Assembly: GCA_964469405.1 (NCBI GenBank)
Contig: CAYXYP010000001.1
Location: forward strand, 36,782-100,781
DNA from: an uncultured Candidatus Saccharibacteria bacterium
GTDB taxonomy: Bacteria; Patescibacteriota; Minisyncoccia; Phycocordibacterales; Phycocordibacteraceae
DNA length: 64,000 bases
Direction of reading: 5' to 3'
Shown: positions 1-64,000 of the stretch, piece after piece
Layout: each line of letters opens with the position of its first letter
Numbering within the stretch: the stretch's first letter is position 1
Notes under the pieces: generated by a model
Told to the model about the DNA's origin: nothing
The model's input: only the letters and a program-made list of their open reading frames with translations
The model's database searches: none
Translations under genes and position numbers: made by a program

Positions 1-661
1 TGCTGATGAGCGCGTGCGGCAGACCGGTATCTTTTCACCTACAGGGCTTCGTGGTTTCGACCTCGCCGAGAAAACTATCGGTGTTGTTGGCACTGGACAT
101 ATTGGCGCACACATTATCCGCATGGCGCAAGGCTTCGGTATGACGGTCATCGCCTTTGACACAAAACCCAATCCGGATCTTTCCCACATACTCAACTTTA
201 AGTACGTATCTCTGAGCGAATTACTCGGAACGTCCGATATCATCACTCTCCATGTTCCCTACAACGAACAAACACATCACCTTATCAATCGAGATAATAT
301 CGGAAGTATCAAAAAAGGTGCTTACCTCATCAACACCGCCCGAGGAGCCGTCGTCGAAACTCAAGCCCTTATTGAAGCTCTCCGAAGCGAACAAATTGCA
401 GGCGCAGGACTCGACGTACTTGAAGAAGAAGGTCATCTCGCTGATGAGGCGGCATTTCTCACCGCATCTCACCCGCGCGAAGAGGAGCTCAAAACTGTCC
501 TTGAGGATCACTATCTCATCAACCATCCACGCGTCATCGTGACGCCGCACCTTGCCTTCAACACGACGGAAGCCATCGAGCGTATCCTCAATGCGACGAT
601 CGAAAACATACAGCACTTTAGCGAAGGGACATCTACAAATATTGTTACCCTGCCTTCCTAA
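1..661 (+). CDS. D-isomer-specific 2-hydroxyacid dehydrogenase (NAD-binding), 5'-truncated at window edge
   Basis: GxGxxG NAD-binding motif (GVVGTGHIG); conserved family residues across ORF 14..661; reading frame is open to the window start. Confidence 0.7.
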   Translation, partial: ADERVRQTGIFSPTGLRGFDLAEKTIGVVGTGHIGAHIIRMAQGFGMTVIAFDTKPNPDLSHILNFKYVSLSELLGTSDIITLHVPYNEQTHHLINRDNIGSIKKGAYLINTARGAVVETQALIEALRSEQIAGAGLDVLEEEGHLADEAAFLTASHPREEELKTVLEDHYLINHPRVIVTPHLAFNTTEAIERILNATIENIQHFSEGTSTNIVTLPS

Positions 662-711
662 TACTCTCGAGGGTTTCGTGAAATTGTTTCCACGTTATAC
701 TCTATCGGCAT

Positions 712-1581
712 ATGATCTCTCGCGAACGTATCATCCCCATTCTTGCTACTTTTTTCATCATAAATGCTTCCAGTGCATTTTTTATAGGATCTGGCTTTGG
801 ATTTACTGCTCAAGCAAAAAATATTTTCCACAAGGATCAAGCATCCTACGCCGAAGTATCTACCACATCGGAACAGACTCTCTCGAACATTGCTTCATCT
901 ACTGAAAAAATTGACCTCCCAATTCTGGTGTATCACATCGTTCGACCGAGTTATCCGGATGACAGCGAAGCAGTGCGAACTCTCGCACTTACGCCGGAAA
1001 TCTTTGATGCGGAGATGATGTATTTAGACAAAACCGGACACCACATAGTGTCGTTTAGCGACCTTGAAAATTATTTTCGTAGCGGTACATTACTCCCAGA
1101 TAAACCCGTGATTATTTCTTTTGACGACGGCTGGAGCGACCAGTTCAAATACTCGTTCCCGACTCTTAAGAAATATAATTTCAAGGCTACATTCTTTGTC
1201 TTTACAAATTCAATCGGTCGACATGATTTCCTAACCTGGGAAGAATTGCAGGAAATGCTTGACGCAGGGATGACCATCGGAAGCCATTCACGCTCACACC
1301 CGTACCTCGCAAATATCACCGACCCAGATACGCTCTGGGATGAAATTTATGGCAGCAAAGTACTACTGGAGAAGCATCTCGGAATTCATGTCAACGAATT
1401 TGCCTACCCTTTCGGACAGTACAACGCTGATACCGTAGCGATGGTGGTGAAAGCCGGCTATCGATCAGGTCGTGGCGACTTTTATAGCGGGAAACAAACG
1501 GCGGACCGGCTCTACGAACTCAGCGCCATGAATGCACCGACCACTATGGAGTTTTTCGTAATGAGGTTCCCTTCCCGTTGA
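712..1581 (+). CDS. polysaccharide deacetylase (NodB-homology domain), N-terminal signal/TM
   Basis: Motifs 'ISFDDGW', 'HSRSHP' typical of the NodB/CE4 family; hydrophobic N-terminus. Confidence 0.7.
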   Translation: MISRERIIPILATFFIINASSAFFIGSGFGFTAQAKNIFHKDQASYAEVSTTSEQTLSNIASSTEKIDLPILVYHIVRPSYPDDSEAVRTLALTPEIFDAEMMYLDKTGHHIVSFSDLENYFRSGTLLPDKPVIISFDDGWSDQFKYSFPTLKKYNFKATFFVFTNSIGRHDFLTWEELQEMLDAGMTIGSHSRSHPYLANITDPDTLWDEIYGSKVLLEKHLGIHVNEFAYPFGQYNADTVAMVVKAGYRSGRGDFYSGKQTADRLYELSAMNAPTTMEFFVMRFPSR

Positions 1582-1613
1582 TACATAGCTGACTGTTACA
1601 CTACTCTTTCTTA

Positions 1614-2246
1614 ATGATTTCTAACAAGTGGTTGGTACAGGTGGGGATTATAGGGATCATGGCCGTTACTTTCGTAGTAGTGTCGTACGTCGCGCGAGCA
1701 AACGAACCTGTACTTGCTGCCATCGTTCAAGACGGAAATGTCACGAGCATCATTGGCTTCATTCTACTCACTGCACTATTCGTCGTCTTCGTTATTCCGC
1801 TCGACATTGTGTTCCTTATTCCTCTCGGCGCATTAGTGTGGGGACCCGTGCCAACAGCGCTGATGAGCATTATGGGATGGGTTCTCGGGAGCATGGTGGC
1901 ACTCGGTATCGCCCGCGCATTCGGAGCTCCTGTTGTAGAAAAAATGATTGGGCTGAAACGGATACGGGGTATCGAGGCGCGCATACCAAATCAAAACACC
2001 TTTTGGACTGTCGTATTCCTGCGGTTAATAATCCCTGTCGATATTTTAAGCTACGCACTCGGACTTTTTAGCACAATGTCATGGCGCCCGTATATGCTTG
2101 CAACACTGATAGGCGTAACTCCTTTCGGTTTCTATTTCTCCTACGCCGGAACACTTCCGTTTTGGTATCAAATCGCTGCGGTAATCGGCGCACTCGTACT
2201 TGCCACTGCAATCGTATTTAAATACGACGCTCAAGAAAATCCTTAA
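1614..2246 (+). CDS. DedA/TVP38-family integral membrane protein
   Basis: Multi-TM 210-aa protein with DedA-like 'GALVWGPVPTALMSIMGWVLG' core. Confidence 0.5.
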   Translation: MISNKWLVQVGIIGIMAVTFVVVSYVARANEPVLAAIVQDGNVTSIIGFILLTALFVVFVIPLDIVFLIPLGALVWGPVPTALMSIMGWVLGSMVALGIARAFGAPVVEKMIGLKRIRGIEARIPNQNTFWTVVFLRLIIPVDILSYALGLFSTMSWRPYMLATLIGVTPFGFYFSYAGTLPFWYQIAAVIGALVLATAIVFKYDAQENP

Positions 2247-2249
2247 TAT

Positions 2250-2436
2250 TTCTTTAATTCCAACCCACCGTTAACGAAAACGGAAAGCCGCCTCTCGCCG
2301 TGTTCGGCTCGAAACCTACGCTTCCTCTTCGGAAGCTGCGGCACTAAAGTACTGCTGTTTATTAGCCAATCGCTTCGCTCTTGGATAAACAGGGAGCCCG
2401 CGGTTCGATTCCGGCGACACTCGCATAAGTAGCTAA
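2250..2436 (+). other. unassigned structured region containing a degenerate tRNA-like T-arm (GGTTCGATTCC)
   Basis: 'gcccgcggttcgattccggcgacactcgca' at ~2395-2425 resembles the 3' half of the intron-tRNA at 14254-14290, but the T-stem is not fully pairable; a strong terminator follows immediately. Confidence 0.25.
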
Positions 2437-2469
2437 AAATCGCATGGCTTGCACCATGCGATTTTTCGT
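2437..2469. terminator. rho-independent terminator hairpin (bidirectional)
   Basis: Perfect inverted repeat AAAAATCGCATGG-cttgcac-CCATGCGATTTTT, flanked by an A-run and a T-run. Confidence 0.75.
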
Positions 2470-2473
2470 ACTT

Positions 2474-2640
2474 GTTGCCCGAGGCGGTACTGTACCCGTA
2501 CCCATAGGGAGTTACAAGGTTTTTAGGGGACCTTCCTTCCCCCTTAGTCGACGGGGGCCGGTATGGGTCGCTTTCCAATGATTTGAAGGGTTTTCGCTCG
2601 CTTCAGATCGGCCAACTAGGGCGGCGGTACTGTACCCCTC
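2474..2640. repeat. left boundary repeats of the island: GGCGGTACTGTAC (x2) flanking GGGGGCCGGTA
   Basis: GGCGGTACTGTAC at 2483-2495 and 2623-2635; GGGGGCCGGTA at 2553-2563; the same motifs recur at 14196-14229 next to the tRNA 3' end. Confidence 0.5.
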
Positions 2641-2681
2641 AATAGACACGATAGACACTATAAAAAGGGGCGGGAAAGTGT

Positions 2682-3227
2682 CTACTCGATTACCCACTCC
2701 ACCAATCCGAAATTTTCCGGCTCTAGCCCAATATTTAGAGCAGCCGCGAGCCACTCGATTTGAGAATTCTGTATCGCGTCTTTCTTCTGGCGCTTCAATT
2801 CGAGAAATACGGTCTTGCTTCCCTTCCAGACGAGGACGTCCCAGCATCCTCCGAACCGGCCGGTTTGCCTCCTCAGGTCGGAAACGAGATCCGCTTGTTT
2901 AGATGGCAAGTCTACCGGCTCCACGACATCCGGCAGGCCAACTCTATATTTCCTTCGATATGAATCCACCCAGACACCATTCCAGCCATTCGATTGAAAT
3001 AATCGAAGTACCGCGAGTTCTGCAAATACCGGCTCGCCGTTCCAATCGATAACCGCCTTATTGTTGTAGGTGTTCGGGATCGAATCGCCCACCCATTGTT
3101 TGAAGCGTAAAAAATATTTCGGTATTGAAATTTGCTCGCCAGAAGGAAGCGAAAATATTTCGCTATTACTTTTGTAATGCTCTAAAAATCCAAGATCTCC
3201 CGCTTGGTCGGGTTGTATTGTCTGCAT
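2682..3227 (-). CDS. PD-(D/E)xK / VRR-NUC-like nuclease-domain protein
   Basis: C-terminal 'GGCWDVLVW...FLELKRQKKD...Q..WL' matches the VRR-NUC/PD-(D/E)xK pattern (D...E-x-K, Q). Confidence 0.4.
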   Translation of the reverse strand: MQTIQPDQAGDLGFLEHYKSNSEIFSLPSGEQISIPKYFLRFKQWVGDSIPNTYNNKAVIDWNGEPVFAELAVLRLFQSNGWNGVWVDSYRRKYRVGLPDVVEPVDLPSKQADLVSDLRRQTGRFGGCWDVLVWKGSKTVFLELKRQKKDAIQNSQIEWLAAALNIGLEPENFGLVEWVIE

Positions 3228-3708
3228 GACCTGGGAAGGTTTTGTTTGGCGGGAAATACAAAGCTCCCCGCCAGGCGATGGCTTGCGCCACCCACCCCCA
3301 GTTTCCCGGAGGGACCTTCCCAGGTGCTCCTGACGAGGAGCTTTCTACTGGGAAGGATTTGCGTCATGCCGAGTTACCGGTTTAGACATCTTGATAATAA
3401 CGCGAAAGAGCGACCGTTGGCTACCCTAGCTTAGTTTTCGGTGGTTGCGAAGGACCCTGGGGATAACTACTTTAAGCAGCTCCGATTGACAGTGTTGACA
3501 TTCATCGTCTGTTATAAACGCTGATTTAAATATTCAGACTGAGAAAATATCGTGCGCACTGAATTGTCACGAAATGACTCTCAAAATAACTCGCGCAACA
3601 AAACGTCGATGTATACTTACACTAACCAGCGGGCGAGCAACCTATTTAGATACTGCGAGAGATTCCCAGTGTGGAATATTTCGATAGACACCAAACTAGC
3701 AACCGAAA

Positions 3709-5058
3709 ATGTTTATTCGGTTAACGATAAATGTTATGGGGAATCTCAACATAGTGTATGTGCCTATAAGTGAATTGAGACCGTCAGATTATAATCCGCG
3801 AAAATGGAACGAGGCACAGATAGTGGCACTGAAGGAAAGCTTACAGCGTTTTGGTGTTCTAGATCCATTGATATGTAATTCTGCACTCGGGCGTGAAAAT
3901 ATAGTTATTGGTGGACACTTCCGTCTCAAGGTCGCAAAGGATATGGGTCTCAAGGAGATGCCTGTTGTGTACGTGAATATACCGGAGATAGAGCGCGAGA
4001 AAGAATTAAATATCCGATTGAACAAAAACCTCGGAGAATTCGATCTAGCGATTCTTAAGGACTTCGGTGAGAACTTCTTAAAGGATGTGGGATTCGACAC
4101 GATCGAGCTAGACGAGATCTTTGAGGTTGCGACTACACCCGAGCATTTTGACCTTAAGCGCGAGCTGGAAAAACTTAACATCAGCGAGGTGACAATCAAG
4201 AAGGGCGATATGTTCGACTTAGACGGTTCGCGTCTTCGTTGTGGAGACAGCACTATTGAAGCTGACATGCTTGCACTGATGAACGAAGAGAAGGCCGACA
4301 TGTGTTTTACGGACCCACCCTATATTCTTGATTACCTTCGGGGTAAGAAGAAAAACGGCAAGCCAACGGAAGGTTTCGGATTAAAACGCGATCGTAAGTA
4401 TCTCGGAACCGACTCTCTACCCGAGAACTTCTCCGACCTCTGGATGGCGAACGTCGCCAAGGTGCAAAAGCCGGACTTCTCTATCATCGTTTATGAAAAT
4501 CCTAAGAATTTGAGGACTATATGGAACGCCCTTGAAAAACATTGGAAATATCGGAACACTATCGTGTGGCATCTAAGCAACCGCGTACAAGGTTTTTCTG
4601 CCAAGTACAAATTCTTTAGCAAGCACGATATAGCGCTTGTAGGCACCTCAGGCGATGTGACGCTCAATGATGAGCCAGAAGATGACCCGCTGTTCCAGGA
4701 ACAGTACGAGACAGCTCTCTTCGCAACTTCCGGCCATCCTCATTGGGAGGGACCTGGCAAAGGCAAAAAGTATTGCCCTACTGACCACATAGAATTCGTC
4801 GCGGCAGACGAAAAGTCGTCCGGTCAAGGAATAATCTTCGGGACTAAGCCAATAGAAATCCTCCTTCCATATCTGAAGGTGCTTACTAAGCGTGGCGATC
4901 TTGTGCTTGAGCCTTTCGGAGGTAGTGGTTCCACGCTCATCGCCGCCAACAAACTTGGTCGCCGTTGCTATGTGATGGAGAAGAGCGAAGTGTATACCGC
5001 AGTTATCATTGCCCGCTGGGAGAAGACAACCGGAAAAAAGGCGAAGAAAATTTCCTAG
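3709..5058 (+). CDS. ParB-like nuclease domain fused to a DNA methyltransferase (N6A/N4C, beta class)
   Basis: N-terminal ParB/Srx fold ('ISELRPSDYNPRKW...GGHFRL'); 'DPPY' motif IV (FTDPPY) followed by a C-terminal FxGxG SAM motif (EPFGGSGST). Confidence 0.7.
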   Translation: MFIRLTINVMGNLNIVYVPISELRPSDYNPRKWNEAQIVALKESLQRFGVLDPLICNSALGRENIVIGGHFRLKVAKDMGLKEMPVVYVNIPEIEREKELNIRLNKNLGEFDLAILKDFGENFLKDVGFDTIELDEIFEVATTPEHFDLKRELEKLNISEVTIKKGDMFDLDGSRLRCGDSTIEADMLALMNEEKADMCFTDPPYILDYLRGKKKNGKPTEGFGLKRDRKYLGTDSLPENFSDLWMANVAKVQKPDFSIIVYENPKNLRTIWNALEKHWKYRNTIVWHLSNRVQGFSAKYKFFSKHDIALVGTSGDVTLNDEPEDDPLFQEQYETALFATSGHPHWEGPGKGKKYCPTDHIEFVAADEKSSGQGIIFGTKPIEILLPYLKVLTKRGDLVLEPFGGSGSTLIAANKLGRRCYVMEKSEVYTAVIIARWEKTTGKKAKKIS

Positions 5059-5061
5059 CAT

Positions 5062-5709
5062 ATGGCTGGGAAACTTTCCCCGAAGAAGAAACGTCTTGCG
5101 ACCCTTGCCAAGAAGACTGCCGAGCAGAAGGATGCTCTCCTCGAACACCTCGCCAAATGTTGCATCGTGCAGGCCGCGTGCGAACGAACCGGAGTCGGTC
5201 GTTCCACATACTACAAATGGTACGCGGAAGATGATGGGTTCCGCAATGCGGCTGATAAGGCATTCACTGCCGGTCGTGCGTATCTGAATGATGTTGCTAT
5301 ATCAGGACTTCTTAAACTGATACAAGAAGGCAGTGTTGGGGCGACTATCTTCTGGCTCAAGAATAATCATATGTGGTTCGCCGAGAAAATCCGACATGAG
5401 CACGAGCATCGTATCATCGGTGTCGGCGATGGTGTACTTACCCCAGAACAACGCGAGCAACTCATTAAAGCTCAACGTCTCTCGGGCATGACGGCTGCGG
5501 CTATCATCCATGAAGAATTGAAAGAGAAATTCTTGGCAAGTAAGAAGGGCCAGGAAACGGCAAACGATGTTGACAAAAGTCCAACGAACGAGGCACCAGA
5601 TGACGATCGTATCTCAGACTGGGGTACAGGCAAACCGGCGGAGAAATTCAATAAAGAGCTCGAACGCAATGGGATCAATATCCAGGAGTTCTTGAGGAAT
5701 CGTAAATAA
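5062..5709 (+). CDS. phage terminase small-subunit-like HTH protein
   Basis: HTH 'CERTGVGRSTYYKW' and an 'IFWLKNNH' motif typical of phage TerS; sits downstream of the ParB-MTase as in phage packaging modules. Confidence 0.35.
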   Translation: MAGKLSPKKKRLATLAKKTAEQKDALLEHLAKCCIVQAACERTGVGRSTYYKWYAEDDGFRNAADKAFTAGRAYLNDVAISGLLKLIQEGSVGATIFWLKNNHMWFAEKIRHEHEHRIIGVGDGVLTPEQREQLIKAQRLSGMTAAAIIHEELKEKFLASKKGQETANDVDKSPTNEAPDDDRISDWGTGKPAEKFNKELERNGINIQEFLRNRK

Positions 5710-5715
5710 AATGGT

Positions 5716-5996
5716 TTTAATTCCAAGAATGGCCGCCCCCGAAGGAGAGGCCACCGCGAGAGTTATTTATTCCTCTCACGCTCAGTAGTGTCTGGATGTC
5801 TCTTGGCGTACTCTTCAGTACAGAAACGACCAGTGTCACTACGTCGATAGTCGTAGTTTGCCATAGGCAGATTCGATTAGGCTGATAAACCACCATGGAC
5901 ATGCGAAAGGCCGCATGCCCAGTCGTCAAGCAATAGAGGCTTCTCAGCTCCATGATGATTATCAACTCCATCAAGGCGGCCATTCTTGGAATCAAA
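5716..5996. repeat. 19-bp inverted repeat (TTCCAAGAATGGCCGCC) flanking a ~240-bp structured spacer
   Basis: 'ttaattccaagaatggccgcc' at 5716-5737 and its reverse complement 'ggcggccattcttggaatcaa' at 5975-5996. Confidence 0.5.
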
Positions 5997-6070
5997 GAAC
6001 CTATTTATGGTAGCTCATTTTGAGCCATAGTCGTAGACCCTAGCTTAGATACCCAGATTTGCAAAGAAGG

Positions 6071-7708
6071 TCAAAATGCAACCTCCTGGACAACTGTATC
6101 TAATCCCTGGAAATATTCGGACGGAATGTTTGATATTGGGTAGAATTTGAAACTTTTAATATCGGTACTTCCTGCCAAAGTTGCCGAGCCTTGCACAATA
6201 TATCCATCAACAGCATCCGTCTGCTCCGATATAACCGGCCCTCCACTCATACCGCTCCACATAGGGTTATTAACTAGATAGGCATGTATCCCTCCGGTTA
6301 CTTCCTTTTGTACAATATTCTGATCAACTGCTGCCGGTTCGCTCCAGAAATTTCCGTTGGACCTGAATCCTCCGTATCCCAAAGATACGTAGTCTTCTGT
6401 TTGACTATAACTATGATGAGTCTTTTTAGTGTTGGATTTAAAGATCAGGTCCGAATTGTCAGAAGCAGTGTACAAGACTGCAAAGTCTTTCACGACATCT
6501 CGACAGAGAACAGAAGCGCCCCTGAATTCAACTGGCAATCTTTTGTCTCGAGTAGTGAATTCGACACTCCCATCTTCCCCAACAACATGAGCGCAGGTGA
6601 CGATGGTGTTCTTGCTTATAAAAAAGCCACTACCGATTCCCTGAGTTGATTTGATGATTAGAACCTTGTTTAGATATTCCTCCTTCTTAGATTCTGGCAA
6701 TCTTTCCCCAAATTTCCCTTCCAAGTCACAGAGACGATTGAACAGCTTTCTATACAAGAGGTCTGTCTTATCTCTTACGTTGCCGATATGATCAATTCTG
6801 CCCCTAAGAACCTGTCGGAAGCTTTTTTTGAGACCTGAATTGTAACTATCATTAAACTTCTTCTCCGCTCCTTCTTCACCATAAACTTCCCAGGCATTAA
6901 GCATAGAACGAACATCTCTTATGTATTTTCGAGAAAGATTGCACTTCTTATTGACCTTAATTCCTGTAACCCACTTGCTTTGGTTTGGTACCGCTAAACG
7001 GGTCTTTTTTTGATTAATTGTAAAACCATTTGATTCTATTGTATTAACAATAGCCCTCCCGACAGTAACTGCACCTCCAACATTCGAGGCAAGTTTATTG
7101 TCTAGGCTATTTGCCGAAAATGTTATGTCATCCGCATAACGCGAATATCGCCAACCATTTTTATGTGCCAACCTGATTAGATCCTTGTCTAACCTTAGAC
7201 AAACCATGTTCGCAATAACAGGTGATGTAGGAGAACCCTGAGGTAAACAATTATCGCGTGTTGTGATTCCAGTCAGTACAGAAGATAGTTTATTTCCAAA
7301 ACGAAACGGATACCGTTTAAAAAGACCCATTACTCTTCCGGAGTTCACCACTCCAAAAAAGTCATTCAAATCAATATTTAATACGTAGTTTCTCTGGAGA
7401 TGGTTTTGAGCATTTGTAACAATCCCTCTACCATTAACAAACCCGTGAGCGGATTTTGGCAAAAACTCCTCGTATACGCTACCCAGATAGTAATTGAGTT
7501 TCTTACAGATAGTCTTTAATGCCTTATCTGGGGCATAAATATCTCTGTGCCCTCCCGTTTTTTTAGGAATCGTATAGTGCTTGTATAAAGATTCGTTGTT
7601 ATATGCAAAATAGAGGAGCGTCTCTAAATCAAGATCCAACAAATCTGCGAGATCTCTTATGTTTCCACAATCTCTAATATCTCTATCGGATTTGATGGTT
7701 GAAATCAT
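6071..7708 (-). CDS. retron-type reverse transcriptase fused to a C-terminal trypsin-like (S1) serine protease
   Basis: RT motifs: IPKKTGGHRDI, NIDLNDFF, LPQGSPTSPVIAN, YSRYADDITFS, and the retron-specific VTG (SKWVTGIKV). Protease motifs: TCAHVV (His) and GMSGGPV (Ser, GDSGGP-like). Confidence 0.8.
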   Translation of the reverse strand: MISTIKSDRDIRDCGNIRDLADLLDLDLETLLYFAYNNESLYKHYTIPKKTGGHRDIYAPDKALKTICKKLNYYLGSVYEEFLPKSAHGFVNGRGIVTNAQNHLQRNYVLNIDLNDFFGVVNSGRVMGLFKRYPFRFGNKLSSVLTGITTRDNCLPQGSPTSPVIANMVCLRLDKDLIRLAHKNGWRYSRYADDITFSANSLDNKLASNVGGAVTVGRAIVNTIESNGFTINQKKTRLAVPNQSKWVTGIKVNKKCNLSRKYIRDVRSMLNAWEVYGEEGAEKKFNDSYNSGLKKSFRQVLRGRIDHIGNVRDKTDLLYRKLFNRLCDLEGKFGERLPESKKEEYLNKVLIIKSTQGIGSGFFISKNTIVTCAHVVGEDGSVEFTTRDKRLPVEFRGASVLCRDVVKDFAVLYTASDNSDLIFKSNTKKTHHSYSQTEDYVSLGYGGFRSNGNFWSEPAAVDQNIVQKEVTGGIHAYLVNNPMWSGMSGGPVISEQTDAVDGYIVQGSATLAGSTDIKSFKFYPISNIPSEYFQGLDTVVQEVAF

Positions 7709-7847
7709 TCACTAATACACAAGCCTTCTTATCCTCGACCGCTAAATGCGGAACAACTTAACAACTTATGACACAGGGAGTATCCCCCTAACAACGTCAC
7801 AGCTCGTTGCTGTAACACAACGAAAAAATCGCTTGTGCATTAGTGAA
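7708..7847 (-). ncRNA. candidate retron msr/msd-like ncRNA bounded by a1/a2 inverted repeats
   Basis: 16-nt inverted repeats at 7708-7723 and 7832-7847 (15/16 Watson-Crick, one G.U). a1 ends in G, a2 abuts the RT start codon, and the inner 108 nt contain short hairpins. Confidence 0.3.
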
Positions 7848-7940
7848 TGCCTTCAAACCGAGGTAATAATAGCGCAAAATTGTCTGCAACGCTCAGAAAG
7901 TATCCGAGACGATTCGCTCGGGACCATTCAGACTGTGCAT

Positions 7941-8690
7941 TTAGTTTAGTTTTTGAAAAATAAAGAGGTGCTCATGCATTATCAATAAAAAGTTTGATTC
8001 CTTCGATCTGGTGACCCAGAAACCAGTTGCTTTGCAATTAAATTGTCGTTTAATAATATCCTCTTTCAGGACGAAACCTACTTTCAAGAATCGTTCCATT
8101 ACCTTAAAAGCGAGAGGTTGATACATTTTTTGTCTTCGAGTATCTCCCATCAAAATGGCACAGTATTTCCCAGGCCTTAAAACTCTATGGAGTTCTTTTG
8201 CAACCTTCTCTATTTCATCAACAAAAGCATCTATATCGTGTATTCCCGACAGGTCTTCTTCTATTTTGCCCTCGCTGTATTTGATGATGTCTGCATAAGG
8301 AGGGTGCGTGAGTACAAAATCAATTTCATTGTCTTTAATGAAGCTCATATTTCTCGCATCACACTTCACCACTCGTTGTTTCGCTTTATTGTCGACCTCA
8401 AATTCAAGTGATTTTCTTGTTCTTTCTAACGCTTCTTCATTCACATCAATGCAAGTGATATGACGATTAAGTATCTTTGCCTCTATTGCTGTAGTACCTC
8501 CTCCAATCATGCAGTCCAGCAAATGATCTTTTTCATTTGAGTACCGTAAAATAAGATTGCGGACGACCTCTGGTGCCCAATTTCCGCGCCAATCTGATTT
8601 ATGCGTCGCCCAGTTTCCACGACGCGGGAATGCCCATACGGTTGTACACTCTAGTTCAAATTCGTCAGGGTGTAATTTCTTTTCCACCAT
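7941..8690 (-). CDS. DNA methyltransferase (motif I GGGT then HPPY), DpnA/M.MboIC-like second MTase of an R-M system
   Basis: 'LDCMIGGGTT' SAM motif and 'HPPY' catalytic motif; 249 aa; adjacent to an REase and a Dam-like MTase. Confidence 0.6.
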   Translation of the reverse strand: MVEKKLHPDEFELECTTVWAFPRRGNWATHKSDWRGNWAPEVVRNLILRYSNEKDHLLDCMIGGGTTAIEAKILNRHITCIDVNEEALERTRKSLEFEVDNKAKQRVVKCDARNMSFIKDNEIDFVLTHPPYADIIKYSEGKIEEDLSGIHDIDAFVDEIEKVAKELHRVLRPGKYCAILMGDTRRQKMYQPLAFKVMERFLKVGFVLKEDIIKRQFNCKATGFWVTRSKESNFLLIMHEHLFIFQKLN

Positions 8691-8694
8691 ATAA

Positions 8695-9552
8695 TTACCA
8701 TACGAGCTTACCTAAAACTCCTGCTTCGAGCATGTTGAGATTAAATACATACTCGTTGTGATTGTATGTTTCTTCAAGAGGTCTCTTTGTAGTGTACCAA
8801 CCCAACCCATCAGTTATCCAAATAAAATCAATATTTTGAGCTTTCAGCTCATCATAAAGACTTCTGAATTCACCACACACGGCCTTCAGTTTTGAGCCAC
8901 CACCGTTATAAAAATTAGTTTCAAACAGTTTGATACTTTTATTCGTTGGGTTGTACACTGCAAAATCAAAACTTCGCTCTGATTTATCTATTTTCACGTC
9001 AACGCCCCACTTACTTTTTATGGCTGTAGAACGTGCTTGTGGCAAATACTCATAACCATTCTTGTTACAAAAATCACTTATGAATTCCCCTACAATCTCT
9101 TCCATCAGTGTGCCACCACGATTCTTACGGCCATTACTATCAAGACCGACCTCAACACCCATAACGTAGTCCACAAGATTCTTAACTCCATCCTTTTGGA
9201 ATAGTCGTGCGAGGCCAGATTTGTTGAGGAATTCAAAATACTTTGCTGGGTCTTTTTCTGTACCTGAGAAATCAAAGAACTCAGAATTCTTCGCAGCTTT
9301 ATCGAACACCTCGAGTTTATTCTCTCGTACGGCCAAAAGTACTGGCAGTGCCTTCACAATATCTGGGTTAGAACTATAGAGTTTCTTGAATTCGTCTTCC
9401 AGATTCTCTTTTCCGAGAAGATAATTGAGTTTATTGAGAGTTATCTCTAGATCAGAGCTATTCGCAAAGACCTTCTTCCAATTCACAAAATAGTCCCACG
9501 TCTTGATTGAACTCTTAAAAGTTGTGATGAGATTATTGAAGTCTTTGTCCAT
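8695..9552 (-). CDS. type II restriction endonuclease, probably DpnII/MboI family (GATC), inferred mainly from context
   Basis: 285-aa ORF sandwiched between a Dam-like MTase and a DpnA-like MTase, matching the DpnII/MboI/LlaDCHI cassette architecture. Confidence 0.45.
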   Translation of the reverse strand: MDKDFNNLITTFKSSIKTWDYFVNWKKVFANSSDLEITLNKLNYLLGKENLEDEFKKLYSSNPDIVKALPVLLAVRENKLEVFDKAAKNSEFFDFSGTEKDPAKYFEFLNKSGLARLFQKDGVKNLVDYVMGVEVGLDSNGRKNRGGTLMEEIVGEFISDFCNKNGYEYLPQARSTAIKSKWGVDVKIDKSERSFDFAVYNPTNKSIKLFETNFYNGGGSKLKAVCGEFRSLYDELKAQNIDFIWITDGLGWYTTKRPLEETYNHNEYVFNLNMLEAGVLGKLVW

Positions 9553-9556
9553 AGTA

Positions 9557-10513
9557 TTAATAATTAGTCACCAGCACTTCCTTAATCTTCCCTCTTCCAG
9601 ACCCTTTTGAATTAATCGCCCGCCCAGCTTCTACTTTAGAGATTCGAACTCCCTTGAATCCGGAATAAATGCCATTGATGAATGGTGCGTCAGAATTTGA
9701 GAGCATCACGAAACATCCTCTGTTACTCAATTCAAGAAAAATATCACGCAGTTCCCACTGATCCTTTTCGGAAAAGCCATTGGACGTATATGAAGTAAAT
9801 GTCGCTGTTTTACTTACAGGATGATACGGTGGATCGAAGTACACAAAATCCCCCTTCTTTGCCTTCTTTAGAACTTGTTTGTAGTCCTGATGCTTTATCT
9901 CAACGTTTTTGAGTGCTCCTGAAATCTTCCGAAGATTCTCTTCGTCGCAGATTTTTGGATTCTTGCTGTAGCCAAAGGGCACATTAAATTCGCCTCGACT
10001 ATTCACACGGTACATGCCATTGAAGCCCGCGCGATTGAGATAGATGAAACGTGAAGCTACTTGAAGCGGAGAAAGTTTCTCTACTTTTTGTGCGCGTACC
10101 TTTAGAAAATACTCTTTACTATGAGCATGCTTCTTAAGCGCCTTAATGAGACTCTCTACATCGTTTTTTATTACGTTGTACGTTGTAACGAGCTCGAAAT
10201 TGAGATCAGAGAGAAATGCTTTTTTAGGAAACAGATCAAAGAATACAGCTCCTCCGCCGACGAATGGCTCAAAGTATTGGTCCTTGGTAGAGTCGAATTT
10301 CTCTGGTGGATAAAGGTTCATCAATCTGAACTGTCTGAGAAGCTGTCGCTTCCCTCCGACCCATTTTACAAACGGTTTCGGTTTTTCTTCTATTATTTTT
10401 GCGGCCTCATTTATGAAATCTTTAGAGGAGGTTAGACCGTAGACATTACGCGCATAAATGGCATTTATATCAAATTCCTGCTGTATCTTTCTGACTGCCT
10501 CAGCCGTGGTCAT
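9557..10513 (-). CDS. dam: Dam-family (D12 class) N6-adenine DNA methyltransferase
   Basis: 'VKWVGGKRQLL' and 'YFDPPY' motifs characteristic of Dam/DpnM. Confidence 0.75.
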   Translation of the reverse strand: MTTAEAVRKIQQEFDINAIYARNVYGLTSSKDFINEAAKIIEEKPKPFVKWVGGKRQLLRQFRLMNLYPPEKFDSTKDQYFEPFVGGGAVFFDLFPKKAFLSDLNFELVTTYNVIKNDVESLIKALKKHAHSKEYFLKVRAQKVEKLSPLQVASRFIYLNRAGFNGMYRVNSRGEFNVPFGYSKNPKICDEENLRKISGALKNVEIKHQDYKQVLKKAKKGDFVYFDPPYHPVSKTATFTSYTSNGFSEKDQWELRDIFLELSNRGCFVMLSNSDAPFINGIYSGFKGVRISKVEAGRAINSKGSGRGKIKEVLVTNY

Positions 10514-10650
10514 ACACTAATACTTTAGCATTCTTGATGGATTTTGAAGCATTAGTTACCAACTCATCGAGCCTATAGGGCGGTCTGGACTCCCTGCGCG
10601 GGTTGCGTCATCCATTGTGGTAGGGCGAATTAGCAAGTAACCACAATGCA

Positions 10651-11988
10651 ATGAATAAGGCGGTATTTGAGGGTACAGACAGGGTTCTGGGGCTTAAACC
10701 AGAGGCCAAGGAGGCGGTAAAGGTGCGGTATTGCCTCTATGCCAGAAAGAGCACTGAACAGGACGAGATGCAGGCGCTCTCAATCGATTCGCAGATAAAG
10801 GAGATGACTGCACTCGCGGCTCGCGAAGACCTCGAAATTGTAGTGATTAAAAAGGAAAGCCATTCGGCGAAAGAGGCCAGCCAGCGGCCAGTCTTTAACG
10901 AGATGATCGACGAGATGCGCGCCGGTAAGTTCAACGGCATCCTGACCTGGGCGGCAGATCGTATTAGCCGCAATGCAGGCGACCTCGGGAGAGTCGTCGA
11001 TATGATGGACGCTGGAGTGCTCGTGCAGATACAGACGTATAGTCAGAAATTCTCGAACAATCCCAATGAGAAATTCCTGCTGATGATCCTCTGCTCGCAG
11101 GCGAAGCTCGAGAACGACAACAAAAGCATCAACGTGAAGCGCGGCCTACGCACACGCGCAGAGATGGGCATGCTCCCCGGCTGGGCTCCGGTCGGATATC
11201 TTAATGACACGCGGTCAGACCACAAATGCGAATATCTGCTCGACCCGATACGCTCCCCTATCGTGAAGCTTATCTTCGAAAAGGTCGGCAAAGAACGGTG
11301 GAGCGGAGTGAAGATATATCACTGGTTGCGAGAGGAAGTGAAGTTCACGACAAGAAGCGGGAAGAATATGAGTATCGGTACTCTCTACGAACTATTGAAA
11401 AACCCATTTTATTGCGGCGTCTTCGAGTATCCACGCGGGAGTGGCAATTGGTATGTCGGTAAGCACGAAGCGCTCATTACACGAGAACTCTTCGAGTTGG
11501 TACGCGAAAAGATCGTGTCAGAATCGAATCCAAAAAAACGAACGGGCGAATTTGCCTTCACTCGCCTGATGACTTGCAGCGAGTGCGGCTCTGGCGTCAC
11601 TTGCATGGATAAAGAGAAATTCGTAAAGATGCTCGGGACGACAAAGATTTACAGATATTACTTATGCACTCGAGCCCAAGACCGGCGATGTAAGAATCCG
11701 TACATTCGTGAGGATAATCTCATAGAACAACTCTCCGAAATCATCGATGGGATCGAGATAGACCGCCTTGGCGCGCGACACCTTATAGATAAAGAGGTCG
11801 CCAGATTCAACAAACTACGCTCACAGGTGCTAGGCGTAAAAGAGAAAGAAAAGGCACTCGAGATGGACGTGAAGCGTTATGCAAGATACCTGCTCGAGGA
11901 AGGCACTATCGAAGAAAAGCGACAGTTGCTTGAGCAGTTGCGCGGCAAGATCGTACTGAAAGATAAAGAAATCACGCTTTCAAATTAA
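10651..11988 (+). CDS. large serine recombinase (resolvase catalytic domain + recombinase domain + zinc ribbon)
   Basis: 'YARKSTEQ' catalytic Ser motif; C-terminal Cys-rich ribbon (CSECGSG...CTRAQDRRC); 445 aa. Confidence 0.7.
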   Translation: MNKAVFEGTDRVLGLKPEAKEAVKVRYCLYARKSTEQDEMQALSIDSQIKEMTALAAREDLEIVVIKKESHSAKEASQRPVFNEMIDEMRAGKFNGILTWAADRISRNAGDLGRVVDMMDAGVLVQIQTYSQKFSNNPNEKFLLMILCSQAKLENDNKSINVKRGLRTRAEMGMLPGWAPVGYLNDTRSDHKCEYLLDPIRSPIVKLIFEKVGKERWSGVKIYHWLREEVKFTTRSGKNMSIGTLYELLKNPFYCGVFEYPRGSGNWYVGKHEALITRELFELVREKIVSESNPKKRTGEFAFTRLMTCSECGSGVTCMDKEKFVKMLGTTKIYRYYLCTRAQDRRCKNPYIREDNLIEQLSEIIDGIEIDRLGARHLIDKEVARFNKLRSQVLGVKEKEKALEMDVKRYARYLLEEGTIEEKRQLLEQLRGKIVLKDKEITLSN

Positions 11989-12483
11989 ACGAGCACTCAT
12001 AAGTTGAATAGATAACGCCTGATCACTCACTCGATACAGACGAGCAAGTGTTGGAATATCAGGAGAGGATTTATAGTCTTTCTTGAGAATTATTTTCGGC
12101 ATGAGGAGCTCGGCAGCAAAAACATTCGCTTCGGTTTCGTCATGCGATCCATCATCCTGTCTACCGGTGCAAGCATGACCCAAAAGTAAGTGGCCTATTT
12201 CATGAGCGATTGTGAAGCGACGACGACACCAGGGATGATTGCCATTAAACCCGATAGTTGCGTATTCACCGTCAACATCTTTGCAGGATACGAGCAACCC
12301 AGAGACTTTACTGCTGGCTTCAACACGGAGCACGGTTAGATTATGCTCGATTTGCAGGTATTCGATGACCTGTTGCAACGAGACGGGCGCATTTTTTATT
12401 TGTGCGTCCTTAACCAGTTTCTGCGCTAGTGTTATCGCCAGCTTTTTCCGCGCACCCAAATCTGGCAAATCATCGTACATTTG
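11980..12483 (-). CDS. ImmA/IrrE-family zinc metallopeptidase (anti-repressor protease)
   Basis: HEXXH 'AHEIGHLLLGH'; overlaps the end of an upstream XRE regulator as in ImmR/ImmA modules. Start estimated at the internal Met (MYDD...). Confidence 0.6.
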   Translation of the reverse strand, partial: QMYDDLPDLGARKKLAITLAQKLVKDAQIKNAPVSLQQVIEYLQIEHNLTVLRVEASSKVSGLLVSCKDVDGEYATIGFNGNHPWCRRRFTIAHEIGHLLLGHACTGRQDDGSHDETEANVFAAELLMPKIILKKDYKSSPDIPTLARLYRVSDQALSIQLMSARLI

Positions 12484-12814
12484 GCCTGCGCTTCGCAAGA
12501 TTAATGAAGCGAGAGAGTGCGTCTTTATCCTCCTTACTGAGATCTGGGTCGGCGCGAAGAGCCACTTGAATATCGACGGGAGCATCCTCTTTCTGGCCGA
12601 GAAAAAATTTCACATCTCGCTGAAGTACTTCGCTCACACGCTGCAAAAGTGCGGCTGGGATACCTCGTTCACCCTTTTCAATCAAAGAGATGGCTGTTGC
12701 TGACTGGAAGCCGAGCGCTTCAGCCAACTCGGTCTGTGATAAATTCCTCTCCTCCCGGACTGCCTTTATCCTAGAGCCCATCGTATTGGCGCTTTTTCCT
12801 TCCTTTTTTATCAT
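12470..12814 (-). CDS. XRE-family helix-turn-helix transcriptional regulator
   Basis: 'LSQTELAEALGFQSATAISLIEKGER' HTH_XRE signature. Confidence 0.75.
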   Translation of the reverse strand: MIKKEGKSANTMGSRIKAVREERNLSQTELAEALGFQSATAISLIEKGERGIPAALLQRVSEVLQRDVKFFLGQKEDAPVDIQVALRADPDLSKEDKDALSRFINLAKRRPNVR

Positions 12815-12845
12815 ATTCTAATTATAGACTTTTCAATTAGTATTG

Positions 12846-12875
12846 ACAACAGCTTACCGATTTTGCTAAAATGGA
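12846..12875 (+). promoter_or_regulatory. sigma70-like promoter (TTGACA-18-TAAAAT) for the + strand cargo genes, divergent from the XRE gene
   Basis: 'TTGACAacagcttaccgattttgcTAAAAT' ~45 nt upstream of the 12920 start. Confidence 0.35.
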
Positions 12876-12919
12876 TTTAGCGTTCTGAAAAACGCCCTTA
12901 CAAAATCACCCGTCAAGCC

Positions 12920-13192
12920 ATGTTTACATACCTAGTCTCATACGACCTCATCCGCCCCCACAAAGATTATCCGAACCTCATCGCTTACATGAAGACCTTC
13001 AGCTCTTGGTCAAAGCCACTTGAGTCAGTCTGGCTAATTAAGAGTAGTGCTGGTGTCGAGCAGGTTCGCAATTCGATCCAGGTACATATGGACAGCAACG
13101 ACAAAATTCTGGTCGTTGACGTCACCAGCAGAGCTGCCGCTTGGGACAAACTCCCCGCGGAGGTTAGCACCTGGATCCATAGTTCATTATAA
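12920..13192 (+). CDS. hypothetical 90-aa protein (island cargo)
   Basis: ORF with no recognisable motifs. Confidence 0.4.
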   Translation: MFTYLVSYDLIRPHKDYPNLIAYMKTFSSWSKPLESVWLIKSSAGVEQVRNSIQVHMDSNDKILVVDVTSRAAAWDKLPAEVSTWIHSSL

Positions 13193-13208
13193 CCGAACGC
13201 GTACTACT

Positions 13209-14138
13209 ATGATCATCAAACAGAAGAGGATTCATAAACTTGAACCGTACACCCGTCTGATACCGACCGGGGACGACCTTGTGGTCGGTGTAGCAAGTCC
13301 CGCAGGGGACCGTCTCCGCGCCATCGGATTTTCTAACGCCCTTGAGAACGGCGAGACTGTGCTGCCTACACCAGTGGGACACACCAGCCTGTTCAATGCG
13401 GAGGGGAAAAATAAAATTAACCGCGACTTACCGAAGGAAACCCTATATCGCACCGCCGAGTGGACATGGACTGAGCTCCACGGAAAGGACCGCGTTGAGC
13501 GGACTGCCTTCGTTGACATACCCTACCAACGCTATCCACGTATACCTATTCCACCTCCGTCTATGGAGCTCGTTCTCGCGACAGATGCGGACGGAGTTCG
13601 CGTCGTAAGAACATCTATCATCAAGAATTGGAAAACCAGTCCTGATTCAGTAATTCACGCAGTGAACCTGATGCTTGAGCTGTTTGGTGAGTGTTTGTTC
13701 TACGATGCAGAAATGAAGCGTCTCATTGCCGCGCCAGTAAAGCGCTTGACCTGGAATCTACTTCCACCCGGAAGACGTCCATTCGCTGCCCTTAAGGCGA
13801 AGCTTGCCGAAGTACTCGCTGACGTGAAGACCGGTAAGCTATCGTTTACCGAACATCGCTTGGAGACAGTAAATGCGTATAAGCCAGACTTTGCGGCCGT
13901 TGGTAATGGCGGGTTTCGTGGCTACGTAGTGCTTGGCTTCGTAGATCGCAATCTGTATGTATTAGAGAGCTTACTGTATGGGAATGCGACTTATGTCTTT
14001 GAAGAGAACTGGGAAAACCTCTCAAAGAAGACGAAGGCAGAGATCCTTGATAAGCGACTTCAGAAAGAGCGTCTCGTTCATCATAAGAACTGGGCAGTCG
14101 ATGTTGCTTCGCTCTTGAAAATCGAGACGTCAAAATAG
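13209..14138 (+). CDS. hypothetical ~310-aa protein (island cargo); start estimated at internal Met (MIIKQKR...)
   Basis: Long ORF 13047..14138; no recognisable domain; terminator hairpin follows. Confidence 0.4.
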   Translation: MIIKQKRIHKLEPYTRLIPTGDDLVVGVASPAGDRLRAIGFSNALENGETVLPTPVGHTSLFNAEGKNKINRDLPKETLYRTAEWTWTELHGKDRVERTAFVDIPYQRYPRIPIPPPSMELVLATDADGVRVVRTSIIKNWKTSPDSVIHAVNLMLELFGECLFYDAEMKRLIAAPVKRLTWNLLPPGRRPFAALKAKLAEVLADVKTGKLSFTEHRLETVNAYKPDFAAVGNGGFRGYVVLGFVDRNLYVLESLLYGNATYVFEENWENLSKKTKAEILDKRLQKERLVHHKNWAVDVASLLKIETSK

Positions 14139-14150
14139 TACTAGCAACAA

Positions 14151-14184
14151 ACGCAGAAGCCGCTCTTTCGAGCGGCTTCTGCGT
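14151..14184. terminator. perfect hairpin terminator (ACGCAGAAGCCGCTC-tttc-GAGCGGCTTCTGCGT)
   Basis: 15-bp perfect inverted repeat, T-rich on the minus strand after it; downstream of both the cargo gene (+) and the tRNA (-). Confidence 0.6.
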
Positions 14185-14189
14185 ACGTG

Positions 14190-14252
14190 ATGCCTGGCGG
14201 TACTGTACTGGTCCCAATGGGGGCCGGTACTGGTTCCTGGCGTCACAACCGT
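14190..14252. repeat. right-boundary repeats: GGCGGTACTGTAC and GGGGGCCGGTA, the latter a partial copy of the tRNA 3' end
   Basis: 14196-14208 and 14219-14229; GGGGGCCGG is identical to the + strand image of the tRNA T-stem/acceptor junction at 14258-14266. Confidence 0.5.
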
Positions 14253-14253
14253 G

Positions 14254-14542
14254 TTGCGGGGGCCGGAATCGAACCGGCGTCTGGAGGTTATGCTTACCAC
14301 TACAATTTTCATTGCCCTATAGTTTGTGGTCTGGACTATGCCTTCATCCGTCAACTTGCCGGATGTCTACCGTCTAGTCTCTACACCTTCCGAGTGACAA
14401 CCATCACAGGGCTTGGCTCGGTGTTGCCCTTCGTTATTCATGAGAGGGGTTCGCCGAATTTGGCAGATAATCTTGCGCGCAATTACTCACGCGTACGCCC
14501 GAATTTTTCAAGCCTCCCGAGGTACCTCTCCTCTACCCCGCA
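14254..14542 (-). tRNA. tRNA (anticodon most likely CAU: Met or Ile2) split by a ~218-nt group I intron in the anticodon loop; no encoded CCA
   Basis: Exon 1 (14542 to ~14511) folds as acceptor UGCGGGG, D-arm GAGG/CCUC, anticodon stem GGAGG + CU. Exon 2 (~14292 to 14254) gives CAUAA + CCUCC, var loop, T-arm GCCGG-UUCGAUU-CCGGC, acceptor CCCCGCA. Only the CU|...G|CAUAA split obeys the exon-U / intron-omegaG rule. Confidence 0.7.
14293..14510 (-). other. group I (IC3-like) self-splicing intron within the tRNA
   Basis: Core elements on the minus strand: P-like AAUUGCGCG, 'CAAAUUCGGCGAA', 'GCAACACCGAGCCAAGC', R 'GGUGUAGAGACUAGACGG' and S 'AUAGUCC' (P7 pairing GACUA/UAGUC). Close resemblance to bacterial tRNA group I introns (Azoarcus/cyanobacterial type). 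Confidence 0.6.
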
Positions 14543-14639
14543 CAGAAAGTATACACATAAAAATATGTGCGGCAACATATTTTTATGGAACCTGTGACTA
14601 TAGTAATAATATGCCTGATATACTGGTACCATATACACT

Positions 14640-15341
14640 ATGAAGACTGCCTCAAAATTACGAGCCGAATCATTACGACACCGAGGGAAAAGTGTTAAAG
14701 AAATCGCCCTGAAAGTCGGCGTCAGCCAGAGCACGGCAAGCCGGTGGTGTGCTGGCATTATTCTCTCCATAGATCAGCGCGGTGCATTGGAAAGAAAGCG
14801 ACAAAAAGCAGGTGCAAAAGCCCTTGCTCCTTGGATACGCCGAAATCGTGATTTGAAAAAGAAGGACATCGAGAAACAGAGCCAGCAAGGCCGTCGAGAT
14901 ATACGTAAGTTAACAAAACGTGACTTGCTTACGCTTGGATTGGGTCTCTATTGGGGTGAAGGGTATAAGCGCGGTAGCCAAGAATGGGGGTTCACAAATT
15001 CTGATTCTGGAATGATACGAACTGTTCTTGTGTGGCTTCATGAATGTTACAACATACCGATTGAACGCATCATCGCAAAACTCACGATAAATCTACGGTA
15101 TAAAACTCAAACTGAGCGTCTGACGGACATGTGGGCGGACGAAACTGGTATCCCACTTTCTCAATTCGGGAAGCCAACGTTCATAAGCGGTTATAATAGT
15201 TCAAAACTAAATGAGCGTTCTTATCGAGGAACTCTTCGTATCAAAGTACGCAGAGGAACATCGCTCCGTCGACGTATTCTCGCAAGTATTGTCGAAATTA
15301 ATACTCAAATGACTTTGAATTCGCGAAAGACGGCAGAATAG
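14640..15341 (+). CDS. HTH + LAGLIDADG-like (single-motif) homing-endonuclease-like protein
   Basis: N-terminal HTH 'KSVKEIALKVGVSQSTASRW'; 'LGLGLYWGEGYK' resembles the LAGLIDADG motif with an acidic residue. Confidence 0.3.
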   Translation: MKTASKLRAESLRHRGKSVKEIALKVGVSQSTASRWCAGIILSIDQRGALERKRQKAGAKALAPWIRRNRDLKKKDIEKQSQQGRRDIRKLTKRDLLTLGLGLYWGEGYKRGSQEWGFTNSDSGMIRTVLVWLHECYNIPIERIIAKLTINLRYKTQTERLTDMWADETGIPLSQFGKPTFISGYNSSKLNERSYRGTLRIKVRRGTSLRRRILASIVEINTQMTLNSRKTAE

Positions 15342-15883
15342 CGGGCGATGGTACGCCGTGCGAGCGACTCGGAGAGATCGAACGCGGAACCTTCATGCGC
15401 TATTAGATTTCGTACTTTATGCGCCTCCCATGCGTCCTGAAGCGTATTGAAATGCACCTTATCGGCAGACTTTAACTTCTCGCCTACGCCGATACCAACA
15501 TACCCATTTCGCGTCAACATATCGTCGAGCATGATATCAGCCTCGATGATCGCCTCGCGCCACTCGCTCGGACTTGTCCCGCCTGCAAGCAATTCAATAT
15601 GTTGCCAACGCGAGGAAGTGCTTTCTGTGGCGCCGGCCTCGACAAGGAGTGTGCTGTAAAATTTGCCTTCGCGCTTGCGCAGATCGAAGAGACGCATGGT
15701 GGTATAGACGATAACGAGAAACCCAAAAACAGAGAGTATGTAACCAATGACAACAACCCAAACCCATAGATGTGCCAGAAACGAGGCGAGCCATGCAAGC
15801 CATGCTGAGCTGTAGCACGCACCATGGAAACACTCATACAGGAGGCGGAACCAATATTCAACATTGATTTGGTTTACGGGCAT
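15305..15883 (-). CDS. membrane-anchored HEPN-domain protein (Rx4H motif), possible Abi/toxin-like
   Basis: N-terminal TM helices; C-terminal 'HKVRNLIAHE' Rx4-6H HEPN signature. Confidence 0.4.
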   Translation of the reverse strand: MPVNQINVEYWFRLLYECFHGACYSSAWLAWLASFLAHLWVWVVVIGYILSVFGFLVIVYTTMRLFDLRKREGKFYSTLLVEAGATESTSSRWQHIELLAGGTSPSEWREAIIEADIMLDDMLTRNGYVGIGVGEKLKSADKVHFNTLQDAWEAHKVRNLIAHEGSAFDLSESLARRTIARYSAVFREFKVI

Positions 15884-15958
15884 ATGTGCTTAGTATAACG
15901 CGCTAAAAGAGGTCTGAGACCAAACGAACTGAGCAGCGGGATAGGAAAGCAAATATTT

Positions 15959-17383
15959 CTATACATTCTCAACAGCACTACCGAGAGTAAAGAGTGCACT
16001 TTCTCCCTGGTGCGGTGCCGTGAGATGCATACCCACAGGGAGTTTTTTCCCATCACGTTCGACCAAGCCCATCGGAACTGAAATCGCCGGCATGCCGGTG
16101 AGGTTCGCCGTCACGGTAAAAATGTCCTCAAGATACATGGAGAGAGGGTCGCTCTTCTCGCCGAATAGAAATGCCGGCGAAGGTGTCGTAGGAAAAGCAA
16201 TAACGTCAGCCTTCATAAAGGCATCCGTATATTCGCGCCGCAATACCGCGCGTGCCGCGTCCGCCTTACGATAATAAGCGTCGATGTAACCTGAAGAAAG
16301 CACAAATGTGCCTAGCAGAATGCGACGGCGCGTCTCCTCCCCAAAGCCCTCCGTACGCGAATTAATATAATCATCGAGCAATGTCTCTCCATGAGCAGCA
16401 AGTCCATACCGAATACCATCAAGACGTGCGAGATTCGTCGAGACCTCGGCGGGCATGATGACGTAATAAGCTGCGAGCGCGTGAGCACTTGTCGGCAATT
16501 CGATATCGACGAGAGTATGTCCGGCTTCAGCAAGCTTGTTAAGCATCGTATTGAAAACGACAAGGACGTCCGCATTAACTCCCGCACCAAGAAGATGTCG
16601 TGGGACTCCGATGCGAAGTTGCTTTGGGAGCTCACGCGTCCCATAGAGGCCGTCCGGAATAGTCGTGGAATCGAGGGGATCTATACCGCGAATTGCTTCA
16701 TACAGAATTTGAGTATCGGCAACCGATTTTGTGAGGGGGCCGATCTGATCGAGCGAGGATCCCATCGCGATGAGTCCTGATCGCGATACGCCACCATATG
16801 TCGGCTTCAGTCCCACTAGACCGGTAAATGATGCTGGTTGACGAACGGACCCGCCCGTATCAGAGCCCAGAGCGGCAATGGCGAGATGCGCAGCAACAGC
16901 CGTTGCAGAACCGCCGGAGGAACCGCCGGGCACGCGCTTAATGTCATGCGGATTTTTTGTGGTACCGAACGCGGAGTGTTCGGTTGAAGACCCCATAGCG
17001 AATTCGTCCATATTGGTGCGACCGAGAAAGAGCGCTCCCGCGTCTTTCAATTTTTTTATAACTGTCGCGTCATAGGTCGCGCGATAGTTCGCGAGCATCT
17101 TTGACGCTGCACTTGCGATCTTCCCTTCTATTAAAATATTGTCCTTTATCGCGAGCGGGATGCCACACATAAGAGGTGCTTTCTCGCCCTCAGTGTCGAT
17201 ACGTTTTTGTGCGGCAACTATCGCTACATCGTCTGCCTCAAATATTTCCAAATACGCATGTAGTTCCGGATTCTTCTCCTCGATTGCTTTGCTGCAAGCA
17301 TCCCAGAGATCGCGTACGGAAAAATCCCGCGCGCGAAGCGCGCGGGCTGCTTCGACTATCGTCATTTCATTTGGCTTTTTCAT
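15959..17383 (-). CDS. gatA: Glu-tRNA(Gln) amidotransferase subunit A
   Basis: Amidase signature 'GGSSGGSA'; full-length similarity. Confidence 0.9.
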   Translation of the reverse strand: MKKPNEMTIVEAARALRARDFSVRDLWDACSKAIEEKNPELHAYLEIFEADDVAIVAAQKRIDTEGEKAPLMCGIPLAIKDNILIEGKIASAASKMLANYRATYDATVIKKLKDAGALFLGRTNMDEFAMGSSTEHSAFGTTKNPHDIKRVPGGSSGGSATAVAAHLAIAALGSDTGGSVRQPASFTGLVGLKPTYGGVSRSGLIAMGSSLDQIGPLTKSVADTQILYEAIRGIDPLDSTTIPDGLYGTRELPKQLRIGVPRHLLGAGVNADVLVVFNTMLNKLAEAGHTLVDIELPTSAHALAAYYVIMPAEVSTNLARLDGIRYGLAAHGETLLDDYINSRTEGFGEETRRRILLGTFVLSSGYIDAYYRKADAARAVLRREYTDAFMKADVIAFPTTPSPAFLFGEKSDPLSMYLEDIFTVTANLTGMPAISVPMGLVERDGKKLPVGMHLTAPHQGESALFTLGSAVENV

Positions 17384-17407
17384 ATGCAGAAGCTACCAAG
17401 AGAATAG

Positions 17408-17704
17408 CTACTCGTGAGAAATAATCTGCTTCACGACTAGCGCGTCACCTTTGCGCGCGGAAAACTGTGCCGCAATCTTCTCGGTATACATAGCGGGGGC
17501 GTGCGGTTCCCCGTCTACGCGCATGACATTCCGCAATGTTTGACCACGCCGCAAAGCCTCGCCTTGCGGAATCTCAACAGTGGAAATGGTCTCGACGTAC
17601 GCGAGTATCGCGTCAAATTCTTTCGTGAATTTCTCGAGCTCCGCATCCGCTACCTTGATGCGCGCGAGCGATGCTAGTTTTTTTACCTCCTCTACAGTCG
17701 CCAT
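17408..17704 (-). CDS. gatC: Glu-tRNA(Gln) amidotransferase subunit C (start at internal Met MATVEEV)
   Basis: ~98-aa GatC-like sequence immediately upstream of gatA; longer ORF would overlap ligA. Confidence 0.75.
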   Translation of the reverse strand: MATVEEVKKLASLARIKVADAELEKFTKEFDAILAYVETISTVEIPQGEALRRGQTLRNVMRVDGEPHAPAMYTEKIAAQFSARKGDALVVKQIISHE

Positions 17705-17717
17705 TGTTCGCACTCTA

Positions 17718-19733
<2,016 letters not shown>

Positions 19734-19744
19734 TCAGCAGAATC

Positions 19745-19819
19745 ACCTACTGGGTGGTTCAGCAGAATCACCTACTGGGTGGTTCAGCAGAATCACCTAC
19801 TGGGTGATTTTTTCGACGG
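19745..19819. repeat. 3 x 25-bp perfect tandem repeat (TTCAGCAGAATCACCTACTGGGTGG) followed by a T-run
   Basis: Copies at 19745-19769, 19770-19794, 19795-19819 (last base differs); each contains a TCACC-N5-GGTGA mini-palindrome; lies between the ligA start and a pilin-like gene stop. Confidence 0.85.
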
Positions 19820-19879
19820 TATTCCAGCGAGAAAAATCATGTCGAAAATGAGCACATTTTCGACCATACTCTCACACAC

Positions 19880-20410
19880 CTACTGATATTGGGCACTAAG
19901 TCCTCGCACCACGAAACGTGCGCCGCCTGGCGCTGCTACCGTCGCGCATGAGACGTCATAGCCCTGCGAGAAGATGTACGTTGTCCCCGTACCAGATCTT
20001 GGTTTGTATATCGTTACTTCTGCACAACGCGTGCCTGGCATACCTACTGCAGGCGAATCAAGCGATACATACTCTCTAATAACCCATTTAGTCGATGGGG
20101 TATACGAAACAATTCCATCAGATAACAAGAGTGGGTACGTCGCATCAACACCATCGCAATTTATTTTCGGCGCAAGAGCCGGTTTGACCGGAGGGAACGC
20201 AAAAATACCCTTTTGCTGATCTTGATAGAGCACGCATTCAAGTGCGGCATCAGCAGCATAAAATGCGTACTGCGATTGGATAGCCGCCGAAGCGAGTATC
20301 TGCTGCTTATACCCGAGCGAGCCGAGTATGAGCCCAAAGGTAAGCATCACCGACATGAAGATAACAGCGATGAGGAGTGCAAACCCGCGTTGTTGTATTT
20401 TTATTGCCAT
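19880..20410 (-). CDS. prepilin-type (class III signal) minor pilin/pseudopilin-like protein
   Basis: 'MAIKIQQRG|FALLIAVIFMSVML' prepilin N-terminus (no Glu5). Confidence 0.5.
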   Translation of the reverse strand: MAIKIQQRGFALLIAVIFMSVMLTFGLILGSLGYKQQILASAAIQSQYAFYAADAALECVLYQDQQKGIFAFPPVKPALAPKINCDGVDATYPLLLSDGIVSYTPSTKWVIREYVSLDSPAVGMPGTRCAEVTIYKPRSGTGTTYIFSQGYDVSCATVAAPGGARFVVRGLSAQYQ

Positions 20411-21063
20411 GGCGTGAGGTGATTGGTGGACTTTACAGAGTATGACGTACCGTGGAAACTCCAAGAAACGGTCGACGTGACGCTCATTTCGTTCGGCGAG
20501 ATAGTCTTCACTTGAATCGTACGCGTGTAGGGTGTAACCACACCGCCGAGGTCCGTACGCGGAGTATACATGTCAGATGTCGCATTGTTCGCTAAGTAGA
20601 GTGGGGCGCACGATCCAGAACAGATTTGGAGTGAATGCAGTGAATGCTCAGTATCTATCGCCCCCACGCCCATTATGCGTGTCGGATCAAGCATACACGT
20701 CGCCGGATCGTGACAAGGAGAAATTACTCCATTGAAGTTTGTCCATGCCACCGTGGAAACATTTGGGACGTTAGTAGCAAATGCAGCCAGATACTCATGG
20801 TCCCGCATCGCGCGTACATGTTCAATACCCTCCTGAGCCAGGTGCGAGGCAGTGAGCTGCAAACGAGCACCTTGTGCGGCCACGATTGCACGATTTGCTG
20901 TAAATAATGGTCCCGCTACCGAAAATGTAACAATGGTGACAGCGACCAGAGCTTCAATGAGGGTAAAGCCGCGGACGACTTTGCTCCCGACACTCGCCTC
21001 GGTCAAATGCATGTTCCCATGCGTTTGACGCTCGGCTCGCTTGGTAGTAAACCCTGAAGACAT
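20401..21063 (-). CDS. type IV minor pilin-like protein with an extended, internally duplicated leader
   Basis: '...KVVRG|FTLIEALVAVTIV' prepilin motif; candidate starts at MSSGFTT (21063) or MHLTEAS (21012). Confidence 0.55.
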   Translation of the reverse strand: MSSGFTTKRAERQTHGNMHLTEASVGSKVVRGFTLIEALVAVTIVTFSVAGPLFTANRAIVAAQGARLQLTASHLAQEGIEHVRAMRDHEYLAAFATNVPNVSTVAWTNFNGVISPCHDPATCMLDPTRIMGVGAIDTEHSLHSLQICSGSCAPLYLANNATSDMYTPRTDLGGVVTPYTRTIQVKTISPNEMSVTSTVSWSFHGTSYSVKSTNHLTPWQ

Positions 21064-21143
21064 GGTTTGCTCCCGACACTCGTTCGCAAAAGAAAAATAA
21101 GAATTTCTCATTTGTCTCACTCGCTTGGTAGTAAAGCCGCGGA
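21055..21143 (-). repeat. conserved ~90-bp pilin 5' leader repeat, copy 1 (carries SD GGGAG and the ATG)
   Basis: ~93% identical to 22467-22552; partial third tandem-degenerate copy at 20980-21050. Confidence 0.7.
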
Positions 21144-21164
21144 CTTTTTTTATATTCATCATAC

Positions 21165-21680
21165 TCATAGGTCAGAACCTCGCATGGTTGCTGCGGTCTC
21201 AACCGTGAACGGTTCAGAGGTCACCGGCCCAGAAGGGACTGTGCCTTTGATAATAATCAAGACGCGGGGCTGCTCAACATTGCCCTGTCCCGTTGGTTTT
21301 GTACCAAACGCATAGAACGTAAGCGCCGAAATATTGACTGAAGGATCGGTAAGATCGTTTGTTGCAGTACCTGTCGTTTCTTGTATCTTGCCGTTGGCAA
21401 GAGTATATGTAACTATTGGGCCTTCCGAAGATTTGAAAGAAAAACTATTTCCTCCAGCGCAATCCGTACCGAGAACGGGGCAACCGTAGCCTGTACCCGT
21501 GCGAATTTTATACGTCATCGTCTGAAGGGCGAAGGAGAGATTATTAATGCCGGTAGTGATGCTTTGTGTCTGTCGATTGACGTTGATCATCAAGAGATAT
21601 GCCCCTGAGGCGAGCGTCATGACCACCGCAAAAAGTCCGACCGCGACAATGAGCTCGATGAGCGTGAAGCCTCTTTGCAT
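21165..21680 (-). CDS. prepilin-type pseudopilin (start MQRG|FTLIELIVAV)
   Basis: Canonical G|FTLIE class III signal peptide with Glu5. Confidence 0.6.
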   Translation of the reverse strand: MQRGFTLIELIVAVGLFAVVMTLASGAYLLMINVNRQTQSITTGINNLSFALQTMTYKIRTGTGYGCPVLGTDCAGGNSFSFKSSEGPIVTYTLANGKIQETTGTATNDLTDPSVNISALTFYAFGTKPTGQGNVEQPRVLIIIKGTVPSGPVTSEPFTVETAATMRGSDL

Positions 21681-21772
21681 CAGATTTCTATGCCGTGAAA
21701 CCAGCGGCGTATGTGTCCAAAAAAGAGTTCGTGCTGTAGCGCTACACTGTGTGCGTATGAGTGAAAGATTTT

Positions 21773-22474
21773 TCATCCTGCTTGGCATCGAGTCGCACTT
21801 ACGGTGATTGCTCCGGATGGCAGAATAAAGATCGACCGCGTGATGCTACTTCCCGGCGCAGAAATTTCAAGACATGCTTTCGATCTCAATTGAATTTTAT
21901 TCTTTTTCCTATTCACTGCTATGAATGGACTTGGGTTTGGCCGTGTAAAGACGATGTCGACAAAACTTAACTTTGCATCACCCTCCCCTTCTTCATCAGT
22001 TCCCGTTACTCCTACTTCTTTGCATTTCCAATCACCAGAAGCCTTGGCGGTACAAAAACGGCTTATGTATATTCCATTCTCCACCTTATAGTCCTTGACC
22101 CATTCACCTTTGGTAGGATCGGGATTATACACACAGTCACCACGCTTTGCGTCTGGTCCATTCGGATCGGATAGTGGTAAAGGGGAATGACAAAAGGAAT
22201 TGCTTGGGGCAGGGTCAATATCTTTGAAGAGCGTGAAGGAGGTTGGGGAGGCAGTATCGAAGTGGAGACCATATCCCACGCCATTTACGCTAAGTCCGGA
22301 ACTGCTGACGCCGAAGGTTTCCACGGAGCGCACGGTCAGCGCGATATCATACGCAGTATTCGCGAGTACGAGCGTTTTATTAAAAGAAGTTTGGCTGCTC
22401 AATACAACACCGCTAATGACTGTGATAATTGCCAACACCACCACCATTTCAACCAGGGTAAACCCCGAAGACAT
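21773..22474 (-). CDS. type IV minor pilin-like protein (start MSSG|FTLVEMVV)
   Basis: Prepilin motif; SD GGGAG 7 nt upstream of the ATG inside the conserved leader repeat. Confidence 0.55.
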   Translation of the reverse strand: MSSGFTLVEMVVVLAIITVISGVVLSSQTSFNKTLVLANTAYDIALTVRSVETFGVSSSGLSVNGVGYGLHFDTASPTSFTLFKDIDPAPSNSFCHSPLPLSDPNGPDAKRGDCVYNPDPTKGEWVKDYKVENGIYISRFCTAKASGDWKCKEVGVTGTDEEGEGDAKLSFVDIVFTRPNPSPFIAVNRKKNKIQLRSKACLEISAPGSSITRSIFILPSGAITVSATRCQAG

Positions 22475-22552
22475 GGTTTGCTCCCGACGCTCGTTCGCAA
22501 AAGAAAAATCGGAATTTCTCATTTGCCTCACTCGCTTGGTAGTAAAGCCGCG
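22467..22552 (-). repeat. conserved ~90-bp pilin 5' leader repeat, copy 2
   Basis: See copy 1. Confidence 0.7.
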
Positions 22553-22572
22553 GCCAAATTTATTCTGATTGG

Positions 22573-23328
22573 TCAAAAGAGTGGTAGAGGGTTCCATTGG
22601 GTAAAATAAGCGAGGAGAAAACCGGCCGCGAGATAAGGCGCGAAGGGTACCTCAACTCCTGTCATGATAGACCCTCTCGGCCTCCGCGCCAATATAACTA
22701 TCCCCACAACTGCTCCAATCCAGAATGAAAAAATGAACCCAGGAAATGCGGCGGAGCCGACAAGAAGTGCGAGACCAAACGCAAGCGGAGCATCCGCAAA
22801 ACCCATGGCACGGCCACGAGATATGACGTGAACAAGAGCAAGACTTGCTGCAATAAGAAGAGCCGTAAGGAGTGTGCCAGAAAAAGCCGTAAACGAAGAA
22901 GCGGACAAGAAGCCCGTTACCGCTGCCAATACGACAAATGTAACAAGAAGTGGGAACGGCAGTATCTGATGCAAAAAATCATAGAGAACGAGTGCGAGAA
23001 GAACTGAGATTGAAAGAAGCATGAATGGCAGCGCGACCCCAAGACCGAGCGATTGATAGACGAGGACGAAGAGTCCCCCGAGTAGAAATTCCGTAAGCGG
23101 TGCATAGAGAGAAATACGTGCGCCGCAACAATGCGCCCGCCCGCCCGAAACGAAGTAGGAGAGAATCGGAACAAGTGCGTGCGGTGGAAGCTGTAGCGCG
23201 CATGCATCGCATCGCGACCGGCCGGTGAGTATACTCTCTCCGGTATTGAGACGCGCCACGACAACGCCAATAAAACTGGCAATAATAGCTCCGAGGAGGA
23301 AGAATCCGACGGAGAATAGCGAAACCAT
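22573..23328 (-). CDS. pilD: prepilin peptidase (A24 family)
   Basis: N-terminal CxxC...CxxC zinc-binding region; polytopic membrane protein with conserved Asp motifs. Confidence 0.8.
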   Translation of the reverse strand: MVSLFSVGFFLLGAIIASFIGVVVARLNTGESILTGRSRCDACALQLPPHALVPILSYFVSGGRAHCCGARISLYAPLTEFLLGGLFVLVYQSLGLGVALPFMLLSISVLLALVLYDFLHQILPFPLLVTFVVLAAVTGFLSASSFTAFSGTLLTALLIAASLALVHVISRGRAMGFADAPLAFGLALLVGSAAFPGFIFSFWIGAVVGIVILARRPRGSIMTGVEVPFAPYLAAGFLLAYFTQWNPLPLF

Positions 23329-23410
23329 ATGCGTATCATAACAGAAACCCGCGGCATGGCCGCGGGTTTCTGTTATGAACTACTCTTCCCTTTTCTTCGA
23401 AGAAATATGT

Positions 23411-23875
23411 TTACGGACAGACGGTATCAGTAGCGCCGAAGTTAACTCCATCGATCATCTTACCGACACTTGTACTATCAATGCACCAGGACTTACTAGA
23501 GTCAGCAACCATCTGCGCGGAAACGGCGTATTCAGTGCCATCGACGCTTACATTGCAAATAATTGTACCGCCACCATTTGCAGTATCAGCAGCAGCAACG
23601 GCTCGAGATATGTTCGAATCGCTGAACATATTATTGGAAGCTGCGCAATCTCCTGGTACTACCGCCTCTGTGCCATAACTATTTCCTCCGACATCCTCAT
23701 AGTAGAGTTGTGCTTGAGTCCGTACAGCCGAGAGATTCGACTGGATAGAAGCATCATTGCCCTTCGAGCGAGCCGTGTTGAGAGAAGCGAGCACGACCGC
23801 CGAGAGGATACCGATGATAGCTATGACAACGAGAAGTTCGATGAGTGTGAAGCCCCGTTTGAGATTATGCTGCAT
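23411..23875 (-). CDS. type IV major pilin (PilA-like), paralog 1
   Basis: 'MQHNLKRG|FTLIELLVVIAIIGILSAVVLASLNTARSKG'. Confidence 0.85.
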   Translation of the reverse strand: MQHNLKRGFTLIELLVVIAIIGILSAVVLASLNTARSKGNDASIQSNLSAVRTQAQLYYEDVGGNSYGTEAVVPGDCAASNNMFSDSNISRAVAAADTANGGGTIICNVSVDGTEYAVSAQMVADSSKSWCIDSTSVGKMIDGVNFGATDTVCP

Positions 23876-23902
23876 AAGGAATGAGAGCGAATCTGAATCT
23901 GA

Positions 23903-24391
23903 TTAGCTCGCTGGGCAGGCCGCACCAACAAATGTAGCGCTAGTCCTTGCTCCTGCGAAACCAGTCGAATCAACACACCAATAAGGTGCCGAGCCAATGT
24001 TGACTGAAAGTTGCGAAAGGACCGCGTAGGCAGCAGGAGAGGCCGTAGAAACACACGTAACATTGGCTGCTCCATTAGCAAGTTCCGCGGAAACAATTGC
24101 CCTGTTAATCGTGAGATCGCCGCCCGCGTGGAACATAGTGGTGCCGACCGCCGCAGGTAAAGGACAATTAGCGGCAGTGAATGCTGGCCCGTAAGTATTA
24201 GCGCCAGCGCCGCCATAATAAATCTCCGCCTGGGTCTGAATGGTCGAGAGATTGGACTGGATAGAAGCGTTATTCCCCTTCGAGCGAGCCGTGTTGAGAG
24301 AAGCGAGCACGACTGCCGAGAGAATGCCGATGATAGCTATGACGACGAGGAGTTCGATGAGAGTGAAACCTTGGGAACGATTTTTATACAT
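23903..24391 (-). CDS. type IV major pilin (PilA-like), paralog 2
   Basis: 'MYKNRSQG|FTLIELLVVIAIIGILSAVVLASLNTARSKG'; N-terminal ~50 aa identical to paralog 1, C-terminus divergent. Confidence 0.85.
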   Translation of the reverse strand: MYKNRSQGFTLIELLVVIAIIGILSAVVLASLNTARSKGNNASIQSNLSTIQTQAEIYYGGAGANTYGPAFTAANCPLPAAVGTTMFHAGGDLTINRAIVSAELANGAANVTCVSTASPAAYAVLSQLSVNIGSAPYWCVDSTGFAGARTSATFVGAACPAS

Positions 24392-24539
24392 AATTATTTA
24401 TATTTGGCTAATGGCTGAATTGTACGCCTAGAAAGGCTTTTGTGGAAACAGGGGTGTGGATAAGGATTAGGAAAAGCCTTGCTCCCAGCGTCCCTTCGGA
24501 CGTGATGAGACATCGCACCCCGTCGGGTATGACGAAGCG

Positions 24540-25745
24540 TCAAATCGCTCCTGCGAGGTTATAAATTGGGATGAGCACTGCCGCGAGAAGCGAACCGACG
24601 CCGATGCCGAGGAGTACGATCATGATCGGCTCAATGAGTCCGACGAGGGTATCCACAGCATTTGTGACTTCGCGATTATAGAACTTAGCGAGCGTGGTGA
24701 GCATTTTACTGAGCTCTCCAGTCTCCTCACCGACTTTTGTCATCGCGACCATAATGCTTGGAATCTCTGAGTGCTTGGCGAAAGAATCGGAGATGGAAAT
24801 TCCCCCTTTCACATCTGCAACAACCCCAGCAAGTATCCTCGTATAGATACTATTGTCGACAACCGAACTCGTAATCTCAAGAGCTTCGACAACTGAGATT
24901 CCCGAGAGAAGCATGGTGGAAAAATTGTCTGCGATGCGCGAGAGATATAGCTTCCTATATAGATCGCCAACATAAGGAATTTGGAGTTTCAGACCATCAA
25001 AAACAAATTTACCCTTTTCAGTTTTCTTCAGCTGCCATAGATAAAAACCTCCCGCAATAAGGACAATGATAAAGAAAATGCCGTAGTGGACAATGAGGTT
25101 CGATAGACCAATGACGATTTTGGTGTAAATCGGTATTTCCTGACCGGAATCGATCAAAACGGCGCTAATCTTCGGAATGACAAGCGCGAGCATGAGCCCC
25201 ATCACCCCGAAGAAGACCGTGATAACAAAGGCTGGATACACGAGTGCATTCTCGGCCTTACTGACGAGCTCGTAGGAACGATCGAGATAGTCGGCGAGAT
25301 ACACGAACGTCTCTGCTAATTTGCCTGACTCTTCTCCCGCATTGACCATGTTCACATAGAATGCCGAGAAAATTTTCGGGTGGCGTGCAAGAGCTTTACT
25401 GAGAGAACTCCCGCCCTGAATATCATCTCCGACGGTTGCAAGAACGGCCGCAAGCTTTTTATTTTCAGCTTCGGCAGAAAGAAGACGAAAGGCACGAAGC
25501 GCAGATACTTGTGCTTCAAACAAAGTAGCTACCTGGCGCGAGAAAATAACAATATCCTTGTTGGAGACCCGTCCGAAAAACGGGAGTTCCACCTTGAGCA
25601 GTGAACTCTTCTCTGTGGATTCAATCGACGATATGATAAGACCTCGCCGTTGTAACGCAGCGACAGCAACATCTTGTGAGGGGGCCTCGACAGTCCCCTC
25701 TCGTTCATGACTGTCTTGATCAATTGCGTGATATTTAAATAACAT
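24540..25745 (-). CDS. pilC: type IV pilus platform protein PilC (GspF family)
   Basis: Two GspF repeats, 3 TM segments. Confidence 0.85.
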   Translation of the reverse strand: MLFKYHAIDQDSHEREGTVEAPSQDVAVAALQRRGLIISSIESTEKSSLLKVELPFFGRVSNKDIVIFSRQVATLFEAQVSALRAFRLLSAEAENKKLAAVLATVGDDIQGGSSLSKALARHPKIFSAFYVNMVNAGEESGKLAETFVYLADYLDRSYELVSKAENALVYPAFVITVFFGVMGLMLALVIPKISAVLIDSGQEIPIYTKIVIGLSNLIVHYGIFFIIVLIAGGFYLWQLKKTEKGKFVFDGLKLQIPYVGDLYRKLYLSRIADNFSTMLLSGISVVEALEITSSVVDNSIYTRILAGVVADVKGGISISDSFAKHSEIPSIMVAMTKVGEETGELSKMLTTLAKFYNREVTNAVDTLVGLIEPIMIVLLGIGVGSLLAAVLIPIYNLAGAI

Positions 25746-25748
25746 GGA

Positions 25749-26810
25749 TTAAAGGTAACGCTCGAACGTTTTTGGATCCATTGCATGCTCGTAGGCATGC
25801 TCTACCGTCACTTCTCCGCGACGGACAAGTTCCGCAAGCGAACGATCCATATCAATCATCCCCTCCTGAGACGACGTTTGAATGACGGCGTTGATCTCAT
25901 GAGTTCGTGCATCACGTATGAGGGTGCTTACCGCGTTGTTGTTGATAAGAAGTTCGTAGGAAGGAATGAGTCCACCCGAAACTCGCGGTATAAGCCGCTG
26001 TGAGAAGATACCTATGAGCGAGCCCGCGAGCTGCACACGCACTTGACTTTGTTGCTCGGCGGGAAACATGTCAATAATGCGGTCGATAGTTTGCGCCGCG
26101 CTATTGGTGTGGAGTGTAGAGAGCACGAGATGTCCGGTCTCCGCAGCAGTTACCGCCGAAGAAATAGTCTCGTAGTCACGCATCTCGCCGACCATGATGA
26201 CGTCGACGTCTTCTCTGAATGTGCCTTGGAGTGCCGCATGGAAATCGTGTGTATCGACATGAACCTCGCGTTGATGGATGAGCGATTTTTTCGGCGTAAA
26301 GAGATACTCGACGGGGTCCTCAATAGTGAGAATATGCTCCGCACGAGAGTCGTTGATGCGATCGATCATTGTCGCGAGTGTGGTCGACTTACCATTACCG
26401 ACGGGCCCGACAACAAGGAAGAACCCCTGCTTGCGCTGAGTAAATACTTCGAGGACGGAAGGGAGATTGAGATCCGCGAAGGTTCGTATCGCATGCGGGA
26501 TGAGACGAAGTGCGATTGAGGTTGTCCCCTGTGCGCGATACCCATTGACGCGGAAACGCGCATCTGCCCTGTGCGCATACGATAGATCGATGCTCTGATT
26601 CTGTTCGAACAACTTCCAGCGATCTCCCGCCACGATGCTTTGGAGCATCGCTTCAGTTTCTTTCTCGGTAAGCACCGGGTATTTATTGAGAGGAAACAGC
26701 GCGCCAGAAACGCGAATAATGGGCACTCCTCCAGCGACAAGATGGAGATCTGAACCACCCTCTTTGACGACTATGTCGAGAAGCTCTGCAAGACGATTAT
26801 CGGTAGTCAT
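25749..26810 (-). CDS. pilT: type IV pilus retraction ATPase PilT
   Basis: Walker A 'GPVGNGKSTT', PilT/PilU family length and motifs. Confidence 0.85.
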   Translation of the reverse strand: MTTDNRLAELLDIVVKEGGSDLHLVAGGVPIIRVSGALFPLNKYPVLTEKETEAMLQSIVAGDRWKLFEQNQSIDLSYAHRADARFRVNGYRAQGTTSIALRLIPHAIRTFADLNLPSVLEVFTQRKQGFFLVVGPVGNGKSTTLATMIDRINDSRAEHILTIEDPVEYLFTPKKSLIHQREVHVDTHDFHAALQGTFREDVDVIMVGEMRDYETISSAVTAAETGHLVLSTLHTNSAAQTIDRIIDMFPAEQQSQVRVQLAGSLIGIFSQRLIPRVSGGLIPSYELLINNNAVSTLIRDARTHEINAVIQTSSQEGMIDMDRSLAELVRRGEVTVEHAYEHAMDPKTFERYL

Positions 26811-26815
26811 AATAG

Positions 26816-27226
26816 TTAGGTAGTTGTTGGGTTACTTGTAGACGGCTCGCCCTGTATAACACGCAGGGTCTCGGCAAACACTTCCGAAGGAATCGCGGAC
26901 GCTTTAATGATGTATCCATCGACAGCGAATTGTTTCGCCTTCTCAATATCGGAAGGCTGGCCCTGATTTGAGAGGATTATAATCTTCGAGCCTTTCGCGA
27001 GCTCCTCCTTCCGGATTGTTGCGAGCGCTTCGAGACCGCTAACTCCCGGCATAATTAAATCGAGTAAAATGACATCCGGCGCGACAGCGTTCGGCTTCCG
27101 CAGAGCAGTCAAGAGTTCCTCACCCCCACCAAACGCAGTCACGTCATGTCCAGTGTTCTTAAACTTAACCGCGTACAAATCAAGAAGGAATCTGTCATCA
27201 TCAACAATGTACACGCGGTAATTCAT
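26816..27226 (-). CDS. stand-alone response-regulator receiver domain (PilH/CheY-like)
   Basis: 'VYIVDDD...ILLDLIMPG' receiver motifs. Confidence 0.8.
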   Translation of the reverse strand: MNYRVYIVDDDRFLLDLYAVKFKNTGHDVTAFGGGEELLTALRKPNAVAPDVILLDLIMPGVSGLEALATIRKEELAKGSKIIILSNQGQPSDIEKAKQFAVDGYIIKASAIPSEVFAETLRVIQGEPSTSNPTTT

Positions 27227-27254
27227 GATGTGAATAATATACTATGATTCCCCG

Positions 27255-29051
27255 TCAAGCTATCTCCCCTTCGGGGAAAAGTTCACCCCCGAGTGTATTA
27301 ATTTCCTCAAAAGGTATCTTCCCCCCGAGCGCCTTAATGATAGCGTCCTCACGCATGGTCAACATGCCACCTTCGCGCGCAACCGCATATATTTTTTCCT
27401 CGACCGGATCTCTAAGCACTGCTTCTTCGAGTTTTTTATTCATCTTCAGTATTTCGAAAACCCCTATACGGCCGCGCGTGCCGTTCGGACATTCGGCCGT
27501 TCCACTCGCGCGATAAAATTCACTAAACGCTGGCAATGCGCGCCGATACTCCTCTGGAACATCCGAAAATTGCTGCTCTAGAGATACTTTGATACTTTCG
27601 GTAACCGGGAAAGGCTTCCCTGCGCCTTCACAGAGTTTCTGAACGAGACGCTGTCCGATGACCGCGACCAATGTTGGTGCAATAAGGAACGGGTCAACGC
27701 CCATATCAATAAGGCGCGGAATCGCACCGACAGCGGTGTTGGTGTGTATCGTGGAGAATACGAGATGTCCCGTCAGCGCCGCTTGCACCGCAAGTACGGC
27801 GGTCTCTTTATCACGAATTTCGCCAACCATGATGACGTCCGGGTCCTGACGCAAGATAGAGCGTAGCCCATTAGCAAACGTGTACCCAATCTCGGGTCGC
27901 ACCTGACTCTGCGATACATTCGGAATTTCGTACTCAACCGGGTCTTCAAGCGAAACGACGTTTGCCGTCTCACGATCAAGTTCGGAAAGCATCGCGAAGA
28001 GAGTCGTGGACTTCCCCGATCCTGTTGGACCTGCGATAAGGATGATGCCATATGGAACTTTCATCATTTCTCGAACTTCATCAAGCTGCGTGGCGGAAAA
28101 TCCGACAGACTCGAGAGTCGCCGTGGCATCTGATTGATCGAGAATACGCATAACCACTTTCTCGCCATTTTCCGTCGGAAATGTGGAGACACGGAAATCA
28201 ATCCTATGTCCGTCGACGGTTGCTGAGAACCGTCCGTCTTGCGGTTTCCGCTTCTCATCGAGACGCATCTTCGCAAGTATTTTGATACGCGCGACAACGG
28301 CTTCGTGTACTTTCGACGGAAGCTCGAGCGAGGTATGGAGGTCGCCATCCATGCGGAAGCGAACTCGCGTCTTCGTCTGCATCGGTTCGATATGAACGTC
28401 TGACGAATGCCCCTCAATGGCGTATCGCAATATAGTTGAAACAAGTTTCGTTACCGGAGCATCTTCCTTGAGAGTTTCGCGGGATCCACCCGTAGGGAGT
28501 GGCACATCAGTATCAGTAAGTGCGATCGGACCTTCGTTCGAAGCAAACGCGTTAGAAATCGAGTTCTCGGGGCCAGTAGGAGAATCGGCCGACGTATCAT
28601 ATTCAAAAAGGGCTTTCCCGGCCTCGCCCGAAAGATTCTGATACCCAGCAAGCACACGATCGAAATCTTCTTTTGTGATAAGAAAGATTTTATAGGGAAT
28701 GCCGATTTTGCCCGAAATGAACTGGAGGGCATCAAGCGCTTCGATGTTGTCTGGATCGGTAACGCCGACTTCGAGTGCACCGTCCGCGAGATCGAGAGCT
28801 ACGAACCCATAATGACGAGCGGAGTCAATCGGGATATAGCTATACACTTCATGCGAAGCAGGAGGTTCTCCAAGTATCCGTGTGGGAATTCCATACGCCT
28901 TCCCCACTTCTTCAAGCGCACTCGGGAGCGAGATACCCCGCTCAGTAAGAACATCTGCGAGCGGGCGTTTCTTCGCAAGTTCAACCTCGACTGCTGCGCG
29001 GTCGCTTACAGAAAGGATTCCTTTATCAACAAATATTCCAAGTAGATTCAT
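27255..29051 (-). CDS. pilB: type IV pilus assembly ATPase PilB (GspE family)
   Basis: Walker A 'GPTGSGKSTT', GspE N-terminal domain. Confidence 0.9.
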   Translation of the reverse strand: MNLLGIFVDKGILSVSDRAAVEVELAKKRPLADVLTERGISLPSALEEVGKAYGIPTRILGEPPASHEVYSYIPIDSARHYGFVALDLADGALEVGVTDPDNIEALDALQFISGKIGIPYKIFLITKEDFDRVLAGYQNLSGEAGKALFEYDTSADSPTGPENSISNAFASNEGPIALTDTDVPLPTGGSRETLKEDAPVTKLVSTILRYAIEGHSSDVHIEPMQTKTRVRFRMDGDLHTSLELPSKVHEAVVARIKILAKMRLDEKRKPQDGRFSATVDGHRIDFRVSTFPTENGEKVVMRILDQSDATATLESVGFSATQLDEVREMMKVPYGIILIAGPTGSGKSTTLFAMLSELDRETANVVSLEDPVEYEIPNVSQSQVRPEIGYTFANGLRSILRQDPDVIMVGEIRDKETAVLAVQAALTGHLVFSTIHTNTAVGAIPRLIDMGVDPFLIAPTLVAVIGQRLVQKLCEGAGKPFPVTESIKVSLEQQFSDVPEEYRRALPAFSEFYRASGTAECPNGTRGRIGVFEILKMNKKLEEAVLRDPVEEKIYAVAREGGMLTMREDAIIKALGGKIPFEEINTLGGELFPEGEIA

Positions 29052-29054
29052 TAC

Positions 29055-29348
29055 TCATCTCCCGCCTATATTGGAGACGGGCGCAAAGGGATCAAGGCGG
29101 CCACTTGGTTCTGGAGCTATTTTCGTCGAAAGATCAACAAGGGCATTGAAGCGCGGGTCCGTAAATATGCCGGTATCAAATGAAGTTGGCAGTTCATTGA
29201 TGAGTGCTTTAAATTCCGTTTCTTCAGTATTTATTGATGACGTTTCGGTCAAAGGCGGCTGCTCCGACGTTCCGGTAAAAAAGTACCACGCAGCAACTGC
29301 GCCAATAACAAGGACAATAACGATGATGAATGTTGAGTTGAGTTTCAT
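29055..29348 (-). CDS. small N-terminally anchored protein of the pilus operon (PilP-like?)
   Basis: Single N-terminal TM; position between pilO-like and pilB. Confidence 0.35.
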   Translation of the reverse strand: MKLNSTFIIVIVLVIGAVAAWYFFTGTSEQPPLTETSSINTEETEFKALINELPTSFDTGIFTDPRFNALVDLSTKIAPEPSGRLDPFAPVSNIGGR

Positions 29349-29373
29349 AGTGAAAATATATACTGCTCCTCCA

Positions 29374-29940
29374 TTAGCGAAGCCAGAAGATGCGGAGCTT
29401 CATCTTATAGTTGTAGACTCCCGTATCGGAACCCTTTACATCGATATCTTGGACATCGAGAAGTCGCGTACTTTTTTCTACTTCAGTAAGGAATGCCTGA
29501 AGTGCCCCATAGGTACCGACCGCGGAAAGCGAGAGATCAATTGACCCTGTTAAGTTCGTCCGAGCGGTCGGTAACGCGCCAGAGATGAGCGGATCATCAG
29601 AACTCGCTATTGAATTTTTCGTGACGTCAATATTTGAGAGCGAAAGACCCGAACGCGATGCCAGTGCCGTCAAATCTAAGATGAGACCGACATTATCGAC
29701 CGAATCGGGCAGGAAAACAGAAAGACGCTCAAGATCCGCAGGGTTCATGGCATCACGCGCGGAAGCGAGAAGATTCTGCCGCGCCATATATGTGCTCGCC
29801 GCAGTAAGAGCTTGCTCATCAGAAATGATGGCGGCCTTTGTTGCGGCTATCGTAACAGTCCATGTCGGATTGATATAACCAAAGAATATACCTATGGCGG
29901 CGGTGAAAGCGAGCAGTGGCAAAATTCGTTCAAATATCAT
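29374..29940 (-). CDS. pilO: PilO-like pilus assembly protein
   Basis: Bitopic protein with a coiled-coil; operon position. Confidence 0.5.
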   Translation of the reverse strand: MIFERILPLLAFTAAIGIFFGYINPTWTVTIAATKAAIISDEQALTAASTYMARQNLLASARDAMNPADLERLSVFLPDSVDNVGLILDLTALASRSGLSLSNIDVTKNSIASSDDPLISGALPTARTNLTGSIDLSLSAVGTYGALQAFLTEVEKSTRLLDVQDIDVKGSDTGVYNYKMKLRIFWLR

Positions 29941-30587
29941 GGTGTAGGAGTGGTCGGCGAGCTCCCTTGCGGAGCAGGTTCAGGAACTACCGGTGAAAAT
30001 ACGATGACTTTTGGATCGAGTGTGGCAGTAAGCGAAAAAGAAACCGAGCTGTCCTTTGAGTTCACGATGATGTTCGAGAAGACGGCATCTTTGATATGAC
30101 CGTCAGTGGCAAATGCCGAGGATGCAGCTGCGAGCGCGTTGAAACTCTTGGCAAAACCTGTACCCTCAATTTTCGCACCTTTTGCATCAGTCAACACAAG
30201 ATTCAGTGATATAAAACGGACCGTAGAAGGCATTACCGTCTCAAGTAGGGCAAAGAATCCTGAGAACGCAGAGTGGCCCGCGAGGAGCGATGCTCCAGTT
30301 TCAAGTCGGTTGCGAAGTCGGATGAAACTCTCAACCAGAGTTACATCTATCGCTGATTTTGCCTTCGCCAACTCAGCATCTTTGACTGACTTAGTACTAG
30401 AAAGAATCTGATTGTAGGAAAAAACTCCGACCGCAAGCGCAAAAATAACTCCAAGAACGATGTATGCGAAAATACCGAACGTGTTGCTTAAATCTTTATT
30501 GAATCGATGCGTGGTCGCACCAGCAGAGTGCGGGACAAATGAAGTTGGTATCGTGGAAGGAAGCATTTCGTTATTAGTATACGACAC
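29937..30587 (-). CDS. pilN: PilN-like pilus assembly protein
   Basis: Bitopic protein; operon position after pilM. Confidence 0.5.
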   Translation of the reverse strand: MSYTNNEMLPSTIPTSFVPHSAGATTHRFNKDLSNTFGIFAYIVLGVIFALAVGVFSYNQILSSTKSVKDAELAKAKSAIDVTLVESFIRLRNRLETGASLLAGHSAFSGFFALLETVMPSTVRFISLNLVLTDAKGAKIEGTGFAKSFNALAAASSAFATDGHIKDAVFSNIIVNSKDSSVSFSLTATLDPKVIVFSPVVPEPAPQGSSPTTPTP

Positions 30588-30727
30588 TTACGCAAGCTGC
30601 ACATAGCACATCTGTGCAAAACTTCTTACACCATACTTTGAGACGGCATTCTTGCACGCATTGTAAACGACACACTTCACTAAAATCAATCCGGGTTCTT
30701 TGTTCGTTTGCTGTGGGAATTCCGAAA

Positions 30728-31816
30728 TTAAACTTCGTCAAGTTTTCGCATTGCAAGACCCACCGCAACCGCAAATTCGGGACCAATACTTTCAAGAACT
30801 GGGCGCATAAAGGCTGGAGCCTCGGTCTTCGCAAAAGGATCCGCGACATGCACGTCAATTGAGAAGACACCTTTTGCATACTCACCAAGCTCTTTAGTAA
30901 CACCACCACCGCCTGTGAGCACGATAGAAGTAATTGATTTCTGATGCTCCGTCTCATACTGCATGAGCACGCGTCGTGCCTCCGCAAAAATACGTGAGAA
31001 GACGAGCTCGAGTGGTCCGCCATTTACAAAACCTTCTTTTTTCTTCAGAGCCTCCGCGGCAGCGATAGAGACGTTACCTGAAATCGAAATGGCACGTGTA
31101 ATATCCTGACTCCCGGTATTTATGGCGTGCGAAAGCGCCACGACTCCATGCTCGATGACATACGTCTTCGTCGAAGCAGCGCCGATATCGAGCACCATAA
31201 CCGGTTTTATTGAATTCTCAACCACCGCACGAATGGTGCTGAAAATCTCAATCTCATAAAAGCTCGCCGAGAGTCCTGCATCGCGCACCACGTTTTGCAG
31301 CAACGAAAGTTCATCATTATGGACCGCAACAAGGAGCACTTCAACCTTTTTACCCCGCTGATCAGCACTTGAAGGATTCTCTTTCGCAGGAGACTTGGGA
31401 TTCTCTTTGGGTACGATGAACCAATCAAGTTGTACTTCGCTCGCAGCCACCGGGATATACTTACGCGCCTCAAGCTGAATAACCGTCTCTTGTTCTTTCG
31501 GATCGGCACGGTACGGCAACTCGACGAGGGTAAGTAAAGAGCGAGAGAATGGTATCGATACGCCACAATTAGTGGCCGTCACTTTCGATTCGCGCAACAA
31601 ATCATTCAGAGATTCGGTAATCTGTTCCGCGGAAAGATTCGTAGCTTGACCAACCTCCCCTCCACTATACGGACCGAGCGCAAGCTCTCCATACGTTTCA
31701 AGCACCGCCCGTCCGTGCTCCTTGCGCAACTGGACAACCTTGAGCGACGAAGAGCCGATGTCAATGCCAAGAACACTCTTGTCCTCTTTCGCAAAAAAAC
31801 TACTAAGAAACGACAT
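30728..31816 (-). CDS. pilM: type IV pilus assembly protein PilM (actin-like ATPase fold)
   Basis: 'VLGIDIGSSSLKVVQL' N-terminal actin-fold motif. Confidence 0.8.
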   Translation of the reverse strand: MSFLSSFFAKEDKSVLGIDIGSSSLKVVQLRKEHGRAVLETYGELALGPYSGGEVGQATNLSAEQITESLNDLLRESKVTATNCGVSIPFSRSLLTLVELPYRADPKEQETVIQLEARKYIPVAASEVQLDWFIVPKENPKSPAKENPSSADQRGKKVEVLLVAVHNDELSLLQNVVRDAGLSASFYEIEIFSTIRAVVENSIKPVMVLDIGAASTKTYVIEHGVVALSHAINTGSQDITRAISISGNVSIAAAEALKKKEGFVNGGPLELVFSRIFAEARRVLMQYETEHQKSITSIVLTGGGGVTKELGEYAKGVFSIDVHVADPFAKTEAPAFMRPVLESIGPEFAVAVGLAMRKLDEV

Positions 31817-31830
31817 GGGATAATACTACC

Positions 31831-32448
31831 ATGTGGTCGATGCAATACTGGTTTGATTTCCTCTTCCCTCCCCGGAAGGACGAGGTCGCGTTACGGGATA
31901 TCCCCATCTCCACATTTCTCGCCCTTATGTCCCCGACGCTGATACCCGCCACGAAGCCTGAGACGATGACTCTACTTCCATTCCACAACACTTCAGTACG
32001 CTCGGTTATTCACGAGGCGAAGTACCACGGCAGTGAGCGCGCTTTTGAATTTCTCGCCGCCACGCTTACCAAATACTTGCGTGATGCCAATGAAGGATTC
32101 CGTAACCCCATTATCGTGCCGATGCCGCTTGGCAACAAGCGAAGCAAGAAACGTGGCTTTAATCAGGTTGTGGAAATTGTTAAACGCGCCGTAATAGATC
32201 TTGATATCAGTATAGATGAGACCATTCTCAAACGGACGCGCGAAACAGTCTCTCAAGTCTCACTCCCCCGTCATAAGCGCGAAGAAAATATGCGTGGAGC
32301 ATTTATAACAACACACCCCGCCGACCCTTCTCGCACATATATAGTCATAGACGACGTCATCACCACTGGGGCGACGCTCCAAGCCGCTATTGATGCGCTA
32401 CAGAAAGCAGGTGCCAAACGCATCCGGTCGCTCGCTCTCGCTCATTAA
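31831..32448 (+). CDS. comFC: ComF-family phosphoribosyltransferase-domain protein
   Basis: C-terminal PRTase motif 'YIVIDDVITTGATL'. Confidence 0.7.
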   Translation: MWSMQYWFDFLFPPRKDEVALRDIPISTFLALMSPTLIPATKPETMTLLPFHNTSVRSVIHEAKYHGSERAFEFLAATLTKYLRDANEGFRNPIIVPMPLGNKRSKKRGFNQVVEIVKRAVIDLDISIDETILKRTRETVSQVSLPRHKREENMRGAFITTHPADPSRTYIVIDDVITTGATLQAAIDALQKAGAKRIRSLALAH

Positions 32449-32470
32449 ATTTGGTACTGTGGCGCAATAC

Positions 32471-32559
32471 GGAGGGGTCGCATAGAGGCCTAGTGCGGCG
32501 GGTTGCTAACTCGCTATACGAGTAAAATCGTATCGAGGGTTCGAATCCCTCCCCCTCCG
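32471..32559 (+). tRNA. tRNA-Ser (anticodon GCU), class II with long variable arm, no encoded CCA
   Basis: Acceptor GGAGGGG/CCCCTCC, anticodon loop UUGCUAA, variable stem AUACGA/UCGUAU, T-arm GAGGG-UUCGAAU-CCCUC. Confidence 0.85.
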
Positions 32560-32579
32560 CAGCGAGCATAGTGAGCCAA

Positions 32580-32672
32580 GGAGGGGGAGGGATTCGAACC
32601 GCGGGCCGCAGGTCTCGAAGAGAGACCGTAGGTTTCGAGCACAGCAGTGCGAGAGGCGAATCCCTCCCCCCG
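32580..32672. repeat. inverted copy of the tRNA-Ser 3' end plus a degenerate direct copy; not a foldable tRNA
   Basis: 'GGAGGGGGAGGGATTCGAACC' (32580-32600) is the exact reverse complement of the tRNA-Ser 3' 21 nt; 'CGAGAGGCGAATCCCTCCCCCC' (32651-32672) is a degenerate direct copy. Confidence 0.6.
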
Positions 32673-32866
32673 ATCTTTGTTGATTCGTAATTATTTTTTA
32701 ATGTGTTATAATATAAAAAAGACGTCCCCAGATATGTTACGTTCATCTGCAGTGTGTAACATTTCCGCCCCCCGTACGGCGTACTTCTAGAGCTCATACC
32801 TTGGCTAAAATGGCCAGAATCATGTTAATGCCGCGACGAATTAATAAATAAATTATAAAAAACGTT

Positions 32867-33424
32867 ATGAACGTTAATGCTGTATTGGTTTCTGGGCTTA
32901 TAGGTGCACTTATGCTGATTTTATTGGCTCCTTCGGAAATCGTGTTTGCAAGAGGCGGCACTGGAGGAGGTGGCAGTATTGCGCCCACGATCCTGCAAGT
33001 AGCCGGGACATGGCGTGGCGTAGCTAACTACAACCCTGCGACTAGTGCCCTGCGTTCTGGTGCACCATTTTATCGAGAAGTTGAGCTCACTCTGACGCAG
33101 AGCGGAAAGAATCTAACGGGTCTATTGACACTCCAGTTCTTCCACCCGTTTGAAGGCTGGGATTATATATTTCACGGCACACCAATTCTCGGTACCGCAT
33201 CAAATAATTCGATGAAAATAGACGTTGATCGCTCCCTCTACAGCATGAAACACGATTACCAGATGAGCGAAACTGGCACAACTATCTGCCCTGACGGAAG
33301 CACGGGACGCGTTCTAAGCGGAACCTTCAGTGATTTTGACATTAACGGCACTGGTTCCGGAACCGTCTCACTCAATAATTGTCCTGCGACAACTCCCTTA
33401 CTCAATAAAATGACGGTTCTCTAA
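32867..33424 (+). CDS. secreted hypothetical protein (signal peptide, Gly-rich linker)
   Basis: Hydrophobic N-terminus, GGTGGGG linker. Confidence 0.5.
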   Translation: MNVNAVLVSGLIGALMLILLAPSEIVFARGGTGGGGSIAPTILQVAGTWRGVANYNPATSALRSGAPFYREVELTLTQSGKNLTGLLTLQFFHPFEGWDYIFHGTPILGTASNNSMKIDVDRSLYSMKHDYQMSETGTTICPDGSTGRVLSGTFSDFDINGTGSGTVSLNNCPATTPLLNKMTVL

Positions 33425-33443
33425 AACATTTTCCTTTAAAAGA

Positions 33444-33488
33444 AAAAGAAACGCCATTCATTCGAATGAATGGCGTTTCTTTTTCTAT
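33444..33488 (+). terminator. rho-independent terminator
   Basis: 'GAAACGCCATTCATTCGAATGAATGGCGTTTC' perfect palindrome followed by TTTTTC. Confidence 0.8.
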
Positions 33489-33494
33489 ACCGTT

Positions 33495-33523
33495 TTGACA
33501 CCGATGCATAATAATGCTATTGT
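33495..33523 (+). promoter_or_regulatory. sigma70-like promoter TTGACA-17-TATTGT
   Basis: Consensus -35 with 17-nt spacer; ~80 nt upstream of the 33602 ORF, which has a strong SD (GGAGAGGAGG). Confidence 0.45.
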
Positions 33524-33601
33524 CAAAATAGATAGTTCTGAGCCATTGTGGCCCAGGGAATGCAGCCCTTTTATATGTAACCTCGGGAGAGGAGGCGTCA
33601 T

Positions 33602-33922
33602 ATGAGTGATGTTATTTCTTTGCCTGGAAGAAGCGAGATGCTTCGCCAGCTATGCACAGTAAACAACAACGAGTGGCACCGGATGTTCCTCTATCCGACG
33701 ATTCTCAGAGCATCCGGGCAACAAAAGGGGCCTCATGGAATAGTTGGTCTCATTATCGACGCCATCGATGTATGCACGGTGGGTATGCCCTTCACAATGG
33801 TGAAATCCATTCGCAAACAGGTCCCCTCCTTCATCGACGCCATTGTCATCTCCCATAACGTCAGGGAGCGGGCAAAAATCCTCTTCGAGCGGGAGCACGG
33901 GGACAGATTTAATCTTCTATAG
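33602..33922 (+). CDS. hypothetical 106-aa protein
   Basis: Strong SD; no recognisable motif. Confidence 0.5.
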   Translation: MSDVISLPGRSEMLRQLCTVNNNEWHRMFLYPTILRASGQQKGPHGIVGLIIDAIDVCTVGMPFTMVKSIRKQVPSFIDAIVISHNVRERAKILFEREHGDRFNLL

Positions 33923-34015
33923 ACAAAAGTAGGAAGAGCGCACGTACCTCCCTGGTACGGCGCTCTTTTCTTTATTCTTCCAAAAAAAAGAAAGAGTGTG
34001 TGCTTAAATGCCTGT

Positions 34016-34513
34016 ATGAATGGGAAAAATATTGTGGTGAGTCTATTGATTTTAATTTCCGTCCTTGCTGGACTAACATGGTATGCAGTATCGATACAGA
34101 GCACGCCGACAGGGCCCTCACTAGAATATAAGAACAATCACTATGGCTTTCGCTTTGTATTGCCCATAACCTGGGAACGATACACGGTCACAACCGCTAC
34201 ATGGAAAGGATACGCGGTTGATTCTGAAGGTGAAGTTCCCGCCGAAGAGGGTCCGATAATTTCTATCCGGCATCCGCTTTGGGCCGTGGATGTGCCCCGG
34301 CAAGATATACCAATTATGGTTTTTACGAAGGCACAGTGGGACTCGTTGCAACAAGGTAAATTTCACATCGGTGCAGCGCCTATTGGGCCGCGTGAACTTG
34401 GGCGAAATAATCTCTATGTATTCGCCCTTCCCGCTCGATACAACTTTGCATTCCCGGTTGGGTATGAAGAGGTGGATATAATTCTAGAAAGCAATCCTTT
34501 ACGTACGTTCTGA
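34016..34513 (+). CDS. hypothetical secreted/lipoprotein-like protein
   Basis: N-terminal TM/signal 'IVVSLLILISVLAGLTW'. Confidence 0.5.
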   Translation: MNGKNIVVSLLILISVLAGLTWYAVSIQSTPTGPSLEYKNNHYGFRFVLPITWERYTVTTATWKGYAVDSEGEVPAEEGPIISIRHPLWAVDVPRQDIPIMVFTKAQWDSLQQGKFHIGAAPIGPRELGRNNLYVFALPARYNFAFPVGYEEVDIILESNPLRTF

Positions 34514-34624
34514 GAACTAACGATGCACAGCGTCATCAGTTCTTGTTTTGACAGCGAGAGCTCGCGCAGAAAAGAAAACTCGGCGCATATGCACCGAGTT
34601 TTCTTTTCTGCATGAATTCAGATT

Positions 34625-34700
34625 TACCAGATTCACTACCAAGCGAGTGAGAGAAAAGGGAGATTCTGATTTCTCTTTTCCGAACGAGCGAAGGGACCAA
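34625..34700 (+). repeat. third, degenerate and inverted copy of the pilin leader repeat, followed by a pilin-like 5' gene fragment
   Basis: 'cactaccaagcgagtgagagaaaagggag...ttttccgaacgagcgaagggacc' aligns with copies 1 and 2; no ATG retained. Confidence 0.5.
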
Positions 34701-34716
34701 GCTCGGCTTTGCGAGC

Positions 34717-34956
34717 TTACATTCCCGCCCCTGCATTCTCGCAGTGACGACAATCATACTTGTGTGTAATTACGAGATGCACTGCTGAGAGCCCAACGAG
34801 AACATAGACGAGACTTTCGACCGATGACCATGAACCGAGAAGCATATGTACGACATTCCAGTCAGCACCACCCATAAAGCCTGCGAGACCAACGAGACCC
34901 CAGTTCACGCCGCCGACAATCACGAGGACAAACTCTACCATGTGCATTGCTTTCAT
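34717..34956 (-). CDS. DUF378-family small membrane protein
   Basis: 'GGVNWGLVGLAGF' hallmark motif. Confidence 0.6.
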   Translation of the reverse strand: MKAMHMVEFVLVIVGGVNWGLVGLAGFMGGADWNVVHMLLGSWSSVESLVYVLVGLSAVHLVITHKYDCRHCENAGAGM

Positions 34957-35067
34957 ACGGATGAATAAAAATGATTAAAGCGGGACTAGTGGTGTCCGCT
35001 CCCTACAGTATGACTCTTTCTTGGATAGTTTGGGGTCGTCTAGTAACCACCTGTGTAGAACCCGGGA

Positions 35068-35739
35068 TTAGCGAGGACCGGAAACAATCTTTCCATCATC
35101 GAGTCTAACGATGCGCTCGGCAAACCGTGAAAATTCTTCTTCGTGCGTCACCATAATAATGGTCTGACCTCCCTTATGTAGTTCCTTGAAAATACCCATC
35201 ACAGTCGCGGAAGATTCTTTATCAAGATTCGCAGTCGGCTCATCGGCAAATAAAACGTCCGGTGTGTGTGCGATAGCGCGCGAAATCGAGACGCGCTGTT
35301 GCTCACCGCCCGAAAGCTGACTCGGGAGATTATCGAGACGCTTCCCGAGACCGACTCGCTCGAGTGCTACGGTCGCTTTTGCGTCTGCAGCAGCACGTGA
35401 TGCCCCCTGCATATAAAGTGGCAGTGCGACGTTCTCAAGTGCCGTGAGCTCCGGTAGGAGCGCATAATCCTGGAAAACGTAGCCGAATTCAGCAAGACGG
35501 AACAACATCTTATCGCGCTCGCTCATCACACGAGTATCCTTACCATTGATACGTATCTCACCGGATGTCGGCTCATCCAAGAGCGATATCTGATACAGAA
35601 GAGTGCTCTTCCCCGCTCCTGAACGACCCATGATCGCAATGAATTCTCCGGTATTCGCGGTAAAATCGATGCCCTTTAATACCCGAGTTTCAATCGGACC
35701 GTCTTTGAACGACTTGACCAAATTTTTAACTTCAATCAT
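35068..35739 (-). CDS. ABC transporter ATP-binding protein (MacB/LolD/FtsE-like)
   Basis: Walker A 'GRSGAGKST', signature 'LSGGEQQR', Walker B. Confidence 0.85.
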   Translation of the reverse strand: MIEVKNLVKSFKDGPIETRVLKGIDFTANTGEFIAIMGRSGAGKSTLLYQISLLDEPTSGEIRINGKDTRVMSERDKMLFRLAEFGYVFQDYALLPELTALENVALPLYMQGASRAAADAKATVALERVGLGKRLDNLPSQLSGGEQQRVSISRAIAHTPDVLFADEPTANLDKESSATVMGIFKELHKGGQTIIMVTHEEEFSRFAERIVRLDDGKIVSGPR

Positions 35740-35742
35740 ATA

Positions 35743-36999
35743 TTAATTGCGGCCGAGAATGGAATCGAGGGTATTCCTACGCACGATCATGCGCGATGGC
35801 AAATACCCCGCGATGACGGTCGTGAGAACGAGAAGCCCAATACGTATAGCCGTACCATCAACAGGCGCGACGAGAATGCCGTCGCTAAATGGAAAATCAA
35901 TGGGGTGCGCCGCGACCGCAGGTACGAGAATTCCGTACAAAACGAGAAGTCCTATTCCGGAACCAATGCTGGCATAAAAGAGTGACTGAAAGACGTACGA
36001 GATTTCTATAGCCTGACCTGAAATACCGATACCCTTTAAAATACCGATGAATTTCCGTCGCGTAATGGCATTAATGAAAATGACTATGAAGATAGTGATC
36101 GCTGCGACGACAAGCCCGATGGAACTGAAGCCATTCCCAAGCATCGCGAAAGTCGTCTTTATATCAGCGACGCCATTCGGAATCGAGTCGGTAAACGTCT
36201 GTACTTTTGCTTTCTCTCCAATGCCACTCCGCAGAAGAAGATTTTTGAAATCATCCGGATCGCTCCCTGGGATAAGACGTATGGCTATCTGCGCGACGTT
36301 TTGATCGGTGCGACCCATGAGCGTGCGCAGTTCCGTCGCTGGTATGAAAATACTCGTCGCAAGCAAAGCGATCTTACTTTTCACCACACCCTTCACGATA
36401 ACTTCGCGCGTGGAACCGTTTATCGTAAGACGAACTTTGGTACCTGGAGCAACATCCGTGAGCGGAGTGAGGCCAGGCTGCTCTCCAAACGCATACTTCG
36501 CGAGTAAATAGTTGCCGACAAGAATCTGATCATAGTCCCCTTTGGAGAGATACGCTCCATCGATAAGATGGCTGGAGAGTGCCGTAAAAGCATCCTCAGC
36601 AACCGGATCAATGCCGATGACTTGCGCGCCAGTAGCGTTTGGTTTCTCCGTATCCGAAGTGCGCGTAAGATAATTCGCCTCTATAGTGCCGCCCGATTGA
36701 TAACGTTCAGTCAACAGAGACACTTGTGGCAATGTCTTTATGAATGCGATGACGCTCGGTGTATCCTCGATGTAATTCTTCGTCGTAAGCGCCGATAGGA
36801 TGACATCCCCCGTGTACTGAGTACGATAGCTTTCGTTGATACCCTCGATAAGTCCCACGAGAATACCAGTCACCACGACAAGATTGAGAAAAGTGAGGAG
36901 CATCACAAAGACAATAAGCCCCGTGGTCCACAAGCTCGCACGGCGAAGTTGCCGTACGGCGAGATAGAAACCGACACGAATATTAAGAAGTGAGAACAT
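35743..36999 (-). CDS. ABC transporter permease, FtsX/MacB-like
   Basis: N-terminal TM, large periplasmic domain, C-terminal FtsX 3-TM module. Confidence 0.75.
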   Translation of the reverse strand: MFSLLNIRVGFYLAVRQLRRASLWTTGLIVFVMLLTFLNLVVVTGILVGLIEGINESYRTQYTGDVILSALTTKNYIEDTPSVIAFIKTLPQVSLLTERYQSGGTIEANYLTRTSDTEKPNATGAQVIGIDPVAEDAFTALSSHLIDGAYLSKGDYDQILVGNYLLAKYAFGEQPGLTPLTDVAPGTKVRLTINGSTREVIVKGVVKSKIALLATSIFIPATELRTLMGRTDQNVAQIAIRLIPGSDPDDFKNLLLRSGIGEKAKVQTFTDSIPNGVADIKTTFAMLGNGFSSIGLVVAAITIFIVIFINAITRRKFIGILKGIGISGQAIEISYVFQSLFYASIGSGIGLLVLYGILVPAVAAHPIDFPFSDGILVAPVDGTAIRIGLLVLTTVIAGYLPSRMIVRRNTLDSILGRN

Positions 37000-37004
37000 G
37001 CTGC

Positions 37005-38357
37005 TTAGAGCACGGGAGTCAACAGAATAACATCTCCCGCAGACAGACCTGAGAGAATTTGTGTCTGCCCAAGCGCAGGAGAGGGACCGATAGTGACCGC
37101 CCGCGAAACAACTGCATTATTTTTAACAACAGACACATAGGACGCACCTTTTTTCGTGCCGACCGAACCTGTAGGGATGACGATGGCACCCCGTAGAACA
37201 CCGCTCACAATGGTCACATTCGCCGTCATACCACTCCTGATTGATGGATCCTCTTTAAGAAATCTGAGTGTCGTTTTGTACGTAGGCACACCGTCTTTCA
37301 TAGTTTCTGCCGGATCTACGGCAACGACCGCTGCAGGAAATGCTATCGAAGACCCATATGCATCAAGCGTTGTTGTCGCCGAATTCCCCGGGGCAATACG
37401 CGAGATTGCTACTTCGGGAATGTACGTTTCAATCTCAAATATGCCATTACTTTGCATAGAGATTTCGGACATGGTCGGTGACACTATCTCGCCAACTTTT
37501 GCATCCATACGTGTCACTGTGCCGGAAAACGGCGCGACAACACGCGTTGCCGCAAGCTTCGCTTGCGCAGAGCGAATATCGGCCGCAGCAGCAGCTACTG
37601 CTGCTTCTTGAGCAGCAACCGCTTCGCCCGTCGAGCCGGCCTGCTTGAGTACGAGTGTGCTTTCTGCTGCGCTGCGAGCTGTCATGCTCGTCGTAAGCGC
37701 GGTAGCAGCAGTATTTACATTGGTACGGGCAATAGCGAGTGTCGTTGCATAAGACGAAATAGTTGCAGCAGTAGAGGTCTGATTCGGAACGCCCTGATTA
37801 AGTGCGGTATTTGCATCAGCGAGAAGTGTTGCGACTTGAACAAGATACACTTGCGCCTGTTTTGCCGAATCAACGGCATTTGCATTTGAAAGTTTTGAAA
37901 CAAGAAGCGCCCAACTTGCGAGTGCGGACTCGGTAGCTATACGATCATTTTCCACTAGTCTCTCCAGATTCAAGTTTGCAACAATGAATGTAAGTTTTGG
38001 ATTGGTACGAGGGTCTGTAAAAAAAGAATCGGCACGATTGTGAACAGCGTCATCGCAGACAGTATAGGCATTTTGTATGGCATTTACGAGTGCTGAATCG
38101 GCACTCGCTACTGAAATGGAGGCGACTGCAATTTCCTCAGGTCGCGTTCCCGCTTGAAGCGATGCGAGATTTGCCAGTGATTGTGCCTGCGCGGCCTGCT
38201 TCTGAGCCACTACTGCAATAAGGTCACCATTTTCCGTCTCCGCAAGAATCGTGCCCTCCTCGACTCGTTGGCCCACCTTCGCGTAGGTGCCAACTATACG
38301 CCCACTTGTGGCAAACCCTAAATCAACATTCTCTGCAGAGATAACCGTACCAGACAC
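37005..38357 (-). CDS. HlyD/MacA-family periplasmic adaptor (membrane fusion protein)
   Basis: Biotin-lipoyl-like hairpin motifs and long coiled-coil Ala/Gln-rich region. The in-frame upstream extension to ~38480 encodes the expected TM anchor but has no ATG/GTG/TTG. Confidence 0.65.
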   Translation of the reverse strand: MSGTVISAENVDLGFATSGRIVGTYAKVGQRVEEGTILAETENGDLIAVVAQKQAAQAQSLANLASLQAGTRPEEIAVASISVASADSALVNAIQNAYTVCDDAVHNRADSFFTDPRTNPKLTFIVANLNLERLVENDRIATESALASWALLVSKLSNANAVDSAKQAQVYLVQVATLLADANTALNQGVPNQTSTAATISSYATTLAIARTNVNTAATALTTSMTARSAAESTLVLKQAGSTGEAVAAQEAAVAAAAADIRSAQAKLAATRVVAPFSGTVTRMDAKVGEIVSPTMSEISMQSNGIFEIETYIPEVAISRIAPGNSATTTLDAYGSSIAFPAAVVAVDPAETMKDGVPTYKTTLRFLKEDPSIRSGMTANVTIVSGVLRGAIVIPTGSVGTKKGASYVSVVKNNAVVSRAVTIGPSPALGQTQILSGLSAGDVILLTPVL

Positions 38358-38550
38358 ACTTATCTGCTCGCTAAAATCACTTGGGGAAATAGTGAGCGTC
38401 GCTCCGAGACTTGTTCCACCTCCAAGGTAGAAATAGCCGCCAATGATAAGAATAACTACCGCCGCAAGTGCATAGCGCCATTGTGCAAATTCGAGACTTT
38501 TAATGAAAGCAGGTATGTTGACGAGTGTACCATTAGGCTATACTAAGCGC

Positions 38551-39258
38551 ACTATGTCGCTTATATCCATCGGTATTCTTATACTCGTCACCATCAGCGT
38601 TGTCTTCCTCGCTCGTCCACGACGATTTTATCTCATTCGCCATGGCGAGACGATTTTGAACTCCCAACATATCCGACAAGGTGAAGAAGGAGCACTTTCG
38701 AAAAAAGGTCAGCACCAAGCAGATATGGTTGGTCACTATCTCGAACGTTTCCACATAAAGAAAATAATCTCGAGTACCTACCCACGCGCGGAGGAAACCG
38801 CGGCGATTATCAATGCTCATATCAAGGTGCCTATCGCGTATTCTTCGCTCTTCGCTGAACGTCGCAACCCGAGCGAGATTATCGGAAAACGTACCGACGA
38901 CCCGGAGGTTATTCGTATCGTCGATAAGATAGATTACGCATACCATAAGGACGAATACCGTTTTTCTGACGAAGAGACTTTCATTGATTTGAAAAAACGC
39001 GCAAAAAAATGCCTCGGCCTACTCATGCGCCACAGAAAGCTCGAGACCGCTATTGTTACGCACCATCTTTTTCTTAAGATGCTCGTCGCCTATATGCTCT
39101 ATCGCGAGCAACTCCATGCTGCAGATTTTGTGAAGCTTGCATTCTTTAACGTCTCAGATAACGCCGGTATCACCGTCTGTGAATTTCATCCGTGGAAACT
39201 GTTCTCAAAAACACGTGGTTGGGAAATCGTGAGCTACAACGAACAACCGGAAGACTAA
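38551..39258 (+). CDS. histidine phosphatase (phosphoglycerate mutase family) protein
   Basis: 'RHGET' catalytic motif near the N-terminus. Confidence 0.7.
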   Translation, partial: TMSLISIGILILVTISVVFLARPRRFYLIRHGETILNSQHIRQGEEGALSKKGQHQADMVGHYLERFHIKKIISSTYPRAEETAAIINAHIKVPIAYSSLFAERRNPSEIIGKRTDDPEVIRIVDKIDYAYHKDEYRFSDEETFIDLKKRAKKCLGLLMRHRKLETAIVTHHLFLKMLVAYMLYREQLHAADFVKLAFFNVSDNAGITVCEFHPWKLFSKTRGWEIVSYNEQPED

Positions 39259-39320
39259 GGGAATGTAGCGACGCTTTGGAACCACAATACGCGAAACAGG
39301 ATACGCGGTTTTTGAGATAA

Positions 39321-40967
<1,647 letters not shown>

Positions 40968-40987
40968 TTAATGGAAAATGAAAGCGC

Positions 40988-41293
40988 TTAATTCAAGATG
41001 CCGAGAATGCCGGATTCCGAAAGAATGTAATATTCCTGCCCCTCGATCTTTACTTCGTCGTAGCCGTATTTACTGAAGAGCACCACATCCCCAACCTTCA
41101 CCTGCATAGGCACACGATTCCCCTCTTCATACTTTCCTGGACCAACGGCAACTACTTTGCCCTTTGCGGGACGCTCCTTATCAACTGTCTCAGGAATAAT
41201 GATGCCGGAAGCGAGTTTCTTCTCCCCTTCCTTGTCCGAAGGCCTCACAACTATACGATCGCCCAGCGGTGTGATTTCAAATTTCTTTGCCAT
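40988..41293 (-). CDS. groS: co-chaperonin GroES
   Basis: 101-aa GroES. Confidence 0.9.
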   Translation of the reverse strand: MAKKFEITPLGDRIVVRPSDKEGEKKLASGIIIPETVDKERPAKGKVVAVGPGKYEEGNRVPMQVKVGDVVLFSKYGYDEVKIEGQEYYILSESGILGILN

Positions 41294-41462
41294 AGCGTTC
41301 TATAATATAAAGGAATAATCTTGTCCGTATTGAACGTGTATACCGAGTATAAAGAAGACTTTGCTTTCCTGCAAAGGACTTGACAAAAAGTAACATTTTG
41401 CTATTCTGGAGCCCAGAGATATTTATTTTTGCGCCTAACCTATTAGTTAGTAGGAGGTATCT

Positions 41463-41633
41463 ATGTTGTCGGCATGGGTCGTTCCACTAGAGCTTGGTGT
41501 AGCGATAGTACTAATCTGTATAATCGCATTCGCGTTGACCAAGTGGGCAATCCGAAAAATGCGCGCAGAGAAACCGCGTCGGAAAAGACGGCACATAGCC
41601 GAGATATTCAGCAGCGAATGAGTCGTGAACAAA
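41463..41633 (+). CDS. small (56-aa) single-TM protein, not in the supplied ORF track
   Basis: SD GGAGG 7 nt upstream of the ATG; ORF MLSAWVVPLELGVAIVLICIIAFALTKWAIRKMRAEKPRRKRRHIAEIFSSE; hairpin terminator immediately downstream. Confidence 0.4.
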
Positions 41634-41635
41634 AC

Positions 41636-41672
41636 AGCGCCGCGAGAGGTAATCCTCCGCGGCGTTTTTGTC
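41636..41672 (+). terminator. rho-independent terminator
   Basis: 'CGCCGCGAGAGGTAATCCTCCGCGGCG' followed by TTTTTG. Confidence 0.65.
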
Positions 41673-41729
41673 TACTTTTGTACCTTGCTTGCATGGTATT
41701 AAGCGCCTATGGTATCCTAAAAGGCACAG

Positions 41730-41969
41730 ATGGAGGCACTCGTATCGGCACTACCGTACGCAGAAATTGTCCTCGGAGTACTTCTCATCGTCGGTATCGT
41801 GCTCCAGCAGCGCGGTGCGACCCTCGGCGGAGCCTTCGGAGGCGATAATTTCGCGTCAACGTTTTACAAGCGCAGAGGCGCCGAGAAATTTCTATTCAAT
41901 GCGACAGCCGTTATCGCGCTCATACTTGTGCTCGCAGCGATAGCAAACTTCCTTCTTGTGAGGTCATGA
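41730..41969 (+). CDS. secG: preprotein translocase subunit SecG
   Basis: Two TM segments with a Gly-rich 'GGAFGG' loop. Confidence 0.7.
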   Translation: MEALVSALPYAEIVLGVLLIVGIVLQQRGATLGGAFGGDNFASTFYKRRGAEKFLFNATAVIALILVLAAIANFLLVRS

Positions 41970-43738
41970 TCGCCACAGAGAACGATTTGAGCGAGCAGCC
42001 ATCTAACGGCGTCTCCATCAAGAAACGTTTCCAGCTCTGGCAGGAACACATTACGCGCCCACGTACGATTCAACTATTCGAGCGTATACATGAGCGCATA
42101 CGCTCCTTCTCACCTGGCGATCGTTTCCTATTTTATGTACTTATGATTTTCGTCAGTATCGCCTCTCTTTCCAACCTCTACACACTGGAGCAATCGCTCT
42201 TGGTGCAAGTGCCAGCGTATGGAGGAAGTCTAACCGAAGGCGCAATTGGGAGTCCGCAATTCATAAATCCGCTCCTTGCAATCAGCGACGCAGACCGAGA
42301 CCTTTCCAGTCTCGCCTATGCCGGGCTTATGGGTCTCTCTGGCACCGGATCTCTCGTGCCGGTACTTGCTGAAAGTTACACGATGAGTGATGACGGAAGG
42401 ACCTACGATTTCATCCTGCGCAAAAATGCAAAATTCTCTGATGGAACGTCTGTTACTGCAGACGATATTGTCTTCACCGTAGGGAAAGCGCAGAATCCTG
42501 AGCTCAAGAGCCCAAAATATGCCGACTGGTCCGGCGTAAGTGTAAAAATGATCGATCAACACACGGTACGATTTACACTCTCGAAACCCTACGCGCCTTT
42601 CCTTGGACTCACCACCTTGGGAATTCTCCCCTCTCGACTCTGGCAGAATATATTGAATGAGGAGTTCCCTTTCTCCAACCTTGAGACGAATCCTGTGGGC
42701 GCCGGACCTTTCAAAGTCACCAGCATTTCGCGTGATGTGTCTGGACTTATCAAGAGTGTATCGTTCGCTCAGAATCCATTCTATGTACTCGGTCGACCGT
42801 ATCTTGATAACGTTCGTTTCATCTTCTATTCAAGAAGTGAGGATCTCGCAAAATCTCTCTCAAATGGAACCGTAGAGAGCGCCCATGATGTCTCGATGAA
42901 GGGAGTATTGACCGCCCCCTATGCCCGTGTTTTTGGTGTATTCTTTAACCCGAGCGAGAAACAAGTGTACGCGCGAGCGGAAGTACGTAAGGCACTCTCG
43001 CTCGCGCTTGATCGACAAGATATTGTCGATACAGTCCTCGGCGGTTATGCAACGGAAATTATTGGTCCGGTACCCCCTGGTGAAAATGTGAATCAGACTG
43101 TAGTTCCGAGGTCGGAGAACCCCACAGCAACTGCCGCTGCGGTACTTCAGGCTTCGGGATGGCTCTATGATGGATCTGCGCGAATATGGAAGAATGCGAG
43201 CGCGAAACAGACGCTTGATCGCATCACAATACGTACTTCGAACGTGCCCGAACTTAAGAATGTCGCAAGCGCAGTGAAAGCGGATTGGGAGCGCTTAGGA
43301 ATCTCTACCGATATCGAACTCTACGAACCGGGAGATCTTTCTCAAAATGTGATCCGCCCGCGGAAATACGAAGCACTCCTCTACGGTATGGTCATAGGTC
43401 GTGATCAGGATCTTTATGCGTTCTGGCATTCGCAGGAACGCAACGATCCGGGTCTCAACATCGCACGATATGCAAATAAAACTGTTGATGCTCTCCTCGA
43501 GGAGGCACGCAGTTCAGTCGACCAAAAGACACGCGCAGACGATCTTCAGAAAATTGAAGACCTTATCGCTGCAGATTATCCAGCGGCGTTTATTTATGCA
43601 CCGAACTTCACGTACGTCGTACCGAACGATCTTAAAGGTGTCGCCCTCTCGCAGATTATTACCCCCGTCGATCGTTTTGCGACAATTGCGTCGTGGTACA
43701 GAACGACCGATTCGGTCTGGCCATTTTTTGCAAATTAG
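41966..43738 (+). CDS. ABC transporter substrate-binding protein, family 5 (oligopeptide/nickel type), N-terminally anchored
   Basis: SBP_bac_5 signature region 'AESYTMSDDGRTYDFILRKNAKFSDGTSVTADDIVFT'. Confidence 0.8.
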   Translation: MIATENDLSEQPSNGVSIKKRFQLWQEHITRPRTIQLFERIHERIRSFSPGDRFLFYVLMIFVSIASLSNLYTLEQSLLVQVPAYGGSLTEGAIGSPQFINPLLAISDADRDLSSLAYAGLMGLSGTGSLVPVLAESYTMSDDGRTYDFILRKNAKFSDGTSVTADDIVFTVGKAQNPELKSPKYADWSGVSVKMIDQHTVRFTLSKPYAPFLGLTTLGILPSRLWQNILNEEFPFSNLETNPVGAGPFKVTSISRDVSGLIKSVSFAQNPFYVLGRPYLDNVRFIFYSRSEDLAKSLSNGTVESAHDVSMKGVLTAPYARVFGVFFNPSEKQVYARAEVRKALSLALDRQDIVDTVLGGYATEIIGPVPPGENVNQTVVPRSENPTATAAAVLQASGWLYDGSARIWKNASAKQTLDRITIRTSNVPELKNVASAVKADWERLGISTDIELYEPGDLSQNVIRPRKYEALLYGMVIGRDQDLYAFWHSQERNDPGLNIARYANKTVDALLEEARSSVDQKTRADDLQKIEDLIAADYPAAFIYAPNFTYVVPNDLKGVALSQIITPVDRFATIASWYRTTDSVWPFFAN

Positions 43739-43807
43739 CAGTGTTCATTATTTTCGTACGGGTTTCACTTTAACAATTTTACAACCCCGAATAACTCACT
43801 AATCGTT

Positions 43808-45709
43808 ATGAATCCAGCACCCGCACCTGCAGCCGCACCAAAACCGGAACAGGAAGCACACCCGAATCATGTTCGCCCTTCAGGAAATTTCGAACGTGGG
43901 AATCGCTCGGAACACCGAGGAACTCCACGTCCTGGCGGAGTTTCGCGCCGTATCCAGCGGATACTTCGTCGACCGAACGCTACGTCAACGCGGGCCGTTC
44001 GCTCTGTCGACTACTTCCCCGAGGCGCCCGGACCGACAACTGTTCGTATCATCCCTCTTGGTGGCGTAGAAGAAGTAGGCCGCAACATGGTTGCGGTTGA
44101 AGTTGGCGCAACCGGCGACATCATCGTCTTCGATGCAGGTTTCCAGTTCGTCTCCGAGGACTCTTCTCCTGGCGTCGACTACATTCTTCCAAATACTAAA
44201 TATCTCGAAAAGAACGCGGCCCGCGTGAAAGGCGTCATCATTACGCACGGACATCTCGACCACATCGGCGGCATTCCCTTCACCTTGCCGCGCTTTGGCA
44301 CGCCGCCCATCTACACACAGAAACTCACATCGGTCATGATTGCCCGCCGTCAGGAGGAATATCCGGACGTGCCGAAATCTGAAATGATTGTTGTAGAAGC
44401 TGGACAGTCAGTCGTCATCGGCAGTACACGAGTAAAGTTCTTCCCCGTTACGCACTCGATCCCTGACTCGATGGGTGCGTCGGTGGAAACGCCGCAAGGT
44501 AACGTCGTGATATCAGGCGATTTGAAGCTCGACCATGATGATGGAATTCCCTCTGCTCGCGAAAATAAGACGTGGGGCGACATTGGGAAAGACAAGAATA
44601 TTTTCCTCGTTGCCGACTCAACGAACGCAGAAAAAGATGGCTTCTCTATTCCAGAAATACGCGTCATTCAGACGCTTGAAAACATCATAAAGACCGTTTC
44701 AGGACGCCTCATTATCGGCACATTCGCCTCGCAGTTCGAGCGCATGATCCACATCATGGAAACCGCAGAGAAACACAATAAAAAGATTGTCCTTGTCGGT
44801 CGTTCAATAAAGACCAATCTCGAAATTGCCGAGAAAACCGGCCTCTTGAAAGTACCCAAAGATACCTTCATCCCTGAACAGGAGCTTGGCGACTACCCGC
44901 CAGACAAGATTGTCATCCTATCGACCGGCGCACAGGGTGAAGAGTTCGGTGGACTCATGCGTCTCTCAACAAAGCAGAATAAATACATCACACTCAATGA
45001 GCGCGACACTATCGTGCTCTCCTCTTCGGTCATCCCGGGCAACGAAATAGCGGTTCAGAAATTGAAGGACAACCTCTACCGCCACAACGTAACACTCATT
45101 CACTATCGCTCATCAGATGTCCACTCGACCGGCCACGGCAATACAGGAGAACTCGTCTGGATCAATAAGCAAGTACACCCGACATTCTTTATGCCAGGCT
45201 ATGGCTATCGCTCCATGACCACGTGCCACGCAAAGGCGGTCGAGCAATCCGGCTTTCCGCGTGAGAACATCATCCTCGCGGACAACGGCACCGTTATCGA
45301 TATCGAGGACGGCGTACGGCTGAATGTGCACAAACAAAAAGTCCCTTCCACGCCGATGGTTGTCGACGGCTTTACTATTGGCGACATACAGGAGGTCGTC
45401 ATCCGCGACCGCCAATCACTCGCGAAGGACGGGATGTTCGTCATTATTGCGAGCGTTAACTTAAAAACCGGGAAGCTTCGCAAATCGCCCGACATCATCA
45501 GTCGTGGATTCATCTATTTGCGTGAATCACAAAATCTTCTGAACGAGGCGCGTATCCTTATAAAAAAGACGATTGAGGACTCCACACAGAATATGAACCC
45601 GGTCGATCTCGATTATGTGAAGAACAATCTCACTGATGTGCTAGCTGGATTCCTATTTTCCCGCACCAACAAAGCTCCGATGGTAATTCCTGTGCTTATC
45701 GGAATGTGA
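43808..45709 (+). CDS. rnj: ribonuclease J (MBL/beta-CASP) with a low-complexity N-terminal extension
   Basis: 'HGHLDHIGG' metallo-beta-lactamase motif, beta-CASP and C-terminal domains; ~90-aa Pro/Ala/Arg-rich N-terminal extension. Confidence 0.85.
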   Translation: MNPAPAPAAAPKPEQEAHPNHVRPSGNFERGNRSEHRGTPRPGGVSRRIQRILRRPNATSTRAVRSVDYFPEAPGPTTVRIIPLGGVEEVGRNMVAVEVGATGDIIVFDAGFQFVSEDSSPGVDYILPNTKYLEKNAARVKGVIITHGHLDHIGGIPFTLPRFGTPPIYTQKLTSVMIARRQEEYPDVPKSEMIVVEAGQSVVIGSTRVKFFPVTHSIPDSMGASVETPQGNVVISGDLKLDHDDGIPSARENKTWGDIGKDKNIFLVADSTNAEKDGFSIPEIRVIQTLENIIKTVSGRLIIGTFASQFERMIHIMETAEKHNKKIVLVGRSIKTNLEIAEKTGLLKVPKDTFIPEQELGDYPPDKIVILSTGAQGEEFGGLMRLSTKQNKYITLNERDTIVLSSSVIPGNEIAVQKLKDNLYRHNVTLIHYRSSDVHSTGHGNTGELVWINKQVHPTFFMPGYGYRSMTTCHAKAVEQSGFPRENIILADNGTVIDIEDGVRLNVHKQKVPSTPMVVDGFTIGDIQEVVIRDRQSLAKDGMFVIIASVNLKTGKLRKSPDIISRGFIYLRESQNLLNEARILIKKTIEDSTQNMNPVDLDYVKNNLTDVLAGFLFSRTNKAPMVIPVLIGM

Positions 45710-45738
45710 TTTTACTAAACGTAAAATCATGTCGATAA

Positions 45739-45771
45739 AAGAAAGCGCCGCATTTGCGGCGCTTTCTTTTA
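45739..45771. terminator. bidirectional rho-independent terminator
   Basis: 'AAAGAAAGCGCCGCAAATGCGGCGCTTTCTTTT'. Confidence 0.8.
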
Positions 45772-45817
45772 TCGACTAGCGGGGAGCCGCTCCCTCTCGT
45801 TGTAGTAATTTTAATCA

Positions 45818-46630
45818 CTAGAGCGGCAAGGCAAAAGCCTTGCCGCGCTTTTGTATGAGACCTTCAGTGCTGAGATCGTGAAGCGCTTGATGCACTTGAG
45901 GAACTCTCTCCCTATCGAAAAGATGTTTGAGACGCGCTTCAGTGCGTGAGCCCGTGGTAAGATCGCGAAGAATTGCGCCACGAACCTCTCGTAAAGAGCC
46001 AGCGAACTTCGACTGTTTCGTGTAGTTTCGAGTACGTGCATTATGCGAGACACCCGAACGCTTGAGGTGCGCTCCGTAGTCCATAAGTGCGCTATACCAT
46101 TCTCGCGACTTCCCTTTTGACAGCACTCCTGCGAGAATTTTTTCAATCTCCTTATCCGATATTTTTCTTTTATTCGGGAAGAAATGAGAAATAACTGCTG
46201 TGCGAATATTTGTCTCAATCATGATGACATCCTGATTGTATGCAAACGTCGCTACCGCACGCGCAGTATAAGGACCAACACCGGGAAACGCTTGGATCTC
46301 TTCAACGCTCTTTGGAAATTCCCCGCCGTAGTTCTTAATCAATTCTTTTGCAGCTTGATGCAGCATTTTCGCACGACGATTGTAGCCGAGTCCTTGCCAG
46401 CTTTGGAGCACCTCGGGGAGTGACGCCTTCGCGAGCGCACGAGCGGTCGGAAACTTCTTTAGAAAGTTTTTATAGAAAGGAATTACACGCTCCACTTGCG
46501 TCTGCTGTAGCATCACTTCCGAAACAAGAATTCTGTATGGGTCTTTCGTCTTCCGCCATGGCAGATCATGTCGCCCAGATTTTTTATAATGCGTCCAAAC
46601 AATTTTACGGAATATCGCGCTTCCTGACAT
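45818..46630 (-). CDS. mutY: A/G-specific adenine glycosylase (MutY family, HhH-GPD)
   Basis: 'ILVSEVMLQQTQV' HhH-GPD N-terminal motif. Confidence 0.65.
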   Translation of the reverse strand: MSGSAIFRKIVWTHYKKSGRHDLPWRKTKDPYRILVSEVMLQQTQVERVIPFYKNFLKKFPTARALAKASLPEVLQSWQGLGYNRRAKMLHQAAKELIKNYGGEFPKSVEEIQAFPGVGPYTARAVATFAYNQDVIMIETNIRTAVISHFFPNKRKISDKEIEKILAGVLSKGKSREWYSALMDYGAHLKRSGVSHNARTRNYTKQSKFAGSLREVRGAILRDLTTGSRTEARLKHLFDRERVPQVHQALHDLSTEGLIQKRGKAFALPL

Positions 46631-46636
46631 ACATAC

Positions 46637-47305
46637 TCACTTCGCCTTCGGCCAGCAAAGGGCGGCAGGCGGCCAGAGTTTCGTAAGAGGATGTCCGGCA
46701 CAATCGTGCGGGCGCGCGGGACATACGTACCTGCCGTAAAGAACGAGACCATTGTTCACGTATTTCCAATCTTTTTTTGGTATGAGAGCCTCGAGATCTT
46801 TCGAGATCTTTGTCAGGTCAGTATTGTCGGCGAGGTCGAATCGTTTAGCGAAACGCTTTACGTGAGTGTCAGTCGGAATACCTTCCCATATGTCATGAAG
46901 GTCACCAAGAATAACGTGCGCCGTCTTGTAGCCCACGCCTGGTAATTCGACAAGCTCTGCTTCGGTCTGCGGCACGATCCCGTTGTGTCGCGCATGGATC
47001 TCTTTCGCTGCCCCGATAATCGCCTTTGCTTTATTTCGAAAGAATGTGACGGAAGAAATTTCTTTTGTAAAAATCGCTGGCTTCGCGTTCGCAAAATCAT
47101 GTGGCGTTTTATATTTCTTAAAGAGAGTTGCGGTCAGTTTATTTACTGCTTTATCAGTACACTGCGCCGACAGTATGACTGCCACAACAAATTGAAACGG
47201 TGCCGTATGTACGAGCTCGCTCTTCGGAGTTGGGTATGTCCTTTTTAGGTACGAGACGATTTTCTTTGCACGGAGCGCCCGTTCTTTTTGTTTCGCCGGG
47301 GTCAT
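46637..47305 (-). CDS. nth: endonuclease III
   Basis: HhH-GPD plus C-terminal 4Fe-4S Cys cluster (C-x6-C-x2-C-x5-C). Confidence 0.8.
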   Translation of the reverse strand: MTPAKQKERALRAKKIVSYLKRTYPTPKSELVHTAPFQFVVAVILSAQCTDKAVNKLTATLFKKYKTPHDFANAKPAIFTKEISSVTFFRNKAKAIIGAAKEIHARHNGIVPQTEAELVELPGVGYKTAHVILGDLHDIWEGIPTDTHVKRFAKRFDLADNTDLTKISKDLEALIPKKDWKYVNNGLVLYGRYVCPARPHDCAGHPLTKLWPPAALCWPKAK

Positions 47306-47775
47306 CGAGCCAGTATTTTCAGATCAGCAATAACTTCCGTCGCATGTACTTCAGGCTTCACTTTTTCATACACCTTTGCGATCTCCCCTTCTGGATCGAC
47401 GAGGAACGACGTGCGTCGCGTGCCCATGTACGTTTTCCCCATAAATTTTTTCTCACCAAACACACCATACTGCCCTACCACTTCTTTATTCACATCAGCA
47501 AGAAGGGTAAACGGTAATTCGTAGGCACTCGCAAATTTCTTATGACTTGCGACACTGTCGGTTGAAACTCCGAGTACGATTGCATCGATGTTAGTAAAAT
47601 CTTTGAATTGATCCCGAATTGTGCAGGCCTCAATCGTGCACCCCGGAGTATCATCCTTCGGATAAAAATAGAGCAGGAACCACTTCCCCTTATAATCAGA
47701 GAGACTGTGCTCCTTCCCTTCTTGATCAGGAAGAGTGAAGGCGGGCGCTCGAGTACCAATTTCCGGTATTTCCAT
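47302..47775 (-). CDS. bcp: peroxiredoxin Bcp (thiol peroxidase)
   Basis: 'FYPKDDTPGCT' peroxidatic Cys motif. Confidence 0.85.
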   Translation of the reverse strand: MEIPEIGTRAPAFTLPDQEGKEHSLSDYKGKWFLLYFYPKDDTPGCTIEACTIRDQFKDFTNIDAIVLGVSTDSVASHKKFASAYELPFTLLADVNKEVVGQYGVFGEKKFMGKTYMGTRRTSFLVDPEGEIAKVYEKVKPEVHATEVIADLKILAR

Positions 47776-47783
47776 TGGCGCAA

Positions 47784-48995
47784 CTATAGCATCTCAGACG
47801 TATGTTCCTCGTGAGGGAAAGCAAAATTGAAGAAAATGAGGAGGAGCGCACCCGCAGAAAAGATAGTAAAGAGAAGGAGGATAGAGACGCCAACGACAGG
47901 TACGAGTGCGATGAGCGAGAACGCGAGCATGCCGAACACACCATCGCGCCACAACACCGTTTCTCGTTTTGAAAATTGACGTGCAAATATACCACCGATC
48001 AAAATACCTGCGTAGAGAAGCGCGAAAAGTACGAGTAACGCGTACAGGATAATGAGAAGGAGCGCGAGACCAATACCGACAAACGTAAGAGCGAGCAGAG
48101 TAACGAGGACCGGTGCTGCCACAAGTATCGCAAAACCAAGCAACATCGTAAGAAAAATACCCCTCACGCGTGCAGTATAGGCGCGATCAACGACTGCTTC
48201 CGCAAGCCTTGGGAAAAGACCGGCCAAAAGTCCCGCAAGAATAAGTGCACCAAAAATACGAACGAAAAGGAAGAATCCGATACTCACGAGCGCAAGTATG
48301 CGCGATGTGCCGATATCAGGCAGGTAAGAAGCGTTTGTATATTTAACACCCCCGATTATCGTCGCTGATGCAGGGATTATCGCCGTTTCAGGCGCTTCAT
48401 AGGAGAACTTCCCGCGAATAGTAGTCCCCTCTGCAAGAGTAACTCGACCACTCGCAACGATGTCGACATCGTCTACGAAGTCGCCCGCAAGTGAGATATT
48501 ATTGCCATACAAAGTGACGGGACCCAATGCGCCGTTGGTCAAAGTGGCGTTCGCGGCAATGATAAAGGTACTCCCCATTGAACGACCGGAATCGTGAACG
48601 GAAAGCCCGAGGGCGACAAGATCACCTCCGACCGGTTCTCCAATCGTAATACTTCCGCCCATTGCCCGAAGATCTCCGCCTATTTTTGCGCGTGAACTTA
48701 TCGAACCCGCAATAAGGAGCTCATCGCCATCCACTCTTGCCGCAGTTACAATCGACCCGCCAAAAGCTGAGAAGTCGCCGGCAACTGGCGCAGTAAGTAC
48801 GACTGAAGCACCTGCGGCATATGCATTCCCAGGCGAAGAACTTGTGGCAATCAGTGACTGCGCAGCAAAGAAAGACGCCGGACCATTAGCTGCAAGCACA
48901 CTCAGTGGCAGGAGGAACGAAATAGATAGAGCGACCAAGACACGCTTCATAACGAGTAGGATACGCTCTTGGATACCCCTACGCAACTGATACAC
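47784..48995 (-). CDS. membrane protein with bactofilin-like/beta-helical repeat domain and C-terminal multi-TM region
   Basis: Signal peptide; repetitive 'GGxL/GGSI' strands; long hydrophobic C-terminal third. Confidence 0.4.
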   Translation of the reverse strand: MYQLRRGIQERILLVMKRVLVALSISFLLPLSVLAANGPASFFAAQSLIATSSSPGNAYAAGASVVLTAPVAGDFSAFGGSIVTAARVDGDELLIAGSISSRAKIGGDLRAMGGSITIGEPVGGDLVALGLSVHDSGRSMGSTFIIAANATLTNGALGPVTLYGNNISLAGDFVDDVDIVASGRVTLAEGTTIRGKFSYEAPETAIIPASATIIGGVKYTNASYLPDIGTSRILALVSIGFFLFVRIFGALILAGLLAGLFPRLAEAVVDRAYTARVRGIFLTMLLGFAILVAAPVLVTLLALTFVGIGLALLLIILYALLVLFALLYAGILIGGIFARQFSKRETVLWRDGVFGMLAFSLIALVPVVGVSILLLFTIFSAGALLLIFFNFAFPHEEHTSEML

Positions 48996-49003
48996 TAAAA
49001 CAG

Positions 49004-49369
49004 ATGAAAGAGCTGACTAAAGAAGAGCACCACGTGATACGAGAAGGCGGCACAGAGGCCCGCTTCTCTGGCAAATACGTCAACAATCACGAAGCGGGTA
49101 TGTACACCTGTCGGGCCTGTGGCGCAACACTATTTAGCTCAGACGCGAAGTTTGATTCAGGTACTGGCTGGCCATCTTTCACTGATCCAGCAGTCGCTGA
49201 GAATGTGGGGACTCGTAGCGACGATACGCTTGGCATGCGCCGTACAGAAGTATTTTGTAAAAACTGCAATGGACATTTGGGGCATGTCTTTGAAGACGGT
49301 CCCGCCGAAAAGGGCGGGAAACGTTATTGTATTAATTCGGTTTGTCTCGATTTTGAAAAGAAAGATTAA
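49004..49369 (+). CDS. msrB: peptide-methionine (R)-S-oxide reductase MsrB
   Basis: CxxC...CxxC zinc site, 'HLGHVF', catalytic 'RYCINS'. Confidence 0.9.
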   Translation: MKELTKEEHHVIREGGTEARFSGKYVNNHEAGMYTCRACGATLFSSDAKFDSGTGWPSFTDPAVAENVGTRSDDTLGMRRTEVFCKNCNGHLGHVFEDGPAEKGGKRYCINSVCLDFEKKD

Positions 49370-49433
49370 GCTTGCTCCGAAAATGTGCTCATTTTCGGAG
49401 TGATTTTCGCTCCTTGGGTTACCAAGGAAAAAA

Positions 49434-49904
49434 TCAAATGTGGCAAACGACACGACCGGGATTCTTTTCGGCATAGCGCTGATGATATTCTTCTGCTTTC
49501 CAAAAAATACTCGCCGATTCGATCGAGGTTGCAATAGTTTTGGGTAAATACTGTGACGCAAGTTCTTTTTTCACTTTCTCAGCAATCTCTTTTTGTTCTT
49601 CAGAGTGACAGAAAATAACTGACCGATACTGTTCGCCCACATCCGGACCCTGTCGATTCATCTGCGTAGGATCATGGAGCGCAAAGAATTTCTTCACGAG
49701 CGTTTCGTACGATACTTTCTCGGGGTCGTATGAAATTTCGACCGCTTCGGCATGACCAGTGGTACCGTCACATACACGTTCGTAGGTGGGACTCTCAACA
49801 TGTCCTCCGGTATAACCCGATGTCGCATCTAGCACGCCCGGTACCGAAAGAAACGACGCTTCCACGCCCCAGAAACATCCTGCTGCAAACGTCGCTTTTC
49901 CCAT
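49434..49904 (-). CDS. msrA: peptide-methionine (S)-S-oxide reductase MsrA
   Basis: 'GCFWGVE' active-site motif. Confidence 0.9.
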   Translation of the reverse strand: MGKATFAAGCFWGVEASFLSVPGVLDATSGYTGGHVESPTYERVCDGTTGHAEAVEISYDPEKVSYETLVKKFFALHDPTQMNRQGPDVGEQYRSVIFCHSEEQKEIAEKVKKELASQYLPKTIATSIESASIFWKAEEYHQRYAEKNPGRVVCHI

Positions 49905-49919
49905 GTAATTATTATACGC

Positions 49920-50618
49920 CTACCGGAGAATCTTCCAGCGCTTATAGAGCGCAGCAGTAGCGAAAAGGTCACCGGCATTATAGTGCGCAATGTCGAGATA
50001 TTTTTTCTCTTTGTAGAGGGTGGCGACGTCGTCGCCGGTGGTGCCGGATGCTTTCGGACTTTGTATGCCGAGCGCGCGACAAAAAAGATGTAAACTCTTG
50101 CGGAAGCGCGCGGCGCCGTAAAACGTAAGTTGATCCATGAGATCGATATGTGTGACGCCTCTCTGCATCGAGAGGTAGCGATTACTCAGCAAGTCTCTCG
50201 TTGGCACGACGTTGTGTACCATCGAACGGATAGCGAGAAACGGCGCGTCGAAACCGCGACCATTGAATGAGACAAACTCCGTGCAGACGGCTGCGATTTT
50301 CCAGAATTGTTCGAGCATTGCCTTCTCATCCATTACTTCGTATTTGATGCCATTTCCCTCGCTTGCTTCTATAGTTGCGTCAGGAGCGGAGAAATATACG
50401 GCGCCTTTCTCTCGTTCAGTGTCATACACACCGATTGCAACAATAGAACCAGTCAAAGGAGAAAGTCCCATTCCCTCTTTTAATTCCTTCATCTCATACG
50501 CATACTCTTCGTCGTTCTTCGACGACTCACGCAAATACCATGAGAGGTTGTGCTGCGTCGTCTCGTCAAGAGCATCCCACTCCTCGCCGACTGTCTCTAT
50601 ATCAAATACAAGTGCCAT
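49920..50618 (-). CDS. predicted 3'-5' exonuclease (RNase H-like, DEDD type); start at internal Met (MALVFDIE)
   Basis: 'FDIET' Exo I motif near the N-terminus. Confidence 0.45.
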   Translation of the reverse strand: MALVFDIETVGEEWDALDETTQHNLSWYLRESSKNDEEYAYEMKELKEGMGLSPLTGSIVAIGVYDTEREKGAVYFSAPDATIEASEGNGIKYEVMDEKAMLEQFWKIAAVCTEFVSFNGRGFDAPFLAIRSMVHNVVPTRDLLSNRYLSMQRGVTHIDLMDQLTFYGAARFRKSLHLFCRALGIQSPKASGTTGDDVATLYKEKKYLDIAHYNAGDLFATAALYKRWKILR

Positions 50619-50641
50619 AAACACAGTATATACTGCACGGA

Positions 50642-51552
50642 TGAACGCAAAAATGATTCGAGCGATTGTTGCCCTCGTACTCACGCTCGCGGCAGGTGGT
50701 GCGGGATATGCGGCAGGCGGCAGTGAGATGGAGAGTACGGCCGTAAGCATTCCCGCACAAACCGTTTCGGCGCCAATCACGGGCACGACACGCGTCATTT
50801 ATAGTCTTGATTCGAAACAAAATGATCAAGAACTCATTGCTCTTATCAATGACGCAGAGGAGCACGTCTACTTTGCGATTTATACGTTCACCCTTCCCAA
50901 CATTGCTGATGCACTTGTCGAAGCGAAAAAACGCGGGGTTGATGTGAGAGGGATTGTGGACTCAAAACAAAGCAGTAATAGCTATGGCGCGCCCATTGTC
51001 GCTACAATGAGTGCTGCCGGCATTCCAATCGTGACCGAGAAGCATGCGACCGGAAATGGCATCATGCACATCAAACTCCTTGTGACAGAAAAAGCGTATG
51101 CGTTTGGCAGTTACAACTGGACCCGATCTGCGACAACTATCAACGATGAAATTCTTGAAATCGGTACTGACCCTCCGCTCCGACAGGCATATGAAAACAT
51201 ATTGAAACGACTGCTCGACGCCTACAAAGGCAACGCGGCCGCTAGCGCGGCCGCGCCTGTTTCTATCGGAACAATCGACTATACCGAAGCAGGCGCACAT
51301 ATCGGCGATCTTGCTTCAGTACGCGGTACTCTCATTGAGGCCTATACCTCCAAGAGTGGCACTGTCTTTCTTGATTTCTGTAAGAGCTACAAGAGCTGCC
51401 CGTTTTCTGGCGTTATCTTCGCCGATGACGCGAAGAAATTCGGGGACCTTTCTCGATATGTTGGCACCACTATCACCCTCACCGGAAAGATTTCATCGTA
51501 TCAGAGTAAAGCCGAGATAATCCTCTCCAACCCGAACCAGATTTCAAAATAA
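50642..51552 (+). CDS. secreted phospholipase-D-family nuclease (single HKD motif) with C-terminal OB-fold-like domain
   Basis: Signal peptide; 'MHIKLLV...GSYNWT' HxK(x)4D...GSxN motif of Nuc-like endonucleases. Start coordinate uncertain by ~1 nt. Confidence 0.6.
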
Positions 51553-51623
51553 TCCTCCAGAACAGAGCCCTTTAAGGAACTTGCTCTGTCTACCCTTTTC
51601 ATGCTATATTATCAGCACTTCCA

Positions 51624-52184
51624 GTGGCTACTGACCGACTTCGTATAAATAATGAGATCCGCGCGCAAGAATTGCGCGTTATTAGTAACGATGGAGGAAA
51701 TTTAGGTGTCCTCACGCTCGATGCGGCGCTCGCAGCGGCGAAGCTGGCAGGGCTTGATCTCATCGAAATTTCTCCCTCGGCCGTCCCGCCCATTGCGAAG
51801 ATCATGGATTATGGTAAATTCGAGTACGAGCGTAGCAAGAAGGAAAAGGTAGCAAAAGCCAAGGTCAAAGTGTCCGAAACCAAGGAAGTCCAGATCAAGG
51901 TAGGCACGGGCGACCATGATATGGGACTTAAGGCGAAAAAGGCGGCCGAATGGATGGCTGAAGGCCATCGAGTACGCGCCGAGCTCTTTCTCAAAGGCCG
52001 CTACAAGGGCATGGAGGAGGCATTCCTAAAGGAACGCCTCGAGAGGTTTCTCAAGCTCATTCCCTATGCCTATAAGATCGCTGAGCCGGTCGCAAGAAGC
52101 CCAAAGGGCTTCGCCGGAGTCATCGAGCGAGACCTTATAGCCCAGGCGAAACGCGAAAAGGAAGCAAAAACAGCCAGCAAGTGA
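51624..52184 (+). CDS. infC: translation initiation factor IF-3 (non-AUG, GTG/ATT-type start)
   Basis: 'INNEIRAQELRVI...IEISP...AKIMDYGKFEYE' matches IF3 N- and C-domains. Confidence 0.9.
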   Translation: MATDRLRINNEIRAQELRVISNDGGNLGVLTLDAALAAAKLAGLDLIEISPSAVPPIAKIMDYGKFEYERSKKEKVAKAKVKVSETKEVQIKVGTGDHDMGLKAKKAAEWMAEGHRVRAELFLKGRYKGMEEAFLKERLERFLKLIPYAYKIAEPVARSPKGFAGVIERDLIAQAKREKEAKTASK

Positions 52185-52202
52185 CCCTGCTGAATCAACC
52201 AC

Positions 52203-52394
52203 ATGAAAACCAACAAATCATATTCAAAAAGAATCCGTGTAACACGCAATGGTAAACTCATGGCGCGTGCGAAAGGACAAAACCATTTCAATGCAAAGGC
52301 AAGTGGTTCCGAGCGTAGCGGCAAGCGTCGCCCGGTCGAGATCAACCTGTCAGTGAAGGTCCGCCGACGCTTTCTTCCAGGCACTGGTGCGTAA
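52203..52394 (+). CDS. rpmI: ribosomal protein L35
   Basis: Small basic protein following infC. Confidence 0.8.
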   Translation: MKTNKSYSKRIRVTRNGKLMARAKGQNHFNAKASGSERSGKRRPVEINLSVKVRRRFLPGTGA

Positions 52395-52420
52395 TTAATT
52401 TAGCTTGTAACCATTTCAGT

Positions 52421-52768
52421 ATGACAAGAATCAAAGGAGGAGTAATGGCGCAGAAGCGCCGCAAGAATGTTCTCGAACGAGCCAAGGGCTATCGTGGCGT
52501 ACGCTCTAAGAAGGAGCGCTATGCTCATGAGGCGCTCATGCGCGCAGGACGCTATGCGTTTGCCCACCGTCGCGACAAGAAAACCGACTTCCGCCAGATC
52601 TGGATTGTCCGATTGAATGCCGCTGTCCGCGAGAACGGCCACAAATCATACAGCACGTTCATTGCGAAGCTTAAGAAGACTGGTTTTGCCCTCGACCGAA
52701 AAGTCCTCGCGCAATTCGCCTCTGAACACCCGGAAGTTTTCACCCGCATCGCCAAACAAGTCGTCTAA
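52421..52768 (+). CDS. rplT: ribosomal protein L20
   Basis: 'MTRIKGGV...AKGYRG...' L20 signature. Confidence 0.9.
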   Translation: MTRIKGGVMAQKRRKNVLERAKGYRGVRSKKERYAHEALMRAGRYAFAHRRDKKTDFRQIWIVRLNAAVRENGHKSYSTFIAKLKKTGFALDRKVLAQFASEHPEVFTRIAKQVV

Positions 52769-52770
52769 CA

Positions 52771-52806
52771 AAACTAAAACCGCCCTTTCGGGGCGGTTTT
52801 AGTTTC
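52771..52806. terminator. bidirectional rho-independent terminator
   Basis: 'AAAACTAAAACCGCCC-tttc-GGGGCGGTTTTAGTTT'. Confidence 0.85.
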
Positions 52807-52811
52807 AGAAT

Positions 52812-53036
52812 TTATTTTTCACTCAGATATTTAAATCGTGGAATTCGTTTCCCTTCAAATTCTACTTCTTCTAGAAACATCGTGAGAGGTCTCACCCAAA
52901 GTTTCGACATCTCGTTTTCATAAAGTGCTTCATACACGACCATATCTTCCAACGTCTCACTATGCTTCGCCATGCCGATTACTCGATACTTCTTACCACT
53001 TTTATAGTGCTCGTATATACCCGGTTTTAAATCCAT
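52812..53036 (-). CDS. DUF1653-like small protein
   Basis: 'GIYEHYKSGKKYRV...HSETLEDMVVYEALY...WVRPLTMF' pattern. Confidence 0.5.
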   Translation of the reverse strand: MDLKPGIYEHYKSGKKYRVIGMAKHSETLEDMVVYEALYENEMSKLWVRPLTMFLEEVEFEGKRIPRFKYLSEK

Positions 53037-53042
53037 AAAAAT

Positions 53043-53291
53043 TCAAGAGACAAAAACTTTATCAATTTCCTCCGCAAGCCCTCGATCTTTAACAGTTACC
53101 GTACTGCCACTATCGTGAGTGGTGGTTGAGATGCATACTTTTTTGTAATCTTTAAGACAGATGTTCGGATGGTGCTGCGTACGTTCAGCTATCTCCCCTA
53201 TCCTATTTACAAACACAAGTGCTTCCTTAAAATCTTTGAATTCGAAAATCTTTTGTAGGGTATTATCTACTTCACTCCATTCATTTTCCAT
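53043..53291 (-). CDS. pterin-4a-carbinolamine dehydratase (PCD/DCoH)
   Basis: 'EHHP' active-site motif ('TQHHPNI'). Confidence 0.7.
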   Translation of the reverse strand: MENEWSEVDNTLQKIFEFKDFKEALVFVNRIGEIAERTQHHPNICLKDYKKVCISTTTHDSGSTVTVKDRGLAEEIDKVFVS

Positions 53292-53318
53292 AACTGAAGT
53301 ATAGCAACCTGAATATAA

Positions 53319-54710
53319 CTAGACTTTTTTGACTGTGTCTTTCGTGATCTCCCATGTCTGCCCTAGCTCGGGGACGATAGCGCGAGCGCCAAGATAGTCG
53401 TGAATGCGCTGCGCGAGGAATCGCTCAGCCTTTGGTTCGCCGATGGCGGTGAAAATGACTTTGGGACGTTGTTCAGACAGTGCTGCTTCCGCGAATTTGA
53501 GCAGCTCGTCGCGATCGGCATGAGCTGACCATCCTTCGAGTTTTTCTATCTTTGCTTTTATTTTTATTTCGTCACCGCCAAGACGTACCGAAGACGCACC
53601 CTCTACTATGCGTCGACCCGGCGTGCCGGGCGCCTGATAGCCGACGATAAAGAGTGTCGTTGTCGGGTCAGGTAAATAGCGCTTCTCCCATCCGCCAATC
53701 CGGCCGCCATGGCTCATTCCCGCTCCGGCGATGATGATCTTTGGTCCAGGCACTTTTTCTATCGCCATCGACTCGTTACGTGAGGGAGTCTGTTTTAAAA
53801 ATGGAAATTCGAAAATACTTCCCTCTCGCTTCATCTCATCTTCAGTTTCGGGCTTAAAGTACGTAAGGCCCCATTTCTCGTAGACTGCAGTCACCTTGAT
53901 TGCAAGCGGTGAGTCCAGAAACACCGGAATTTTCGGAAGAGACCCGTCCGAGAAAAAATTCGAAAGTTCATAGAGCATGAGCTGCGTACGCTCAAGTGAG
54001 AACGCAGGGATAAGAATAGTGCCCCCTCGTCTAATCGCGAGTTGTAGTTTCCCTTTAAGCAACATATCTCGCGTCGCTCTCTGCGGATGGAGCCGATCGC
54101 CATAGACGCTTTCCATAACAAGTGCATCTGCATCCGGCACTGGCTCCCAATTAGGTAAGAGAGGCGAGGGCGAATTACCGATGTCGCCCGTGAGAGCGAT
54201 AGTGACACCCTCTTCATCTTTTATCCGTACACTCGCCGAACCGAGGATGTGACCGATATTCCGCAGATACGCCGAAAGCCCTGGCGCAATTTCTTTCTCT
54301 GTATGATAGTCCAATGTTTCAATGAACGAAAAGGTTCTATCGACATCCTGCTCTTCGTAGAGCGGTGCTTTATTATGCCGACGCGCCTCGTCATAAAGAA
54401 TACCGACCGAGTCACGCAAAATAAGCTCGGCGAGATCTTTTGTCGGCGGCGTCATATATATCTTCCCGCGGAAGCCATCGCGTACGAGCTTTGGAATGCG
54501 ACCGACATGGTCCAAATGCGCATGCGTGAGAACAAGAGCATCAATTTTCGTGACATCGTAGGGAAACGGTTCATAGATATGTCCTTCAACAAAATCAGCA
54601 CCTTGCTCAATGCCACAATCAACAAGGACTTTCCCACGAGCGCCTTCAATTAAAAAATTGGAGCCGGTCACCTTCCCTGCCCCACCATAGAAACTGAGTC
54701 GCAATGACAT
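53319..54710 (-). CDS. MBL-fold beta-CASP RNA-metabolising hydrolase (RNase J/CPSF-like)
   Basis: 'LTHAHLDHVG' motif; beta-CASP region; start at internal Met (MSLRLSFYGG). Confidence 0.7.
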   Translation of the reverse strand: MSLRLSFYGGAGKVTGSNFLIEGARGKVLVDCGIEQGADFVEGHIYEPFPYDVTKIDALVLTHAHLDHVGRIPKLVRDGFRGKIYMTPPTKDLAELILRDSVGILYDEARRHNKAPLYEEQDVDRTFSFIETLDYHTEKEIAPGLSAYLRNIGHILGSASVRIKDEEGVTIALTGDIGNSPSPLLPNWEPVPDADALVMESVYGDRLHPQRATRDMLLKGKLQLAIRRGGTILIPAFSLERTQLMLYELSNFFSDGSLPKIPVFLDSPLAIKVTAVYEKWGLTYFKPETEDEMKREGSIFEFPFLKQTPSRNESMAIEKVPGPKIIIAGAGMSHGGRIGGWEKRYLPDPTTTLFIVGYQAPGTPGRRIVEGASSVRLGGDEIKIKAKIEKLEGWSAHADRDELLKFAEAALSEQRPKVIFTAIGEPKAERFLAQRIHDYLGARAIVPELGQTWEITKDTVKKV

Positions 54711-54736
54711 GCATGAAATGTAGCATACGCAGGACG

Positions 54737-54770
54737 CGAAAAACCGCTCTTCACAGAGCGGTTTTTCGCG
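54737..54770. terminator. bidirectional terminator hairpin
   Basis: 'CGAAAAACCGCTCTTCACAGAGCGGTTTTTCG'. Confidence 0.8.
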
Positions 54771-54957
54771 GAGCCGTCCTCTTAAGCAACTTAATCTTGC
54801 CAGGTGGGTGCCCGAATGGCAGCTTTCGGATTTCCTCGCGGAATTCACCAAACTGCCTGAATGCTAAGCTCCCAAAAATAAGGCAAGTTGCGTTTTTAAG
54901 AACAGCTCCACTTGTAACTATACACCCGATTTTTTTGTTGGAGTACCAACGAGTAAA

Positions 54958-54990
54958 AATCGTGCCTGAAATGAGCACATTTCAGGCCGT
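54958..54990 (-). terminator. terminator downstream of ndk
   Basis: 'GCCTGAAATGAGCACATTTCAGGC' hairpin; T-run on the minus strand. Confidence 0.6.
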
Positions 54991-55020
54991 ATTTTATAAA
55001 ATGACCCTGTGGAGAACTAC

Positions 55021-55626
55021 CTAACTGAGTATGTCCCTCATGTCCGCGTTATAGAGAGTAGCCTCGTGCGGCACGCGATATTTCATTATTTCGGCAGGCT
55101 TAAACCAGTGCGGAATTTCTTTTTCTGCTTCGGGAACTGAGCCAGACGCATGTATGAGATTACGAATAGCGCGAGTATCAGTATCCGCCATTTGATATGA
55201 ATCGAGGACGAAATCTCCGCGAATTGTACCTACGTTCGCGCTTCGAGGCTCGGTGCTTCCCGTAATCTTTCGTACCAGCTCAACCGCATGACCGCCCTCC
55301 CAGATCATTGCGATGACAGGTCCGCTCGACATATATTTCTTCAAACTCACGACGACGCTGTCCGCTACTTCGATTGGATCAGACGAAGGTGGTTTTTCTC
55401 CCTTTTTCACATAGCTTGCGATGGCCTTCTCACCGACGGCCTTTTTCCAATTTGGATCGAGAAGATAATGCTCCTCAATCATCTCCTCCGTCGGGATAAT
55501 CATTTTGATCGCGACAAGCTTGAGTCCGGTACGCTCATAGCGCTTGATGATCTCCCCAATAAGCGCACGCTGGATGCCGTCAGGCTTGACTATAACGAGT
55601 GTTCTTTCTGTTTTAGGATGTGCCAT
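55021..55626 (-). CDS. ndk: nucleoside diphosphate kinase with internal insertions (201 aa)
   Basis: 'LVIVKPDGIQR', 'GTIRGDF', catalytic His region; ~50 extra residues versus canonical ~140-aa NDK. Confidence 0.75.
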   Translation of the reverse strand: MAHPKTERTLVIVKPDGIQRALIGEIIKRYERTGLKLVAIKMIIPTEEMIEEHYLLDPNWKKAVGEKAIASYVKKGEKPPSSDPIEVADSVVVSLKKYMSSGPVIAMIWEGGHAVELVRKITGSTEPRSANVGTIRGDFVLDSYQMADTDTRAIRNLIHASGSVPEAEKEIPHWFKPAEIMKYRVPHEATLYNADMRDILS

Positions 55627-55674
55627 GTTTTAAAAATTAATCAGCCGATTGATTGAAGGACGTGTCCACGGCAA

Positions 55675-56439
55675 TCATGCGGTAATGATACGCGCTCCTC
55701 CCTTTTCAATCAATATCGTGTGTTCGAAATGGGCGGAGCGGGAACCATCCTTAGTTCTATATGTATAACCATCCGGAGCAAGAACTACGGACGCTTTCCC
55801 TGCGGCCGAAATGGGCTCCAGAGCAAGCACCATACCCTCGAAGAGCAATTCTCCTTCTCTTGGTTTACCAAAATTTGGAATGAAGGGCTCCTCGTGAACA
55901 AGGTCACCGACCCCATGTCCTCCGAGCTCCTTCACCACCTTAAAGCCCGCGCTCTCAATCTCTTTTTGAATGGCCGAGGAAATGTCGCCGATATGGTTCC
56001 CCGGAATAGCCTGCGCAATACCTGCCGTAAGTGCAACCTCCGTTGCAGCAACAAGCTTCTTCGTATCCTCGCTTATCTGCCCTACTGGCACGGTGATGGC
56101 GGCATCAACAATAACGCCCTTATGAGTAAGCCCGAGATCGAGACCGACGATATCACCCTCTTTCAGGATTTTCACCGATTCATTCGGGATACCATGCACA
56201 ACCTCATCGTTTATTGAGACACAGAGCGTCGCAGGGTAGGGTCGCCCTGCACCCTCAGGCGTATAGCCAAGGAAACATGGTTCATCGCCACCATCGCGAA
56301 TCATGTGTTCCGCAAAGTCATCGAGCTCTTCGGCCGAGACACCCGGAGCAACTTTGGCACGCAGCGCCCCAAGCACAGCCGCGAGACGCTTCCCTGCTTC
56401 AATGAGATTACCCCGCTCAACGTCGTTTTTGATCGTCAT
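55675..56439 (-). CDS. map: methionine aminopeptidase type I
   Basis: Conserved metal ligands (D, D, H, E, E); 'HGIPN' motif. Confidence 0.9.
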   Translation of the reverse strand: MTIKNDVERGNLIEAGKRLAAVLGALRAKVAPGVSAEELDDFAEHMIRDGGDEPCFLGYTPEGAGRPYPATLCVSINDEVVHGIPNESVKILKEGDIVGLDLGLTHKGVIVDAAITVPVGQISEDTKKLVAATEVALTAGIAQAIPGNHIGDISSAIQKEIESAGFKVVKELGGHGVGDLVHEEPFIPNFGKPREGELLFEGMVLALEPISAAGKASVVLAPDGYTYRTKDGSRSAHFEHTILIEKGGARIITA

Positions 56440-57002
56440 TTTATATCGAGTGCTGCACGAATATCTTCAGCAATCCGTTCTGGCGGTTGTTCGCCATTTA
56501 TCTCGATAAGCGTACCGGCTTTACGAAACACTTCAATCGCCGGCTCGGTATACTCACGGTATTCTTTCAATCGCTCACCAACGACTGAATCATCGGCGCG
56601 TCCTTCTATTTTTTTGCGGCCAGCAAGACGACGATTGACTTCTTCGTCGGACACTTGAATATCAAAAATGAAAAAAGGACGATTAAGCCACCGAAGAGAG
56701 TCAATGACAAGTTCGGCTTCAGGCACCTTGCGGTTGAAACCATCGAAGATGGCTCCAGAATCCCCCGCAATCGAGAAGAGTGACTTCAGATAGAGATACA
56801 TCGCGAACCAATGTGGAGCGAGCATTCCGGCATCATTTTCTATCTTCACTTTCCGACCAACGGGCGTATCATTCTGCGAAATCTCACGGAAGAGCTTCCC
56901 TGAGGCGAATACAGGCCAACCGGTATGTTCTGCAAGCAGCTTTGCCTGAGTACCCTTCCCGCATCCTGGCTTCCCGATGAAGAAAATGGTGTGTGTTTCC
57001 AT
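56436..57002 (-). CDS. adk: adenylate kinase
   Basis: P-loop 'GKPGCGKGTQ'. Confidence 0.9.
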   Translation of the reverse strand: METHTIFFIGKPGCGKGTQAKLLAEHTGWPVFASGKLFREISQNDTPVGRKVKIENDAGMLAPHWFAMYLYLKSLFSIAGDSGAIFDGFNRKVPEAELVIDSLRWLNRPFFIFDIQVSDEEVNRRLAGRKKIEGRADDSVVGERLKEYREYTEPAIEVFRKAGTLIEINGEQPPERIAEDIRAALDIK

Positions 57003-57020
57003 TTACCTATTTTAGCACTT

Positions 57021-58292
57021 TTAGTATTCGCGAAGCGAAACTTGTGCGTCGATTTTGCGAGCGAGGTCGAGAGCGACCTGTACGGCAATAAGAAGCGCCG
57101 TGCCACCGAGCACGATCGTCGTAATGCCGGTGAGCCCTTGGATAATCGAAGGAGACACCGCAATAAGACCGAGGAAGAAGGCCCCCGGAAGAGTGATGCG
57201 ATTCACCACCTTGCCTATGTATTCTTCTGTCTCGCGACCTGGGCGCACACCTGGAACAAAGGCGCCCGTCTTCTGGAGGTTCTCTGCGACGCGGTGAGGC
57301 TCAAAAGTGACGGCGGTATAGAAATACGTGAACAACACCACGAGGAAGAAGTACACTGAACCATACCCCCATGGATTAGAGAGGAATGCCGTGTACCAGA
57401 GAGCCGCGCTTGACGCGAAAGGGACATGCAACGCTCCAATCATCGAAAGTGCCATTTGCGGAAGGAGCAGAAGTGAGAGTGCAAAGATAATAGGAATGAC
57501 GCCCGCTTGCAGAAGACGGATAGGGAGATAGGTCGCGGCGCCTTGTGAGAGCGCCGTACCACGCACTGCCCTAGCATAGGCAATCGGTATAGAGCGTTCG
57601 GCATCGGATACAACTACTACCGCATACATCATTGCGACAGCAAGAATGGTAAATGCGAGGAAGCTAGGAATATCTGCCGCCGTTGCAGCGAAAATGGCTT
57701 GCGAAATACTTGCAGGAATACTTGCAAGAATTCCTGCAAGGATGATGAGTGAAATTCCGTTTCCAATACCAAATTCCGTTACGAGCTCGCCGATCCACAT
57801 AAGGAGCAAGGAGCCCGCAGTCACTACCGCAATATTCGCAATAAGCGATACGGTGCCCAAATGCGCTATGATGCCCTGATTTTCGAGAAGCGACAAAAAA
57901 GCAAAAGCCTGTAAAACGCTAATGGGGATAGTGAGAAGACGGCTCCACTGCACAAATTTTGCACGGCCCGCTTCACCTTCTTCATGATACGCTCGTTTCA
58001 CTTGAGGAAAGATGATGGTACCGAGCTGCATAATGATGGAAGCCGTAATAAACGGACCTACACCGAGCATGACAATCGAAAGTTGTGAAAGTCCTCCGCC
58101 TGAAAATATATTGAGAAGACCGAGAAACTGATTGTTCGCAAAAAATGCTGCGAGCGCAGTCTTGTCGACACCAGGAATTGGTATTGACGCAAGAAGACGG
58201 AAAACTGCGAGCGCGCCAATAAGAAAGAGTATGCGGAAACGAATTTCAGGATCACCGAACGCGAGTTTTAATTTGTGAATGAAAGAATTAAG
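57021..58292 (-). CDS. secY: preprotein translocase subunit SecY
   Basis: 10-TM SecY; start at internal Met (MLNSFIHKL) adjacent to the rplO stop. Confidence 0.9.
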   Translation of the reverse strand, partial: LNSFIHKLKLAFGDPEIRFRILFLIGALAVFRLLASIPIPGVDKTALAAFFANNQFLGLLNIFSGGGLSQLSIVMLGVGPFITASIIMQLGTIIFPQVKRAYHEEGEAGRAKFVQWSRLLTIPISVLQAFAFLSLLENQGIIAHLGTVSLIANIAVVTAGSLLLMWIGELVTEFGIGNGISLIILAGILASIPASISQAIFAATAADIPSFLAFTILAVAMMYAVVVVSDAERSIPIAYARAVRGTALSQGAATYLPIRLLQAGVIPIIFALSLLLLPQMALSMIGALHVPFASSAALWYTAFLSNPWGYGSVYFFLVVLFTYFYTAVTFEPHRVAENLQKTGAFVPGVRPGRETEEYIGKVVNRITLPGAFFLGLIAVSPSIIQGLTGITTIVLGGTALLIAVQVALDLARKIDAQVSLREY

Positions 58293-58737
58293 CATGAATT
58301 GTGCCGCCAGCCGCAAGAAGCGCGGTGCGAGCGACAGTAGATAAGGTACATCCTTCGACAACGAGAGCTTTTGCAATAGATCCCGCGCCCAAAATCTTTA
58401 CCACCGGTACGCGCCCTTTCGCACGACGCACCAAATCCTTCGCAAGAAGTGTTGCTGGAGACACTGTTTCGCCAGATTTGTATACCGCTTCAATTGCGGA
58501 GAGATTCACAACCGAGACGGGGATACGATTCGTCCGAACGGTACGTGCACGATTCTTGCCATGGCCCCGAAGCTTGGGAAGCTTTTTAATGAGATCGCGA
58601 GACTCAGGACGAATCTTGTGTCCGGCACGAGCAGTCTGCCCTTTTCCGCCACGACCTGAGGTCTTGCCGCGCTTCCCACCGCGCCCAACAGGTGGATTTT
58701 TTCTATTCTTGGTACGAGGAGAGAATGAATGGAGTTG
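58288..58737 (-). CDS. rplO: ribosomal protein L15
   Basis: Gly/Arg-rich 'GRGGKRGKTSGRGGKGQ' N-terminus; directly follows rpsE with no L30 gene. Confidence 0.85.
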   Translation of the reverse strand, partial: QLHSFSPRTKNRKNPPVGRGGKRGKTSGRGGKGQTARAGHKIRPESRDLIKKLPKLRGHGKNRARTVRTNRIPVSVVNLSAIEAVYKSGETVSPATLLAKDLVRRAKGRVPVVKILGAGSIAKALVVEGCTLSTVARTALLAAGGTIHA

Positions 58738-58750
58738 CATACGTAAAAAA

Positions 58751-59425
58751 TTATTTTGTGCGCAATTTCCTAAGAGCCGCAACTGTTGCACGTGCGATGG
58801 TGAGCTTGTTCTTGGAACGTGTGTGAATTTTGGTCACGACATCAGTCACACCAGCAAGATCGAGCACCGTACGCACTGCCGAACCAGCGACGAGACCGCG
58901 CCCTTCCGAAGGAATGATCTCGATGGTGGATGAGGCGTATTTCATACTGACCTGGTGCGGAATCGATCCAGACGCCGTGCGTGGAACCGTGAAAAGATGC
59001 TTTTTCGCATCACGCGTTGCCTTATCTATAGAAAGCGCAGTGTCGACACCTTTCCCGAGACCGACGCCGACACGACCTTTCCGGTCGCCAATAACTACCA
59101 CGAGACTGAAATTGAAACGGCGGCCGCCGGCCATCACGCGTGCTACGCGCCTGGCATCTATCGTGACCTGTTCGAACTCTCCGCGTTCGCGTGGAGGACG
59201 TGCGCGACCACCTGCGCGTGGTGCACGACCACGCAAAGATCCTCGACCACCTGCGCGCGCGGAAGGAGCGCTTGCGGACACGGCTGCTCCTGCATCTGGT
59301 GCTCCGGTAGTAAGATCGGTTTGGGCAATTGCCTCAGATGTTGCCGACGCATCTTCTGTAACGATAGTCTCTACCGGTACACCTTCCACTTCCTGTATCG
59401 TTTCTTTTTCCATCGGTGTAGTCAT
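58751..59425 (-). CDS. rpsE: ribosomal protein S5 with ~80-aa low-complexity N-terminal extension
   Basis: S5 dsRBD + C-domain ('GRRFNFSLVVVIGDRKGRVGVGLGK'). Confidence 0.9.
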   Translation of the reverse strand: MTTPMEKETIQEVEGVPVETIVTEDASATSEAIAQTDLTTGAPDAGAAVSASAPSARAGGRGSLRGRAPRAGGRARPPRERGEFEQVTIDARRVARVMAGGRRFNFSLVVVIGDRKGRVGVGLGKGVDTALSIDKATRDAKKHLFTVPRTASGSIPHQVSMKYASSTIEIIPSEGRGLVAGSAVRTVLDLAGVTDVVTKIHTRSKNKLTIARATVAALRKLRTK

Positions 59426-59430
59426 GAGTA

Positions 59431-59781
59431 TTAAAAAGTAAGACCGCCCGCACGAGCAGCATCAGCAAGAGCTTTGACTTGACCGCCGTAGCGATATCCA
59501 CCGCGATCAAACACGATAGCAACAATCCCAGCCACCTTGGCCTTCTTAGCGATTGCCGCTCCAACAGACGTCGCCTGTACGGACTGTGGTCCCTTAAATT
59601 CGCGTCCGTGCGATGCGGCGACTGTATTCCCTGCCGTATCATCGATGAGCTGTGCCGAGACGAATCGATTGCTCCGGTAGACGGCGAGACGAGGGCGCTC
59701 TGCAGTACCTTTGATCTGCGCACGCACCCGCGCATGGCGGCGCTTGCGGAGTTCACTATTTGTTGCGGGTGTGTGTTTCAT
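59431..59781 (-). CDS. rplR: ribosomal protein L18
   Basis: L18 signature; operon order. Confidence 0.9.
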
Positions 59782-59799
59782 AATTTTGTATGCTCTATT

Positions 59800-60330
59800 T
59801 TATACAGCTTTCTTACCCTGCTTGCGACGTATGACTTCGTCGTCGTAGCGGATACCTTTACCGAGATATGGTTCCGGCGGCTTTATGCGTCGAATATCTG
59901 CCGCAAATTGCCCAACCGACTCTTTATTTGCACCCTCGATCTTGATTATATTCTTTTCTACTGTTGCCGTGACATCCTCTGGGATTTTAAGCGCGACCGT
60001 ATGAGAAAATCCGACCGTGAGAACAACATCACTCCCTTTAACCTCGACGCGGTAGCCCACTCCTTCGAGGATAAGCTTCCTCGTATAGCGATTTTCAACC
60101 CCTTGCACCATGTTCTTCACATGAGAAGCGAAGGTGCCGATAAGCATCCTGCCAAGACGAGAACGGTCCTTCGTGGTAATTAAAACACCTGTCGCATCAA
60201 CCGCAATATCAACTGAAGGATGCACGCGCTTGGTAAGCGTACCTTTCGATCCCTTCACCGTGAGCGTACCTCCCGCTACCGATACATCAGCTTTCCCTAC
60301 CGCTATTGATTTTTTTGCAAGTCGGCTCAT
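59800..60330 (-). CDS. rplF: ribosomal protein L6
   Basis: Start at internal Met (MSRLAKK). Confidence 0.9.
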   Translation of the reverse strand: MSRLAKKSIAVGKADVSVAGGTLTVKGSKGTLTKRVHPSVDIAVDATGVLITTKDRSRLGRMLIGTFASHVKNMVQGVENRYTRKLILEGVGYRVEVKGSDVVLTVGFSHTVALKIPEDVTATVEKNIIKIEGANKESVGQFAADIRRIKPPEPYLGKGIRYDDEVIRRKQGKKAV

Positions 60331-60334
60331 ATGA

Positions 60335-60739
60335 TTACCAAATTTCAAAAAGTTCCTCGCCCCCGTATCGGTTTTTACGTGCCTCTGTGTCTGAAATGAT
60401 ACCCGCCGAGGAGGAAAATATGCGTGCTCCCGTACCACCCTTCACTTTGTGTGCAGCTGTATACGGAGCATAGAGACGGCGACCAGGTTTCGAAATTCTC
60501 TTCACACCGCGCAGCCGTGCATGATCCTGCTCATCGTAGGCAAGCGTCGCAACAAACATCCTCTTTACCTCTTCGCCTTCCTTGATCTTCGTCTCGACAT
60601 GGGTCAGGAAGCCAAGCTCTTTGAGTTTCTTTGCAATGGCAACGAGGTGGGCTGAATATGGCACCGGAACTTCGCGCGCACCGATAAGGGCAGCGTTCTG
60701 GAGACGGATTATAAAATCACCGACGCGGTCAGTTACCAT
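60335..60739 (-). CDS. rpsH: ribosomal protein S8
   Basis: Start at internal Met (MVTDRVGDF). Confidence 0.9.
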
Positions 60740-61002
60740 GATGCTTTCTTTACACCCGGGATCTTCCCTTCGCGGGCGAGCTCGCGGAACTGAATGCGCG
60801 AGAGACCGAAGACCTGCATATAGCCACGGGAACGACCGGTAATCGCGCAACGGCTTTTGAGGCGTACGGGCGATGAATTTCTCGGAAGCTTTTGAAGGCC
60901 GAAAGTGTCGCCAGCCAACTTCAAAGCAGCACGCTTTACAGCGTACTTCTTCACAAGTTTGATCTTCTTGGCGTATCGCGCCAGCTGGGACTTTTTAGCC
61001 AT
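60733..61002 (-). CDS. rpsN: ribosomal protein S14
   Basis: '...[39 protein letters not shown]'. Confidence 0.85.
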
Positions 61003-61061
61003 AAGTAAAAAATAAAGCTCCGAAGAGCGTGTGAGTAATGTATCACTTAGGTATTCTTGCG

Positions 61062-61613
61062 TCAAACCTTTGGCTGATTGCCGAACGTTTGCTGTAGCAG
61101 CTTACGTTTTTCCTGTCTATTGAAAAGCATAATCCACACAATGATGGCGACGCTAGCGAGAATGAGGACAATACCAGAAATCGTCGGTAGTTGGACAATT
61201 CCAGTTAGAAGCATGACAGCGACGCCACTTTTGTACCATTTTTTCAGCAAGAGGAACAGGCTTGCCGCGGTACCTATGTATCCCAAACCAGCTGCGTAAC
61301 CAGCTATATCCCCAAATATTCCCTTTGTGAAGGAAAAAGCGGCCTGAAGCATGAAAAGAAGGATAAGTACATAGACTATCTTCACCGTCTGGGGAGAATC
61401 CTCATCACTTCCAAGCGTGCCACCTTTGAATTGTTGATACGTTCTCTTTAAAAGAGAACGCCAATAAATTACAGCCGCCCGTATGAAAAGTCCGGCGAGT
61501 AGCGCAATAGAGACGCCACCAACGACTTGTATTGCCACGATTGTATTGTGATCATACATTTTATCACCTAAATAATACATCGAAACGTCACGCCCGTTCG
61601 CACTTATCCACAC
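61062..61613 (-). CDS. 4-TM hypothetical membrane protein inserted within the spc ribosomal operon
   Basis: Hydrophobic 183-aa ORF between rpsN and rplE, same strand. Confidence 0.5.
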
Positions 61614-61619
61614 CTACTT

Positions 61620-62189
61620 TCACAAAAGGGTTGAACCTTTTTTGCTAGCGCCTGAGTCAACGATAAGCGGCATACCGAGATGACGGAAGAAAGCCTCGGC
61701 CTCGGCCTTCCCTTTTGCAGTAGTAACGATAGTAATAGCGAAACCGAAGACATCCTTAAGATCTTCATCGCTCGTTTCCGGAAAGATTGTGTTCTCTTTG
61801 ATACCAACGGTAAGATTACCCATTTCGTCAATCGCTGAAGCCTTCAGTCCGCGGAAGTCGCGAGTACGAGGGAGTGCGATGTGGATGAGCTTGTCGATGA
61901 AGTCATACATTCGTGCACCGCGGAGCGTGACTTGGAGGCCGACGGTATCGCCCTCACGCACCTTGAACGAAGCAATGGAGAGGCGTGCGGGACGAGGTGC
62001 AGGCTTCTGTCCGGTGATCTTCGTAAGACGATCTTGAATGAGCTCAAGCTGTTTCTTGTCTCGCTTCTTCCCAACGCCCGAAGACACGATGATTTTCTGA
62101 ATACGTGGGCTCTGCATCGAACTCGTATAACCGAACGTTTCCGCAAGTGCGAGATAGGCTGACTGCTGGCGCTGTTTGGTAATAGACAT
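61620..62189 (-). CDS. rplE: ribosomal protein L5
   Basis: L5 signature. Confidence 0.9.
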   Translation of the reverse strand: MSITKQRQQSAYLALAETFGYTSSMQSPRIQKIIVSSGVGKKRDKKQLELIQDRLTKITGQKPAPRPARLSIASFKVREGDTVGLQVTLRGARMYDFIDKLIHIALPRTRDFRGLKASAIDEMGNLTVGIKENTIFPETSDEDLKDVFGFAITIVTTAKGKAEAEAFFRHLGMPLIVDSGASKKGSTLL

Positions 62190-62191
62190 AA

Positions 62192-62410
62192 TTATTTTCC
62201 GCTACGTTTTACATTCGATGCGTTAATCGGGCGTGGGCGCTCGACGATACGACCAACCTGCCCTGTGCGACCCTTCATGTGACGCTTGAAGAGCGCAACA
62301 CCCTCGACAACAACTTTGTTCTCTTTCGGCAACGCGCGGACGACCGGACCGGACTTGCCCTTGTCCTTGCCTGCGATCACTTTCACGATATCTCCTTTTT
62401 TTACATGCAT
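62192..62410 (-). CDS. rplX: ribosomal protein L24 (short form)
   Basis: '[19 protein letters not shown]' KOW motif. Confidence 0.85.
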
Positions 62411-62420
62411 ACCAAAAAAA

Positions 62421-62798
62421 TTAAACGACTTCGGGTGCGAGGGAGATAATAGAGTGCCAGCCAAGCTCGGAAAGTTCGCGTGGCACCGGACCGAAGATGC
62501 GATTCCCTTTCGGAGCCATCTCCTTCCCTTGCTTCTCGATAAGTACGACTGCGTTTTCATCAAAACGAATGTATGAGCCATCCTTACGACCGAACGGCTT
62601 GACCTGTCGCACGACAACAGCGCGAAATACATCTTTCTTCTTCACTGCTTTGCGAGGTTCGGCAGTCTGTATAGAGACGACGACGACGTCCCCGATCTCC
62701 GCATAGCGGCGCTGACTTCCGCCGAGCACCTTGAAAATGCGGGCGACTTTACCGCCGGAATTGTCTGCGACCATAACGATGGATTGAGGTTGCAACAT
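62421..62798 (-). CDS. rplN: ribosomal protein L14
   Basis: '[17 protein letters not shown]'. Confidence 0.9.
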
Positions 62799-62799
62799 A

Positions 62800-63075
62800 T
62801 TAATTATTCTCGCTCTCCGTAGACACCGTCTTCGTAGGGTCGATGGCGAAATGCTTCAGTTTGGAAATAGGGCGTGTGGCGACAATCGTGACGGTATCGC
62901 CCACTTTTACCGTATTGCCTGGATCGTGTGCAAGGTATTTCTTCGAACGTACGAAATATTTCTTGTACTTCGCATTTTTTACGTAACGATCGACTTTGAC
63001 CGTGGCAGTATCCTTCATCGCCGTCTTTACGACGACGCCGATGAATGATTGGGGACGAATAATTTTTTGTTCCAT
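62800..63075 (-). CDS. rpsQ: ribosomal protein S17
   Basis: S17 OB-fold signature. Confidence 0.9.
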
Positions 63076-63080
63076 ATAAT

Positions 63081-63278
63081 TTATGCGGCGAGAACGCGAG
63101 CATGTTGCTCGGTAAGCATCCGCGCGATTTTTGTACGGAGCTTCCCCTTAGCATTCGGGTCCTTGGCACGTGCCCCAGCAGCAGAAAAGCGCTCTGTGCG
63201 GAGTTCAGCACGAGTTTCAGTGAGAAGCTTGAGAAGCTCCTGATCGGTTTTGGTCTTCATGTTATCTTTTTTTGTCAT
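63081..63278 (-). CDS. rpmC: ribosomal protein L29
   Basis: 65-aa helical protein; operon position. Confidence 0.85.
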   Translation of the reverse strand: MTKKDNMKTKTDQELLKLLTETRAELRTERFSAAGARAKDPNAKGKLRTKIARMLTEQHARVLAA

Positions 63279-63299
63279 ACAAATAGGAAAAAAGCAATC

Positions 63300-63722
63300 T
63301 TAACGGCGCGCGATTATTGAAGTAGTAACCGGCAATTTCATGCCAGCCTGTCGAAGATGCGCCCGAGCAATGTCTTCGGGAACACCATCAAGCTCGAAAA
63401 GTACGCGGCCCGGACGTACCTCAAAGACGTAGTGTTTTGGATCGCCTTTACCGCTACCCATGCCGACCTCTGCAGGCTTAGCGGTCACTGGTCGGTCGGG
63501 GAAAATACGGACCCACATCTTGCCTGATTTTGAAATTGCGCGCGCAAGCACCTTACGTGCCGATTCAATCTGATTACTCGTGACACGTGCACTCGAGAGC
63601 GCCTTAATAGCGAAAGAGCCGAACACAATCGTCGTGCCACGTGTATCAGGACGCGCGAGACGCTTGTCGCTCTTGCGCTGCGTCTGCCACTTACGGTGCT
63701 TTACTTTCTTAGGGAACATCAT
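63300..63722 (-). CDS. rplP: ribosomal protein L16
   Basis: 'MMFPKKVKHRK' signature. Confidence 0.9.
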   Translation of the reverse strand: MMFPKKVKHRKWQTQRKSDKRLARPDTRGTTIVFGSFAIKALSSARVTSNQIESARKVLARAISKSGKMWVRIFPDRPVTAKPAEVGMGSGKGDPKHYVFEVRPGRVLFELDGVPEDIARAHLRQAGMKLPVTTSIIARR

Positions 63723-63733
63723 GGTAGGAAATA

Positions 63734-64000
63734 TTAGCTATGGGCCGGCGTGGTTTCCGTCAAACGTACCGGGGTCTTCTTATCCTGGTACACATTACCG
63801 CGATAAATCCAAACCTTGATACCTACGACTCCATAGGGCAGATATGCTTGCTCATGAGCGAAGTCGATATCGGCACGAAATGTCTGGAGTGGAATACGAC
63901 CTTTCTTGGCCTCTTCCTTTCGGCTCATTTCTGCACCGCCAAGCCTTCCTGAGAGCGCGATGCGTACGCCTTCGACCTCGCGTACCGCAATAACCTTCTC
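63734..64000 (-). CDS. rpsC: ribosomal protein S3, C-terminal part (truncated at window edge)
   Basis: C-terminal S3 sequence ending at 63734; ORF open to the window end. Confidence 0.85.

Follow-up and report, generated by a model that had tools for sequence, protein, structure and literature searches.

The locus lies on the minus strand of the window, the whole 64,000-nucleotide stretch of DNA analyzed here. Reading the sequence, we found a 71-nt tRNA(CAU) in two halves (14542–14511 and 14292–14254). Between them lies a group I intron of IC3 type, 218 nt long and without an ORF (14293–14510), which was identified by Rfam RF00028, covariation, and nhmmer. The 5′ exon (14511–14542, 32 nt, tRNA positions 1–33) comprises the acceptor strand UGCGGGG, U8 A9, the D arm GAGG-AGAGGUA-CCUC, G26, the anticodon-stem strand GGAGG, and C32 U33. 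The 3′ exon (14254–14292, 39 nt, positions 34–73) supplies the anticodon CAU, A37 A38, the stem strand CCUCC, the variable loop AGAC, the T arm GCCGG-UUCGAUU-CCGGC, the acceptor strand CCCCGCA, and A73. CCA is absent from the gene, and CAC stands directly 3′ of A73. A preliminary description of this DNA, made from the letters, had proposed two such halves with these arms and an intron of about 218 nt; every one of its structural statements about the tRNA held, and the intron is exactly 218 nt (14510–14293). A consensus scan placed a candidate promoter (TTGCCG-16 nt-TATACT, 14548–14575, minus strand) directly upstream, a match to the consensus whose function is putative. The end of its −10 hexamer precedes tRNA nucleotide 1 by 5 nt, which would leave a very short 5′ leader; in the related locus L007, TTGCTT..TATACT lies 7 nt before nucleotide 1.

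Default ARAGORN called no gene at this locus in the window. With introns allowed it found the split gene, as had been suggested, returning a tRNA of 72 nt whose intron measures 218 nt. The product spliced in silico was called tRNA-Met(cat). The placement of the intron in the intron-allowing runs was arbitrary, yielding Ser(tga) for the window and L007, Leu(caa) for L010, and Leu(cag) for L014; we rejected these anticodons because of the U-1/omega-G rule and because of the intron-less orthologues.

The splice sites are fixed by two orthologues that have no intron (L008:4796–4866 and L012:8590–8660, in two related Patescibacteria MAGs). Both read AGCGGGGTAGAGGAGAGGTACCTCGGGAGGCTCATAACCTCCAGACGCCGGTTCGATTCCGGCCCCCGCAA and differ from the predicted spliced tRNA at nucleotide 1 alone; as in the window, gatA lies about 1.2 kb upstream of each. 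Against RF00005, the intron-less orthologue scores 58.9 bits. The insertion site is thus between U33 and C34: the precursor runs from GGCU into the intron (UGAA...UAAG) and on into CAUAACC, while the intron-less orthologue has GGCUCAUAACC. The first intron nucleotide is U and the last is G, with U of the 5′ exon and C of the 3′ exon on either side, so that moving the junction fails to give the orthologue. The predicted spliced junction joins ...GGGAGGCU to CAUAACCUCC..., and the junction-spanning sequence is GGGAGGCUCAUAACCUCC. The preliminary description had placed the split after CU and between G and CAUAA, with a U.G wobble, an omega-G, and the anticodon CAU; the alignment and the intron-less orthologues support this placement, the orthologues and the spliced product agree on the anticodon, and the uninterrupted homologues, which it had singled out as informative on exon boundaries, have the boundaries predicted here.

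The intron starts UGAAAAAUUCGGGC and ends GUGGUAAG, its last G being the omega-G at 14293. Rfam Intron_gpI (RF00028) matched 14519–14300 on the minus strand over the full model (1–253) with 48.3 bits (E-value 3e-11 local and 3.2e-9 for the whole window). At the gathering score of 50 bits, the whole-window Rfam scan returned nothing at the locus, the match being 1.7 bits short, so that it appears with E-value thresholds only. The covariance-model check proposed earlier thus gave a significant full-model match that stays below the gathering score. Of the five copies, that of the window scores lowest on Rfam; the syntenic introns of three related MAGs (L007, L010, and L016) score 58.6–69.8 bits on the same model, above the gathering score.

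We set the P1–P9 structure explicitly, including the P3/P7 pseudoknot, and counted it on 13 homologues. Pairing was found in 94.1% of cells, compared to 32–43% in slid controls, 34 of 58 pairs had changed on both sides, and the observed covariation score was reached by none of 500 shuffles. The window copy retains every column that shows no variation among the 13 homologues. The minimum free energy of the intron was no better than that of shuffled sequences (z 0.05), and thermodynamic stability therefore carries no signal here. RNAalifold recovered P2–P6, P8, and P9b; because it cannot model pseudoknots, it proposed a long-range GGGC/GUCC helix instead of P1 and P7, which we regard as spurious, and we used the explicit pseudoknotted structure. 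We conclude that the P1–P9 structure is far beyond chance.

The individual elements, all on the minus strand, are as follows. In P1 (14497–14513, Rfam alignment), G31 C32 U33 and intron nt 1–4 pair with nt 8–14 (UUCGGGC); U33.G12 is the 5′ splice-site wobble pair, present in all four Patescibacteria copies, and two of the seven pairs have changed on both sides. P2 (14476–14493, nt 18–35) is a 7-bp hairpin with a GUAA (GNRA) tetraloop; across the four Patescibacteria copies, six of its seven pairs have changed on both sides, and the MFE fold recovers the hairpin too. P3 is formed by UCUGCC (14462–14467, nt 44–49) and GGUAGA (14366–14371, nt 140–145), the latter in a pseudoknot with P7; 98.7% of its cells are paired and five of six pairs have changed on both sides. 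The P4-P5-P6-P6a domain (14386–14458, nt 53–125), delimited by covarying helices and the Rfam alignment, holds the P element AAAUUCGGCG and the Q element CACCGAG. In the Rfam alignment, the P element, the 5′ strand of P4, is AAAUUCGGCGAA (nt 50–61); the AAUUGCG that had been taken for a P-like element (nt 27–33) sits in L2 and the 3′ strand of P2. A P4 mismatch, C58xA89, is unique to the window copy, and P5 is shortened in it. P7 pairs GACUA (14375–14379, nt 132–136), inside the R element GUAGAGACUAGACGG, with UAGUC (14334–14338, nt 173–177) of the S element AUAGUCC (Rfam alignment); R, S, and P7 are as originally read. All P7 cells are paired and its last pair covaries (AU/UA/GC), and by homology P7 is the predicted guanosine-binding helix. 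P8 (14345–14365, nt 146–166) is a hairpin in which six of six pairs have changed on both sides. P9 (CCAC/GUGG) surrounds P9b (CAAU-GAAA-AUUG, with a GNRA tetraloop; 14297–14329, nt 182–214), and UAAG follows, ending in the omega-G, so that G218 precedes C34. In our own reading of the sequence, P10 is only about 1 bp. These data show a conserved group I fold, and the orthologues show the exon–intron boundaries; self-splicing is predicted.

In an nhmmer comparison with labelled tRNA introns, the top eight matches were all labelled IC3. The best of them sit at 33/34 of tRNA-fMet and tRNA-Ile2 genes in other phyla (E 1.7e-20 to 4e-14), led by the fMet 33/34 intron of the Desulfobacterota genome GCF_017377395.1 (E 1.7e-20). 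IA1-labelled introns matched at E of at least 8e-5, and those labelled IB2 or IA3 did not match the window intron. The helix map is compact, with P2 but no P2.1, no P5abc, and no P7.1/P7.2 or P3.1-type insertions; P8 begins right after the 3′ strand of P3 with no extra helices between. By similarity to labelled introns and by helix content, we assign the intron to the IC3 type, in line with the earlier suggestion of a small IC3 tRNA intron, which the nhmmer matches, covariation, and Rfam alignment bear out.

The identity of the tRNA required a revision, as the preliminary description had judged it not to be an initiator and had favored elongator tRNA-Met or tRNA-Ile2 with C34 modified to lysidine. 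Such an assignment draws on the ability of U1 to pair with A72, on the fact that only two of the three pairs at 29–31:39–41 are G-C, on the label 'Met (CAT) 33/34' given to similar U1..A72 Microgenomatia genes (Nakagawa et al. 2026), and on the occurrence of IC3 33/34 introns in tRNA-Ile2 of Acidobacteriota and Bacillota_B (Nakagawa et al. 2026). We nevertheless consider it unlikely, as several features point to an initiator. The D stem (G10 A11 G12 G13/C22 C23 U24 C25) contains A11:U24 and G12:C23, which have been published as complete discriminators of tRNA-fMet (PMC1635315). The acceptor has a weak U1:A72 pair followed by G2:C71, C3:G70, G4:C69, and G5:C68, with A73, and so combines the lack of a strong 1:72 pair with G2:C71 and C3:G70, as in initiators; some 1.5% of bacterial initiators themselves have U1:A72 (PMC1635315). 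Positions 29–31/39–41 are AGG/CCU, which is not the strict GGG/CCC but fits the relaxed R29G30G31/Y39C40Y41, and AGG/CCU has been documented as a natural variant of initiators (PMC1635315; PMC5389676), the au/GC/GC form being natural in alpha-proteobacteria, chloroplasts, and some mycoplasmas (PMC5389676; PMC1635315). In tRNA-Ile2, by comparison, C4:G69 and C5:G68 are frequent, with G3/A3 or C70/U70 and Y11:R24 (PMC1635315); the window gene departs from this pattern in C3:G70, G4:C69, G5:C68, and A11:U24, and from the elongator tRNA-Met pattern (a strong 1:72 pair and a D stem without A11:U24) in U1:A72 and A11:U24. The syntenic orthologues carry mismatches at 1x72, A1xA72 at nine loci and C1xA72 at two. 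BLAST against E. coli gave a median of four places per genome, and the one checked, which is the closest match, was the initiator gene metY, located upstream of rimP. A separate CAU tRNA of elongator type (G1-C72, Y11:R24, GUCGGCGUAGCUCAG...) adjoins the orthologue in several relatives (at least L009, L016, L017, L019, L021, and L028). Finally, 33/34 is the classical insertion site in tRNA-fMet (Williams 2020). We conclude that the gene belongs with the initiators, on the basis of its orthology to initiator tRNAs, and that its product is predicted to be formylated and used at the P site.

Two further explanations were weighed. The intron could be decayed and no longer spliced, leaving a pseudogene, while another initiator gene, one without an intron, does the work from a different place in the genome. 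This reading would fit the Rfam score, which is the lowest among the five copies and short of the gathering score, as well as the unique C.A mismatch in P4, the short P5, and the weak P10. It is made quite improbable by the retention of every column invariant in the 13 homologues, by the intact splice-site U.G, omega-G, and P7, and by exons that equal functional-looking intron-less orthologues apart from nucleotide 1. In addition, five contigs, assembled from five different samples, span the locus and all carry the same precursor sequence, and copies with an intron alongside copies lacking one, with the same anticodon in one genome, are reported to be rare (PMC13011429). That unrelated tRNA-like halves happen to flank a pseudo-group I core, a chance resemblance to which the sub-threshold Rfam match and the MFE z of 0.05 might lend color, is refuted by the whole-window E-value of 3.2e-9, by syntenic homologues with compensatory changes, and by intron-less orthologues that equal the joined halves.

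We thus favor, with a probability of roughly 0.82, the reading that the locus encodes the tRNA-fMet(CAU) of a groundwater Patescibacteria, carrying between U33 and C34 an ORF-less 218-nt IC3 intron that would be removed by ribozyme splicing. The caveats that attach to the window copy are its lowest score, C58xA89, the P10 of about 1 bp, and a U1:A72 that is able to pair, where most orthologues have a mismatch. Following the established group I mechanism, a precursor would be made from the promoter directly upstream and fold into P1–P9. Exogenous guanosine bound at P7 would attack the phosphodiester after U33, which would be held by the U.G wobble with intron G12 in P1; the omega-G (14293) would then replace guanosine in the G site, and the 3′-OH of U33 would attack the bond before C34. 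The joined exons would give the anticodon loop CUCAUAA. Alignment of the exons would probably be provided by the tRNA anticodon stem and not by the weak 1-bp P10, and CCA would then be added by an enzyme. If the genome has no other initiator gene, the usual situation in genomes this small, every start of translation would depend on the ribozyme.

IC3 introns at 33/34 of tRNA-fMet are one of four classical classes of bacterial tRNA introns. The class, fMet.2Ug, was first described in cyanobacteria (Williams 2020; Nakagawa et al. 2026), and the 2026 survey also lists tRNA-fMet 33/34 introns in Bacteroidota, Desulfobacterota, Nitrospirota, and Omnitrophota (Nakagawa et al. 2026). The window intron shares with this class an initiator CAU tRNA as host, the site after U33, the U-1.G wobble, the omega-G, and the IC3 architecture; the core blocks CAAAUUCGG.GAA, CCGAGCCAAGC, GGUGUAGAGACU, and AUAGUCCAGACCACAAA are near-identical, and a GAAA-capped P9b and GUGGUAAG followed by CAUAACC are likewise common to both. 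It differs from known fMet.2Ug introns in its host phylum, Patescibacteria, in the au/GC/GC, U1:A72 initiator variant of its host tRNA, and in length, with 218 nt compared to 245–305 nt in the labelled fMet examples. The window intron is shorter because it has no extra P1–P2 insertion and a short P5.

The Azoarcus pre-tRNA-Ile(CAU) intron is also small (about 200 nt), lacks an ORF, and interrupts the anticodon loop of a CAU tRNA, and the core blocks CAAAUUCGGCGAA, GCCGAGCCAAGC, and GGUGUAGAGACUAGACGG are, we presume, common to the Azoarcus ribozyme and the window intron. That intron, of class Ile2.5Ug and subgroup IC3 (Williams 2020), is inserted at 36/37 of a tRNA-Ile2 after a 5′ exon ending in CAU, whereas the window intron is at 33/34 of an initiator. 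IC3 introns at 33/34 are also reported for tRNA-Ile2 of Acidobacteriota and Bacillota_B (Nakagawa et al. 2026). Closer in host are the Microgenomatia tRNA-Met(CAU) introns of GCA_001029755.1 and GCA_013426185.1, which, in Table S3 of Nakagawa et al. 2026, are Patescibacteria introns at 33/34 like ours. Both of these genes share with the window the acceptor UGCGGGG...C(C/U)CCGCA with U1:A72, but their D arm is GUGU/GCAC, giving U11:A24, and their intron cores differ (CUAGAGACUACACGCC, AUAGUCCGGCACUC) and did not match that of the window with nhmmer. Patescibacteria introns at 35/36 of tRNA-Asn and tRNA-Asp are of type IA and were shown to self-splice in vitro (Nakagawa et al. 2026). They resemble the window intron in phylum and in residing in genes missed by annotation tools, and differ in site, tRNA, and subgroup, which has extra helices after P3′.

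The same survey of complete genomes states that no Patescibacteria tRNA intron is classed IC (Nakagawa et al. 2026), whereas the window intron groups with IC3. This is a small addition: the Patescibacteria do have IC3-type introns at the site that is classical for tRNA-fMet. The intron is of a long-known kind, with no new mechanism or class, and its IC3 type in this phylum is only a mild surprise. In practical terms, the gene escapes both ARAGORN in its default mode and Rfam at the gathering threshold, so that a genome of this organism, annotated by routine means, would seem to have no initiator tRNA, an artefact recently described for Patescibacteria tRNA-Asn and tRNA-Asp (Nakagawa et al. 2026). 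A more far-reaching reading, in which this is the sole initiator gene, the intron acts as an RNA-level gate on nucleotide status and not as a neutral selfish remnant, and the intron, of an IC3 lineage common to tRNA-fMet and tRNA-Ile2 genes of other phyla, was laterally acquired, strikes us as doubtful when taken as a whole. If true, the supply of initiator would be coupled to nucleotide status via a guanosine- and Mg2+-dependent ribozyme, and the reported absence of IC3 from Patescibacteria tRNA genes in the 2026 survey would imply the lateral acquisition.

The contigs derive from Hainich groundwater (0.1 and 0.2 μm filter fractions). The nearest relatives of GatA are from Candidatus Parcubacteria (77% identity), Paceibacterota (71%), and Patescibacteria MAGs (71%), suggesting that the host is a Parcubacteria/Paceibacteria-like member of the Patescibacteria (CPR). 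An exact look-up of the neighboring 363-aa ORF gave no record, probably owing to a wrong start codon. We considered whether the tRNA is part of the adjacent mobile element and rejected this, since L001 lacks the element yet has the identical tRNA and intron. Orthologues with and without intron were taken from genome contigs. Among 14 loci with the orthologous gene, five have an intron at 33/34, one (L014) has been invaded in the same tRNA at 36/37 by a different intron, and eight are intron-less, a patchy pattern that fits repeated gain and loss. Two of the related loci, L010 and L016, also have a tRNA-Asp(GUC) with a 35/36 intron within about 1–1.5 kb of the initiator gene.

On the minus strand, a tRNA gene is split into two exons separated by exactly 218 nt. 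Reading of 14150-14650 places a 32-nt 5' exon at 14542-14511 (acceptor UGCGGGG, U8, A9, D arm GAGG-AGAGGUA-CCUC, G26, GGAGG, C32 and U33) and a 39-nt 3' exon at 14292-14254 (CAUAA, CCUCC, the 4-nt variable loop AGAC, T arm GCCGG-UUCGAUU-CCGGC, CCCCGCA and A73); the gene does not encode the CCA end. The minus-strand sequence bears out the split tRNA of the preliminary description: the feature is real and was located accurately. Default ARAGORN did not find the split gene, and an Rfam gathering-score scan of the window gave no match at the tRNA locus. Run with introns allowed, as had been suggested, ARAGORN returned a 72-nt tRNA with a 218-nt intron, placing the intron arbitrarily and calling the tRNA Ser(tga). 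The product spliced in silico, joining CU to CAUAA with the intron ending in G, was called tRNA-Met(cat).

Starting from relatives of the neighbouring GatA, we fetched the surrounding loci and searched them by nhmmer and ARAGORN. The same tRNA lies ~1.2 kb downstream of gatA in these loci, with homologous introns at the same site in L007 (220 nt), L010 (205 nt), and L016 (250 nt) that score 58.6-69.8 bits on Rfam Intron_gpI, over the gathering score. Uninterrupted orthologues occupy the syntenic position in L008 (CALUBY010000049.1) and L012 (JACDGK010000001.1), each with 71% GatA identity; their tRNA, AGCGGGGTAGAGGAGAGGTACCTCGGGAGGCTCATAACCTCCAGACGCCGGTTCGATTCCGGCCCCCGCAA, matches the Rfam model for tRNA at 58.9 bits. 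The splice sites proposed earlier, with a homologous uninterrupted tRNA as their test, agree with these two genes, which differ from the predicted spliced product at nucleotide 1 only. The intron starts with U and ends with G (14293) between exon bases U and C, so junctions shifted by one base fail to give GGCUCAUAACC and the boundaries are unique. P1 consists of exon G31-C32-U33 together with intron nt 1-4 on one strand and intron nt 8-14 (UUCGGGC) on the other, and includes a U33.G12 wobble retained in all four Patescibacteria copies.

The intron (14510-14293) matches the complete Intron_gpI model (1-253) at 14519-14300 (-) with 48.3 bits (E 3e-11 locally, 3.2e-9 over the whole window); the gathering scan missed it because this score is 1.7 bits under the gathering score. 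We wrote out a P1-P9 structure, including the P3/P7 pseudoknot, from the window sequence and counted it on a 13-sequence alignment of the four Patescibacteria copies and nine introns (tRNA-fMet or tRNA-Ile2, 33/34, labelled IC3) from a portion of Table S5 of Nakagawa et al. 2026 (PMC13011429). Standard pairs fill 94.1% of 606 cells, compared to 32-43% with the 3' partners slid 1-3 columns; 34 of 58 pairs change on both sides, and the covariation score was reached by 0 of 500 shuffles. Nearly every pair of P2, P3, P6a, P8, and P9b covaries, as does the last pair of P7 (AU/UA/GC). Thermodynamic stability of the intron gave no signal on its own (z 0.05). The full-model match and covarying fold thus uphold the group I reading, with one correction: AAUUGCG (intron nt 27-33), previously taken as P-like, is located in L2 and P2, while the P element is AAAUUCGGCGAA (intron nt 50-61), which aligns to the Rfam consensus AAUUGCGGgAAA. 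The window copy alone among the aligned introns has a C58xA89 mismatch, located in P4; we regard this mismatch, the sub-threshold Rfam score and the predicted status of splicing as points of caution.

Searching with nhmmer against the labelled introns in that portion of Table S5, we found that the closest are IC3 introns at 33/34, led by a Desulfobacterota fMet intron (E 1.7e-20) and followed, in order, by Desulforudis Ile2, Bacteroidota fMet, Acidobacteriota Ile2, Omnitrophota fMet, and Nitrospirota fMet. Within the same portion, IC3 introns at 34/35 rank after these, IA1-labelled introns gave marginal scores only, and labelled IB2 and IA3 introns gave no match. The helix map, with a GUAA loop on P2, P8 directly after the P3 3' strand, a GAAA-capped P9b, and neither P2.1 nor P5abc, is the compact IC3 layout, in keeping with the small IC3 tRNA-intron type assigned at the outset. 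At only 218 nt, the intron cannot code for a homing endonuclease. Group I introns at tRNA-fMet 33/34 form one of the four classes, each of them IC3, that are classically recognized in bacterial tRNA genes (Williams 2020), and a 2026 survey of Patescibacteria tRNA introns lists two 'Met (CAU) 33/34' introns in Microgenomatia (PMC13011429); those two gave no nhmmer match to the window intron. Because both the class and Patescibacteria tRNA introns are already described, this intron adds to a known kind. In the 95 complete genomes that it covered, the survey reported finding no IC-type intron in Patescibacteria tRNA genes, and the apparent IC3 grouping of the window, L007, L010, and L016 introns is the only mildly unexpected point.

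The preliminary description read the tRNA as elongator Met or Ile2 and not as an initiator; this is the part of its interpretation that does not stand. The tRNA has A11:U24 and G12:C23, which were found to separate tRNA-fMet completely from elongator Met and Ile2 (Silva et al. 2006, PMC1635315), together with the formylase determinants G2:C71, C3:G70, and A72 and discriminator base A73. Positions 29-31/39-41 are AGG/CCU, the 'au/GC/GC' variant that occurs naturally in initiators of alpha-proteobacteria, chloroplasts, and some mycoplasmas (PMC5389676, PMC1635315). The 1:72 pair is a weak U1:A72, reported in 1.5% of bacterial initiators (PMC1635315), and Nitrospirota genes labelled fMet in the same portion of Table S5 (PMC13011429) start UGCGGGG and end CCCCGCAA. 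Syntenic orthologues carry 1x72 mismatches: A1xA72 in L007, L008, L009, L010, L011, L012, L014, L019, and L021, and the canonical C1xA72 in L017 and L023. In several loci an elongator-type second CAU tRNA (G1-C72, Y11:R24) adjoins the orthologue. By BLAST against all complete E. coli genomes, the spliced tRNA has matches at a median of four places per genome (78% identity), and the one place inspected, between argG and rimP, is metY. Finally, 33/34 is the classical insertion site in tRNA-fMet ('fMet.2Ug', Williams 2020; '33/34 in tRNA-fMet', Nakagawa 2026, PMC13011429). We conclude on these sequence features that this is the initiator tRNA (tRNA-fMet) gene. Routine annotation would list this genome as lacking an initiator tRNA.

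A promoter-like site, TTGCCG-16-TATACT (14548-14575, minus strand; a consensus match only), ends 5 nt before nucleotide 1, which is A in most orthologues. Promoter-like -10 hexamers, likewise consensus matches only, end ~5-12 nt before nucleotide 1 in the window, L007, L009, L010, L016, and L017, a proximity that implies very short 5' leaders. Boundaries, fold, and orthology are demonstrated by the analysis, and the splicing steps we infer from the established group I pathway: Transcription would proceed from the promoter-like site, the intron of the precursor would fold, and exogenous guanosine at P7 would attack after U33; omega-G would then be swapped into the G site and the U33 3'-OH would attack before C34, giving the anticodon loop CUCAUAA. 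By eye, P10 of the window copy is only ~1 bp. The exons are probably aligned by the anticodon stem they form, as Zaug et al. 1993 demonstrated with the tRNA-Leu intron of Anabaena (cited in PMC13011429).

The exact GatA protein is found on 18 contigs; among those listed, five of six come from metagenomes of Hainich groundwater (0.1 and 0.2 μm filters) and the sixth from a Logan assembly. The precursor sequence is identical on all five contigs spanning the locus. Among GTDB genomes, the nearest GatA relatives belong to MAGs of Candidatus Parcubacteria (77%), Paceibacterota (71%), and Patescibacteria (71%), with the next at 60% or less, indicating a Patescibacteria (CPR) host; the host species itself is not among the representative genomes. 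Of the window and 13 related loci with the orthologous initiator gene, five are interrupted by the 33/34 intron, one by a 36/37 intron, and eight are uninterrupted, a patchy distribution typical of bacterial tRNA introns. The 36/37 case (L014:8898-9231 (+), JBEDID010000022.1, a Candidatus Parcubacteria MAG) has exons nearly identical to the window's, but between CUCAU and AACC lies a different group I intron of 262 nt, ending cag (Rfam 60.2 bits), whose core GGUUCAGAGACUAUAAUGA resembles IA-type Patescibacteria introns. Related lineages thus carry two different introns at two sites of the same gene. We additionally observed tRNA-Asp(GUC) genes split at 35/36, within ~1-1.5 kb of the initiator gene, at L010:5636-5914 (+) (206-nt intron, 29.9 bits) and L016:9887-10205 (+) (244-nt intron, 35.3 bits); both score under the Rfam threshold and match a class shown to self-splice by Nakagawa et al. 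2026 (PMC13011429). Partial duplicates of the tRNA 5' end (AUAGCGGGGUAGAGG, UAUAGCGGGGUAGA) lie ~60-70 nt upstream of intact intron-less initiator genes, at approximately L012:8520-8535 and L021:8198-8211.

A putative integrated element of ~11.6 kb (2623-14208) starts ~45 nt downstream of the tRNA; a 13-nt direct repeat (minus-strand sequence GTACAGTACCGCC) marks its two ends, at 14196-14208 and 2623-2635. Contig L001 is 99.7% identical over ligA-gatCA-tRNA, does not carry the element, and departs from the window sequence at 14219; its flank past the repeat (Zip, FUR, YibE_F) is absent from the window, which means additional strain-to-strain divergence on the far side. Among the cargo genes are a large serine recombinase (10651-11988, +), an ORF weakly matching the spr1629 repressor/antitoxin family (11980-12585, -; an HTH gene plus a Peptidase_M78 gene on related contigs), and a 363-aa ORF (13047-14138, +). 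Defence-type genes occupy 6071-10513, with G+C ~0.40 versus ~0.49 elsewhere: a DpnII-family restriction endonuclease (8695-9552, -) beside a Dam methyltransferase (9557-10513, -), a second N6/N4 methyltransferase (7941-8690, -), and a reverse transcriptase fused to a trypsin-like protease (6071-7708, -). Also inside the putative element, a LOOT RNA (Rfam RF03000; 3277-3388, -; 67 bits against a gathering score of 46.4) adjoins a ParB-N/DNA methylase fusion gene (3709-5058, +). Elsewhere in the window, a palindromic stretch (34559-34618) matches the microRNA model mir-5879 on both strands at 37.5 and 36.2 bits, far under the gathering score of 97; an inverted repeat or a terminator is the likeliest explanation.
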